Below are positions 1-45,433 of a stretch of DNA of 45,433 bases, one piece after another. Numbering within the stretch: the first letter of the stretch is position 1; every line of letters starts with the position of its first letter. Under the pieces are notes generated by a model. The model saw only the letters and a list, made by a program, of their open reading frames with translations. It made no database searches and was not told the DNA's origin. The translations under genes were made by a program, and so were the position numbers. The stretch covers positions 1 to 45,433 of IMG/VR virus record IMGVR_UViG_3300025018_000220; one strand, 5' to 3'. The DNA is from a virus (taxonomy: Duplodnaviria; Caudoviricetes).

Positions 1-4
1 CATT

Positions 5-184
5 ATGACAAATGCAAGTAATGCCACATGGAAGGCCACATTGAATGCCACAAGTAATGCCACATGGTTGGCCACATGGTATACCACATTGAATGCCACA
101 TGGGGTGCCACAGGGTATGTAACAGTGTCTGCCACAAAGCATGCCACAAGGGATGCTCTTGATAATGAAGTGGAATCATTATGA
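5..184 (+). CDS. xxAT-repeat micro-protein, 59 aa (MTNASNATWKATLNAT...RDALDNEVESL)
   Basis: Hand-translated; ATGA overlaps at both ends; 176/180 nt identical to reverse complement of 40441-40620. Confidence 0.75.
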   Translation: MTNASNATWKATLNATSNATWLATWYTTLNATWGATGYVTVSATKHATRDALDNEVESL

Positions 185-387
185 CAAATGCAAGTAATGC
201 CACAGGGTCTGCCACAGGGTCTGCCACAAGTAATGCCACATTGAATGCCACATTGAATGCCACAAGTAATGCCACAAGTAATGCCACATGGTTGGCCACA
301 TGGTATACCACATTGAATGCCACTATCAATGATGCCACAAGGGAGGCCACACGCGACTCCCTTTATAAAGAAGTGGAATCATTATGA
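181..387 (+). CDS. xxAT-repeat micro-protein, 68 aa, ends SLYKEVESL
   Basis: ORF track; ATGA overlaps; conserved tail. Confidence 0.75.
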   Translation: MTNASNATGSATGSATSNATLNATLNATSNATSNATWLATWYTTLNATINDATREATRDSLYKEVESL

Positions 388-515
388 CAAATACAAATAA
401 CGCCACGTTGAATGCCACATGGAATGCCACATGGAATGCCACATGGAAGGCCACAGGGGATGCCACAGGGGATGCCACCGGGGATGCTCTTGATAATGAA
501 GTGGAATCATTATGA
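384..515 (+). CDS. xxAT-repeat micro-protein, 43 aa (MTNTNNATLNATWNATWNATWKATGDATGDATGDALDNEVESL)
   Basis: Hand-translated; ATGA overlap; conserved tail. Confidence 0.7.
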   Translation: MTNTNNATLNATWNATWNATWKATGDATGDATGDALDNEVESL

Positions 516-524
516 CAACTAGAG

Positions 525-560
525 TTGATTTTGAGATAAGCTCATGCTATTACATAAATA
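525..560 (+). promoter_or_regulatory. Putative sigma70-like promoter (TTGATT-17-TATTAC with extended TG) overlapping late-type CATAAATA
   Basis: Motif spacing upstream of GGAG RBS and ATG at 586. Confidence 0.4.
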
Positions 561-585
561 ATTGCTATATTCGGGAGCAACAATT

Positions 586-1080
586 ATGAATAACAAACCT
601 GCCAAACAACGGTTATATACCGCTATTTCCGACAAATTACAGAAACCGGGTAATGATCCGGTTCAAAACCTGATTGATGATATGGAAAATTTGTTTCCAT
701 TGATCACTGACTATCTTTCAGAAGATTTAATGCATGAAATAAAAGATGAAACCAAAGTCTTTTCATGGAACAACACTGGTGTGTCTCAACAGTTTGACAA
801 AGTATTTGGCAATTTGGGTCATTCTGTCGATGGGATGTCCAAGGAAGTCAAAAGCTTTTTGAAAAAAGCAGCCGACAGGACATCTGATGCATATTGGGCA
901 TCCAGAGTCAAAAACGAAGAACTTGTTGAAAATGTTGCAGACAGCATTCTTGAAAACCAAAATTTAACCAATGAACAAGAAAAAATCAAAACCGCAACCA
1001 AAGATTATAACATTCCCGAAAAATGGGCAAAGGTCGTCTATTATAATGCTATGGCTGTTTTGGCGTCACGGCAAAAATGA
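586..1080 (+). CDS. Hypothetical protein
   Basis: Long ORF; GGGAG RBS before ATG 586. Confidence 0.75.
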   Translation: MNNKPAKQRLYTAISDKLQKPGNDPVQNLIDDMENLFPLITDYLSEDLMHEIKDETKVFSWNNTGVSQQFDKVFGNLGHSVDGMSKEVKSFLKKAADRTSDAYWASRVKNEELVENVADSILENQNLTNEQEKIKTATKDYNIPEKWAKVVYYNAMAVLASRQK

Positions 1081-1240
1081 TATACAATAAATCTGTGTTA
1101 TAGTGGATAGACATGATGTTACAATTTGTAGGACGATAATTCATATAGTCCGACATTATGTAACATATGGTATCCTATTGAAGATAATAAATGTTCAGGT
1201 AGATATATGAATGGATAGTGCCAACCGAAAGTGAAACATT

Positions 1241-1423
1241 ATGCTTGCAACGGATTTGTCTATTTTTGCAAAGACGCCTTCCAAGGGGGCTATAGATAAT
1301 GCAACAGAGTTGGCATTATGGCAGGAAGTATGGGGAAATAAGTCTATCCCGTTGAGTTTCGTGTGGGATGTTACCGCTCATGTCGTATATTATGCTCTTG
1401 TTGACGAGGTTGAATCATTATGA
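1241..1423 (+). CDS. Diverged member of the EVESL micro-protein family
   Basis: Ends YALVDEVESL with ATGA overlap; preceded by junction-like GAAAGTGAAACATTATG. Confidence 0.65.
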   Translation: MLATDLSIFAKTPSKGAIDNATELALWQEVWGNKSIPLSFVWDVTAHVVYYALVDEVESL

Positions 1424-1674
1424 ACACAGGGGTTACCACTATAAATGGCGAAAGGACCGCCACATGGAAGTCCATATGGTATCCCCTTCTTCAAAGAAAT
1501 GGAAACATTATGAATATAAGAGATACCACTGTTATTTCTGCATGGTATGCTACCGCATCTATTGTACCATACAGGACATTGGTAACGGTATATGGTCCAA
1601 TAACAAGCAATGAAGAAATTGCTAACGCTATATTGTTAAATCTTTTTGAAGAATATGACACATTAAGCGGCTAA
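1420..1674 (+). CDS. Hypothetical protein, possibly a diverged micro-protein family member
   Basis: ATGA-coupled; contains ATWKSIWY and AWYATA remnants. Confidence 0.55.
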   Translation: MNTGVTTINGERTATWKSIWYPLLQRNGNIMNIRDTTVISAWYATASIVPYRTLVTVYGPITSNEEIANAILLNLFEEYDTLSG

Positions 1675-1881
1675 TTGTAATGCCTGTTTATTATAATGTA
1701 TTTTGAAAACTTCAATGTTTTCAATTACAAATGTATCAAAGAAACCACTAATATTCTGGTCCCATGGATTCAAATGAAACATGAATTTGTTCCCAACCAT
1801 GATGGCCAAGGGGTAAGATAGCCCATGTTCACACAGCCAGTCATGGGCATCGAAAAAATCCACTATGGGTGAAACAATCAT
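1663..1881 (-). CDS. Hypothetical protein
   Basis: ORF with GGAG RBS. Confidence 0.55.
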   Translation of the reverse strand: MIVSPIVDFFDAHDWLCEHGLSYPLAIMVGNKFMFHLNPWDQNISGFFDTFVIENIEVFKIHYNKQALQLAA

Positions 1882-1892
1882 TTGACATCTCC

Positions 1893-1928
1893 ATAAAAGG
1901 GATCACATCCAACTGTGACCCCTTTTAT
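1893..1928 (-). terminator. Rho-independent terminator-like hairpin
   Basis: ATAAAAGGGGTCACA-loop-TGTGATCCCTTTTAT immediately after the phosphoesterase stop. Confidence 0.6.
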
Positions 1929-1929
1929 A

Positions 1930-2700
1930 TCATATGACAAATTCCATCACTTCGAACGGGGATTGGCCCGTTTGCCTACGTTCGCCGGGATATCCCAGTT
2001 GCCGTGAAGCAATACGGGTATCACCAATCATTACATCCAAATCACTATGTGTGTGCCCGAACATCCACAATTTTGGACCTGCTTCGTCAATCAGCTTATC
2101 CCATCCGTTGCAAAAGCCACCATTCATGGGACTACCCACGAATTGAGATGCAATGGCCAACCGGGTTGGTGCATGGTGAGTAACAACAATGGAAGAATCG
2201 CGACCATATTGAGAGATTGCATCAAAAATGAAATTCTTTGATACCTTATTCATTTTCAATGCCTGAGCTGCCCGAAACAAATTGCTGTCCCATCTGATGC
2301 GATAGTGGTCATTAATGCCGTGTTCAGCAGCCGCCATGGCAATAGCGGGCGGATACGTCATTTCGACTTCATAATCAGTCCAACATGTTGCACCAATAAA
2401 TGCAAACCCATCAATCTCTTTGATATCATTGTCGAGCAAAATGATTCCATTGTCATCAGCCGTGTTTTTCAGAGTTTCCATCATTGAAATATATTCATGA
2501 CCATAGAATTCATGATTGCCAGCAACGTAAACCACTTGGCATCCATATTGATCCTTGACAGTATTCATATATTCAAGAGGTTCTACACCATTGCCAATAT
2601 CACCAGCGAAGCAAATGATATCCGGATTGCCATAATTGATCTCCGGAAAACGATCTTTCCAGATTTCACGATGCAAATCAGATAGCAAAACGATTTTCAT
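1930..2700 (-). CDS. Calcineurin-like metallophosphoesterase
   Basis: SDLH, GD, GNHE, THH and GHTH motifs. Confidence 0.9.
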   Translation of the reverse strand: MKIVLLSDLHREIWKDRFPEINYGNPDIICFAGDIGNGVEPLEYMNTVKDQYGCQVVYVAGNHEFYGHEYISMMETLKNTADDNGIILLDNDIKEIDGFAFIGATCWTDYEVEMTYPPAIAMAAAEHGINDHYRIRWDSNLFRAAQALKMNKVSKNFIFDAISQYGRDSSIVVTHHAPTRLAIASQFVGSPMNGGFCNGWDKLIDEAGPKLWMFGHTHSDLDVMIGDTRIASRQLGYPGERRQTGQSPFEVMEFVI

Positions 2701-3179
2701 TACTTCTTCCTTAAATATACGTTCACAGTATATGAAAGGTCTTTATATACGTTTTTCCAAGATGATACAAGTGAAAATCTTGTTTCGTCTAATGGCGGAA
2801 AGAAAGTATCACCACCAATATCTTGATCTATCTCTGTAATATACAGTTTATCTGCAAGATTAATGAACTGTGCATAAAGTTCTGCACCACCTATTATGAA
2901 TATTTCTTCATTTTTTGACATTTCTGTTACTCTGCCTGCATGTGTGAATTGCAGAACATTACCATACAGTTTGTCAATATTTCTGGATAATACAATATTT
3001 TTACGATCTGGTAATGGTTTACACCCCATGGATTCAAACGTCTTACGGCCCATGACAACCGTTTTACCAACCGTCATGGTCTTGAAGAATTTCAAATCAT
3101 CCGGAATATGCCATGGAATTGTACCGTCTTTGCCAATAGCACGATTGGTATCATGTGCAACAATCATGTTGATAGTCAT
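2700..3179 (-). CDS. folA: Dihydrofolate reductase
   Basis: IGKDGTIPWHIPDDLKFFK, VVMGRKTFES, LPDRKNIVLS, IIGGAELY, GDTFFP. Confidence 0.97.
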   Translation of the reverse strand: MTINMIVAHDTNRAIGKDGTIPWHIPDDLKFFKTMTVGKTVVMGRKTFESMGCKPLPDRKNIVLSRNIDKLYGNVLQFTHAGRVTEMSKNEEIFIIGGAELYAQFINLADKLYITEIDQDIGGDTFFPPLDETRFSLVSSWKNVYKDLSYTVNVYLRKK

Positions 3180-3689
3180 ATTGTCTCTCCTAGCTTTTCA
3201 TGTGCATACTGTTCCATCATCCATATTGCTGCATTTTTACGATTCTGGTTCCATGTTGCAATAAACTCTGGTGTATGCAATTCGGCATACTTTTCATGTG
3301 GTGTGTTTTCAAGATATTTAATACATTCCACAGCACTTGCATTTGGGTTGTTATGAAAAAAATCTGATATCTCAGAACCCATCGCGCCACTCATGCCATA
3401 AATGGTATCAATGCCCAAATGTTGTTCTAGAATACATTTATTACAAGTCACCCCAACACAAGTACAATCACCGACATGTTTAATATAGTTCATACATTCG
3501 TTCGCCCTTGTATTGACTTCATCATCAATTGTTTTCATAAAATCATCAAATTCTTTGTCGTTGTATTTGAGCAAAAAAAAGCAAATCCTCAATTTCTTCT
3601 TTAAGGATGGCATAACGGAGTTTCAGAATGCCAACTTCATCGACGATGACTTTTGAAGTTAGTGGATTTTGTGTGTATTCGATTTCCAT
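3176..3689 (-). pseudogene. Hypothetical gene frameshifted at a T8 run (A8 at 3573-3580 on + strand)
   Basis: Strong RBS GAAGGGG before ATG 3689; frame closes after 47 aa; removing one T fuses it to ORF 3176-3613 giving 170 aa. Confidence 0.55.
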
Positions 3690-3710
3690 TAGATAGCCCC
3701 TTCGCAATCA

Positions 3711-5339
3711 TTAAACCGCAATTGGTGCTTTGAGATGGCCTTCAGATTTATATTCGGTCAGCTTGAAATGTTCAAGCTTTAACTCTTCCCATGCCAAATC
3801 TTTGACAACCGGATCAATAATCAGCTTTGGTGCTGGATGGTTCGCTCTAGAATACAGTTGTTCGTTAACTTGTTCTATATGATTGGAATAGATATGGGCG
3901 TCACCAATTGTGTGAATGAAACGTCCGGGTTTAAAATTGGTTTTTAATGCCATTATTGATGTTAGTAACGAATATGAAGCTACATTGAACGGAATCCCCA
4001 AGAAAAAATCCGATGATCTTTGATACAACTGACAATCCAGATATTCACCCCTTCTTACATAGAATTGAAACCATGCATGGCATGGAGGCAATGCCATATC
4101 ATGTATCATACCGGGATTCCATGCGGCAACAATATGTCTACGGCTATCTGGATCATTAATCAGACTGCTTTGAACTTGTTCAATCTGATCAACAATGCGC
4201 TGTTGACGGTATATAAAACCATCAGGTGCATCTATTGCCTTCATATCATATCCGTCAATATTTCTTTTTCCTGATAGGACTTCTGGAATTCTTCGTCTAT
4301 CTAAACCATATTCATCAGCACAATGTTTTGGTGATGTGTATATTTTTCCTTTAAATTCAAATGGTTGAGACCACTTGGATAAATTTTTATTATATTCTTT
4401 ATCTAAAAAAATTGCAGTTGTCTTTGAATATTGATTTGCACCAAAGTAATCTTTGTCTAAATTAAACATACTTGGTTGTTTGTTCCATGCCCAATAGTAT
4501 GGAACTTGAGAAATTGTGTTTTGAAAATATTCAAAACATTTCCATTCTGTAGATACACTAACGCCTTGGCCACCATATAACGGATAATTTGGATGATCAA
4601 CATTATAGCATTTCGCAATCATATTATACCATAAATCATATAATTTCTTATCATATAAAGAGTTACCAACACAAGCAACACCGTGAACCGTTAATGCATA
4701 TTTGTCCTTTACTTGTCCTTTTTTAATAGCAGGACGTGATGCTACTGTTATTGTTCCAGTATCATGAAATTGCAAACGCCACATACTATTCTTGTTGGAT
4801 GTATCCATGCCGATTTTATCCAAAACGGTATATCGGCATCCTTCCTTGTTTTCAAATTGCGTACCTGTAAGATCAGAATTCGTGATCGAATTCAAAGCAA
4901 TCATTTCTGGCATGTGTTTGATTGGTGAATCATTTTCTTTGTTTCTTATTCTAACAAGAGTGGCATGGGTTGATGGCTGTTCCCACCTTCGCCACTGACC
5001 ACCGTAGACATTATTTAAATCACCATTCTCATTTGCCCAATCATTCCAGAAATGAATATTATCTTTTTGTAATGATTTCACATTCGTTTCGCCGCGAAGG
5101 AACCAAAGCAATTCACCAACAATACCTTTCCAAAAGATTTTCTTTGATGTTAATATTGGAAAACTATGTTCCAGATTATAACATGATTGGAGACCAAACA
5201 GCGACCTAGTACCTGTACCAGTGCGATCCGTTCTGTCTTCGCCATTCAAAAGAATATGTTTCAATTGGTTAAGATATATTTTTTCATTTTCATAAGGTTG
5301 TTCACTTTCCGGAACCCGGTTTTCATTTTGTGGCATCAT
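3711..5339 (-). CDS. thyA: Thymidylate synthase with large in-frame insertion
   Basis: DRTGTGT, ELLWFLRG, VYGGQWR, AWNP, MALPPCH, YQRSSD.FLGIPFN, GDAHIYSNH; 542 aa versus the usual ~265-290. Confidence 0.95.
   Translation of the reverse strand: MMPQNENRVPESEQPYENEKIYLNQLKHILLNGEDRTDRTGTGTRSLFGLQSCYNLEHSFPILTSKKIFWKGIVGELLWFLRGETNVKSLQKDNIHFWNDWANENGDLNNVYGGQWRRWEQPSTHATLVRIRNKENDSPIKHMPEMIALNSITNSDLTGTQFENKEGCRYTVLDKIGMDTSNKNSMWRLQFHDTGTITVASRPAIKKGQVKDKYALTVHGVACVGNSLYDKKLYDLWYNMIAKCYNVDHPNYPLYGGQGVSVSTEWKCFEYFQNTISQVPYYWAWNKQPSMFNLDKDYFGANQYSKTTAIFLDKEYNKNLSKWSQPFEFKGKIYTSPKHCADEYGLDRRRIPEVLSGKRNIDGYDMKAIDAPDGFIYRQQRIVDQIEQVQSSLINDPDSRRHIVAAWNPGMIHDMALPPCHAWFQFYVRRGEYLDCQLYQRSSDFFLGIPFNVASYSLLTSIMALKTNFKPGRFIHTIGDAHIYSNHIEQVNEQLYSRANHPAPKLIIDPVVKDLAWEELKLEHFKLTEYKSEGHLKAPIAV
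4197..4979 (-). mobile_element. Homing-endonuclease-like (His-Me/HNH-related) domain inserted in frame within thyA
   Basis: LYDLWYNMIAKCYN...YPLYGGQGVSVSTEW..F and LDKD....YSKTTAIFL....N motifs plus C-terminal HTH-like CADEYGLDRRRIPEVLSG; locally more AT-rich. Confidence 0.7.
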
Positions 5340-5349
5340 TTTTAATTCC

Positions 5350-5847
5350 TTATACGATTAATTTTGGAGTTTCAGGAAGAATCAGTTTTTTGCGAACAGG
5401 CGCTTTTGTTATTTTATCAACGAATTCTTGGGCTGCATTTCCTTTAGCTGAAATGAAACTTGGAGTTTTTCCTTCGCGAATAGCCAATGAAGCCGTGACA
5501 TCCGATGAATTCAACAGTGTGACTTCTATGTCTGATGTCTTCTTGCCGACTTGAACCAAAGTATAAACCCAATCATTATCCCGTTGATGGTAACATGAAT
5601 GTTGAAATTCATCATTACCAACATATATCATAGCAACGAAGACCATCTGATTGGTTTCAAGTTCAAACAAAAATGAATCATCTACATTAGATGATTCATA
5701 TTTGCCTATAACCTTGATAGGTTCAGGGTATTCATCTATTCTGACATATGCATACCGGTTTTTGATGGTTTCAACACGGCCTAATGCGTGTGCCAATGTG
5801 GTCTTTATCTTGTTTTCATCGGCAAACGTGATATCATATATCATCAA
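5350..5847 (-). CDS. Hypothetical protein
   Basis: ORF in operon, overlapping neighbours. Confidence 0.75.
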   Translation of the reverse strand: MMIYDITFADENKIKTTLAHALGRVETIKNRYAYVRIDEYPEPIKVIGKYESSNVDDSFLFELETNQMVFVAMIYVGNDEFQHSCYHQRDNDWVYTLVQVGKKTSDIEVTLLNSSDVTASLAIREGKTPSFISAKGNAAQEFVDKITKAPVRKKLILPETPKLIV

Positions 5848-6145
5848 GTTCTTCCTTGCTGATCATATATACATTATCAATTATATATTCTTCATCATCT
5901 GGTAACAATGAAATACTGAGACCACCATTTTGATATGGAACAATCATTAATACAGGCGGCAATGTGTTTCCAGATACTTCATCCATACAAATGAAAATCT
6001 CATCCCCTTGGTCCAAATGATACATTTCATCCTCAGTAGCATATGCAACTGGAAGATTAAAAGTTTTACCGGTTTGTAATTTTATAGTAGCAACCCGTGA
6101 TGTTTCTATTACTGTAGCTTTCCTGAAATGTAATTCATCCGTCAT
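5834..6145 (-). CDS. Hypothetical protein
   Basis: GGAGG RBS before ATG 6145 (MTDELHF). Confidence 0.7.
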   Translation of the reverse strand: MTDELHFRKATVIETSRVATIKLQTGKTFNLPVAYATEDEMYHLDQGDEIFICMDEVSGNTLPPVLMIVPYQNGGLSISLLPDDEEYIIDNVYMISKEELDDI

Positions 6146-6728
6146 AGAAGCCTCCATTGAATAGTAAATTGGGCTGAAGAAGGACATCAATATATGCGCC
6201 AATGCGACCAGCCCTGTCTTCTGGTGATCCTTTGCCAACAGTCAAAACATTAAGTTCAAGTTTGTGTATCTCTGCATATATGAAATTATCAATCATATTT
6301 TGAAATACAGGATTGCCATATCTGACATCATCACCTTGAGGCGTGAATGTTATAGGGAAATAACAGATCAAATCATATTTGTTCATATTGTCCCGAATTT
6401 GCTGACGTTTTATATCTATCATTTCCTGTGTCATTGCAGCATAACATCTGATTTGTTGATAACAAAAATGATCCAAACAAGTGCGATCTGATATGAAACC
6501 AGCCGGATAATTATCTTCTGTACTGAACCGGGTGTTATAAATGTCCTCTTGTAATTTCAATTTGTCTTCAAAGGACATCTTCTCTTGATCTTCTTCCGTT
6601 ATTCCCCAACGGGCATAAACTGAGCGGATCGGGGAGGGCAGAACGGGTATGGTTGGATACCGTTCTTTCAATATGTTCAAAACCGTTGTTTTACCAGTGC
6701 CACCAGCACCTGTCATACCAATTCTCAT
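6135..6728 (-). CDS. P-loop NTPase / nucleotide kinase-like (AAA_28-type)
   Basis: GAGGTGKTT Walker A; ISDRTCLD; YDLICY..I...GDDVR. Confidence 0.8.
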   Translation of the reverse strand: MRIGMTGAGGTGKTTVLNILKERYPTIPVLPSPIRSVYARWGITEEDQEKMSFEDKLKLQEDIYNTRFSTEDNYPAGFISDRTCLDHFCYQQIRCYAAMTQEMIDIKRQQIRDNMNKYDLICYFPITFTPQGDDVRYGNPVFQNMIDNFIYAEIHKLELNVLTVGKGSPEDRAGRIGAYIDVLLQPNLLFNGGFYDG

Positions 6729-6749
6729 GTTACACCCATTGCTTTCATT

Positions 6750-7112
6750 TTAGTCCCAAAGGTATGGCCAATATTCAGCCAATAAATCAAATGCTCTTTG
6801 AATTTTATTTTTATCAGCTTCCGTGCTATTGTAGAAATATGTGCTACCTCGTAGTAATCCAAAGCCTATAATCATTTCATCAAGTATACTATTCCATTTG
6901 TTTACAGCTTCTTCTTCGGTAATATCTGCTTCTTCCGGATTAAAGATGCCGGGATAGCCTATTCCTTGCTGACGCATTTTGACAAGATGGGGATAAATCC
7001 ATTCAGCCAGTTCATTATTCAGATTCCAGAATTCTTCACTATACCATTTGAATGGTATATAGTTTCTGACCCATTTCGGAAATGATCTCCACATCGGACG
7101 AAAATCAATCAT
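6750..7112 (-). CDS. Hypothetical phage protein
   Basis: ORF with GGAGG RBS; WNSILDEMIIGF and AFDLLAEYWPYLWD. Confidence 0.75.
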   Translation of the reverse strand: MIDFRPMWRSFPKWVRNYIPFKWYSEEFWNLNNELAEWIYPHLVKMRQQGIGYPGIFNPEEADITEEEAVNKWNSILDEMIIGFGLLRGSTYFYNSTEADKNKIQRAFDLLAEYWPYLWD

Positions 7113-7636
7113 TTCTTTTTCCCTCCAACGGATTTACGAAGGTCATTCAGTGTGCCCTTCTGATTAAGAATATGACCAGCCAATGCAATTCCACATGCAT
7201 CACTGTGGTCATTAGTGATAAATGTCACATCTGGAAATTTGTTCTGCATCAACTTTGCAATCCGGTCCTTGTCACTTCCACCATATCCGATAGATGTGAG
7301 TTTCCACTGTGTAACAATTATAGGATAAAACGGAATGGAATTCTTCGCACATATCGCTTCAACTGCATATCGGTAAAATCCATATGAATGTCCTGCCAAC
7401 GTGCTGACATTACGTCTGACATCTTCAATAATGACCAAATCAGGATTTAATTGTGGAAGTGTTTCAATCCATTGTAATGCATCTGCCCATTTCTTACCAT
7501 GGGGAATACCTTTTTTCTCCTGTTGAACCTTGGTAGGAGTTTTGAATTTTACAACCCCACCATCAACATAGGTATCATCTTCAAGTAATACCCATCCAAA
7601 TGAACTTGCCGGGTCTAATCCAAGTATACGCACCAT
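7109..7636 (-). CDS. RuvC-like Holliday junction resolvase
   Basis: ILGLDP, IIED, WK...G.G...K, DHSDACGIA catalytic pattern. Confidence 0.85.
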   Translation of the reverse strand: MVRILGLDPASSFGWVLLEDDTYVDGGVVKFKTPTKVQQEKKGIPHGKKWADALQWIETLPQLNPDLVIIEDVRRNVSTLAGHSYGFYRYAVEAICAKNSIPFYPIIVTQWKLTSIGYGGSDKDRIAKLMQNKFPDVTFITNDHSDACGIALAGHILNQKGTLNDLRKSVGGKKK

Positions 7637-7641
7637 ACATA

Positions 7642-7649
7642 TACTTATA
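7642..7649 (-). promoter_or_regulatory. Late-type promoter TATAAGTA, 5 nt before the resolvase ATG
   Basis: One mismatch to T4 late consensus TATAAATA. Confidence 0.5.
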
Positions 7650-7931
7650 AAAGAACCCGGCGATTTTATTTTGTTTAAATGCTTTCAGGGTCAGCAGTGC
7701 CGTGCCTTTTCTATCATACATATTCTCCCAGCTCCCACAAACATGAACCAACCCATGACTTCAAGTTCTTGGCAATATGATTCGGGCTCAAATTTGATCA
7801 AGTACCATGAACCGGATGTCGTTTCAGTGTACTCTCTGGTATATCACTTGGGATAATGTCTACCATTTGGTGTCTCCTGCAAGTTGTCTTATTGATAATA
7901 GCATCATGCCATCTTCAACACAAGTAGCACA

Positions 7932-7959
7932 TTGACTTTTGCCGCGCACTTGATATAAT
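7932..7959 (+). promoter_or_regulatory. sigma70-like early promoter TTGACT-16-(TGn)TATAAT
   Basis: Near-consensus boxes at a strand switch, upstream of GGAG RBS. Confidence 0.7.
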
Positions 7960-7980
7960 GTTTGAAAACTGGAGATACCC

Positions 7981-8148
7981 ATGAGAAATTATAGTAATAG
8001 AGCAAATGCAGTAATTCACTTGATGGCTGCAAACACTTTCATCAATAACGGTAATGATGTTTCAGCCATTAGTGAAATCGAAAAGGCATTATCGTTTCTG
8101 AAAAAGAATCGACCCGGCCAAAAAACCGGTCATGTAACGCGGTCATAA
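7981..8148 (+). CDS. Small hypothetical protein, 55 aa
   Basis: Hand-translated MRNYSNRANAVIHLMAA...GQKTGHVTRS; promoter and GGAG RBS. Confidence 0.65.
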   Translation: MRNYSNRANAVIHLMAANTFINNGNDVSAISEIEKALSFLKKNRPGQKTGHVTRS

Positions 8149-8157
8149 GGTAATAAC

Positions 8158-8913
8158 ATGTTCAAAAATATAATAAAATTCATTTCAAAAACCGGACAGA
8201 AAACCGGTCACATGTCACGGTGTGGTGATTTGCTGACACCTGATCAGGTTCGTCATATTGCAGATGAAAATGTTAAAAAGATCAATGATGTTCTTGGAAC
8301 TGTGCAACTATTCATATCAAGGCGTTATGAATTGTTGATCAAATATGAAGGACATAAGCCCGGTGAAATCATTCAGCCTGATCGTTTGATCGCTTTTTAC
8401 AATGGGGGGGTTTATCGTCTTTTGACTGAACAGGACAAGAAAAAGTTGCTTCGCGAATTAGCTGATGTCATTATTCCAGGTTTGCCTGCACATACTCATG
8501 CTGAACTTGATCTTCGTGTGGAACTTATGCGGGCGGAACAATTAATCAAATTTATTCATCTTTTTTCATTAAACCATGCTTTGATCGATTTGTCACAGAA
8601 AAGTTATTATACGGACAATGGTAAAAACCAAGTTTTTGATAGTTCTGTTTACAGCTTGTATGAACGTGGAGATAACCGGATTGTTTCCGAATCCGAATAC
8701 AAAAAGTTGAAATCATTCTATGACAACAATGTAGAACGTATTCTCAAATTGAACATACTTGAATACAGGGAGTTTGAAAAAATAGTATCTACAACATCCA
8801 AATCATATAACATTTCAATTGACCATCTACAAAATTCAAAACGCGATAATACAACTCCAGAAGAAGAATATCATTATATGAAATTGCTAAAAGACCAGTA
8901 TAAAAGCATTTGA
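8158..8913 (+). CDS. Hypothetical protein
   Basis: 251-aa ORF with AAGG RBS. Confidence 0.8.
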   Translation: MFKNIIKFISKTGQKTGHMSRCGDLLTPDQVRHIADENVKKINDVLGTVQLFISRRYELLIKYEGHKPGEIIQPDRLIAFYNGGVYRLLTEQDKKKLLRELADVIIPGLPAHTHAELDLRVELMRAEQLIKFIHLFSLNHALIDLSQKSYYTDNGKNQVFDSSVYSLYERGDNRIVSESEYKKLKSFYDNNVERILKLNILEYREFEKIVSTTSKSYNISIDHLQNSKRDNTTPEEEYHYMKLLKDQYKSI

Positions 8914-8996
8914 AAAATACGAAAACGCGTTATGTTTAATTGAAATAGGTGAAAGACCGGACTACTGATATTGAGTGATTGTAGCTAAATACAGGT

Positions 8997-9380
8997 ATGG
9001 GAAACAGAAACACCGGAGATGCGATTCTCCTAGATGATTCATACTTTTATTTCATTCCACCGGATAGTGATGACAACAAAACCATGACTCTCCGGAGAGA
9101 GTTTCGTCGCAAGATGAAAACATATTATACGATGAGTGAAGCGGCTGATCATATTGTTCCCAAAATGGCTGATCATATCAAGGACATGTTGATTCGTCTT
9201 GATTTTGATTATAAACATGCAGGCTGTTTGTTTCTTCTGTTGTCAATATTCAGCGCATATGGTTTTAATGATGACAAGTATCCATATGGTATTAGTGATG
9301 ATATTTCTGACAATATGCAATACATGATGGATTTGTTCAGAGAACGTATAAGCAATGAAATTACACAAAAATACATTTGA
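8997..9380 (+). CDS. Hypothetical protein
   Basis: ORF preceded by GCTAAATA-N5-ATG. Confidence 0.7.
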   Translation: MGNRNTGDAILLDDSYFYFIPPDSDDNKTMTLRREFRRKMKTYYTMSEAADHIVPKMADHIKDMLIRLDFDYKHAGCLFLLLSIFSAYGFNDDKYPYGISDDISDNMQYMMDLFRERISNEITQKYI

Positions 9381-9621
9381 CAATCTCATTGTATCGCATT
9401 CTAATGGCAATAGAAGGAGACAAGCAATGGATGTAATTGATTTACCAAAACCCATTAATCAACTGAATGACACAGAAGTCATCAATGAATTGAATCATTA
9501 TTACTTGAAACACCCATCGACATCAATGATGGACATCAAATCGATATCAGGGTGTTCACTTTCGTTTGACATTTCACCAAGAGAACTACTTTCTCTTTAC
9601 AGAGCCCTTGACAGTGACTAA
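9355..9621 (+). CDS. Hypothetical protein (start may be 9428 after AAGGAG)
   Basis: ORF track. Confidence 0.55.
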   Translation: MKLHKNTFDNLIVSHSNGNRRRQAMDVIDLPKPINQLNDTEVINELNHYYLKHPSTSMMDIKSISGCSLSFDISPRELLSLYRALDSD

Positions 9622-9661
9622 CAAAGCTGATATAAAAGTAAAATAATGATAGGAGGATCAC

Positions 9662-10294
9662 ATGCCTGTAATGCTTCAAGACTGGATCACACGTGAAGAC
9701 CTGAAAAATAACCCAGACAGGTATTATCTGTTTGGTGATAATCTGAAACGTGCCGGTCTTGGTGGGCAAGCAGGTGCCATGCGGGGTGAACCGAACGCCA
9801 TTGGTGTTGCTACAAAGAATGGTCCTTCCATGAATGGTATCGACATGTGGATCGAAGATGGACACAATTCTCATCAATTCATTGAAATTCTGAAAAAAGA
9901 ATTGGCACCGGTTGAAGCCCTTCTGGAACAAAACTACATTATTGTGATTCCGTCAGATGGTCTTGGTACCGGGTTGAGCAAATTACCAGAGAATGCTCCG
10001 GAAACACATCAATGGCTCAATGAAAGATTGTTCGAGTATTATCCAAAACAATATGGCACATATAGTGAAGCCAATATTGTCAAAGAATCATTCACCTTTG
10101 GTAATTATGACCAGTTTGCCCGTGCTGTTTATCCAACTACCTATCATCACGCACTTGAAACCCGGATTGTAGAAACAAGTGACCGCAATACTGCATTAAT
10201 GGGTGTCATTTCCCGTGTTCTTGTCATGTTGGAAAATGAAGAACCACACCATGTTATCATATCATCCATACAGGACGATATAGGAGATACCTAG
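9662..10294 (+). CDS. Phage protein with N-terminal macro-fold-like FGDN...GGQA domain (DUF7831-like)
   Basis: YLFGDNLKRAGLGGQAGAMRGEPNAIGVATK and PSDGLGTGLSKLPENAP; AGGAGG RBS. Confidence 0.65.
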   Translation: MPVMLQDWITREDLKNNPDRYYLFGDNLKRAGLGGQAGAMRGEPNAIGVATKNGPSMNGIDMWIEDGHNSHQFIEILKKELAPVEALLEQNYIIVIPSDGLGTGLSKLPENAPETHQWLNERLFEYYPKQYGTYSEANIVKESFTFGNYDQFARAVYPTTYHHALETRIVETSDRNTALMGVISRVLVMLENEEPHHVIISSIQDDIGDT

Positions 10295-10914
10295 TGGGCT
10301 TTAGAATCAATACAGCTATCGGATATGGAATGCCTATTGGTCTTTTTAATTTTCACTTCAATCCCCAAACCAGCAACAAAGAGTATTCTCGTGCGGATAC
10401 ATTGTATGATCTGATTAATGAATCGCCTGATGTTTTCAAAAACATACCCGATGATCAAAGCATACTTGATGATTTAAAGGAACACGGGTATGGATATTCA
10501 TTGTTTGGTATTATTCCGTTTGAAGATGAAATACCAAAGATGTTTCATTATATCAGTATTAATGCTCCAGAATATATCATATTCATGCCTTCTGCATACT
10601 TGGCGGGAAAATGGTACAGATGGGATGATGACATTGATTATGCTGTAACACGTCTGTCTGATGATGATCTTGGCACAAAAGTGACAATGTGCCAATATGG
10701 TTTCTATCCATTCACCAACGATGTGAGATCAATTGAAACTAATCGCCGCATTAAATGGGATAGTTCTATGATGGCACGGACGGATGGAACACGTCCGGAA
10801 AACATTATTCCAGATGTTCCATTGATTTTGAGATACTGGTTGCGCAAACTTGATATCATGGCTCATGACGGAATCAACGAATTACGTCCAATGCATGCAG
10901 TATGGTGGGACTAA
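10294..10914 (+). CDS. Hypothetical protein
   Basis: GTG start overlapping upstream TAG; AGGAG RBS. Confidence 0.8.
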   Translation: MGFRINTAIGYGMPIGLFNFHFNPQTSNKEYSRADTLYDLINESPDVFKNIPDDQSILDDLKEHGYGYSLFGIIPFEDEIPKMFHYISINAPEYIIFMPSAYLAGKWYRWDDDIDYAVTRLSDDDLGTKVTMCQYGFYPFTNDVRSIETNRRIKWDSSMMARTDGTRPENIIPDVPLILRYWLRKLDIMAHDGINELRPMHAVWWD

Positions 10915-11201
10915 TGACACGCCTTCAGTATCGCATTAAACAAGATGACATTAATGATATTCTCAGTGAATTTCAATCTGAAACCTTTTTGACTTCTCAT
11001 CCTTCTGTTGTGATTGAAGAAGCAGCTTTTCATTATTATCATAATAATGATGGATGGGACAAAGAGTGGCCCGTATTTGTTGAAATTTACGACACCGATG
11101 ATGTCTTTTTGTTTTCAGGTGATGTTTTTATAGAATTAAAACCTGAATTCCAATGTGACGAAACCATTTTTGATGCACCCGATGATTATGAAGGAGACTG
11201 A
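10914..11201 (+). CDS. Hypothetical acidic protein
   Basis: TAATG coupling to upstream gene. Confidence 0.7.
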   Translation: MTRLQYRIKQDDINDILSEFQSETFLTSHPSVVIEEAAFHYYHNNDGWDKEWPVFVEIYDTDDVFLFSGDVFIELKPEFQCDETIFDAPDDYEGD

Positions 11202-11202
11202 T

Positions 11203-12228
11203 ATGCTTTTATCAAAAGAACCACATACATACGACTTTCAAGATATTTTGATACAACCGGCTGTATCCAGTAATATTGATTCCCGCAAAGATATCAATCT
11301 TGTTGACTCTTCTATCAATGGTGTCCCCATTATGGCTGCCAATATGATCAATATTGGCAATTTCCAAATGGCACAAGCACTTCAAAAGCATCAGATGTTT
11401 ACCGCAGTACAAAAACATTTTGCAGCATCCGATTGGAAACACAATGTAAATAATCCTTATCTGGTTCCAACTATTGGTGCTGATACCGAAAGTATCAATC
11501 GCTTCAAAGCCATTGCAGACAATTTGAACGAACTCACATCTTTTGTTTGTTTTGATGTCGCCAATGGTCATACTGTGAAAAACATGTCTACGGCAATGGA
11601 ATTGATGAAGTGGATCAAATCTGAAATACCATCCGTCAAATTCATTTATGGAAACATAGCCAATCCGGAAACTGTAAGATACATGCATCAAACACTTGGG
11701 TTTTATCCAGATTATATCAAAATTGGTATAGGGTCTGGATCAGTTTGTACAACCCGGATTAAGACAGGAATTGGCATACCGCAAGCCAGCTTGCTTGATG
11801 AATTTAACGGCTTTGCTCTTCATTATGATGACAATATGCCAAAGATTGTTTCAGATGGTGGATGCAGAACCCCCGGAGATGTGGTCAAAGCGTTCGTACT
11901 TGGTGCCGACATTGTTATGCTTGGTGGCATGTTGGCTTTTCATGAAGAAGGCCGTGAACCCGGTTTAGGAAGAACAGGCGATGCAATGTCGCTTTATGGT
12001 AATTCATCCGAGAAAGCTAATGGTTATAATCCTGAATTGACGTATCGTACAGTTGAAGGTATCAATGTAACACAACGTAGCCGTGGTTCTGTTCACATTA
12101 CAGTTCAGGACATACTAGGTGGCATACGATCAGCTTGTACTATGCTCGGTTGTGAAAATATTACCGAATTGAAAAACTGTCGTGGAAATATTCGTGTTGC
12201 AAGACGGCAAACCGACAACTATGTATAA
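11203..12228 (+). CDS. guaC: GMP reductase (IMPDH/GMPR family)
   Basis: PIMAANM, DVANG, KIGIGSGSVCTTRIKTGIGIPQ, SDGGC..PGDVVKAF..GAD.VMLGGML, DILGGIRSACT; no CBS domains. Confidence 0.88.
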   Translation: MLLSKEPHTYDFQDILIQPAVSSNIDSRKDINLVDSSINGVPIMAANMINIGNFQMAQALQKHQMFTAVQKHFAASDWKHNVNNPYLVPTIGADTESINRFKAIADNLNELTSFVCFDVANGHTVKNMSTAMELMKWIKSEIPSVKFIYGNIANPETVRYMHQTLGFYPDYIKIGIGSGSVCTTRIKTGIGIPQASLLDEFNGFALHYDDNMPKIVSDGGCRTPGDVVKAFVLGADIVMLGGMLAFHEEGREPGLGRTGDAMSLYGNSSEKANGYNPELTYRTVEGINVTQRSRGSVHITVQDILGGIRSACTMLGCENITELKNCRGNIRVARRQTDNYV

Positions 12229-12231
12229 ATA
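12224..12231 (+). promoter_or_regulatory. T4-type late promoter TATAAATA
   Basis: Exact consensus upstream of small ORF 12263. Confidence 0.6.
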
Positions 12232-12262
12232 GTCCCGATTTGATTTATAACAAAGGATTTTC

Positions 12263-12445
12263 ATGACAGATTCAAACTTGAAAAAAATATTGATTGATGA
12301 AATTAATTCATTAGTCGATGACAAACTCACCGATTTGGAATACTGGATGGATCGTATAGATGAAGGCGACATAGATATCGCAGATGCACAAAACATTATA
12401 GATGATATTATGCCATATCTTTCTATTGAAATAAATTTTGACTAA
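12263..12445 (+). CDS. Small acidic hypothetical protein
   Basis: AAGGA RBS; late promoter. Confidence 0.6.
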   Translation: MTDSNLKKILIDEINSLVDDKLTDLEYWMDRIDEGDIDIADAQNIIDDIMPYLSIEINFD

Positions 12446-12870
12446 ACAAATGCACCGAATGTTCGTTCAAATTGAGAGAAATCTTCTTTTGTAAGATTTC
12501 TCTCATGTGCAAATACTACAAACCATGGATCATGTCGTTCAAGGTGCTGCACACAGTTGGAATTTTTTGACAAAACCCAGTCCATTGATTCAAGTGCGGT
12601 TACAGTTGGTGCCAAACAAAAGGTCGTATAGGATGTTGTATCAAACCCGTTGTTTTCAATTGTTCGAAGCACAGCACTGTGTGCCCAATACATAGGATTT
12701 GCAACAAAAATTTCACCATCTGTTATAATACCCCGTAAACCATATTTGTGTGTTTTCAACAATCCAGAAATATCTGATGATAATAATCTGTATCTCACCG
12801 GTGCCACAGCAAGCACATCATATGGACCAGAATTTAATACTTTTGATTCAAAAAGGTCAATAATCTTCAT
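12442..12870 (-). CDS. Putative virion internal protein (MKIIDLFE leader)
   Basis: Paralog of 12867-13340: shared MKIIDL.ES and KYGLRG. Confidence 0.65.
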   Translation of the reverse strand: MKIIDLFESKVLNSGPYDVLAVAPVRYRLLSSDISGLLKTHKYGLRGIITDGEIFVANPMYWAHSAVLRTIENNGFDTTSYTTFCLAPTVTALESMDWVLSKNSNCVQHLERHDPWFVVFAHERNLTKEDFSQFERTFGAFV

Positions 12871-13340
12871 TCGAACATCATCCCGGTATTGAATTCCGCA
12901 AATGCATTCGAAGTTGTCATTCTACGATTAACATAAATCAATTTCATTGGGCCTACTATTTTTGGCAATTGACGCAATAATAGTGTTCCGCCCTCATGTG
13001 TATTGGGATCAACATGAGATACTTCCAATAACCAATCATGTTTGATCAATTTGAATATAATTGAATTACCATGGTCCATATCTTTAAGCATGTTTTTGTT
13101 TTTACCAATAGAGATGAAATTATAACTATTCATAGCAGTGTAATGCATAATATCATGATGATGGATATAATATGCTGATGCTACTGCTAAACCATTATCA
13201 TATACACCACGCAATCCATATTTTTGAATATCTTCACGTGATAATATTGTTTTCAACAAGGATGGTCGAATGTTGTTCCAAATGCAACCACCCCTTGGCA
13301 AATCAATGATACTACTTTCATATAAATCAATAATTTTCAT
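12867..13340 (-). CDS. Putative virion internal protein (MKIIDLYE leader)
   Basis: Leader motif; AATAAATA late promoter at 13346-13353. Confidence 0.65.
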   Translation of the reverse strand: MKIIDLYESSIIDLPRGGCIWNNIRPSLLKTILSREDIQKYGLRGVYDNGLAVASAYYIHHHDIMHYTAMNSYNFISIGKNKNMLKDMDHGNSIIFKLIKHDWLLEVSHVDPNTHEGGTLLLRQLPKIVGPMKLIYVNRRMTTSNAFAEFNTGMMFE

Positions 13341-13348
13341 GTTGTTAT

Positions 13349-13611
13349 TTATTTGTTCCGGTCATATTTGCCACCTGCATCTATCCATTCTTGTGGTGGT
13401 TTGTCACCATCACCATAATATTTGCCATTGATCTACTATCTTATCAAATGATAGCAAGACCATCTGTTATATGAGGTTTATCATTGATATACCATCCTTT
13501 AGTACCATTTGCCCTAATAACAGCAAGACCATCTTCTCTATGACGTTGATCATCTTTGTTATAATACGAAATTTTATACCGGTGGTCTTCAAACAGATCA
13601 CAGAGTCTCAT
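13349..13611 (-). pseudogene. Disrupted HREDG(P)A-repeat protein with MRLCDLFE leader
   Basis: MRLCDLFEDH...QRHREDGLAVIRANGTKGWYINDKPHITDGLAII then TGA TAA; continues in another frame as INGKYYGDGDKPPQEW. Confidence 0.6.
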
Positions 13612-13951
13612 AATGACTCCATATGTTATAAACGGATGATACCATCATTAATCATACTGATATTTATCAACATGTAATAGGACCAACGTTATTCAAAACT
13701 TTTTTCAATACATATCATTAGAATGGCATCATCTATCGGTGTATTGATCCTCCCAAGGGCACGTGCAGGGTTGATCAACATTTACAGATCAGAAAGGTCA
13801 CGAATAGCCATTACCATATCTTGTTGGATGATGTTTCGGTAGTTTCCCCACCATGGGCAATCAGATTTGTTATGGATTGTAAATTGCATTGGGCGCAAAT
13901 TTCACTCGCAATGAGTAAAAACATCCCCAATGATGAAACAAAAGGAACAAT

Positions 13952-14350
13952 TCATGATATATACTCTCCTTCGAAATAAATGGGAACACCGCTGAAATCC
14001 CGTTGTATACAAATAGCTAACAGTTCAGCAAAATAATGCATTCTGCCACATGGTTGGGAATATATGTGTTCGTCAATTACTTTACACGACGCGGTATAAC
14101 CAGAACCAAATGAACAAACAACATAACAAAATGCTGTATCAGTATTCAATATTGTACATTTATCGGTGTACTATACATATGGGTTATCATGAAGTGAAGG
14201 ATAATAATGCCTTGCACTATCGAGCAAACATAAAACATATCCATGTTTCTTCATTTGGTTAATAACCTGTTTAAAGTATACATCATCTTTATAGAAAAGA
14301 TTTTCCTTATGTGTATCAATGCATAACACGGTTGTTTTAGATGATTTCAT
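13952..14350 (-). pseudogene. Hypothetical gene interrupted by a single in-frame TAG (14171-14173)
   Basis: MKSSKTTVLCID...NPYV*YTDKCTILNTDTAF... is one frame across the stop. Confidence 0.5.
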
Positions 14351-14490
14351 ATTTGATATTATTACGGTCGATCATACTTGTGTCTTATGGCTTCTACCAT
14401 AATGGTGTTGGCAGCATCATATTCATTCTGTGTCAAAACGTGATGGTGTTGATCAACAATATGACTATCAAGCATGGAAACACCATTCGG

Positions 14491-14781
14491 TCAAGAATTT
14501 ATCCCAATAACATCTTCTTCCTTGATCAAATAGCATTCTTCATTATCCACCTGAAAAACATCACTTCCCCATTTGGCGACAGTCACGTGCTGCCCTGCTT
14601 CGAGAATCAAAGGGTGTTTTTCGCCCTTTTCATCAATCCTGCCCGAACCGACTGCCATAATGGTTCCGGTCATCTTTGTTTTCAACAAATGATCAGGCAA
14701 AAGCACACCCCCTGTGGTTTTTTCAATAGGAGCATCCGGTTTGACCAGAATGAGATCATGCATGGGTTTAAATTTAGTCAT
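14491..14781 (-). CDS. groES: Co-chaperonin GroES
   Basis: FKPMHDLILVK, KTTGGVLLPD, GTIMAVGSG, LIKEEDVIG; late-type CATAAGTA at 14805-14812. Confidence 0.93.
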   Translation of the reverse strand: MTKFKPMHDLILVKPDAPIEKTTGGVLLPDHLLKTKMTGTIMAVGSGRIDEKGEKHPLILEAGQHVTVAKWGSDVFQVDNEECYLIKEEDVIGINS

Positions 14782-14925
14782 GGGTTTGTCCTTTTGTTTT
14801 GAAATACTTATGTTTGCTTATTGGTTGTGTAATTGAATCGCTGCAAATCAAATCATACCACATGATAGGGAAAATACAACTGGCATCATCATATACTAAA
14901 GGCGAGTAATACCCATCATGGGTTC

Positions 14926-17079
14926 CTATTGCATTTCCACGTGAGTAAACTTGTTCTCCTTCACCATTATCATAACACGATCCACAAAGTCCACCATTTC
15001 TTCGCGGTGTGAAATCAAGAAGATATTACGTTTACGGTTGACTGCCATTTCATATAGTATACTGATGGCCCGTTGAGACCCAGACCCATCAAGCCCTGCA
15101 TCTATACGTTCATCTATGCCGAAAAAATTGATAGGATAATTCATAGATTCGAATACATCACGAAATGCCCATGACAATGCCAACCCAACCCGTTCTTCCT
15201 CGCCGGACGACAATGTACTGAAATTACCAACATCATCAAAATCAAAAATACTGGCAGACAGGTCATCATTGAACCTGACGACATATGGAAGGTTCAATTC
15301 GTCCAGATACTGGGATACATATTTGTTCAATGCCGGAAGTTTGGTTGCAGTCACGTCCTTGCGAATAGGCGAATCTTTTTTCGTCAACAGATTGATCAAA
15401 TCTGTATGATCCTTGATATCTTCCTCTATCGCAATGATTGAAGATGTATCTATATCTTCCGCCAAATCGTTTTTCAACGTTTCAACATTGAATAAATATG
15501 GATTGTCCTCTTCTTTTAATTCAATAAGTTGTTTTCTTGATTGCTCTAAAAGTGCTTTGCATTCTGACAATTCTTCAAACGTTCCAAAACAACCTGTTTG
15601 TTTCTCTTCCGAAGATATGGATTCTTCGAATTTTTTAAAATCGTTTTGAGCGGTTAACACCGCTTCTTCCAACTCATTCTCTTTGGTTTCAGCTTCAATC
15701 AGTTCATTACGATACGTCTTGACCATCTGACGTGCGTTATCAAGATCAGACGCAGCCCTTAGCGCCATATCACGGTTGACGAATTGAGAAGGTTTAACAC
15801 GGATATTCAAATCCAGTTCACCACGTTCAAACATAAGTGTTTCAATTGCGGTATTTGTTTCATTCGATTCTTCCACTTTGGAAGCAATGTTCTTATTTAA
15901 TTCATCAATCTTAGATTGACGCAATGATTGATCTGGCCATTCTTGCCCACATGTTGGGCAATGATCTGCATACCCTGCAACTTCCTTTTTCAGTTTTTGA
16001 AGCTCAATATTGAACTGTGCCAAAAATTGACGCAAAAGTTTCAAATCATTATCCAGATCGGTTTTGAGACTATTGATCCGTTTCTCTTCTTCTGTATATT
16101 CATCATATGCTTTTAAAAATGAATCAATATCAATATCTTTGAGTTCTCTAACTTTTTTTTCAGCTTCTTTCAGTTTGCGTTCAATAGGTGCTTTGATGGT
16201 TTGAATATGATTGTTCAAATTTGATTCGGCAATTGTTACTAAACTTTTAAATCCTTTTCTTTCATGTTCGATATTGCTTTTGTTATTGAGAATGGTTGCT
16301 TCTTTGTCAAAATCAATGGGTTCAAGTTCAGCAATCGTTTGTTCAAGTGTAACAATTTTGTTATTTCTATTGTTTTCCCAGTTAGACAATTGTTGTTCAA
16401 GTGCCTCTAATCTCTTTTTATCTCTCTCCTGTGCGGCAATTCTTTCTTCTACTTTTGCTTTTTCAAGAGCAAGGTCAGATTCTCTTTCTTTACGCATAAG
16501 TTTCAGCGCTTCTCCCTTCTTAGTCAAAACAGAATAACCAAACAGCGTTTCTACAATGCTTTTTTGAGAGGTGGCATCCATATCAAAGAAATTGTCAGTT
16601 TTTGCAGCAGTGACAACTACAAGCATGAATACATCTCTATCCATACCAGTAAATTCAATGATATCGGCAGCAGTATTACGAATTGAATCCTTGGTTACAT
16701 CATAGATGTCTTCATCGACACTGCCATCCGCGTTTAATGGTTTTTTGTAAAACTTACACACGCCCGGTTTCATACCACGTATAATACGGCAGTCATACCC
16801 ATTCAATTCAAAATCTAGTATAATTTTCATCGCTTTCTTATTAGAGCGATTAACCAATGCAGCAGGTTTGTCAACAGCTTTGATAGGTTTGCCTGTCAAT
16901 ACATAACAAAGGGCATCAAAAAGCGAAGATTTGCCACACCCGTTTTTAGCATTTTCATCAGGAGAGTCATTGTTTTGACCCATGATGAGTGTCAGGCCTT
17001 CAAAATCATCAAATCGTATGATAGTACGCTTATTGCTAAATGATTTAAAATTCTGAATGACAAGTTCTTTGAGTTTCAT
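14926..17079 (-). CDS. SbcC/Rad50-like recombination endonuclease ATPase subunit (T4 gp46-like)
   Basis: QNFKSF, NGCGKSS Walker A, coiled coils with CPTC zinc hook, LSSGE signature, IDE..D.GLD, ISH. Confidence 0.95.
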   Translation of the reverse strand: MKLKELVIQNFKSFSNKRTIIRFDDFEGLTLIMGQNNDSPDENAKNGCGKSSLFDALCYVLTGKPIKAVDKPAALVNRSNKKAMKIILDFELNGYDCRIIRGMKPGVCKFYKKPLNADGSVDEDIYDVTKDSIRNTAADIIEFTGMDRDVFMLVVVTAAKTDNFFDMDATSQKSIVETLFGYSVLTKKGEALKLMRKERESDLALEKAKVEERIAAQERDKKRLEALEQQLSNWENNRNNKIVTLEQTIAELEPIDFDKEATILNNKSNIEHERKGFKSLVTIAESNLNNHIQTIKAPIERKLKEAEKKVRELKDIDIDSFLKAYDEYTEEEKRINSLKTDLDNDLKLLRQFLAQFNIELQKLKKEVAGYADHCPTCGQEWPDQSLRQSKIDELNKNIASKVEESNETNTAIETLMFERGELDLNIRVKPSQFVNRDMALRAASDLDNARQMVKTYRNELIEAETKENELEEAVLTAQNDFKKFEESISSEEKQTGCFGTFEELSECKALLEQSRKQLIELKEEDNPYLFNVETLKNDLAEDIDTSSIIAIEEDIKDHTDLINLLTKKDSPIRKDVTATKLPALNKYVSQYLDELNLPYVVRFNDDLSASIFDFDDVGNFSTLSSGEEERVGLALSWAFRDVFESMNYPINFFGIDERIDAGLDGSGSQRAISILYEMAVNRKRNIFLISHREEMVDFVDRVMIMVKENKFTHVEMQ

Positions 17080-17117
17080 TAATCACCTGTTTGCCTAAAG
17101 GGTTCACAGAAATTATG

Positions 17118-17414
17118 TTACATTTCCAATATAATTTCATAGGACCATGTGCAATTTTGAGCATTGCCAATATCTATTCCTACCATATGAATATGCTTTA
17201 ATGTCGGATAATTGGACAATGCCACATCCCACATGTCACGATTCATGCGTTCAAAATTTTGTTTAAACGATAAACCAAATGAAACTCTATGGTATTCACC
17301 ACGAGTATAAACATGCCTTTTTGACCAATCCGGTTGTATTATAAAGGATTCCGGTAATTTTTTGTAATCATTAATATACATTTGCTGGAACCATATAATC
17401 AAAAACAAAGCCAA
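17118..17414 (-). CDS. Hypothetical protein (5' end uncertain)
   Basis: ORF track. Confidence 0.45.
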   Translation of the reverse strand: MALFLIIWFQQMYINDYKKLPESFIIQPDWSKRHVYTRGEYHRVSFGLSFKQNFERMNRDMWDVALSNYPTLKHIHMVGIDIGNAQNCTWSYEIILEM

Positions 17415-17593
17415 TAATCAAATATGTCTCATATCTATTACTGTTGTCAATTATTAATTATCTTACTTGATACTTCTTATAGTGATTTAATTTCATACAG
17501 TTATGAAAAATATCATGACACCTCATAAAACCATGGGGCGCAATGGGTTGCCAATTTTGCTATTTGCTATTCTCGTGTGTCAGCGAGTCACAG

Positions 17594-18004
17594 TCATGCA
17601 GCATCAATATTAGTGAATCTTTCATAAACATGCTTTTTACTTTTCACCATAGTGACCATCAAACATATATTCACAAATTGGTTATCACAGTTGTCAGTCA
17701 ATCTGGTTATCTTTTTGACGGTTACCGAATGTATGTTCAATGCAGAATTTTGTTTTTCTCTGTTTTTAATATCATTGGCAACAGCATCATAATACTGACT
17801 GTCATACGATACCCCATCGTGGAGATAAAAATAATTAATGAAATATCTTTCATATTGAACAGGTGAAATCTTGATTCGGAAGGGTTCTGTTAATTTGTAA
17901 TCTTTATACGACATCAAAAATGGAGCAACATCCTTGTTCCATTTGTCAACAACTTCTGGCGGTAAGAAGGTGGCAGTTTCACATTCAATGTCACTCATAT
18001 TCAA
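17594..18004 (-). CDS. Hypothetical protein
   Basis: ORF overlapping upstream gene. Confidence 0.65.
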   Translation of the reverse strand: MNMSDIECETATFLPPEVVDKWNKDVAPFLMSYKDYKLTEPFRIKISPVQYERYFINYFYLHDGVSYDSQYYDAVANDIKNREKQNSALNIHSVTVKKITRLTDNCDNQFVNICLMVTMVKSKKHVYERFTNIDAA

Positions 18005-18200
18005 ACCTTTCGCTATTCAAATATTTAGCACCAATAGTTGTTCTGGCTATTGAACGATTTTTATTAATTTTTACTTTCATACGTACAGGCAAATAGTGAA
18101 TATTGGCTTTAGGCCAATATCCACGCCTTACGCCTTCGTCATCATCATCATCATCATCATCGAGTGCTGCAAGCACATATACGATCAGCTTTTTTTCCAT
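17991..18200 (-). CDS. Hypothetical protein with poly-Asp run (GAT microsatellite)
   Basis: LDDDDDDDDEG. Confidence 0.5.
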   Translation of the reverse strand: MEKKLIVYVLAALDDDDDDDDEGVRRGYWPKANIHYLPVRMKVKINKNRSIARTTIGAKYLNSERFEYE

Positions 18201-18778
18201 TTTGCCAAATATTGATCAGTGTAACAATACGGTTCAGCATTCTTGACATCAAAATGTGGCATGAATTCTGGATCATCTTGTTCAATATATGCTCTTTGTG
18301 CCTTGACTACAAAGAAGTGACTGACACAGAATACAGTTTTGCCTTCCAAGACGGGCGTTATAATATTGTGCATATGTGGAATAACCCTTTCATACACATC
18401 TCTTTGATTTTCTAATCCGGTTTTTGGTCTTGCGTCTATTGTTTCAAAACAGTCTGAAATATCTTTAAACTTTTCATGACGTTCAAACACTTTGTCAGAA
18501 TGCCATATGATTTCCCGGAACTCCGGTATGACTTCAATAGGACAACCATGTCCAATGGAGGATGCCAAAATGTAAGCTGTTTGTCTTGCTCTTGTTAAAG
18601 GTGATGTAAAAATGATATCAGGACGAATACCAGCATCTTTCAATGACATGCCGGTATTCATAACATGAATCATACCTCTGTTTGTCAGAACTGTATTATC
18701 GTCGGTTAAAGGGAATTCACACGTTTCATCAAGTTTTATATTGGTAAGACTTTCACCATGCCTGAAAAGATATAACAT
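18185..18778 (-). CDS. Histidine phosphatase (phosphoglycerate mutase family)
   Basis: LFRHGES, LTNRG, TSPLTRARQTA, FRE, VSH. Confidence 0.9.
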   Translation of the reverse strand: MLYLFRHGESLTNIKLDETCEFPLTDDNTVLTNRGMIHVMNTGMSLKDAGIRPDIIFTSPLTRARQTAYILASSIGHGCPIEVIPEFREIIWHSDKVFERHEKFKDISDCFETIDARPKTGLENQRDVYERVIPHMHNIITPVLEGKTVFCVSHFFVVKAQRAYIEQDDPEFMPHFDVKNAEPYCYTDQYLAKWKKS

Positions 18779-18801
18779 TAAGCAACTCCTTGGTTATATC
18801 T

Positions 18802-19095
18802 TTATAATATGACATTCCATCTGGTTGCTTTTTTCATTAATCTTGAAAAAGTAACTTTATTTACAGCAGGATAATGCCTTATTATTGTACGAGCCGCGTA
18901 TGGTCCTTCGGCAAATTCTACTAGTCGTGGCAATTCCTTTTGATTCACTTTGAATTTGACACGATCCAGTTTGACGAAATCAGCAACCCTTGATTCTACA
19001 GATGCATACCCATGGTAATCATGTTGTCCCGCCAAATGGACACGGCCAGTTTTCATATCATGATGGAAATGTAAATTTTGCGAAAAGAGCGTCAC
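18802..19095 (-). CDS. Hypothetical protein, probably the 3' remnant of a longer disrupted gene
   Basis: ORF track; no clear RBS; upstream frames broken by stops. Confidence 0.4.
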   Translation of the reverse strand: MTLFSQNLHFHHDMKTGRVHLAGQHDYHGYASVESRVADFVKLDRVKFKVNQKELPRLVEFAEGPYAARTIIRHYPAVNKVTFSRLMKKATRWNVIL

Positions 19096-19285
19096 CGGAC
19101 CAATATCCTTTATCAGCTTTGAAGTCTTTACGGCTTACAGGAATATGCCGATTGATTCTCATACAAACAGATGAAGGTTCTGACAGTGACAATACCCATT
19201 TTGGCATCAGGTATTACTATTGCATCACCCCTTTGATACACAGGGTTACCGGTGAACTACTACCTGATGGGTTCATCTTGTTGTT

Positions 19286-19609
19286 TCATGGGGTAACCTT
19301 CATGTTTTCGAACAATGTTCCCTTTAGAGAGAAAACGTTAGCATGCTTGAAATATTCGGTCAAGAATAATCTCTGTATGGTTTTTGTTTCATCCATTTTG
19401 ATCAATTGTTTTGGAGAAGATGAATCAATTCTGATTCTAAAAGAAGCAGGCATATTGCGTAACATGTTTGCCTTTTTGCCATCAAGGATGGTAACAGGGT
19501 ACATACGCAGGAAATCAGCAAATTTGGTTTTGTTGTACTCAATATTGGGTTCACCTTTTTAATCCAGTGATACTTCTATTACAAATATTTGCTCATCTTT
19601 CATAGTCAT
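19286..19609 (-). pseudogene. Hypothetical gene with premature TAA (19559-19561)
   Basis: GGAG RBS and ATG at 19609; frame continues across the stop into ORF 19286-19504. Confidence 0.55.
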
Positions 19610-19860
19610 GTTGCTCCAATAAAGGAATTCCATTTGACGAAAAGACAAATGAGATGAATTCTTAGTTGACCAATATTTCAAGGTTGGGTGGATTTTTGTG
19701 TATAAGATTGATAATGCTACTAAACCATTCTTCATCGAAAACAGTGATATGCATTACTGCACCTGCGACATTCGATGCGAAATAAACATAGGAAGTATTA
19801 TGGTAACCACAAGGTCTAGCCAATCTTATTCTGATATTTGTGTCAATAGGAATAATTTTA

Positions 19861-20604
19861 CTACAATGAGTCATATGCTTGTTTGATCCGGTCATTCGCA
19901 ATTTTGAAATAATCGGAATCCAATTCGATACCAATGAAATTTCTACTGGTATTAACACATGCAACCCCGGTACTGCCAGACCCCATAACAAAATCCAACA
20001 CCATATCTCCCTCATTTGTGTAAGTCTTGACCAGATACTCCATCAGAAGAACCGGTTTTTGCGTAGGATGATATCGGCCTTCACCGGTTCCATCATTGTT
20101 GACTACTGCATATTCAAGAACGGATACAGGATATCGACTTGTTTGACCACCTGCATATTCCGTTGGTTTCTGTTGACCATAAACAGTTGTTGGTTTTGTT
20201 TTGTTAGCTTTGTTTGCAGGCCGTGATTCCCATTTTTGAGGATTATACACAGGGGGAGCACCGGAAAACACAATGATGTCCTCATGCCCAGTCAAATGTC
20301 TTCTTTTTGCATTCAGATGTCCGCTTGCCTTGTTCTTTTTCCATACCAATGCCTGATGAAACATTTTTGGATTACTCATAATGAGAGCACTGGTAAACGG
20401 TTGTGACGCTGTGAAAACAATGGCAGCATTCTTTTTCGTAATACGTTTTACTTGTTCCCACATGGGATCAAATTGAATAATCGCATCCCATTTGCATTGA
20501 GTAGTCCCATAAGGTGGATCAGCCATTACCATGTCTATGGAACCATCCGGGATGTCTTTCATTACTTCAAGACAATCCCCAAACATTAATTCATAGTCAA
20601 TCAT
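19861..20604 (-). CDS. DNA methyltransferase (N6-A/N4-C, beta class)
   Basis: GDCLEVM, DPPY, HPTQKPV.LMEYL, VLDFVMGSGSTGVA, FIGIE. Confidence 0.93.
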   Translation of the reverse strand: MIDYELMFGDCLEVMKDIPDGSIDMVMADPPYGTTQCKWDAIIQFDPMWEQVKRITKKNAAIVFTASQPFTSALIMSNPKMFHQALVWKKNKASGHLNAKRRHLTGHEDIIVFSGAPPVYNPQKWESRPANKANKTKPTTVYGQQKPTEYAGGQTSRYPVSVLEYAVVNNDGTGEGRYHPTQKPVLLMEYLVKTYTNEGDMVLDFVMGSGSTGVACVNTSRNFIGIELDSDYFKIANDRIKQAYDSL

Positions 20605-20612
20605 TGTTATTC

Positions 20613-20936
20613 TCAGTAGTGATCAGGATCAAAACAAATTTTTACTCTGAATTCATCAGGTAATCTACAACTATACTTATAATACTCATCAATTTGTTGA
20701 TTCATATATGAACATAGTTTTTTCCTTAATTTTTCTTTTTCATCTTTCCAATAATGACTAGTTGTTTTGTCGATCCGGTTGTACAATTTCTCCTGTTCAA
20801 CAATACTGTATGCTGCAATATGATCCATCAATATTTTTGAAAAGGCTGGCGGAATACATCTGTGATGCAGTGCGACTTTTTCAAAAGAGGTGTTTATCCC
20901 TGTCAGGAACACGTTGATTTTACGCCGCTTTATCAT
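20613..20936 (-). CDS. Hypothetical protein
   Basis: ATGA-coupled to gp47-like gene. Confidence 0.65.
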   Translation of the reverse strand: MIKRRKINVFLTGINTSFEKVALHHRCIPPAFSKILMDHIAAYSIVEQEKLYNRIDKTTSHYWKDEKEKLRKKLCSYMNQQIDEYYKYSCRLPDEFRVKICFDPDHY

Positions 20937-21976
20937 ATTTCCGCTTTGGTGAAAAGTGAAATCAGTTGTGATGCTCTATCGGTGCGATTGTTTTTAATCC
21001 AATCAACTGTGTATCCTTCTACGTTGTCAATGTCCTCAATATCTTCATCTTCAACAAGAATGGTATTACCTTCATTGTCTTTGGCTCTATCCGTTTCAAT
21101 ACTGATATGACGAACACCAAAGTTATCTGCCATGGTTTTGCGCAATTCATCCCGTTCTGTTGGAGTCATATCAACATCCTGAACAAGTTTCAAGCGCGAA
21201 TTTGAATCAAAAGTATCAGCACGTTTCAGAAATTCTGATATTTTCATTTTTTCATAAAATGGAGCATTTGGCCAATTGATGTATTCAGGTGTTCCATCAT
21301 ATTCCAATATCATCATCCCCCGGTTGCGATCATTTACATCATTGAAATTGTGAGGGAAGGGGTTACCAATGTAATGCACTTCACATCCAGATTTCAACAC
21401 ACGTGTCTGACGGGCGTGAAAGTGGCCTGAGAAAACGTATTCAAGATGGTTCATATCTTCTGCAACCAATATGCCTTCCTTTTCAGGAAATGCATATTTC
21501 TCATTCATAAGAAACCCCGGCAATTCAAAATGACCAAAGGCGTATTTTGCCTTGGATTGGGCAATCTGTTTCAGATCGTCTGTTTCCACCAGCCATGGTA
21601 CTAATAGAATGTCACCTTTGACAACAGGATCATTGATAACTTCTATATTGTCCATCTCATTCAACCATGGCAATGAATGAACAGAACGATTGTCTCTGTA
21701 AAATAGATCATGGTTCCCAATCAGAAACCAGACTGGAATACCACTTTCGTTCAACAGTTTCGTTCCTTCAAAGGAGTATTTCAGTGTTTCTGATCCAACC
21801 ATAGATCGGGCATGGTGCCAGTCGCCCATGAATATAATCAGATCAACATCATTCTCTTTACATTTTTGAAGGAACCATTTGATAAAGGAAATGCATAACT
21901 CATTGTGTTCACGGCTGTTGCCATCTTCACCAAAATGAATATCCGTTATCGTCCCAACTTTATTAAAGTAAGCCAT
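20933..21976 (-). CDS. SbcD/Mre11-like recombination nuclease subunit (T4 gp47-like)
   Basis: TDIHFG, GDWHH, GNHD, FGHFE, SGHFH, YIGNP. Confidence 0.93.
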   Translation of the reverse strand: MAYFNKVGTITDIHFGEDGNSREHNELCISFIKWFLQKCKENDVDLIIFMGDWHHARSMVGSETLKYSFEGTKLLNESGIPVWFLIGNHDLFYRDNRSVHSLPWLNEMDNIEVINDPVVKGDILLVPWLVETDDLKQIAQSKAKYAFGHFELPGFLMNEKYAFPEKEGILVAEDMNHLEYVFSGHFHARQTRVLKSGCEVHYIGNPFPHNFNDVNDRNRGMMILEYDGTPEYINWPNAPFYEKMKISEFLKRADTFDSNSRLKLVQDVDMTPTERDELRKTMADNFGVRHISIETDRAKDNEGNTILVEDEDIEDIDNVEGYTVDWIKNNRTDRASQLISLFTKAEI

Positions 21977-22120
21977 TAATGATTTCCTTTTTCTATTTTA
22001 ATAGAACCTGTGTCTAATTCAAAGTATAACTTACAAGTGATGATATTGGTGAACTTGTAGATGAATATACTTGTGATGTTCATTGGTCAGGGGCATGATA
22101 AATATCCTTTTGTGACATAA

Positions 22121-22360
22121 TCAAATGATATGACATCCTGAAAGATGTAATTTCTCTTCGCCTGTTTCTTCTACGGTGAAACGGTAAGTAACAGGACGTT
22201 TCCATATTTTGACCAATCGTCCATCTTTGTCGAATTCGTTTCTATACAAATAACCAGTAATGATGTAATCACCATTGTCGTCAACAACAATACTTGTAGA
22301 AACATCAATAATGCTTTTGACATTTTTCTTTTTTTGGTTATGATCCATAATATTCTCCAT
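22121..22360 (-). CDS. Hypothetical protein
   Basis: ORF track. Confidence 0.55.
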   Translation of the reverse strand: MENIMDHNQKKKNVKSIIDVSTSIVVDDNGDYIITGYLYRNEFDKDGRLVKIWKRPVTYRFTVEETGEEKLHLSGCHII

Positions 22361-22913
22361 TTACGATTGTGTCAAGCCGTTGTACATCCTTCTTTGATCT
22401 ACAATATATGACATTGATTCCAGAAACCGTGGACGTTTTGATTTCATAGGTCCATGCCCACAGGTTTTTCAATTGATATTGGTGTTCCTGTAATACTTTG
22501 GTTGAAATTTCCACACGATGCCATTTGTCAAAATGCCTTTTATCGTATTGGGTTGTCGGGTGCAAGCCAGTATACTCATATAGCTTATCCTTAACGGTGA
22601 ATACATCTGGCAAAGATGTTTCATATCTGACCAATGAGCCATCAAAATCAAATGGTGGGTATTCGGTTTTATCAATTTTGTAATGAAACCTTGGTAATAA
22701 CTTTTTTTCTAATGTTCCATTGTATATATTTGGAACATTGTTTAAATATATAATAAATGAGGCATCAGTGTTATTACTCTGGTGCCCCATTATTACATTA
22801 AAATTATCATATGTTCCAAGTTTTGTAAGAATGATTGTTTCTGTATTGAAGAGTTGTCTTATGGCCAATACAGCTCTTTCCATAACAAGAGGAACGAATG
22901 CATCTTGTATCAT
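22338..22913 (-). CDS. Hypothetical protein
   Basis: ATGA-coupled to the sigma gene. Confidence 0.7.
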   Translation of the reverse strand: MIQDAFVPLVMERAVLAIRQLFNTETIILTKLGTYDNFNVIMGHQSNNTDASFIIYLNNVPNIYNGTLEKKLLPRFHYKIDKTEYPPFDFDGSLVRYETSLPDVFTVKDKLYEYTGLHPTTQYDKRHFDKWHRVEISTKVLQEHQYQLKNLWAWTYEIKTSTVSGINVIYCRSKKDVQRLDTIVNGEYYGS

Positions 22914-23479
22914 TCTTCGTTCTCATATGTTTCTGATCCAAATGGTTCGGAGTACACATCATCATTATCGTCTATATTTTTGTTTTTCATTTGTTCTGCC
23001 CATTTCTTTTCGTATTCGTCTTGAGCAGCGAATGAAGGTGTTTCGCCGCGTGATGTAATAACGGCATCTCTGATCTTTTGTGGTTTTTTCTCTTTTTGAA
23101 CTTGAGACATAAAAGACCGTGTGATCAACATGGAATAATAAGCAAAGGGCTTATCATATTTGTCACAATCGAATTTATACCATTTGTTAACAAGATTGAC
23201 CAACGCTTCTCCTTTGAATTCTTCCAGATATGAATATCCGGACCAATTCTGTTTAGTTGCATAGTGATCAACCAGTCTGATGAACATGTTTGCAAGTTTA
23301 GGCGTAATTGCTTGACCTCCTAGTTCAGGATTTTCTGCAAGTCGTTTCTTGCTTTTTTTGACTTCTTCCAACATTTCTGAATTTACAATGTAGTGAGTCG
23401 GCTTTTTTCTTTTTTTACGAGGCTTTACAGCGGTTATCTCTTTTTGCGGTGAAGCATTGATGTCCTTTTCCGTTGTCAT
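22910..23479 (-). CDS. Late-transcription sigma factor (T4 gp55-like)
   Basis: HYIVNSEML, YATKQNWSGYSYLEEFKGEA, KFD....KPFAYY......SF...VQKEKK; upstream of gp47/gp46 as in T4. Confidence 0.88.
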   Translation of the reverse strand: MTTEKDINASPQKEITAVKPRKKRKKPTHYIVNSEMLEEVKKSKKRLAENPELGGQAITPKLANMFIRLVDHYATKQNWSGYSYLEEFKGEALVNLVNKWYKFDCDKYDKPFAYYSMLITRSFMSQVQKEKKPQKIRDAVITSRGETPSFAAQDEYEKKWAEQMKNKNIDDNDDVYSEPFGSETYENEE

Positions 23480-23555
23480 GAGTTAATATCCTTGTACTAA
23501 TACATAAACCATATGACATATTTTGGATGCTTATAGTAATGATGACGTATTTACT

Positions 23556-23563
23556 CATAAATA
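23556..23563 (+). promoter_or_regulatory. Late promoter CATAAATA heading the baseplate operon
   Basis: Followed by AGGAGAGG RBS and TTG at 23586. Confidence 0.65.
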
Positions 23564-23585
23564 TTCACAAGGAGAGGTACATCTT

Positions 23586-24233
23586 TTGAATATCGAACAG
23601 TATGCAGCCAAATTGGAACCATTTGATTTTCGTCATTTGCGTAATGAGTTTGAAGACAACGAGCACCCATTGCACCCAATTTTTCAAACAAATGGTTTAG
23701 TATTTCCTATCACGCCCAATATAACCGAAACGGGTACTATCAATTATGATAGTGTGGAAATTCCACACACTAATGAGGCTTTCAATGTATACAGAGGGAC
23801 AAGCAACCGGGAAATCACTTTGGGGAATTTAATTTTACCATGTGATACAGAAGAGAACGCAAAATATGGACTTGCTGCTATTCACTTTTTAAGAACGTAT
23901 AGCATGATGGATTTTGGCAGGGGTGGAACTGGTAGACCCCCTTCTCCCATGTTCTTTTCTGCATTTGGGAACTCCATGTTCGATGAAGTTCCTGTTTTAT
24001 TGAAAGGGTTCTCACTGAACCTATCAGATATGGAAATTGATCAAATACCGGTACCGAATGCAAATGGCAATGACTATAGTTGGCTGCCAGTGAAATTAAA
24101 CCTTGGTGATTTGCAATTGACTGTTCAACATAGTCCAAATTATTGGCGTGGTCAGAATGCAGAAGGAGATTGGTCATTACGAGAGTTCAGAGATGGAACT
24201 TTAATCAATAGGCAACGGAGTGCTGGCAGATGA
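23586..24233 (+). CDS. Baseplate tail-tube cap/initiator-like protein (gp48/gp54 tube fold)
   Basis: GLVFPITP.I....TINY, AAIHFLR, G.PP....FSAFG..MF..VPV; position in module. Confidence 0.65.
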   Translation: MNIEQYAAKLEPFDFRHLRNEFEDNEHPLHPIFQTNGLVFPITPNITETGTINYDSVEIPHTNEAFNVYRGTSNREITLGNLILPCDTEENAKYGLAAIHFLRTYSMMDFGRGGTGRPPSPMFFSAFGNSMFDEVPVLLKGFSLNLSDMEIDQIPVPNANGNDYSWLPVKLNLGDLQLTVQHSPNYWRGQNAEGDWSLREFRDGTLINRQRSAGR

Positions 24234-24505
24234 CAACTGGAATATACCGGAAAACACCATCTTTTAATGGATATTTGGGTATACTTGTCCATACTAGTAT
24301 TCCTATACGAGAATCCGATACAACCATGATACTGGAAGAAAAGTATGAACACGCGCCTGATTTGTTAGCCCTTGATCTTTATGGTGATCCTGAACTTTGG
24401 TGGGTAATTCCACAACGAAACGGGCTGGAAGACCCTATATTTGATATGAAACGAGATACAAAATTGACAATACCATCTTTTGAGACTGTCAAGGACATAA
24501 TTTAA
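24230..24505 (+). CDS. Baseplate wedge protein, LysM-like (gp53-like)
   Basis: PDLLALDLYGDPELWWVI..RNGLEDPIFD.....L.IP. Confidence 0.85.
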   Translation: MTTGIYRKTPSFNGYLGILVHTSIPIRESDTTMILEEKYEHAPDLLALDLYGDPELWWVIPQRNGLEDPIFDMKRDTKLTIPSFETVKDII

Positions 24506-26844
24506 TGAACAATAGACCTAGACTACCGGGATATCTCGGTGTTGGTGATTTTCCAGTGCGGACTGGCAATAATCAAAACAATAGATATAATCCTGATAAT
24601 ACTAATATATTTCTCGGAGGCAGAGGTCATACCACTAGCCAACCCTTGAATGAACTTGGCCGCACAACGGAATATGAAAGCTTGCCCCCGTCACCGTCTC
24701 GTACAAATGTTATACCCGGAAACAACAGCGAAAGCATTATTTCAGGAGAAGATGAAAATATTGCCAATACAATATTACATAAACATACGTTAGATGATTA
24801 TGTTTCAACAAAGTACAATATAAGACTAAGCCTTCTTGGTGATATCAACACTATTGAGACTACCAGAGAAAACTTGATGAACATTGAAAAAAAGTATTTC
24901 ATTGCCTCCAGTGATATCACGAATGCAGGCGAAAGCTATGGTGAAAACAGAACTGATACACAATATTTAATCAAATCATTGAATTTTAAAACAATCAACT
25001 CAATGACTTTGAACAATCCGGAAACACCAAATTCAACAATGTTCAAGATGGAGATTGAAGAACCTTATGGGTTCAGTCTTGATCGTGAAATAAGACATGC
25101 TGCTGCTTCACTTGGATACACAGTGGGATTTCCAGCGTCACGATTTGTATTCAGACTTGATATTTGGTTTTCTGGTTACAAAGAAGATGGAACTTTTGTT
25201 GAAAAGATACCTGTGATCAATTTGTATCCATCGTTATCGGCAACTAATGTGCAACGGCCTTCTTCGCCATTTGGGTCGCCCGCTCTTTCTGATGACATTG
25301 ATGGTCAGGCTGGGATAGAAGTATCTGGCAACTATCAAACGATTGACACTTTTTCATACTTTGTCAATATTATACAAATCAATTCTGAATTATCCAATGG
25401 CAATTCGACGCGATACGAATTGGACATGATACCTACCAATGATCTTGTCATGTATCCTGAATATGATGCGTTGCACATGTTTAATATAACATTGGGTGAA
25501 TCAGAAGGGAATTCAACCTTTGGTGAATATATTCAAGAATTTGAAAGAGTTTTAAACGATACATTCACATTTAATGATACTACCACCGTGCCACTAGAAG
25601 AAATCAAAAGATTAACACGTGGTGACAATCGCACGTCTTCCACTGCCGAAGAACTATTTGAGGGCTTGTCAGGTACTGAAACAGTTTTTCGAAACTATCA
25701 ATTCATTGTTGAAGATCAGGAATTATGGAATGCAGTGTTTGATGAACTACCCGAAAACAGTGATGAAACATCTGCTACCCGTTTCAATGTGGAATCGAAT
25801 TCAATTCGGGCCGACATTATAGAAAAGGTGACTAGAACCAGTTATGGTCGAAAGCATATGATTGGTGAACGGCAAGAAGATGGGTCATACCAAGTTCAAT
25901 ATCCAAGAGAAATATTTGTTGTCAGAACCGAAATTGATTACAACAATTCATCCATTTATGCGTATTCTGGTGATTTGATCAACATCACACTCAAATATTA
26001 TATAGAGCGCAAAAGGGAATACCGGTATATTCCAAGCAATTATAATGATTTACAAACTTGGTCCAGAAACAGAGAAGCGAGAGCCATGGAGATTGTTCAA
26101 AGTGGTGCGTTAAAGAAAGTGTACAAATATGTATACTCTGGTGATAACACTGTTGTTAAATCATTCAATATTAATGCAAATGTTTTTTGGCATGCTATCA
26201 ATAGTGATCCACACGCTGACATCAGGTTTCATTCATTATCAACCAGTGTGAATGAAACTGAAGAACAGGATCAAACGATCAGAAGGTTTGTTCCTGTGCA
26301 TTCCACAGCAGTAGCGGCGAGTGCATTAGAATCTATCACACATGGTACATCAACTGAAGAAAATATATTCCCTTATAGATCAACTGTGTTGCCGTTTTTT
26401 ATGAGACGGCAAGCAAACTCATTTCCTGATACGAGTGTTTCACAGGAAAATTTAATAGATTATTCACGATATCAGGAACAGCTTGAAAGGTTTTTGCGTG
26501 TACAATCTGTTAGTTTGGAAGGATTGGAAATACGCGGGGAACCACAATGGTTGTCAAGTTTGCATAACATTGAACGCCCGGTAAATACAAATGCGAGAGA
26601 ATTTGAAACATCTTTAGGCACTGACATTATATATTTGAAACTGGTCTATCCAGAACAGAGTGAATACATGAATCCGGAAAGTAATTATTCAGAGCCAATT
26701 CTAAAATCTGCCAATTATGGTGGATTTTATCAGGTTATTACTGTTGAGAATAAATTTGAAGGTGGCCTTTTTACACAAACATTCACAGGGCATAGATTAT
26801 CGCAAGAAATAGGACTTAGCAATGACTCGCAGACGGACAGTTAA
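24505..26844 (+). CDS. Putative baseplate hub protein
   Basis: 779 aa between gp53- and gp5-like genes; LEIRGEPQWL and GGFYQVITVENKFEGGLFTQ. Confidence 0.65.
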   Translation: MNNRPRLPGYLGVGDFPVRTGNNQNNRYNPDNTNIFLGGRGHTTSQPLNELGRTTEYESLPPSPSRTNVIPGNNSESIISGEDENIANTILHKHTLDDYVSTKYNIRLSLLGDINTIETTRENLMNIEKKYFIASSDITNAGESYGENRTDTQYLIKSLNFKTINSMTLNNPETPNSTMFKMEIEEPYGFSLDREIRHAAASLGYTVGFPASRFVFRLDIWFSGYKEDGTFVEKIPVINLYPSLSATNVQRPSSPFGSPALSDDIDGQAGIEVSGNYQTIDTFSYFVNIIQINSELSNGNSTRYELDMIPTNDLVMYPEYDALHMFNITLGESEGNSTFGEYIQEFERVLNDTFTFNDTTTVPLEEIKRLTRGDNRTSSTAEELFEGLSGTETVFRNYQFIVEDQELWNAVFDELPENSDETSATRFNVESNSIRADIIEKVTRTSYGRKHMIGERQEDGSYQVQYPREIFVVRTEIDYNNSSIYAYSGDLINITLKYYIERKREYRYIPSNYNDLQTWSRNREARAMEIVQSGALKKVYKYVYSGDNTVVKSFNINANVFWHAINSDPHADIRFHSLSTSVNETEEQDQTIRRFVPVHSTAVAASALESITHGTSTEENIFPYRSTVLPFFMRRQANSFPDTSVSQENLIDYSRYQEQLERFLRVQSVSLEGLEIRGEPQWLSSLHNIERPVNTNAREFETSLGTDIIYLKLVYPEQSEYMNPESNYSEPILKSANYGGFYQVITVENKFEGGLFTQTFTGHRLSQEIGLSNDSQTDS

Positions 26845-29800
26845 TAAACCAGTTTCCGAAACGGGATTTGTCCGTGCAACACGGAACACGTTTGAAAGTT
26901 ATCATAACTCTACACACAAACGTGATGGTTTATATTGGGCAAGCGTTGAAGATGATCATGATCCCCAAAAGCAAGGTCGCGTCAAGGTTCATATTCCGCA
27001 ATTGTCATTAAGTTCTGGACATGCTGTTGGCAAACGTGGGCCTAAGGGTGAGGGTGGCAATGGTAATCCGGGATTGATATGGTGTTATCCTATGATGCCA
27101 TCTTTTGGAACAACTGATTCCTATGGATCAGAAGAAGGTTTTGCAAATTCATATGGGTTTTGGGGACCACAGCCACGCAATGGCGATATTGTTGTTGTTG
27201 CTTTTGTAAACGGAACTATGCCAGTGTGGATCGGCTGTTTGCCCAAACCCAGAAAGAACTTCATGGTTCCGGGAGTTCCGGGCGCAGAAGTAGAAGGCGA
27301 AACATATCCTGTACCTGCAACTGAAAAAGCATCAACAAATATTAATCCAAGAAAAGTCTTTACTGGCCTTTGTCAATGTATCACAAATGCTGGCCTATAT
27401 AATGACCGTATAAGAGGCATAGGAACGTCAGGAAGCACCCGTGAGAGCCCGTCACGAGTTGCAGGCATGTTGACACCCGGAAGCCCAAATGAAGGAAGAC
27501 CGGGGCATTCCTTTATTATGGATGATTTGCCAGAACAACAAGGTATAAGATTTAGAACATCACATGGTCACCAAATCACATTCTCTGATGTATCAGATAC
27601 CATCTATATTGCAAGTGGTCAAGGCAATTCATGGATTGAATTGGGCGATGATGGCAAAATAGATGTATATTCAAAAGATAGTTTGTCCATTCATACAGAA
27701 GCTGATCTGAATGTGAGAGTAGATGGTGATTATCTGTTGGACGTAGCCGGTGATTATTATCATAAAATTGGTGGTGATTATAAATTAGAAGTTGGTGGCA
27801 ATACTGATCAAATCTTTAATGGGTATCTAAAAGCCAATATTGCCAAAAATTATGAAATAAGTGTAAATAAGAATTTGAAGGTTGCGGCTAATAAGAAGAT
27901 ACAGGTTATTTCTACTAATGATATGAGTTTGGCATCCAAGGCCAGAATGCTCATTTATGGATCAGGTGTCGTTGGTATTGATTCAGGCGTTAATGTCAAA
28001 ATGGAAAATGATATTGCATCTCTTCCATCGTTTAGTAGTATTACTTCAAATATTTCATCTACACTTGGTGCCATTGGTGGTAACATCACCGATATAACCA
28101 ATATTGCCAATATAGGTAATATTTCAGCTTTGGCTAGTGGTGTTAATCCTTCTGTGATAACAAATGCCATATCTGGTATGGGAGGAATTGCAACCAGTTT
28201 TGGTATACCTGCTTCAGATTTGGGTGGCGTGGTTGCATCATTTGCAGCCAATGGCTTTGATCCTTCATCTATTTCTACTAGTATTACGAATATGGTGGAA
28301 ACCATTGGAAATATTGGCAATATCACTGAACATCTTAATATAATTGAAAATCTTGGTTTGAATCTTTCTGATATCGATATTTCATCACATGGTTTACTAT
28401 CTATTATGGAAAAAATGAACAATGCCGGTTTATCATTATCAGATGCTACAACACTATTTGGAAGTGATATTGCATCATCATTTAATGACATTACACGACA
28501 AGGTGTATCCATTTCGGCATTGAATGCAAATATGGGATCAATTGATTTTAGTGCATTTAGAGACAATGCATCCGGGCTGGCAGCATCATTGACAACAAGT
28601 AATATCAATGATGTTCAAGCAACAGCCATGGCAGCCTCTCTTTCTCGTTTCACCGGTCCAAGGGCCAATACGAGAAATATTCTAAATCAATTTTCACACG
28701 TTCTTGAAAATCCATCTGACCAAGCATTGGATATCATGGCACGTGCAAACATTGATCCGGCAACAGTACAACTTACAGATTCAAATTTATTAAATGTGTT
28801 GTCTACACTTAAAGAAAGACAGTTGACAGTCGGCGTGGCACGACAATTGTTTGGTAGAGAACATGGTCCTTTTATATTAAACATGATCAATGATACAGAT
28901 AATATATCATCTATTATAACAGGATTTGACAATTTGGATAATTCTGTAATGTCCAATGTAATTAGTGGTGATTTTGGTGATTTTGGTGAGACCTTTGCTG
29001 ATGCAACAGGTGTTGTTAATAATATTGATTTGGGCCAGTTTGATTTATCAGGGTTGAATCTTAGTCAGGTGTCAGATATATTGAATCAAACAGGCATGGG
29101 CGATATTCCATTATCTTCGTTGAACATTGGTGATCTAAGAGAATTAATTGGAAACAATGTTTCCAATTTAAATATATCAAACCTTAGAGAAACATTGACT
29201 ACCTTGGGCTCTGGCAATGAATTACTAGGAAATCTCAATAGTGGTGATATTGGTGATACACTGAATAATATCAGTTTAGGGACATTGAGTAATTTTGGTG
29301 TAAACCTTGACCAAATTGGTGTATCAGGTTTAGAATCTGTATTAAATAATCAACTTACAGGTGCAAGTTCATCTGGAAGAATACCAACGCAATCATTACC
29401 CGGACCCCCATCACCGGGGCAAGCGCAAGCTGGGGCAACTGGCAGTAATCAACAATATATCAACAGACGTGTACCACAACATGAACCATGGAGACCAGAA
29501 GGACGAATTGCTCCAGAAGCAGTGGCCACTTCTGAATCAGGAAATGCGTCTGCGTCTGATGGTGGTGTTGAAACTGCAACGGACAGAAGGGCAGTCCCAA
29601 CAGGAGGAACAGAAACAGGTAACGCGCCAAGCGAAGGAACAGAGTTGGTACCAGAAGACATTGAATTTTTGGTTGTTCACTGTTCTGCATCACCTTCATC
29701 TAGTAATTATAACACAGAAAGCATAAGACGAACACATACCGTTACCAATAATTGGTCACGTATTGGTTATCATTATATCATTGAACGGGATGGCACTATT

Positions 29801-30133
29801 GTAAATACCTTGCCAGAAACGACCAAAGGTATTCATGTGGGTGCAGGTGGTATTAATAACAGATCACTTGCTGTTTGTTTGATTGGTGGCGTTGATCCGG
29901 ATTCAACCGGACGATTGAGAGCGGCACATAATTTCACAACTGCACAACTTGAATCATTGCGTGGGTTGCTTGATGAACTTGAAGGAAGATATCCATCAGC
30001 CCGATTGAGAGGCCATCGTGACTTCAACAACCTATACACCAATCCAGCAAATAGAAAAGATTGTCCATCCTTTAATGTCCAACATTGGCGACTCAGGGAC
30101 ATTCTTATAGAACCCAATGCACCAGCTGTATGA
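26822..30133 (+). CDS. Baseplate central spike (gp5/VgrG-like) with C-terminal N-acetylmuramoyl-L-alanine amidase
   Basis: DP.KQGRVKVHIP...P.NGD.V.V.F..G OB-fold; GH.F.MDD...IR.RTSHGH; V.GDY beta-helix repeats; VVHCSA, IGYHYII, GIHV, GHRD, KDCPSF. Confidence 0.88.
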   Translation: MTRRRTVNKPVSETGFVRATRNTFESYHNSTHKRDGLYWASVEDDHDPQKQGRVKVHIPQLSLSSGHAVGKRGPKGEGGNGNPGLIWCYPMMPSFGTTDSYGSEEGFANSYGFWGPQPRNGDIVVVAFVNGTMPVWIGCLPKPRKNFMVPGVPGAEVEGETYPVPATEKASTNINPRKVFTGLCQCITNAGLYNDRIRGIGTSGSTRESPSRVAGMLTPGSPNEGRPGHSFIMDDLPEQQGIRFRTSHGHQITFSDVSDTIYIASGQGNSWIELGDDGKIDVYSKDSLSIHTEADLNVRVDGDYLLDVAGDYYHKIGGDYKLEVGGNTDQIFNGYLKANIAKNYEISVNKNLKVAANKKIQVISTNDMSLASKARMLIYGSGVVGIDSGVNVKMENDIASLPSFSSITSNISSTLGAIGGNITDITNIANIGNISALASGVNPSVITNAISGMGGIATSFGIPASDLGGVVASFAANGFDPSSISTSITNMVETIGNIGNITEHLNIIENLGLNLSDIDISSHGLLSIMEKMNNAGLSLSDATTLFGSDIASSFNDITRQGVSISALNANMGSIDFSAFRDNASGLAASLTTSNINDVQATAMAASLSRFTGPRANTRNILNQFSHVLENPSDQALDIMARANIDPATVQLTDSNLLNVLSTLKERQLTVGVARQLFGREHGPFILNMINDTDNISSIITGFDNLDNSVMSNVISGDFGDFGETFADATGVVNNIDLGQFDLSGLNLSQVSDILNQTGMGDIPLSSLNIGDLRELIGNNVSNLNISNLRETLTTLGSGNELLGNLNSGDIGDTLNNISLGTLSNFGVNLDQIGVSGLESVLNNQLTGASSSGRIPTQSLPGPPSPGQAQAGATGSNQQYINRRVPQHEPWRPEGRIAPEAVATSESGNASASDGGVETATDRRAVPTGGTETGNAPSEGTELVPEDIEFLVVHCSASPSSSNYNTESIRRTHTVTNNWSRIGYHYIIERDGTIVNTLPETTKGIHVGAGGINNRSLAVCLIGGVDPDSTGRLRAAHNFTTAQLESLRGLLDELEGRYPSARLRGHRDFNNLYTNPANRKDCPSFNVQHWRLRDILIEPNAPAV

Positions 30134-30255
30134 TTAGAAATAAACAACACTTATGATAGAAAAGAAAAAATATACGAGTACATAGGATATAACCAATTTC
30201 CATAAATCAGTGATACAGTATTTGCAATATTCTATAATTTTTTTTTCATTAGGTA

Positions 30256-31059
30256 TCATGCTGCAATTCCTATTTTCATATCTTGCTGTACCATTTCTAT
30301 CAATTTTTTACTTATTCTTTGTTCCTGTTGGTATATTGATGAAGTTGACACGCCTTGTTCCGATGCCAGTGTTTGCACACTCATGGGTTCATCTGTGAGA
30401 ATACGTCTACGGGCAATCATTTGTTCCTTTGGTGTTAATTTGAATACATATTTGGTTTTCAGAAGATTGAGAACTCTTGTATGATCAAGATCAGCTTCTA
30501 TGGTTTGGTCATTATGGTCAGAACGCCCTTCGACAATTGACGCATCTATGAATTCATCACCACCTGCATATAATGCTTCCATAAATTCAATATCTTTTAA
30601 TGATACATCCATTGCATTTGCCATACATTGTATCTGATCTGGGAATAGCGGACTACTAAACCCTAATTCTCCCATTATTTTTCCATATTGATGGAAAAGC
30701 CGTCTTCCTTTTGAATTAGTGGACAATTTACGTGTTGATGTGATTGAGTCCATCACATAACAATTTATTTCTTCTCTAATATATATGTTTGCAGTTGGAT
30801 ATAATTTGTCACACCGGAAGACATTGTGTTTTTGTAATGCTTTCATAAGGCCGCAAAAGCCTTCTGAAATGAGGTCTTCATAGGTGATGGTCGTCTTTTT
30901 GGAACGACTATAAATCCGAGTAGCACACATATGAACTAAGTGTTGATATTGTTTGAATATTAATTCACGAGATTTCTCGTCGCTGGTCAGCTGATAACGA
31001 AGAATTGCAACAATTTCTTCTTTTAGTGTGAATTTAGTTTTTGGTCTCATTTGGTTCAT
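30256..31059 (-). CDS. sigma70-family RNA polymerase sigma factor, RpoH-like
   Basis: YEDLISEGFCGLMKALQK, YIREEINCYVM, RRLF, region-4 LTPKEQMI..RRIL.DEP.....LA...GVS...IYQ.E. Confidence 0.82.
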   Translation of the reverse strand: MNQMRPKTKFTLKEEIVAILRYQLTSDEKSRELIFKQYQHLVHMCATRIYSRSKKTTITYEDLISEGFCGLMKALQKHNVFRCDKLYPTANIYIREEINCYVMDSITSTRKLSTNSKGRRLFHQYGKIMGELGFSSPLFPDQIQCMANAMDVSLKDIEFMEALYAGGDEFIDASIVEGRSDHNDQTIEADLDHTRVLNLLKTKYVFKLTPKEQMIARRRILTDEPMSVQTLASEQGVSTSSIYQQEQRISKKLIEMVQQDMKIGIAA

Positions 31060-31072
31060 CTCATTTGGTTCA
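31045..31072. repeat. 14-bp tandem duplication TCTCATTTGGTTCA x2
   Basis: Direct reading. Confidence 0.9.
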
Positions 31073-31078
31073 TAAATA
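31071..31078 (+). promoter_or_regulatory. Late promoter CATAAATA for gp25/gp6-like genes
   Basis: Upstream of AAGGA RBS and ATG 31099. Confidence 0.6.
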
Positions 31079-31098
31079 TGATAAAGGAATGGTTACTT

Positions 31099-31461
31099 AT
31101 GACGTTATACAAAGGGTTTTCCTCTGCAACGGATAGCATTGATACACGCTTGACTGATATCGATTTGGTTAAACAGGATTTGCGAAACCATCTTTCCATC
31201 CAGCGAGGTGAAGTCCGTGGCGTTCCACGATTTGGAACACGTCTTAAAGAGATTATAGGACAACCGCTTACCGCTTTCACAAAAAAAATTGTAGAAAATG
31301 ATGTAAAAACTGTCATTAATTATGATCCCCGCGTCGAACTGAGAAAATTTGATGTTACTAGTGATTTGCACAGTATCAGCATTGTTGCCCGCCTCTATTA
31401 TATAGAACACGACATTGAAGATGACTTTGAGTTCTTTCTAAACGAGAGGACCATTGATTAA
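31099..31461 (+). CDS. Baseplate wedge subunit (gp25-like)
   Basis: YKGFS, D.DLVKQDL.NH....GE....P.FGT, YDPRV. Confidence 0.9.
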   Translation: MTLYKGFSSATDSIDTRLTDIDLVKQDLRNHLSIQRGEVRGVPRFGTRLKEIIGQPLTAFTKKIVENDVKTVINYDPRVELRKFDVTSDLHSISIVARLYYIEHDIEDDFEFFLNERTID

Positions 31462-31730
31462 TGATCAGTTCACGCCGCATCACTCACCTTACCGGCAATA
31501 TTTCTACTCTGAAAACATTGTCAGAAAACAAGTCTGCTATGGTTTACCGTAACGGTCAAGCATTTGTTTTCATAAAAAAACTGAAAGAGGCATACGAGTA
31601 TGGTCCCGTTGATGACATGGGCAAACCATTACTAATGGAATCCATTATATTGAAAGAAGCTGAACTTAATGTATTGGTTAAATTTCTTGAATTAAATAAA
31701 GAACACAACATAGAAATAATCATGGAGTAA
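31461..31730 (+). CDS. Hypothetical protein
   Basis: Coupled ORF in structural operon. Confidence 0.65.
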   Translation: MISSRRITHLTGNISTLKTLSENKSAMVYRNGQAFVFIKKLKEAYEYGPVDDMGKPLLMESIILKEAELNVLVKFLELNKEHNIEIIME

Positions 31731-31734
31731 TATA

Positions 31735-34700
31735 GTGACTAGTATTTCACGTCAGAATACCTTATTTGTTGCAGAAGATTGGCGTCGTATTTACGAAGCA
31801 CTTGGCAACATTGATTTCACGGCATATGATCAAGATTCGCTTCGCAATGCGATCATGCAATATATTAAAAAGACGTATCCTGATGAATACAATGACTGGA
31901 TTGGGTCTTCTGAATTCATTATAAAGCTGGACACTCTTACTTATTTTGCTCAATCCCTGTCATATCGCATTGATTTGAATACACGAGAGAACTTTTTAAC
32001 TACAGCAGAAAGACGAGACAGTTTACTCCGCCTTGCATACAATATTGCGTACCGTGTGAACAGAACGCAAGCAGCAACAGGTGAATTAAAAATTCATAAC
32101 ATCAGAACAACACAAAGATTACTTGATCTTGATGACAGACCGATTTCGGGTTCCATCCAATGGAACGACCCAAATGATCCAGATTGGTTTGAAAAATGGA
32201 CCATTGTGATGAATTCTGCTTTCGCGAGTAGAACAAAATGGGGATCACCACTTCGTAGATATGTATCAACTGGTATTGATATTTCTCAATACCGTTTAAA
32301 TTCGCCATCCCCTGCAACCGGTGTTTACAATTTTAAAGCTCCAACAAGAGCAGGATCACTGCCGTTTGAAATTGTCAATGTTCTTTTAAATGAATCTACA
32401 GGAGTATATGAAGAACTGTCTCCCAACCGCTTAAACTCTTTTCATCTGTTATATAGAACAGATGGCAAAGGAGTTGCTTCTAATACAACAGGCTTCTTTC
32501 TCCCATTCCGCCAAGGACAAATGGCATATAAAGATGTCTCGTTTACAGATTCATTGCCAATGCGATCTGTTGATATTAATGTCAATAATATTAATGACAC
32601 TGATGTATTTGTAACACAGATTGATGAAAATGGTGATGTTATCAGGGAATGGACACAAGTTCAATCCGTAATGAACGAAAGCCTCGCATATCATCCAAAT
32701 AATTCTGGCGGTACAATCTTTGAAGTCATTACCCGTAATTCGGACCAAATCACAGTAAATTTCGGTGATGGCAAATTTGGTGCCATACCAAAAGGCATAT
32801 ACCGAATATGGTATAGAACATCTGCTGCGACTGCACCCGTCATCAGAGCGGTCGATATTAATAGAAAGAATGTGACAATTCCATATGTATCAGATGGTGA
32901 AGTCTACAATTTGACACTGACATTTAGTTTGATGGAAAATGTATCCAATGCCGCTCGCCCTGAAACCAACGAAGATATAAGAACTCGTGCCAACAAAGTG
33001 TTCTTTAGTCAAAATAGAATGGTCACAGGAGAAGATTATAACAGTTTCCTTTATTCTGATTCATCCGTATTAAAGGCAAAAGCAATCAATAGAACTTTTT
33101 CCGGTCACGGTAAAAGTCTACCATTACGTGATCCATCTGGAACGTATAATAATGTGAATGCATTTGGTACTGATGGCAGAATCTATAAAGAAAAATCAGA
33201 ATCAGCAATCAGGGCAATTTATAACAATAGTATTGACAGTGTAACATCATTTATTACTGATAATTTGTCTCCATTAATCAAAAAAGAAGACAAACAAATT
33301 CTGTATTATGATGATTTTCCTAAAATTCAAATACCTGCTGTTACCTTTACTGTCACTTCGACAGCAAATGGCAGAAGTCTTGGTAAAATAGATGCGTCAA
33401 TGGAAACAGGCGATCTCGATAAAATTGTCCCTAACGCTATTCTGTTTTTTGCGAATGGTAGAACATCCCGTGTTGATTATGTTGTTGCTGGATCAAATGG
33501 GATTAATGATGATTCCATTTTGTTAAAACGCAATGTGGACTTCACCAGTAGCCAATTGACACATATACTTCCTCCTATGAAGAGAAATTTTACAGAATCT
33601 GAAAGAACAGCAATTTCGGAACGATTATTACTAAGAAGAAGCTTTGGCATACGTTGGGATATTGAAACTGTTTCATGGCAAGTCATAGCCAATGAAGACT
33701 TGAATACCAATGGTGAATTCAGTTTAGAACATCAAGGAAACCAAACGGGCACGGCACTGGATGCAAGTTGGTTGATCAAAATGGACTACGTTGTTGGTAA
33801 TAGTGGCAACGATGAATGGACCATTACGGATCGTGGTATAAGCATCAGTTTTGAATCCGAAAAAGAAGTTGAATTCATTCATGTCAATGATAGAGAAATC
33901 GTTGATGGTAAAACTGGCAAGAAATTACGTGATAGTATTATTCTACTTGAAACCAACGAAGATCGCAACAGTCTACCGCGAAGAGGGCAAAAAACATCTA
34001 TAGGCTCTGACCCCATGGCTGGGAAAATTCTTATACAAGGTGATGGCAATACCCGTAAATTTGATCTAACTGTAGATAAGGTAGATACAGATACTGTTTT
34101 CTTCTTGGTCGATAACGTTCCCGTCAATCGGTCTGATTGGAAGATTGAAAAAGAAACCGGCAAAGCAACATTGGTATTTGATACTGCACCTACTGATGGC
34201 GAATTCATCACGGTCATTTTTGATCCAAGAAAAACACACGCATTACCAATACGCATAGACAAAACCGGAGATGGCGAAACAGTATCATATCCATTATCAA
34301 AACCAAACCTAGCAACAGACAATACTTTCATATTCAAAGCAACAAAATTACTTCAACCGTTTGAAGATTATACAATTTATGAAGGCAGTTCGGCATCTAA
34401 AATCAAATTTCAAGCTATTCCGGGTGATGGGCAAGCAATCGGTATAAATTATTTGTCCGGTGGCGCTCCGGCCTTTGCATCATATAATTATACGGGCGAT
34501 AATATTACAACTGATTTCCCACTAAATATGAGCACAAATTATGTAATGGTGTTCATTGGTGGCGACCGGGTTGATACTTTTACATTGGTCAAAGCGACTG
34601 ACGCTGATATTATCCGGTTCGATACTGCACCATCCACCAATACTAAAATTCATATTCGGGCGCTTTTGTTCGATGATATTTTCAAAATTGATGAAGTCAC

Positions 34701-35985
34701 ATATATCGCTGACACCGGCGATGTCCGCTTTGAGCCACCAACGGGTGTCACCAATGCGTCTACAACCCGCACCATGGTATGGGTCAATGGTGCTTATCAA
34801 CATTTTTTCACATATGATGACGGTATTGATGATATCGTTTTGTCAACACCATTATCTGGCGGGGAAAAAGTTATAATTACCAATTTCACTGTGACTGGAA
34901 CATTGAGTGTTGGATATGATTATGTGTTGCGGTCTGCTTATAATGTTCCAGCACGATATTTGACCAAACCCAAATCATATTTGGTCCATGACCGGCTACG
35001 CCACAGTGATGGTTATTCTAATATTCGTGGCATCCAGTTGACTAATATTGATGAAGACCTTAATGGCGAAATTGATGATCCTTTCGGTTTCCGTGATTTT
35101 ATTATTGATGATGGAGAAAATGATCTAGTTTTATGGCGCAAGGTGATTGAGAATGGTTTTGACATATGGGAACCGATTTCAGAAAAGAGCACACCCCGTG
35201 GTACCTATCATTCCCCCAATCACATTTATAAGGTTGGTACCAATATAGATGATAATATAAATGTTGGGGATATCCATTATGATCAACCCAGTGATACATG
35301 GTTGATCGCTGGAGCATCCACATGGGCAGCTGCATCTGATCAAACTAAATTCAATAAGGCAAATGGCCGATCCGGGTTGCAATTCCGATGGATGCATTAC
35401 ACGTCTGAGAATCATCGTATTGATCCAGCAGCATCAAATATCATTGACGCTTTTATTTTGACAAAAGCATTCGATACTTCAATGCGTCAATGGGTGGCTG
35501 AAGGTGGCAATCAACCTGTTCCGCCCACGTCCAATGCAATTAGAACCCAATATCAAGGATTTGAAGAATTCAAAATGGTTTCAGATGCCATAGTCTGGCA
35601 TCCTGCCAGATATAAACTATTGTTTGGATCACAAGCAGAAAATGAATTGAGAGCGAAATTTCTAATAGTGAGAACACCGGGGTCCAATATACCTGATAAT
35701 GATTTGAAAATCCGGGTGTTGAGAGCCATTGATGAATATTTCGATATTTCGTTGTGGGACTTTGGTGAAAAATTGTATTACACTGAACTCGCCTCTTATA
35801 TTCATACCAGACTCGCAACCATTATACAATCGGTAGTTCCTGTTTCAGTTTCTGGACAACCGTTCGGAAAATTATTTCAAATCAGAGCCGAACCAGATGA
35901 ACTGTTTTTATCAACAGCAACCACAAATCAGATTGAAATCGTCGATGATTTAACCGATGACAGACTCAATATCAAAAATTCGTAA
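31735..35985 (+). CDS. Large baseplate wedge protein (gp6-like) with inserted GDG-x-T-x-x-F repeat domains
   Basis: DFTAYD.DSLR, YP..YNDWI.SSEF, ENFL.TAERRDS.LRLA, FGDG.FG.IP, QNRMVTGEDY. Confidence 0.9.
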   Translation: MTSISRQNTLFVAEDWRRIYEALGNIDFTAYDQDSLRNAIMQYIKKTYPDEYNDWIGSSEFIIKLDTLTYFAQSLSYRIDLNTRENFLTTAERRDSLLRLAYNIAYRVNRTQAATGELKIHNIRTTQRLLDLDDRPISGSIQWNDPNDPDWFEKWTIVMNSAFASRTKWGSPLRRYVSTGIDISQYRLNSPSPATGVYNFKAPTRAGSLPFEIVNVLLNESTGVYEELSPNRLNSFHLLYRTDGKGVASNTTGFFLPFRQGQMAYKDVSFTDSLPMRSVDINVNNINDTDVFVTQIDENGDVIREWTQVQSVMNESLAYHPNNSGGTIFEVITRNSDQITVNFGDGKFGAIPKGIYRIWYRTSAATAPVIRAVDINRKNVTIPYVSDGEVYNLTLTFSLMENVSNAARPETNEDIRTRANKVFFSQNRMVTGEDYNSFLYSDSSVLKAKAINRTFSGHGKSLPLRDPSGTYNNVNAFGTDGRIYKEKSESAIRAIYNNSIDSVTSFITDNLSPLIKKEDKQILYYDDFPKIQIPAVTFTVTSTANGRSLGKIDASMETGDLDKIVPNAILFFANGRTSRVDYVVAGSNGINDDSILLKRNVDFTSSQLTHILPPMKRNFTESERTAISERLLLRRSFGIRWDIETVSWQVIANEDLNTNGEFSLEHQGNQTGTALDASWLIKMDYVVGNSGNDEWTITDRGISISFESEKEVEFIHVNDREIVDGKTGKKLRDSIILLETNEDRNSLPRRGQKTSIGSDPMAGKILIQGDGNTRKFDLTVDKVDTDTVFFLVDNVPVNRSDWKIEKETGKATLVFDTAPTDGEFITVIFDPRKTHALPIRIDKTGDGETVSYPLSKPNLATDNTFIFKATKLLQPFEDYTIYEGSSASKIKFQAIPGDGQAIGINYLSGGAPAFASYNYTGDNITTDFPLNMSTNYVMVFIGGDRVDTFTLVKATDADIIRFDTAPSTNTKIHIRALLFDDIFKIDEVTYIADTGDVRFEPPTGVTNASTTRTMVWVNGAYQHFFTYDDGIDDIVLSTPLSGGEKVIITNFTVTGTLSVGYDYVLRSAYNVPARYLTKPKSYLVHDRLRHSDGYSNIRGIQLTNIDEDLNGEIDDPFGFRDFIIDDGENDLVLWRKVIENGFDIWEPISEKSTPRGTYHSPNHIYKVGTNIDDNINVGDIHYDQPSDTWLIAGASTWAAASDQTKFNKANGRSGLQFRWMHYTSENHRIDPAASNIIDAFILTKAFDTSMRQWVAEGGNQPVPPTSNAIRTQYQGFEEFKMVSDAIVWHPARYKLLFGSQAENELRAKFLIVRTPGSNIPDNDLKIRVLRAIDEYFDISLWDFGEKLYYTELASYIHTRLATIIQSVVPVSVSGQPFGKLFQIRAEPDELFLSTATTNQIEIVDDLTDDRLNIKNS

Positions 35986-36069
35986 GAGTTTTTGATATTA
36001 TATCTAATTGATTTTGTTGGTATTAACCAATAAATTATATGTTGTTGAAGTATTCGCAGTATTTATGTA

Positions 36070-36098
36070 TTGATTTAATGATCATTCTTTCATATATT
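36070..36098 (+). promoter_or_regulatory. Putative sigma70-like promoter TTGATT-17-TATATT
   Basis: Spacing and position upstream of the MucR-like gene. Confidence 0.4.
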
Positions 36099-36169
36099 AG
36101 TATCCTGTAAGCGAAGGACACATGGTGTGTTCACGTGTTTTAGTCGGATATTCCAAAGGAGCGAATCGC

Positions 36170-36949
36170 ATGGAACCCCGTAAAGAAAGCTCAACCATTG
36201 AGCAAACTCATCGTCAGATGATTGCAAGTGAAATCATCTCGGCATATTTGCAAAAAAACCCGGTCGATCTTGATATGATTCCTAATGTCATTAAGAGCAT
36301 TACGCGCGCGGCCAACATCATTTTTGAAACACCTGTTCAAAATGATGCTCTTACTGCAGCAGGTATTTCGTTGCATTCATCGTTTGATAACCTTGATATG
36401 TCTGATATCAAGGCTGTGAGAATGGCAACAGTCATGGATGACGCGATTGTGTGTCTGATTGACGGTAAGAAACTGAAGACAATGAAACGTTATCTTCGCA
36501 GCCATTATGATATTTCTCCCGAAGAGTATCGTCGGGCATTTGGTCTTCCAGTTGACTATCCAATGGTTGCACCTGCATATTCGCGTCAGCGTTCCAAGTT
36601 CGCCAAGAAAATCGGGCTTGGTACCAGCGATAGTCGCAAATCGGAAGACCTGTCTTCTGCTTCAGACCCGGAGAGTGACAGTTTGCTCTTCAACGGAAAT
36701 GAATTGCCGGAAGGTTTGAACGCCACGTCAATCGAAGACACATACACAGATGATTATATTGTCTGTCTGGAAGATGGAAACCATGTCAAAACGCTCAAGC
36801 GTTATCTCCGTAGCCGGTTTGACATGACTGTTGATGAATATCTCACAAAATGGGGTCTTCCAAAAACTTACCCAACGGTTGCACCGGCAACGTCCCGTGA
36901 TATGTCCAATGCCAAGAAAAAGGACCATGCTGCCAGCAAGGCCGCATAG
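36170..36949 (+). CDS. mucR: Ros/MucR-family regulator with two tandem DNA-binding domains
   Basis: EIISAYL..NPV....IP.VI; IVCLIDGKKLKTMKRYLRSHY...PEEYR..FGLPVDYPMVAPAYSRQRS.FAKKIGLG; second copy IVCLEDG...KTLKRYLR...WGLP..YP.VAP. Confidence 0.92.
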   Translation: MEPRKESSTIEQTHRQMIASEIISAYLQKNPVDLDMIPNVIKSITRAANIIFETPVQNDALTAAGISLHSSFDNLDMSDIKAVRMATVMDDAIVCLIDGKKLKTMKRYLRSHYDISPEEYRRAFGLPVDYPMVAPAYSRQRSKFAKKIGLGTSDSRKSEDLSSASDPESDSLLFNGNELPEGLNATSIEDTYTDDYIVCLEDGNHVKTLKRYLRSRFDMTVDEYLTKWGLPKTYPTVAPATSRDMSNAKKKDHAASKAA

Positions 36950-36967
36950 CCACTGATGACATAAAAC

Positions 36968-37005
36968 AGACAATCCCCTGTAGAAATTTCTACAGGGGAT
37001 TGTCT
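36968..37005. terminator. Perfect 38-bp palindrome, likely bidirectional terminator
   Basis: AGACAATCCCCTGTAGAAA/TTTCTACAGGGGATTGTCT between convergent genes. Confidence 0.75.
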
Positions 37006-37017
37006 ATTACACAATCG

Positions 37018-37329
37018 TCATTTCAAATAGGAAGATAATTTTTGAACCGCAGCTTGAATGCATTTTTTGCATTCTTCTTTGGACGATGGGCATGTTTCTT
37101 GAACATAGTGGTTCGTATTATCACCAGCATTAACAAACAAAACAATCTCACATTCGTCATTTTTGCGTTCCATCCAACCAATATATTCGTTGCCATTATA
37201 TCCAAGACGCAACTTGGTTGAACCTTCGGGACTGTCCGAAAGTTTTAAATGATGTTCTTGTACTTCTTGTTGCTGTGAGCAATCACATTGTTCAAGAAGT
37301 CGAATGGCTTTGAAACGCATATAACCCAT
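37018..37329 (-). CDS. Hypothetical protein, possibly virion-associated
   Basis: Follows structural-type gene; MRFKAIRLLE leader-like. Confidence 0.6.
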   Translation of the reverse strand: MGYMRFKAIRLLEQCDCSQQQEVQEHHLKLSDSPEGSTKLRLGYNGNEYIGWMERKNDECEIVLFVNAGDNTNHYVQETCPSSKEECKKCIQAAVQKLSSYLK

Positions 37330-37330
37330 T

Positions 37331-38050
37331 TTAGAGACCGTTAGGTTGATTCATATTGTTATAACGTCTCAAGGCTTCTTCACGAACACGTTGTGCAATT
37401 ATTGCACGGTCATCCGCAGAAGCATCTGCAACTGCTGGAATAACTGCCGCAAGAATTTGACACACATGCTTCAATGTTCTACGTTGGCGTCTAGCTTGTA
37501 ACGCCGTAGAAGCAGATGTTTCAGGATTTGCACCCAGTGTGATGATAGCTTCCGACATTGCAATCAGTGAAAGCACATTCTTTTCAAAATCACTATCCTG
37601 TCTAAGTTCTATAACTTCACCCCCAGAAACATCAGTTGAGGCATAATCTGTTGCACCTGTGTCAGCACCATCAGCAAGGGTAGCACCAGAAAGAGTAATT
37701 TCTGCACCACTTTTAGCAAGGGTAAAAGAATTACCAATAGTACCAGCAACTTTATAAGTAATGGTTACAACATTGCCTGCAACACTGTATTCAGCCGGTG
37801 TAATAGCAGAAGCCGATGAGGCCGCAAGCTTTTCTTTAATATTAGAAGCAGTTTCATTATTGTCTGCACCAATATCAATTTCAGTTGCAAGCGTAGGACT
37901 TGCCTTAAATGTGTATTCACGACCATTAACCGTGATTGTATCGTTTTCAGAAACGTTTGTGACACCGATAGTAATAGTGCCTGTTGCAGCTACCATTGAA
38001 CCTTGTGCTGCTGCAAGAATTGCATCAAAATTTGATTGTGTAATCGCCAT
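37331..38050 (-). CDS. Putative virion structural protein (Thr/Ala-rich beta domain)
   Basis: ATGTITI...DTITVNG..YTF...VVTITYK.AGTIGNSFTL; late promoter; GGGAG RBS. Confidence 0.7.
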   Translation of the reverse strand: MAITQSNFDAILAAAQGSMVAATGTITIGVTNVSENDTITVNGREYTFKASPTLATEIDIGADNNETASNIKEKLAASSASAITPAEYSVAGNVVTITYKVAGTIGNSFTLAKSGAEITLSGATLADGADTGATDYASTDVSGGEVIELRQDSDFEKNVLSLIAMSEAIITLGANPETSASTALQARRQRRTLKHVCQILAAVIPAVADASADDRAIIAQRVREEALRRYNNMNQPNGL

Positions 38051-38079
38051 TGAACTAGTCTCCCATATGTATAAGATAT

Positions 38080-38109
38080 TTGGCGTTAGTATTTATAACT
38101 AAACGCCAA
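38080..38109 (-). promoter_or_regulatory. Late promoter TATAAATA (38090-38097) in the loop of an inverted repeat
   Basis: TTGGCGTTAGT...ACTAAACGCCAA stem. Confidence 0.6.
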
Positions 38110-38144
38110 TACCATGGGAAAACCAAAAATCTGATGAATATATG

Positions 38145-38612
38145 TTATGATAATAGAGATAATCTATTTTTAATATCTAGAACGATTTCGTTGACCATGT
38201 TTTTGAAATCATCCTTATCAACAATAAAATGAGAAAACTCTAAATCATCATCATCATCACATGTGAAAAATATTTCATATTCATCTGAATCCTCATCGGT
38301 CCATTTGAATCCTTGATATACAGGTTTGTAAATACTATTAATAAAATATGTGATATCAGAACCATATTTGTCTTGATGATCCGAAACCCGTATTTTTAAT
38401 TCTTCTTCTAATTGATCATTATCGTCATATATTTGAATATTAATGTAAGCAGAACAAGAAACATTACTAAAACCGGTTTCTATATAAATAGTTGAAGATT
38501 TGAATTGTTCCAGCTGTTTATACACATCATTGATGACAGCGCTAGATAAATCATCTAATCCATCAAATCTGATTAAATTATCAATATTTTCAAACAAATC
38601 AATTATTTTCAT
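38145..38612 (-). CDS. Putative virion internal protein (MKIIDLFE leader), acidic
   Basis: Leader motif; GATAAATA at 38618-38625; KIRVSDH. Confidence 0.65.
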   Translation of the reverse strand: MKIIDLFENIDNLIRFDGLDDLSSAVINDVYKQLEQFKSSTIYIETGFSNVSCSAYINIQIYDDNDQLEEELKIRVSDHQDKYGSDITYFINSIYKPVYQGFKWTDEDSDEYEIFFTCDDDDDLEFSHFIVDKDDFKNMVNEIVLDIKNRLSLLS

Positions 38613-38837
38613 ACTATTATTTATCATATATTTCAATGGGGTTGACCATTGAAATCAATATGACCCGACAAAAAATACAACCTCGTGACAAAAATGATCA
38701 AATGTCATCTCCAGCCATTTCTACACATAATAAAGTAATTTCTTCTTTCAATCGGTCAATTTCCGTATTCAAGAACGCGATCTCGCCAAGCGCATCATCA
38801 GACATCGAAAGCCGCTTCAAAACGTCATCAACAAATG

Positions 38838-39032
38838 TCAGGTTCCCACTGAATCGGAGACTATATCAGCATCCAATTCAGCGGTTTCAGGCTGCAAGAA
38901 AATTGCCATAATTCGGTCTGTAGCCTCATCGCAATCAATAAACCTCTCCTTGCATGTGGCCACCTCAACCCGCACCGCCTCCCGTATAGAAGCCAAGTCT
39001 ATCACACCTTCCGCTGTTATTGGTTTATTCAT
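38838..39032 (-). CDS. Hypothetical protein
   Basis: GGAGG RBS; shares AT.RIMA.F with 39294-39911. Confidence 0.6.
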   Translation of the reverse strand: MNKPITAEGVIDLASIREAVRVEVATCKERFIDCDEATDRIMAIFLQPETAELDADIVSDSVGT

Positions 39033-39086
39033 TTAATCCTCCCGAAGCAGCTGTTATTGGTTTATTCATTTAATCCTCCCGAAGCA
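39013..39086. repeat. Perfect 37-bp tandem duplication of a gene junction
   Basis: GCTGTTATTGGTTTATTCATTTAATCCTCCCGAAGCA x2. Confidence 0.95.
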
Positions 39087-39244
39087 GCAAAGGCAATTAA
39101 CCCCGCCGTCACGGCGAAAGGCAAGGCCGCAATCATAGCCCGCCAAAGCGGTAAAGGCGGTCGCCGGTCCAAATCATCAAACATGTTCGCAGCGGTGAGG
39201 CCTATGAAAAACACAACAAAGACGAATACGAGCCAGAACATCAT
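39062..39244 (-). CDS. Small membrane protein (two hydrophobic segments)
   Basis: FWLVFVFVVFFIGL and AMIAALPFAVTAGLIAF. Confidence 0.6.
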   Translation of the reverse strand: MMFWLVFVFVVFFIGLTAANMFDDLDRRPPLPLWRAMIAALPFAVTAGLIAFAASGGLNE

Positions 39245-39293
39245 CCACCTACAGAATTAGACGAAGCGGCTTGTATGGCTTTATCGAGTTTAG

Positions 39294-39911
39294 TCATTCC
39301 GTCTCTCCATATTTGGCGCGCATAGACCAGTCGCCACCAAATATGCGCTCCCGATAAAGTTTTTGCTTGAACTCTTCGGAAAGCTCTTTGGAAGAAGACA
39401 TTTCCGGAAGGGGTGCGGATGCATTATTGGTTCGGCAAACAAAGATAGACAGATCAGCCCCATCGGACAGATCATAATAAAAAGAATCATAATTGAGTTT
39501 AGGCATCATCTCCTCTCCATATTCAGGTGCAGCAGCCAAGGCCACGCGATAAAGCGTTTCTGCATACTCGTATTCAACATTGGGCATATCGTTATCGGCC
39601 AGCCATTCGAATATCGCGCGAATTGTGTCGTGGGTCGGCTCTAACGGCACCAGCTTCCATCCGGCTTGAACAACCTCATGTCGGGACTCCAAGATCGGTC
39701 GGGATTTAACACCGGCATACTCGCCAGACTCAATCTTGCTGATTTCTTCGTCCGCCCATTCTAAGGCCTCTGGACTGACTTTTGGCGCGAACATCGCCAT
39801 GATGCGGGCCGTAGCCTTATCAGGGTCAGGATCACCAACATCGCTATACAGATCATCCGCGTAATCCATGATGATCGCCTTTATTGTTTTATGAATGTCT
39901 GTATGCGTCAT
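39294..39911 (-). CDS. Mosaic hypothetical phage protein
   Basis: AGWKLVPLEPT....YRVALAAAP module common in small phage proteins; higher GC. Confidence 0.7.
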   Translation of the reverse strand: MTHTDIHKTIKAIIMDYADDLYSDVGDPDPDKATARIMAMFAPKVSPEALEWADEEISKIESGEYAGVKSRPILESRHEVVQAGWKLVPLEPTHDTIRAIFEWLADNDMPNVEYEYAETLYRVALAAAPEYGEEMMPKLNYDSFYYDLSDGADLSIFVCRTNNASAPLPEMSSSKELSEEFKQKLYRERIFGGDWSMRAKYGETE

Positions 39912-39962
39912 GATTTTTATACTTTTCTGCTGGTTGTTCGTGTCAATTTTAATGTGTTTAAT

Positions 39963-39991
39963 AATATAACAAATATGATTGTCTTTGTCAA
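39963..39991 (-). promoter_or_regulatory. sigma70-like early promoter TTGACA-17-TATATT
   Basis: Perfect -35, extended TG. Confidence 0.65.
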
Positions 39992-40169
39992 TGAACTACT
40001 ATGAGCCTAAAAGCACCGCAGCTTCCTCTCCAGATGAGAAGAATTTTTCCTGCTTCCTTAATACATAACCAGATATTCTCCAGTTAGTGGTATCTCCACA
40101 GGCGTATATTCGGTGTGTCCCACACCTATTTATCGATTCAAGTGTAAACACCCGAGGACTTTTTAGTTA

Positions 40170-40292
40170 TCAGGTAGTTGACATGATTAATGATTCTGCT
40201 TCTTTATCAAGGACAACCCACGTAACATCATTTATAGCAGCCCATATGACATCCCATGCAGCAAACAGTATGGCATTATTTGCATTTGTCAG
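40170..40292 (-). pseudogene. Degenerate terminal unit (CTG in place of ATG; ends VLDKEAESLIMSTT)
   Basis: Hand-translated TNANNAILFAAWDVIWAAINDVTWVVLDKEAESL. Confidence 0.5.
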
Positions 40293-40444
40293 AATGTTTT
40301 AATCTCTTCATCAAGAGCATACCATATGGCCAACCATGTGGCATTACTTGTGGCATTACTTGTGGCCTTCCATGTGGCCAACCATGTGGCATTACTTGTG
40401 GCATTACTTGTGGCATTCAATGTGGCATTACTTGCATTTTTCAT
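40289..40444 (-). CDS. xxAT-repeat micro-protein, 51 aa, ends ALDEEIKTF
   Basis: Hand-translated; ATGA overlap at its start. Confidence 0.7.
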   Translation of the reverse strand: MKNASNATLNATSNATSNATWLATWKATSNATSNATWLAIWYALDEEIKTF

Positions 40445-40620
40445 AATGATTCCACTTCATTATCAAGAGCATCCCTTGTGGCATGCTTTGTGGCAGACAC
40501 TGTTACATACCCCGTGGCCTTCCATGTGGCATTCAATGTGGTATACCATGTGGCCAACCATGTGGCATTACTTGTGGCATTCAATGTGGCCTTCCATGTG
40601 GCATTACTTGCATTTGTCAT
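40441..40620 (-). CDS. xxAT-repeat micro-protein, 59 aa
   Basis: Hand-translated; one aa different from 5-184. Confidence 0.75.
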   Translation of the reverse strand: MTNASNATWKATLNATSNATWLATWYTTLNATWKATGYVTVSATKHATRDALDNEVESL

Positions 40621-40796
40621 AATGATTCCACTTCTTTATTAAGAGCATACCATGTGGCCTTACTTGTGGCATGCTTTGTGGCATTCAATGTGGTATACCA
40701 TATGGCCAACCATGTGGCATTACTTGTGGCATTACTTGTGGCCTTCCATGTGGCATTACTTGTGGCAGACCCTGTGGCCTTCTTTGCATTTTTCAT
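40617..40796 (-). CDS. xxAT-repeat micro-protein, 59 aa, ends ALNKEVESL
   Basis: Hand-translated; ATGA overlaps. Confidence 0.75.
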   Translation of the reverse strand: MKNAKKATGSATSNATWKATSNATSNATWLAIWYTTLNATKHATSKATWYALNKEVESL

Positions 40797-40984
40797 AATG
40801 ATTCCACTTCATTATCAAGAGCATCCCTTGTGGCATGCTTTGTGGCAGACACTGTTACATACCCCGTGGCCTTCCATGTGGCATTACTTGTGGCATTCAA
40901 TGTGGTATACCATGTGGCATTACTTGTGGCATCCATTGTGGCATCCATTATGGCAGACCCTGTGGCCTTCTTTGCATTTTTCAT
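40793..40984 (-). CDS. xxAT-repeat micro-protein, 63 aa (MKNAKKATGSAIMDAT...)
   Basis: ORF track with start reassigned to the junction ATG. Confidence 0.7.
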   Translation of the reverse strand: MKNAKKATGSAIMDATMDATSNATWYTTLNATSNATWKATGYVTVSATKHATRDALDNEVESL

Positions 40985-41138
40985 AATGATTATCAAGAGC
41001 ATCCCTTGTGGCATGCTTTGTGGCATTCAATGTGGTATACCATATGGCATTCAATGTGGTATACCATATGGCATTCAATGTGGCATTACTTGTGGCATTA
41101 CTTGTGGCATTCAATGTGGCATTGCTTGCATTTGTCAT
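40920..41138 (-). CDS. xxAT-repeat micro-protein with frameshifted tail (10-bp junction deletion)
   Basis: RDALDN then HYEKCKEG...; GAAGTGGAAT missing near 40990. Confidence 0.65.
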   Translation of the reverse strand: MTNASNATLNATSNATSNATLNAIWYTTLNAIWYTTLNATKHATRDALDNHYEKCKEGHRVCHNGCHNGCHK

Positions 41139-41332
41139 AATGATTCCACTTCATTATCAAGAGCATCACTTGTGGCATCCCTTGTGGCAGACACTGTTAC
41201 ATACCCCGTGGCCTTCCATGTGGCATTCAATGTGGTATACCATGTGGCATGCTTTGTGGCATTCAATGTGGCATACCATGTGGCATCCATTGTGGTGGTA
41301 TTTGCGGTATTCATGGTGTCATCTTTTGTCAT
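41135..41332 (-). CDS. xxAT-repeat micro-protein, 65 aa
   Basis: ORF track; conserved tail. Confidence 0.75.
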   Translation of the reverse strand: MTKDDTMNTANTTTMDATWYATLNATKHATWYTTLNATWKATGYVTVSATRDATSDALDNEVESL

Positions 41333-41508
41333 AATGATTCCACTTCTTTATCAAGTGCATCGGTAATACTGTAATACAAAATAGCAGTAACCCCTGTGAT
41401 GTGATCCCGTGTACACAGATGCACAGCTTTGCGTGTTTCATAATGCATCAGAGTATGAACACATTTGTAATTATAATATATCGGATTTATTATATCTGTT
41501 TTAATCAT
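41329..41508 (-). CDS. Non-repetitive 59-aa micro-protein with the family tail DALDKEVESL
   Basis: Hand-translated MIKTDIINPIYYNYKCVHTLMHYETRKAVHLCTRDHITGVTAILYYSITDALDKEVESL; GGAAG RBS. Confidence 0.65.
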   Translation of the reverse strand: MIKTDIINPIYYNYKCVHTLMHYETRKAVHLCTRDHITGVTAILYYSITDALDKEVESL

Positions 41509-41561
41509 ACTGTATCTTCCAAAATCTCATGATTTAATACATTTATTCACAGACATTGGGC

Positions 41562-41768
41562 TTACCGGGGTGTTATATTTGCCGGAAACAGAGCCAAAGG
41601 CGGATGACCAACGCCGTTCCATTCCGATGTAGCATCACAACAAATAGAAACAGCAGTCATTCCTAAAAATACACCTGCATCTTTCAAATAGAACGTTAAG
41701 TTTTTGCCATCTTGTTGCAACCATGCCCGGTGCTTGTCATTCCAAATATGAAACAATCCAGTCATCAT
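41562..41768 (-). CDS. Hypothetical protein
   Basis: GGAGG RBS, directly after promoter. Confidence 0.7.
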   Translation of the reverse strand: MMTGLFHIWNDKHRAWLQQDGKNLTFYLKDAGVFLGMTAVSICCDATSEWNGVGHPPLALFPANITPR

Positions 41769-41786
41769 GATCCTCCATAAAAAACA

Positions 41787-41815
41787 TGTATAACAGGATA
41801 TTTATATTTTGTCAA
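41787..41815 (-). promoter_or_regulatory. sigma70-like promoter TTGACA-17-TATACA with TATAAATA nested in the spacer
   Basis: Direct reading; upstream of array B. Confidence 0.65.
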
Positions 41816-41954
41816 TAGATATTCTATACTTCTCCGTTAATTTCTATTACTTGTCTAACCCAATTCTTCACACAATATGATTTTCTGTTCTGACCAAAAT
41901 CGTAAAGATGCAGTTGGATTAAGAGCAACACTCATTGTATTCTTTTTAACAGTA

Positions 41955-41984
41955 ATCAATATCAATATCAATATCAATATCAAT
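41955..41984. repeat. Hexamer microsatellite (ATCAAT)5
   Basis: Direct reading. Confidence 0.9.
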
Positions 41985-42109
41985 ACGATCACGCTGTCCA
42001 TGGTGTGTTTCATATTGATTCAACATCTTCGTGTCATTCCCTATGATGCTAATCATTGTTTAGATTATATTCGCTAAAGCATTACTCTTTGTAGTACATT
42101 TTACGTTTG

Positions 42110-42286
42110 TCATAATGTTTTCACTTCTTTATCAAGGGCCTCCCATGTGGCCTTCCATGTGGCCTCATTTGTGGTATGCAATGTGGCCTCCCATGTGGCC
42201 TCACTTGTAGCATCCCATGTGTCATTCTTCGTGGCCACCCATGTGGTCTCAATCGTGTTATACTTTGTATTTCTTGTGTTCTTCAT
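42110..42286 (-). CDS. xxAT-repeat micro-protein, 58 aa, ends ALDKEVKTL
   Basis: Hand-translated ...TWDATSEATWEATLHTTNEATWKATWEALDKEVKTL; ATGA overlaps. Confidence 0.7.
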   Translation of the reverse strand: MKNTRNTKYNTIETTWVATKNDTWDATSEATWEATLHTTNEATWKATWEALDKEVKTL

Positions 42287-42405
42287 AATGAGTTAACCTC
42301 TTTATCAAGACCATATTTTACAGGAGGAGTCTTAGAACGATTTGAAACTCTTATTAGATTATGGGCAGTAATATCCCACGATGGCGTGTCATTATTATTA
42401 TTCAT
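42283..42405 (-). CDS. Diverged micro-protein family member, ends GLDKEVNSL
   Basis: Hand-translated, 40 aa; 5' end uncertain. Confidence 0.45.
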   Translation of the reverse strand: MNNNNDTPSWDITAHNLIRVSNRSKTPPVKYGLDKEVNSL

Positions 42406-42501
42406 TGCAGCACCACGCGCCACATTGCGAATGTTGTATATAGCACGTGTTCATATGTGAACTGCCCGATGTCCTCGGGCTTTACGCTCGAATCGATAAA
42501 G

Positions 42502-42536
42502 AAAAGTGGGCCACTATGAAAAACACAGTGACCCAT
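42502..42536 (-). terminator. Rho-independent terminator
   Basis: TGGGTCACTGTG-loop-CATAGTGGCCCA followed by CTTTTCTTT. Confidence 0.7.
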
Positions 42537-42544
42537 TATCAAAA

Positions 42545-42928
42545 TTAGTCTGCGACCCGGCGAGCCAGTTTGGTCAGTGGGTCAACTTCCACATTGTTGG
42601 TGATGAGATAGTTACCCGGTTGGACAATTTGTCCAGCATGCGGGGAACTTGCATCTTGTTTCAGTGCAGACGGCTCATCCACAATTGCATAGAGAATTTC
42701 CATGCCTTTGTGTGTGCCGGTGTAAACCTTTGAGGCCCGTTCCAGCACGTGGTGGTGACCAGTCTCAGAGTGGCCAACAATGTAGCCTTTTCCGGGTGTT
42801 GGTTCTGCCGGGGTAAATCCAGTCAGGTCAACATCTCCTTTGTCAATGCGGAAGAAATTGACTTCCCCGTGGGCATTAGTGATCTTGCCAGCTTGGACGT
42901 TTGTAAATGGATCATTCATTTCAGTCAT
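42545..42928 (-). CDS. Small His-motif protein of the type found beside DUF6745 genes
   Basis: HGEV, GHSETGHHHVL, H.....PG.Y, ARRVAD C-terminus. Confidence 0.75.
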   Translation of the reverse strand: MTEMNDPFTNVQAGKITNAHGEVNFFRIDKGDVDLTGFTPAEPTPGKGYIVGHSETGHHHVLERASKVYTGTHKGMEILYAIVDEPSALKQDASSPHAGQIVQPGNYLITNNVEVDPLTKLARRVAD

Positions 42929-42934
42929 GATTGT

Positions 42935-44095
42935 TTAACTCCGTTGAGAGGGTTTAGAATAAAGATGCGCTGGTATGCGAGCATGCCATGCGTGGGCATG
43001 ATGCAGGTCAACACGTTCCAGCGCGTCACGGTCAACTGCTTCCATCATCTCGCCATTGCGAGGACAATGAAATTTTAGATATAACACTGTTTCGGGCAGA
43101 TCAGCAATAGATACTTCAATCAAATCGCCAACTAACGGATCAGGGTCACTATCAATGATATTATGCGGCAAGTCATTCAACATGCGGCTCATGCCAACAA
43201 TTGAAATGCCAGCTGCCCGTGTTTCTACTGATTCGGTTGTCAAAATTTCTGATGGCGAAACCTGATCTGGCGCATTGATCCAATGCCCCGGAACGTTGGT
43301 GTTGTGCCAGTAGTAAAGTTCCCAACCGTCACGCCAACGGTGCGACGGGCCGACCTCGCAGTGTGGTAGATTCTCTTCGTCAACATAAATGTTTTGAGGG
43401 AAATCTGAAACAATGCAGAACTTGTCATGCAACACACGCGGTCCACCATGAATGGCAGCTTCTTCCCACGGTGTATACTTTTTATACTCCGGCAATTGCA
43501 GGCCAAGAATATCTCTGGCAGCAGCAATAAAACATTCCGATGACACCCACATATTACCACCTTGATATGCAAATGACCATTCCTTTGTATGTTTAAAGCA
43601 GTTGGCATGAAGCGCCCGTGCAGCACGACGAGCAGATGCAGATGCATTTTGTGATGGTATACTGGATTGTTTCAGATCATCATAGTCAACGGGCGAACCG
43701 ATAGTTGCATTCAGTGCGGCAACAATTACTGAATTGTATACCGCATCTGCATCACTATCTGACATAGATGCAACCAATTCGTCTAATGGTGTTGCAAGTG
43801 CTGTTTGAGGATCATTCTCGTTTTCTTTAAGCAATGCACAAGCTGCACCATATGCATAAATCATGGAAAGAGGGGAAGACGCGATGGCCACACGTGGTTC
43901 ATCGATGTCTGTTACACGGTACAATTCTTTAATCGGAGAAATAATACTAGCCGGGTCAATAGGTTCTGTGCGGAAAGCACGGGAAATCCACAAGGATGAC
44001 AATTCTGCCATCTTGTGCCGTTCATCAGATGTAATACCACCACTGGCATAATCAGGGCGGCGAATGATTTTTTCTTTAATTTGCTCGTCAGACAT
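42935..44095 (-). CDS. DUF6745-like protein
   Basis: KFCIVSDFP..I.VDEENLPHCEVGPSHRWRDGWELYYWHNT.VP; AGGAG RBS. Confidence 0.75.
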   Translation of the reverse strand: MSDEQIKEKIIRRPDYASGGITSDERHKMAELSSLWISRAFRTEPIDPASIISPIKELYRVTDIDEPRVAIASSPLSMIYAYGAACALLKENENDPQTALATPLDELVASMSDSDADAVYNSVIVAALNATIGSPVDYDDLKQSSIPSQNASASARRAARALHANCFKHTKEWSFAYQGGNMWVSSECFIAAARDILGLQLPEYKKYTPWEEAAIHGGPRVLHDKFCIVSDFPQNIYVDEENLPHCEVGPSHRWRDGWELYYWHNTNVPGHWINAPDQVSPSEILTTESVETRAAGISIVGMSRMLNDLPHNIIDSDPDPLVGDLIEVSIADLPETVLYLKFHCPRNGEMMEAVDRDALERVDLHHAHAWHARIPAHLYSKPSQRS

Positions 44096-44125
44096 TAAAA
44101 ACTCCTGTGATCTAATGACATAACT

Positions 44126-44154
44126 CTTATACGAGCAATTTAAATCAATGTCAA
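44126..44154 (-). promoter_or_regulatory. sigma70-like early promoter TTGACA-17-TATAAG
   Basis: Near consensus, directly upstream of the DUF6745-like gene. Confidence 0.7.
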
Positions 44155-44304
44155 CTATTTATGATACAATTTGTATAATTGTAATGTTTTCACTTCCTCA
44201 ATTAGTCAACTGGATGATCAGTCTTGCTTTTTAGTTGCATCAAAAAAGAGATTGAATATTACTTGTTCTAAATCAAAATCACCCATTAATATCACTCACA
44301 AATT

Positions 44305-44381
44305 TGGTGGGCACTGCAGGACTCGAACCTGCGACCAAGCGGTTATGAGCCGCCAGCTCTGACCAACTGAGCTAAGTGCCC
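44305..44381 (-). tRNA. tRNA with CAT anticodon, most like tRNA-Ile2 (lysidine type), CCA encoded
   Basis: GGGCACT/AGTGCCC acceptor stem, TAGCTCAGTTGG D-arm, GGCGG-CTCATAA-CCGCT anticodon arm, GGTTCGAGTCC T-arm; paired 1:72 and no triple GC, so not an initiator. Confidence 0.92.
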
Positions 44382-44416
44382 TAAGCAGTGATATCATACT
44401 GAAAGCATCAGTCAAG

Positions 44417-44716
44417 CTATTTACTGGTATCACAGGATTTTACCAAATCGGCAACAAGTGCTCTCATATTTGGCGTCAATCCGGGTATACGGTTCAACAA
44501 ATCCAATCGGGCAGCCATAGTCATCAATGATAAAACATCATTGTTTCTGTTCCAATGTTCAGTTTGCCCATGTAGGTCTGCCAAATCACGCTTAATAGAC
44601 TTTTTAACAGATTTGATCTGGTCCTTTGGAATACAGATCGAATCATTGACCACATACTGAAACACATATTGTTTACGATTGTAACTTATATATGCATCAT
44701 ATGAATGCCCTTGCAT
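44417..44716 (-). CDS. Hypothetical protein
   Basis: TGATG coupling and GGAG RBS before ATG 44716. Confidence 0.65.
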   Translation of the reverse strand: MQGHSYDAYISYNRKQYVFQYVVNDSICIPKDQIKSVKKSIKRDLADLHGQTEHWNRNNDVLSLMTMAARLDLLNRIPGLTPNMRALVADLVKSCDTSK

Positions 44717-44973
44717 CAGAAGAGACTCCATATTGAAGGAATAGTGAAACTTAAACCAAATGTAACCAATGCCCAAAAAAGCCGTATTTCCCACATTGCC
44801 ATTGTATACCTTTCATATGTGATGCCATGGAATTTAGTTAATTTGGCGTGACCATGTTTATGGATAAGTCTGACAAAGGATTTCTGGTTTGAGAAAAATA
44901 TATTTCTCCACAACAGATAAATCACCACGATATGACCCAAACCATTAATCCATATCTGAACAATTGTATTCAT
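44716..44973 (-). CDS. Small membrane protein
   Basis: GGAGGT RBS; two hydrophobic segments. Confidence 0.65.
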   Translation of the reverse strand: MNTIVQIWINGLGHIVVIYLLWRNIFFSNQKSFVRLIHKHGHAKLTKFHGITYERYTMAMWEIRLFWALVTFGLSFTIPSIWSLF

Positions 44974-44988
44974 AATACCTCCCGGAAT

Positions 44989-45021
44989 GTGTTGGGGCCA
45001 GTATCACACTGGCCCCAACAC
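44989..45021 (-). terminator. Strong hairpin after the HTH gene
   Basis: GTGTTGGGGCCAGT-5 nt-ACTGGCCCCAACAC; U-tract weak. Confidence 0.55.
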
Positions 45022-45023
45022 GG

Positions 45024-45257
45024 TTATGCGTAACGTGGCAACGAATAAATTGTCACAGGATATCCACGTGAATTGTTACGTGTACCATTCTGTACAATAT
45101 TACCTTCATTGACCAGTTCTGACAAACGGGTCGAAACTGTTCCACGGTTCAATCCATGGCGGGTAACAATTTCCTGACATGTGCGTCCACGGCCACGAGC
45201 AATAGTCAGTTCGGACAAAATCCGGTCAGAAACAGAGGTGATAGTAGATTTAGCCAT
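45024..45257 (-). CDS. Winged-helix HTH DNA-binding protein
   Basis: GRTCQEIVTRHGLNRGTVSTRLSELVNEGNI...GTR; GGAGAG RBS. Confidence 0.8.
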   Translation of the reverse strand: MAKSTITSVSDRILSELTIARGRGRTCQEIVTRHGLNRGTVSTRLSELVNEGNIVQNGTRNNSRGYPVTIYSLPRYA

Positions 45258-45433
45258 TCTTCTCTCCATTGGCTGGTTAACAAACCATACCATATGACAT
45301 TCTGCGCGCCTTCCAACTTTGTATCATTATGTTTTCTTCAGCACAAGACGAACATATAGTATGACGGCAATCATTGCCTTACAAGAAAAAACAAAATTTT
45401 GCACATAAATACCTATGACGCACATCGGAGAAC

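Follow-up and report, generated by a model that had tools for sequence, protein, structure and literature searches.

Arrays of coupled x-x-Ala-Thr micro-genes beside a tract-less DUF6745 gene in a large T4-like myophage

Micro-gene arrays and their genomic setting

The window, which is the whole stretch of DNA analyzed here, is an entire virus record of 45,433 nt with a G + C content of 38%. An earlier note on this DNA had claimed eight chained micro-gene units at 40170–41508, with others at 5–515, 1241, 42110, and 42283, and all of these were found as placed, the eight lying on the minus strand. The units and the elements around them are listed below.

5–515, plus strand: end of array A, with A1 (5–184), A2 (181–387), and A3 (384–515); the contig begins within the array
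1241–1423, plus strand: diverged member with the tail kept; 14.1 bits against the micro-gene profile
1420–1674, plus strand: diverged fused member, two units joined by a +1 insertion in the tail
40129–40159, plus strand: 30–31-nt element, copy 2, inverted; identical at 27 of 31 columns; a hairpin (40112–40126) lies alongside
40170–40292, minus strand: B1, last unit of the array, 40 aa and degenerate, starting with CTG; its modules are worn and its tail runs on; 16.4 bits against the micro-gene profile
40289–40444, minus strand: B2, modular, 51 aa; tail variant; the L115 copy is identical
40441–40620, minus strand: B3, modular, 59 aa; 98% identical to A1
40617–40796, minus strand: B4, modular, 59 aa
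40793–40984, minus strand: B5, modular, 63 aa
40920–41138, minus strand: B6, modular; a 10-nt deletion in the tail leads to an out-of-frame read-on, 72 aa, across the B5 start
41135–41332, minus strand: B7, modular, 65 aa; polymorphic
41329–41508, minus strand: B8, which opens array B; the body has diverged, the tail is that of the family; 8.3 bits against the micro-gene profile (weak)
42110–42286, minus strand: C2, modular, 58 aa; the same in L092 and L105
42283–42423, minus strand: C1, diverged; related by its tail only (0.2 bits against the micro-gene profile); first gene past the terminator of the DUF6745 operon
42471–42500, minus strand: 30–31-nt element, copy 1, beside a hairpin
42507–42535, minus strand: hairpin resembling a terminator, which separates the DUF6745/partner pair from the micro-genes; consensus match only
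42545–42928, minus strand: His-rich partner, 127 aa; HSExGHxH motif; usual neighbor of DUF6745
42935–44095, minus strand: DUF6745 (PF20530) core, 386 aa, lying just upstream; the internal x-x-A-T tract that its relatives have is absent
43703–43750, minus strand: probable four-module tract vestige in the DUF6745 gene (residues 116–131, ending in LNAT), as judged from the sequence

GCCAC pairs at 12-nt spacing numbered 57 in the window and 0 outside the arrays, and 100 shuffles gave a mean of 0.02 and a maximum of 1. Thirteen tail-like junctions were also counted. Each unit had been described in the earlier note as a set of modules followed by a conserved tail. This description held for B2–B7, A1–A3, and C2, in which the modules are clean, but not for the bodies of B8, 1241–1423, and 42283–42423, where the tail is kept and the body has diverged. 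Similarly, the one junction deletion said to break the frame was recovered as the 10-nt deletion in B6, but a second event, the +1 insertion in 1420–1674, was also found. The lack of stop codons in the modules, which had been read as a sign of selection, turned out to be a weak argument (P about 0.03 among module types). Within the window, the codons inside each module are nearly invariant. The apparent "spacers" between repeats also consist of 12-nt repeats, in a single reading frame, and a CRISPR or other non-coding repeat array was rejected, given that the spacers are not unique and that no Rfam family matched at the arrays.

The His-rich partner was found beside DUF6745 in 75 of 80 viral loci and in 35 of 44 genome loci. 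The B/C cluster is bracketed by the inverted pair of 30–31-nt elements, which had no further copy in the window and no exact match in viral_contigs; it may serve as a promoter or as a site of inversion, or mark the end of an element. The DNA of the window tails likewise had no exact match in viral_contigs.

The window carries the gene set of a large T4-like myophage, including genes for a baseplate wedge, a gp5-like hub, SbcC/D-like proteins, thymidylate synthase, DHFR, and a ROS/MucR regulator. The sequencing runs containing the stretch were derived from aquifer, groundwater, and hot-spring metagenomes, and there were no RNA datasets among the 24 runs listed. MucR is a pointer to alphaproteobacteria, and the closest DUF6745 matches among genomes were mostly alphaproteobacterial, so this gene content suggests an alphaproteobacterial host. 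No close relative of the phage was found among 50,697 annotated phages. The phage-encoded ROS/MucR regulator (36122–36949, 275 aa) has two matched stretches, the thymidylate synthase (3711–5339, 542 aa) contains a large insertion, and the gp5-like baseplate hub (26822–30133, 1103 aa) has a tape-measure-like middle and an amidase at its C-terminus. Other features are an exact 37-nt tandem duplication (39013–39086), a short run of (ATATCA)n (41946–41996), a small HTH gene (45024–45293), and a tRNA with anticodon CAT just upstream of the DUF6745 gene (44305–44381). Rfam matches in the window were limited to the tRNA.

Variation among assemblies and constraint on the peptides

A junction-motif scan of metagenome contigs returned 33 stretches, of which 2 were the window itself (L098 and L118, excluded from all counts), 10 were other assemblies of the phage, and the rest were chance matches. 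The arrays were present in other assemblies and runs of the same phage, and the concern that they might be assembly artefacts was not borne out as such. L115 showed 0 differences from the window in 2417 nt (38118–40534), and L110 showed 2 differences in 4161 nt. Array words occurred at several times the flank depth in four runs. Since the arrays have exact stretches of 56–103 nt in common, the order of the central units could be mis-joined; the order of B4–B6 is found in the window record and confirmed by no other.

Comparison of array composition across assemblies of the phage revealed different in-frame units between near-identical flanks. In the B7 allele of L092/L105, 10 of codons 21–38 are changed, all of them non-synonymously, and the flank differs at 2 of 2240 nt. 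The cluster of substitutions that marks this alternative allele was also observed in runs X2 and X7 and not in X1. Array A has other alleles in L094, L113, and L120, and a third array (D), divergent from array A, was present in L120, L112, and L104. Among the complete modular units of the window and seven other loci, 22 of 22 distinct units are in frame, and the lengths of 8 of the 22 are not multiples of 12 nt; B6 and B1 are not part of this count, nor are the genes that keep only the tail, the fused gene, and the partial, frameshifted unit with which L094 begins. The in-frame units and the B7 allele pair support the proposal that these are coupled genes under constraint at the peptide level, diversifying by module shuffling.

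Two rearrangements were also observed. L105 joins the start of array B to units seen in array A of the window. Furthermore, about 1 kb between the divergent arrays A and D is inverted between L104 (1–736) and L120 (344–1079), by recombination or as an assembly chimera.

The Ala-Thr pair is encoded as GCC ACA, GCC ACT, GCC ACG, or GCA ACC depending on the lineage, with one codon set per module within a genome. That lineages differ in the codons they use for Ala-Thr places the constraint on the protein rather than on the DNA. Distant phages with different DNA also retain both the start of the units and their tail motif, A-[LI]-x-x-E-[LVI], and the tail codons vary synonymously in the diverged members. 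The tail carries a modest ribosome-binding site that lies 5–7 nt ahead of the following start, with energies of −3.5 to −7 kcal (median of window genes, −3.9). These energies are ordinary, with 24% of random sites reaching −3 kcal. The hydrophobicity of the units peaks at a period of 4.0. On the evidence of these sequences, the micro-genes are real, selected, and fast-changing, and they are the Ala-Thr form of a recurrent DUF6745 system.

The DUF6745 tract and the distribution of free arrays

The core gene scored 28.9 bits against PF20530 (cut-off, 27). PF20530 was found in 120 of the 120 homologues listed (the best 120 of 258), and 105 of the same 120 contained three or more x-x-AT-x-x-AT repeats. 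The internal tract of DUF6745 homologues ranged from 3 to over 60 repeats. The window core had 0 repeat pairs in its central 104 residues. A profile of nine micro-gene units gave 99 matches among 1.8 billion proteins; of the 33 that were scanned, 21 were DUF6745 proteins (19 above the Pfam cut-off), and the matches other than DUF6745 were eukaryotic PT repeats or other scaffolds. No Pfam or PHROG match was detected for the four micro-gene units scanned, and the units match only the tract of DUF6745 proteins. The earlier suggestion of a peptide-diversification system is therefore kept as to diversification and revised as to its stand-alone nature, since the modules correspond to the detached tract of the neighboring DUF6745 gene; a widespread three-part system is indicated in place of a stand-alone peptide generator.

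The AlphaFold model of the core had a pLDDT of 86 and places the tract site between helices 75–94 and 151–162, whereas a tract-bearing homologue folded without an alignment reached a pLDDT of 36, too low to use. In fold searches with the core model, Foldseek returned no match at E ≤ 0.001 and the best VIA Z was 4.2, which does not show that the fold is new, and no PDB sequence matched the core. The core contains invariant His, Cys, and Asp residues. PADLOC families matched 0 of the core, the partner, and three homologues. DUF6745-related proteins in L212, L216, L230, L241, and L193 carry tracts built from other alphabets, among them the Ala-Ala-x-x known from Tweety gp54 and a three-residue Ser-Ala-x. 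The x-x-Ala-Thr tract was also seen in non-DUF6745 proteins of L168 (9428–10186) and L176 (829–1455).

The distribution of free repeat genes was then compared with the state of the core. At least two free repeat genes were found in 0 of 68 viral DUF6745 loci with a tract, 32 of which are cut by contig ends, and in 3 of 12 viral loci with a tract-less or unclear core, three of the 12 non-tract loci being uninformative fragments; L058/L173 adds a fourth across contig ends. Pristine arrays occurred in L008/L009, which are near-identical phages, and in L014. One or two free repeat genes were present in L030 and L078. The tract-less cores of L022, L070, and L078 are flanked by rows of overlapping, unrelated-looking genes of 57–80 aa, and the row in L022 retains a residual period-4 signal. 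Three of five tract-less fragments had no detectable repeat genes, and no arrays were found in 44 bacterial-genome DUF6745 loci. A narrower micro-gene alignment used as a locus scan recovered only the three loci already known, and a broad alignment was too variable.

A DNA-pattern scan blind to DUF6745 yielded 16 stretches, comprising 8 internal tracts, 4 free arrays, 2 other scaffolds, and 2 unrelated stretches. The 4 free-array stretches, from 3 phages, all lay on contigs with a tract-less DUF6745. A scan led by the partner gene covered 77 loci and found Gln-Val arrays at 3 of them. The cores of these 3 are tract-less, a class that here includes other repeat alphabets missed by the filter; among 37 tract-bearing loci, 0 had such an array. 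These Gln-Val tetrapeptide micro-gene arrays adjoin a tract-less DUF6745 in L245/L247 and L250.

Eight tract-bearing records (7 at least 90% complete) were searched over their full length, and in 7 of the 8 the matches were confined to the core gene. The near-complete, tract-bearing G007 has one free degenerate repeat gene (L264, 511–744) between the partner and DUF6745. Because G007 has both, the exclusion of free genes by the tract is not absolute, and it is possible that G007 represents an intermediate state. The complete, tract-less genome G011 contains 11 free genes.

A tree of 69 core rows was constructed with the tract removed; it is unrooted, near-duplicate and truncated loci were excluded, and half of the protein rows had been selected by their likeness to the window. 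The window core sits on a long branch inside starred tract-bearing clades (4 of 5, 5 of 6, and 9 of 10 rows); neither L058 nor the L008/L014/L022 group falls with it, and the starred branches force at least five changes of tract state. Grouping the window with L008, L014, L022, and P0123, a group named after the tree had been seen, was rejected (p-AU, 1e-4). Repeated detachment of the tract would be the simplest reading of this core phylogeny.

Proposed mechanism, rival readings, and related systems

According to the reading that we favor, the units would be translated as coupled micro-genes and would represent a detached and multiplied form of the DUF6745 tetrapeptide tract. Each peptide is predicted to form one helix, in which the Ala-Thr stripe would pack against another helix and the variable W, Y, R, K, D, N, L, and S residues would face outward. 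The role that the tract plays in cis may be taken over in trans by the peptides, which would dock on the core of DUF6745 and its His-rich partner. Once docked, they would provide this core with interchangeable surfaces for recognizing host proteins, among which those of defence or regulation are the most plausible. Slippage by 12 nt, together with exchange between units and arrays, would reshuffle the peptide set. The tail would act both as a conserved helix end and as the start signal of the next gene, so that recombinant units would stay coupled, and copies at the edges of the arrays would drift into unique small proteins.

We give a little under an even chance to the proposal that the peptides are the detached and multiplied variable helix of DUF6745, serving in trans as interchangeable recognition parts on the core and partner against host targets. 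A more general version, in which a two-protein core takes helical recognition peptides from self-shuffling arrays, arose several times by tract detachment, allows a single virion population to probe many host targets together, and seeds new small proteins, is put forward tentatively and is rather unlikely to hold as a whole. Some findings argue against the favored reading. The tract also occurs in the unrelated scaffolds of L168 and L176 and may not need this core; between the core operon and the micro-genes there is a terminator-like hairpin, and arrays A and D are distant from the core. In addition, 12-nt slippage preserves the frame without selection, and several tract-less cores, including LMM01 gp174, have no detectable repeat genes.

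Alternatively, the tract may have escaped from DUF6745 to give peptides that act alone, as decoys or inhibitors of host proteins, in an array that breeds new, diverging helical micro-proteins. The continuum from pristine units to unique bodies with the tail alone kept (B1, 1241–1423, B8, and C1) fits this explanation, as do the overlapping gene rows at the tract-less cores of L022, L070, and L078, with the residual period-4 of L022, and the occurrence of arrays at three places in the window phage. It gives no account, however, of why, in separate lineages, arrays accompany a tract-less core that has been retained together with its partner, and we regard it as unlikely. The presence of the tract in a fused or a split form is also compatible with DUF6745 and its partner being a modifying enzyme, for which the tract would be the substrate in cis and the micro-genes would provide substrates in trans with a follower-like tail. 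In borosin RiPP pathways, the substrate region is either fused to the enzyme or separately encoded, and the likeness to the window lies in this fused/split pattern; no methyltransferase or other known enzyme, in contrast, was found for the pair here. A variable core rich in Thr, Ser, and Asn with a constant tail, the invariant His/Cys/Asp of the DUF6745 core, and the His cluster of the partner are in keeping with such an enzyme, but searches of Pfam, NCBIfam, and PDB by sequence or fold gave no enzyme match, and no protease, transporter, or known RiPP gene was found nearby. A substrate role is considered improbable, though an enzyme of an unknown kind would be missed by such searches.

Low probability is also assigned to a role of the DNA itself, in which the arrays would be donor cassettes or substrates for recombination or inversion and the peptides would be by-products. 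Nearly invariant codons within a genome, the movement of units between arrays, the inversion of the A–D segment in L104 relative to L120, and the inverted 31-nt elements around the B/C cluster all agree with it. On the other hand, the contig carries a single DUF6745 gene, and this gene lacks a tract that could accept cassettes; each unit is equipped with a start, a stop, and coupling of its own; lineages differ in the DNA motif yet retain Ala-Thr; and the exact inter-array repeats could yield the inversion as an assembly chimera. The last rival, a selfish or neutral minisatellite whose 12-bp repeat expands by slippage and stays in frame by chance, is already weakened and seems quite doubtful. 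Steps of 12 nt would indeed preserve the frame without selection, and B6, B1, 1420–1674, and the partial unit of L094 are damaged, fused, or frameshifted, but all of the complete units are in frame despite the lengths that are not multiples of 12 nt, the start and tail are kept in distant phages with different DNA, and the arrays are linked to DUF6745. N-glycosylation was rejected for the many N-x-T sequons, which are accompanied by no visible export signal; Asn accounts for 16% of the residues at that position in DUF6745 tracts compared with 39% here. Antifreeze Ala-Thr peptides were discarded as having a different spacing, and iteron or origin DNA as its codons change between lineages.

The closest known relatives are the DUF6745 proteins (PF20530, phrog_31813) with an internal tract. 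The window gene is a member of this family and has the same His-rich partner, and the micro-gene module is the x-x-A-T tract; the difference is that the tract appears detached and multiplied into coupled genes of 27–73 aa with a tail of their own. The gp54 protein of mycobacteriophage Tweety, together with Che8 gp57 and PMC gp51, is described as having a 12-bp unit in which two residues are fixed and two vary, with third codon positions nearly invariant and variation at the first and second positions (PMC2884959). All of these features are shared by the window units. The repeat number of Tweety gp54 is reported to tune counter-defence against Phrann gp29/gp30 (PMC9262239). The scaffold of gp54 differs from that of DUF6745 (no DUF6745 match; hhalign probability 0.2%, E 0.28; no Pfam family), and its tract is Ala-Ala-x-x instead of x-x-Ala-Thr, internal to one gene, with no partner gene and no free copies. 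Judging by these comparisons, Tweety gp54 is an analogue and not a homologue of the DUF6745 system, and it is by this analogy that a decoy or anti-defence function, as raised in the earlier note, may be suggested for the peptides. Variable region 2 of bbp36 from Bordetella phage BMP-1 is likewise described as a modular repeat of varying copy number with a 24-bp unit (PMC2884959). It resembles the window arrays, by description, as a modular repeat of a phage, but lies inside one gene.

Searches of the literature found no report on DUF6745 or on detached repeat arrays, with subscription journals and bioRxiv supplements lying outside the search. Searches on small-ORF tandem arrays, hypervariable microproteins, de novo gene arrays, and LMM01 gp174 or its paralogues returned nothing relevant, a further one gave only Tweety reviews as relevant, and atlas searches returned only unnamed viral clusters. 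Tiny, unannotated genes are numerous in large phage genomes, and the present findings link one abundant class of them to a widespread protein pair. They also offer a testable rule, namely, that the tract is either inside the core or present in the form of free genes. Should the peptides prove to be swappable specificity parts, the arrays would constitute a route to diversification that works without reverse transcriptase or recombinase, and they would generalize the one repeat-tuned counter-defence protein studied so far. The arrays also illustrate the emergence of new small genes from a repeat, with alleles that already differ between near-identical genomes.

Microcystis phage LMM01, a cultured phage, encodes a tract-less DUF6745 (gp174) and the partner (gp175). 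Approximately 12 kb from gp174, gp137–gp157 (L262, 36752–41397) form a series of 21 overlapping paralogous micro-genes on the same strand with a common start and tail. Unlike the window units, they have no tetrapeptide repeat; homology to the window units was not detected (hhalign, 0.1%), and their link to gp174 is putative. Expression of gp174 and gp175 falls in the middle phase, at log2 FPKM values of 11.6–12.6, and the six LMM01 genes that were compared belong to the same middle cluster (PMC5780444). Such timing does not support a role in immediate-early takeover. LMM01 gp174/gp175 provide a cultured handle on the core.
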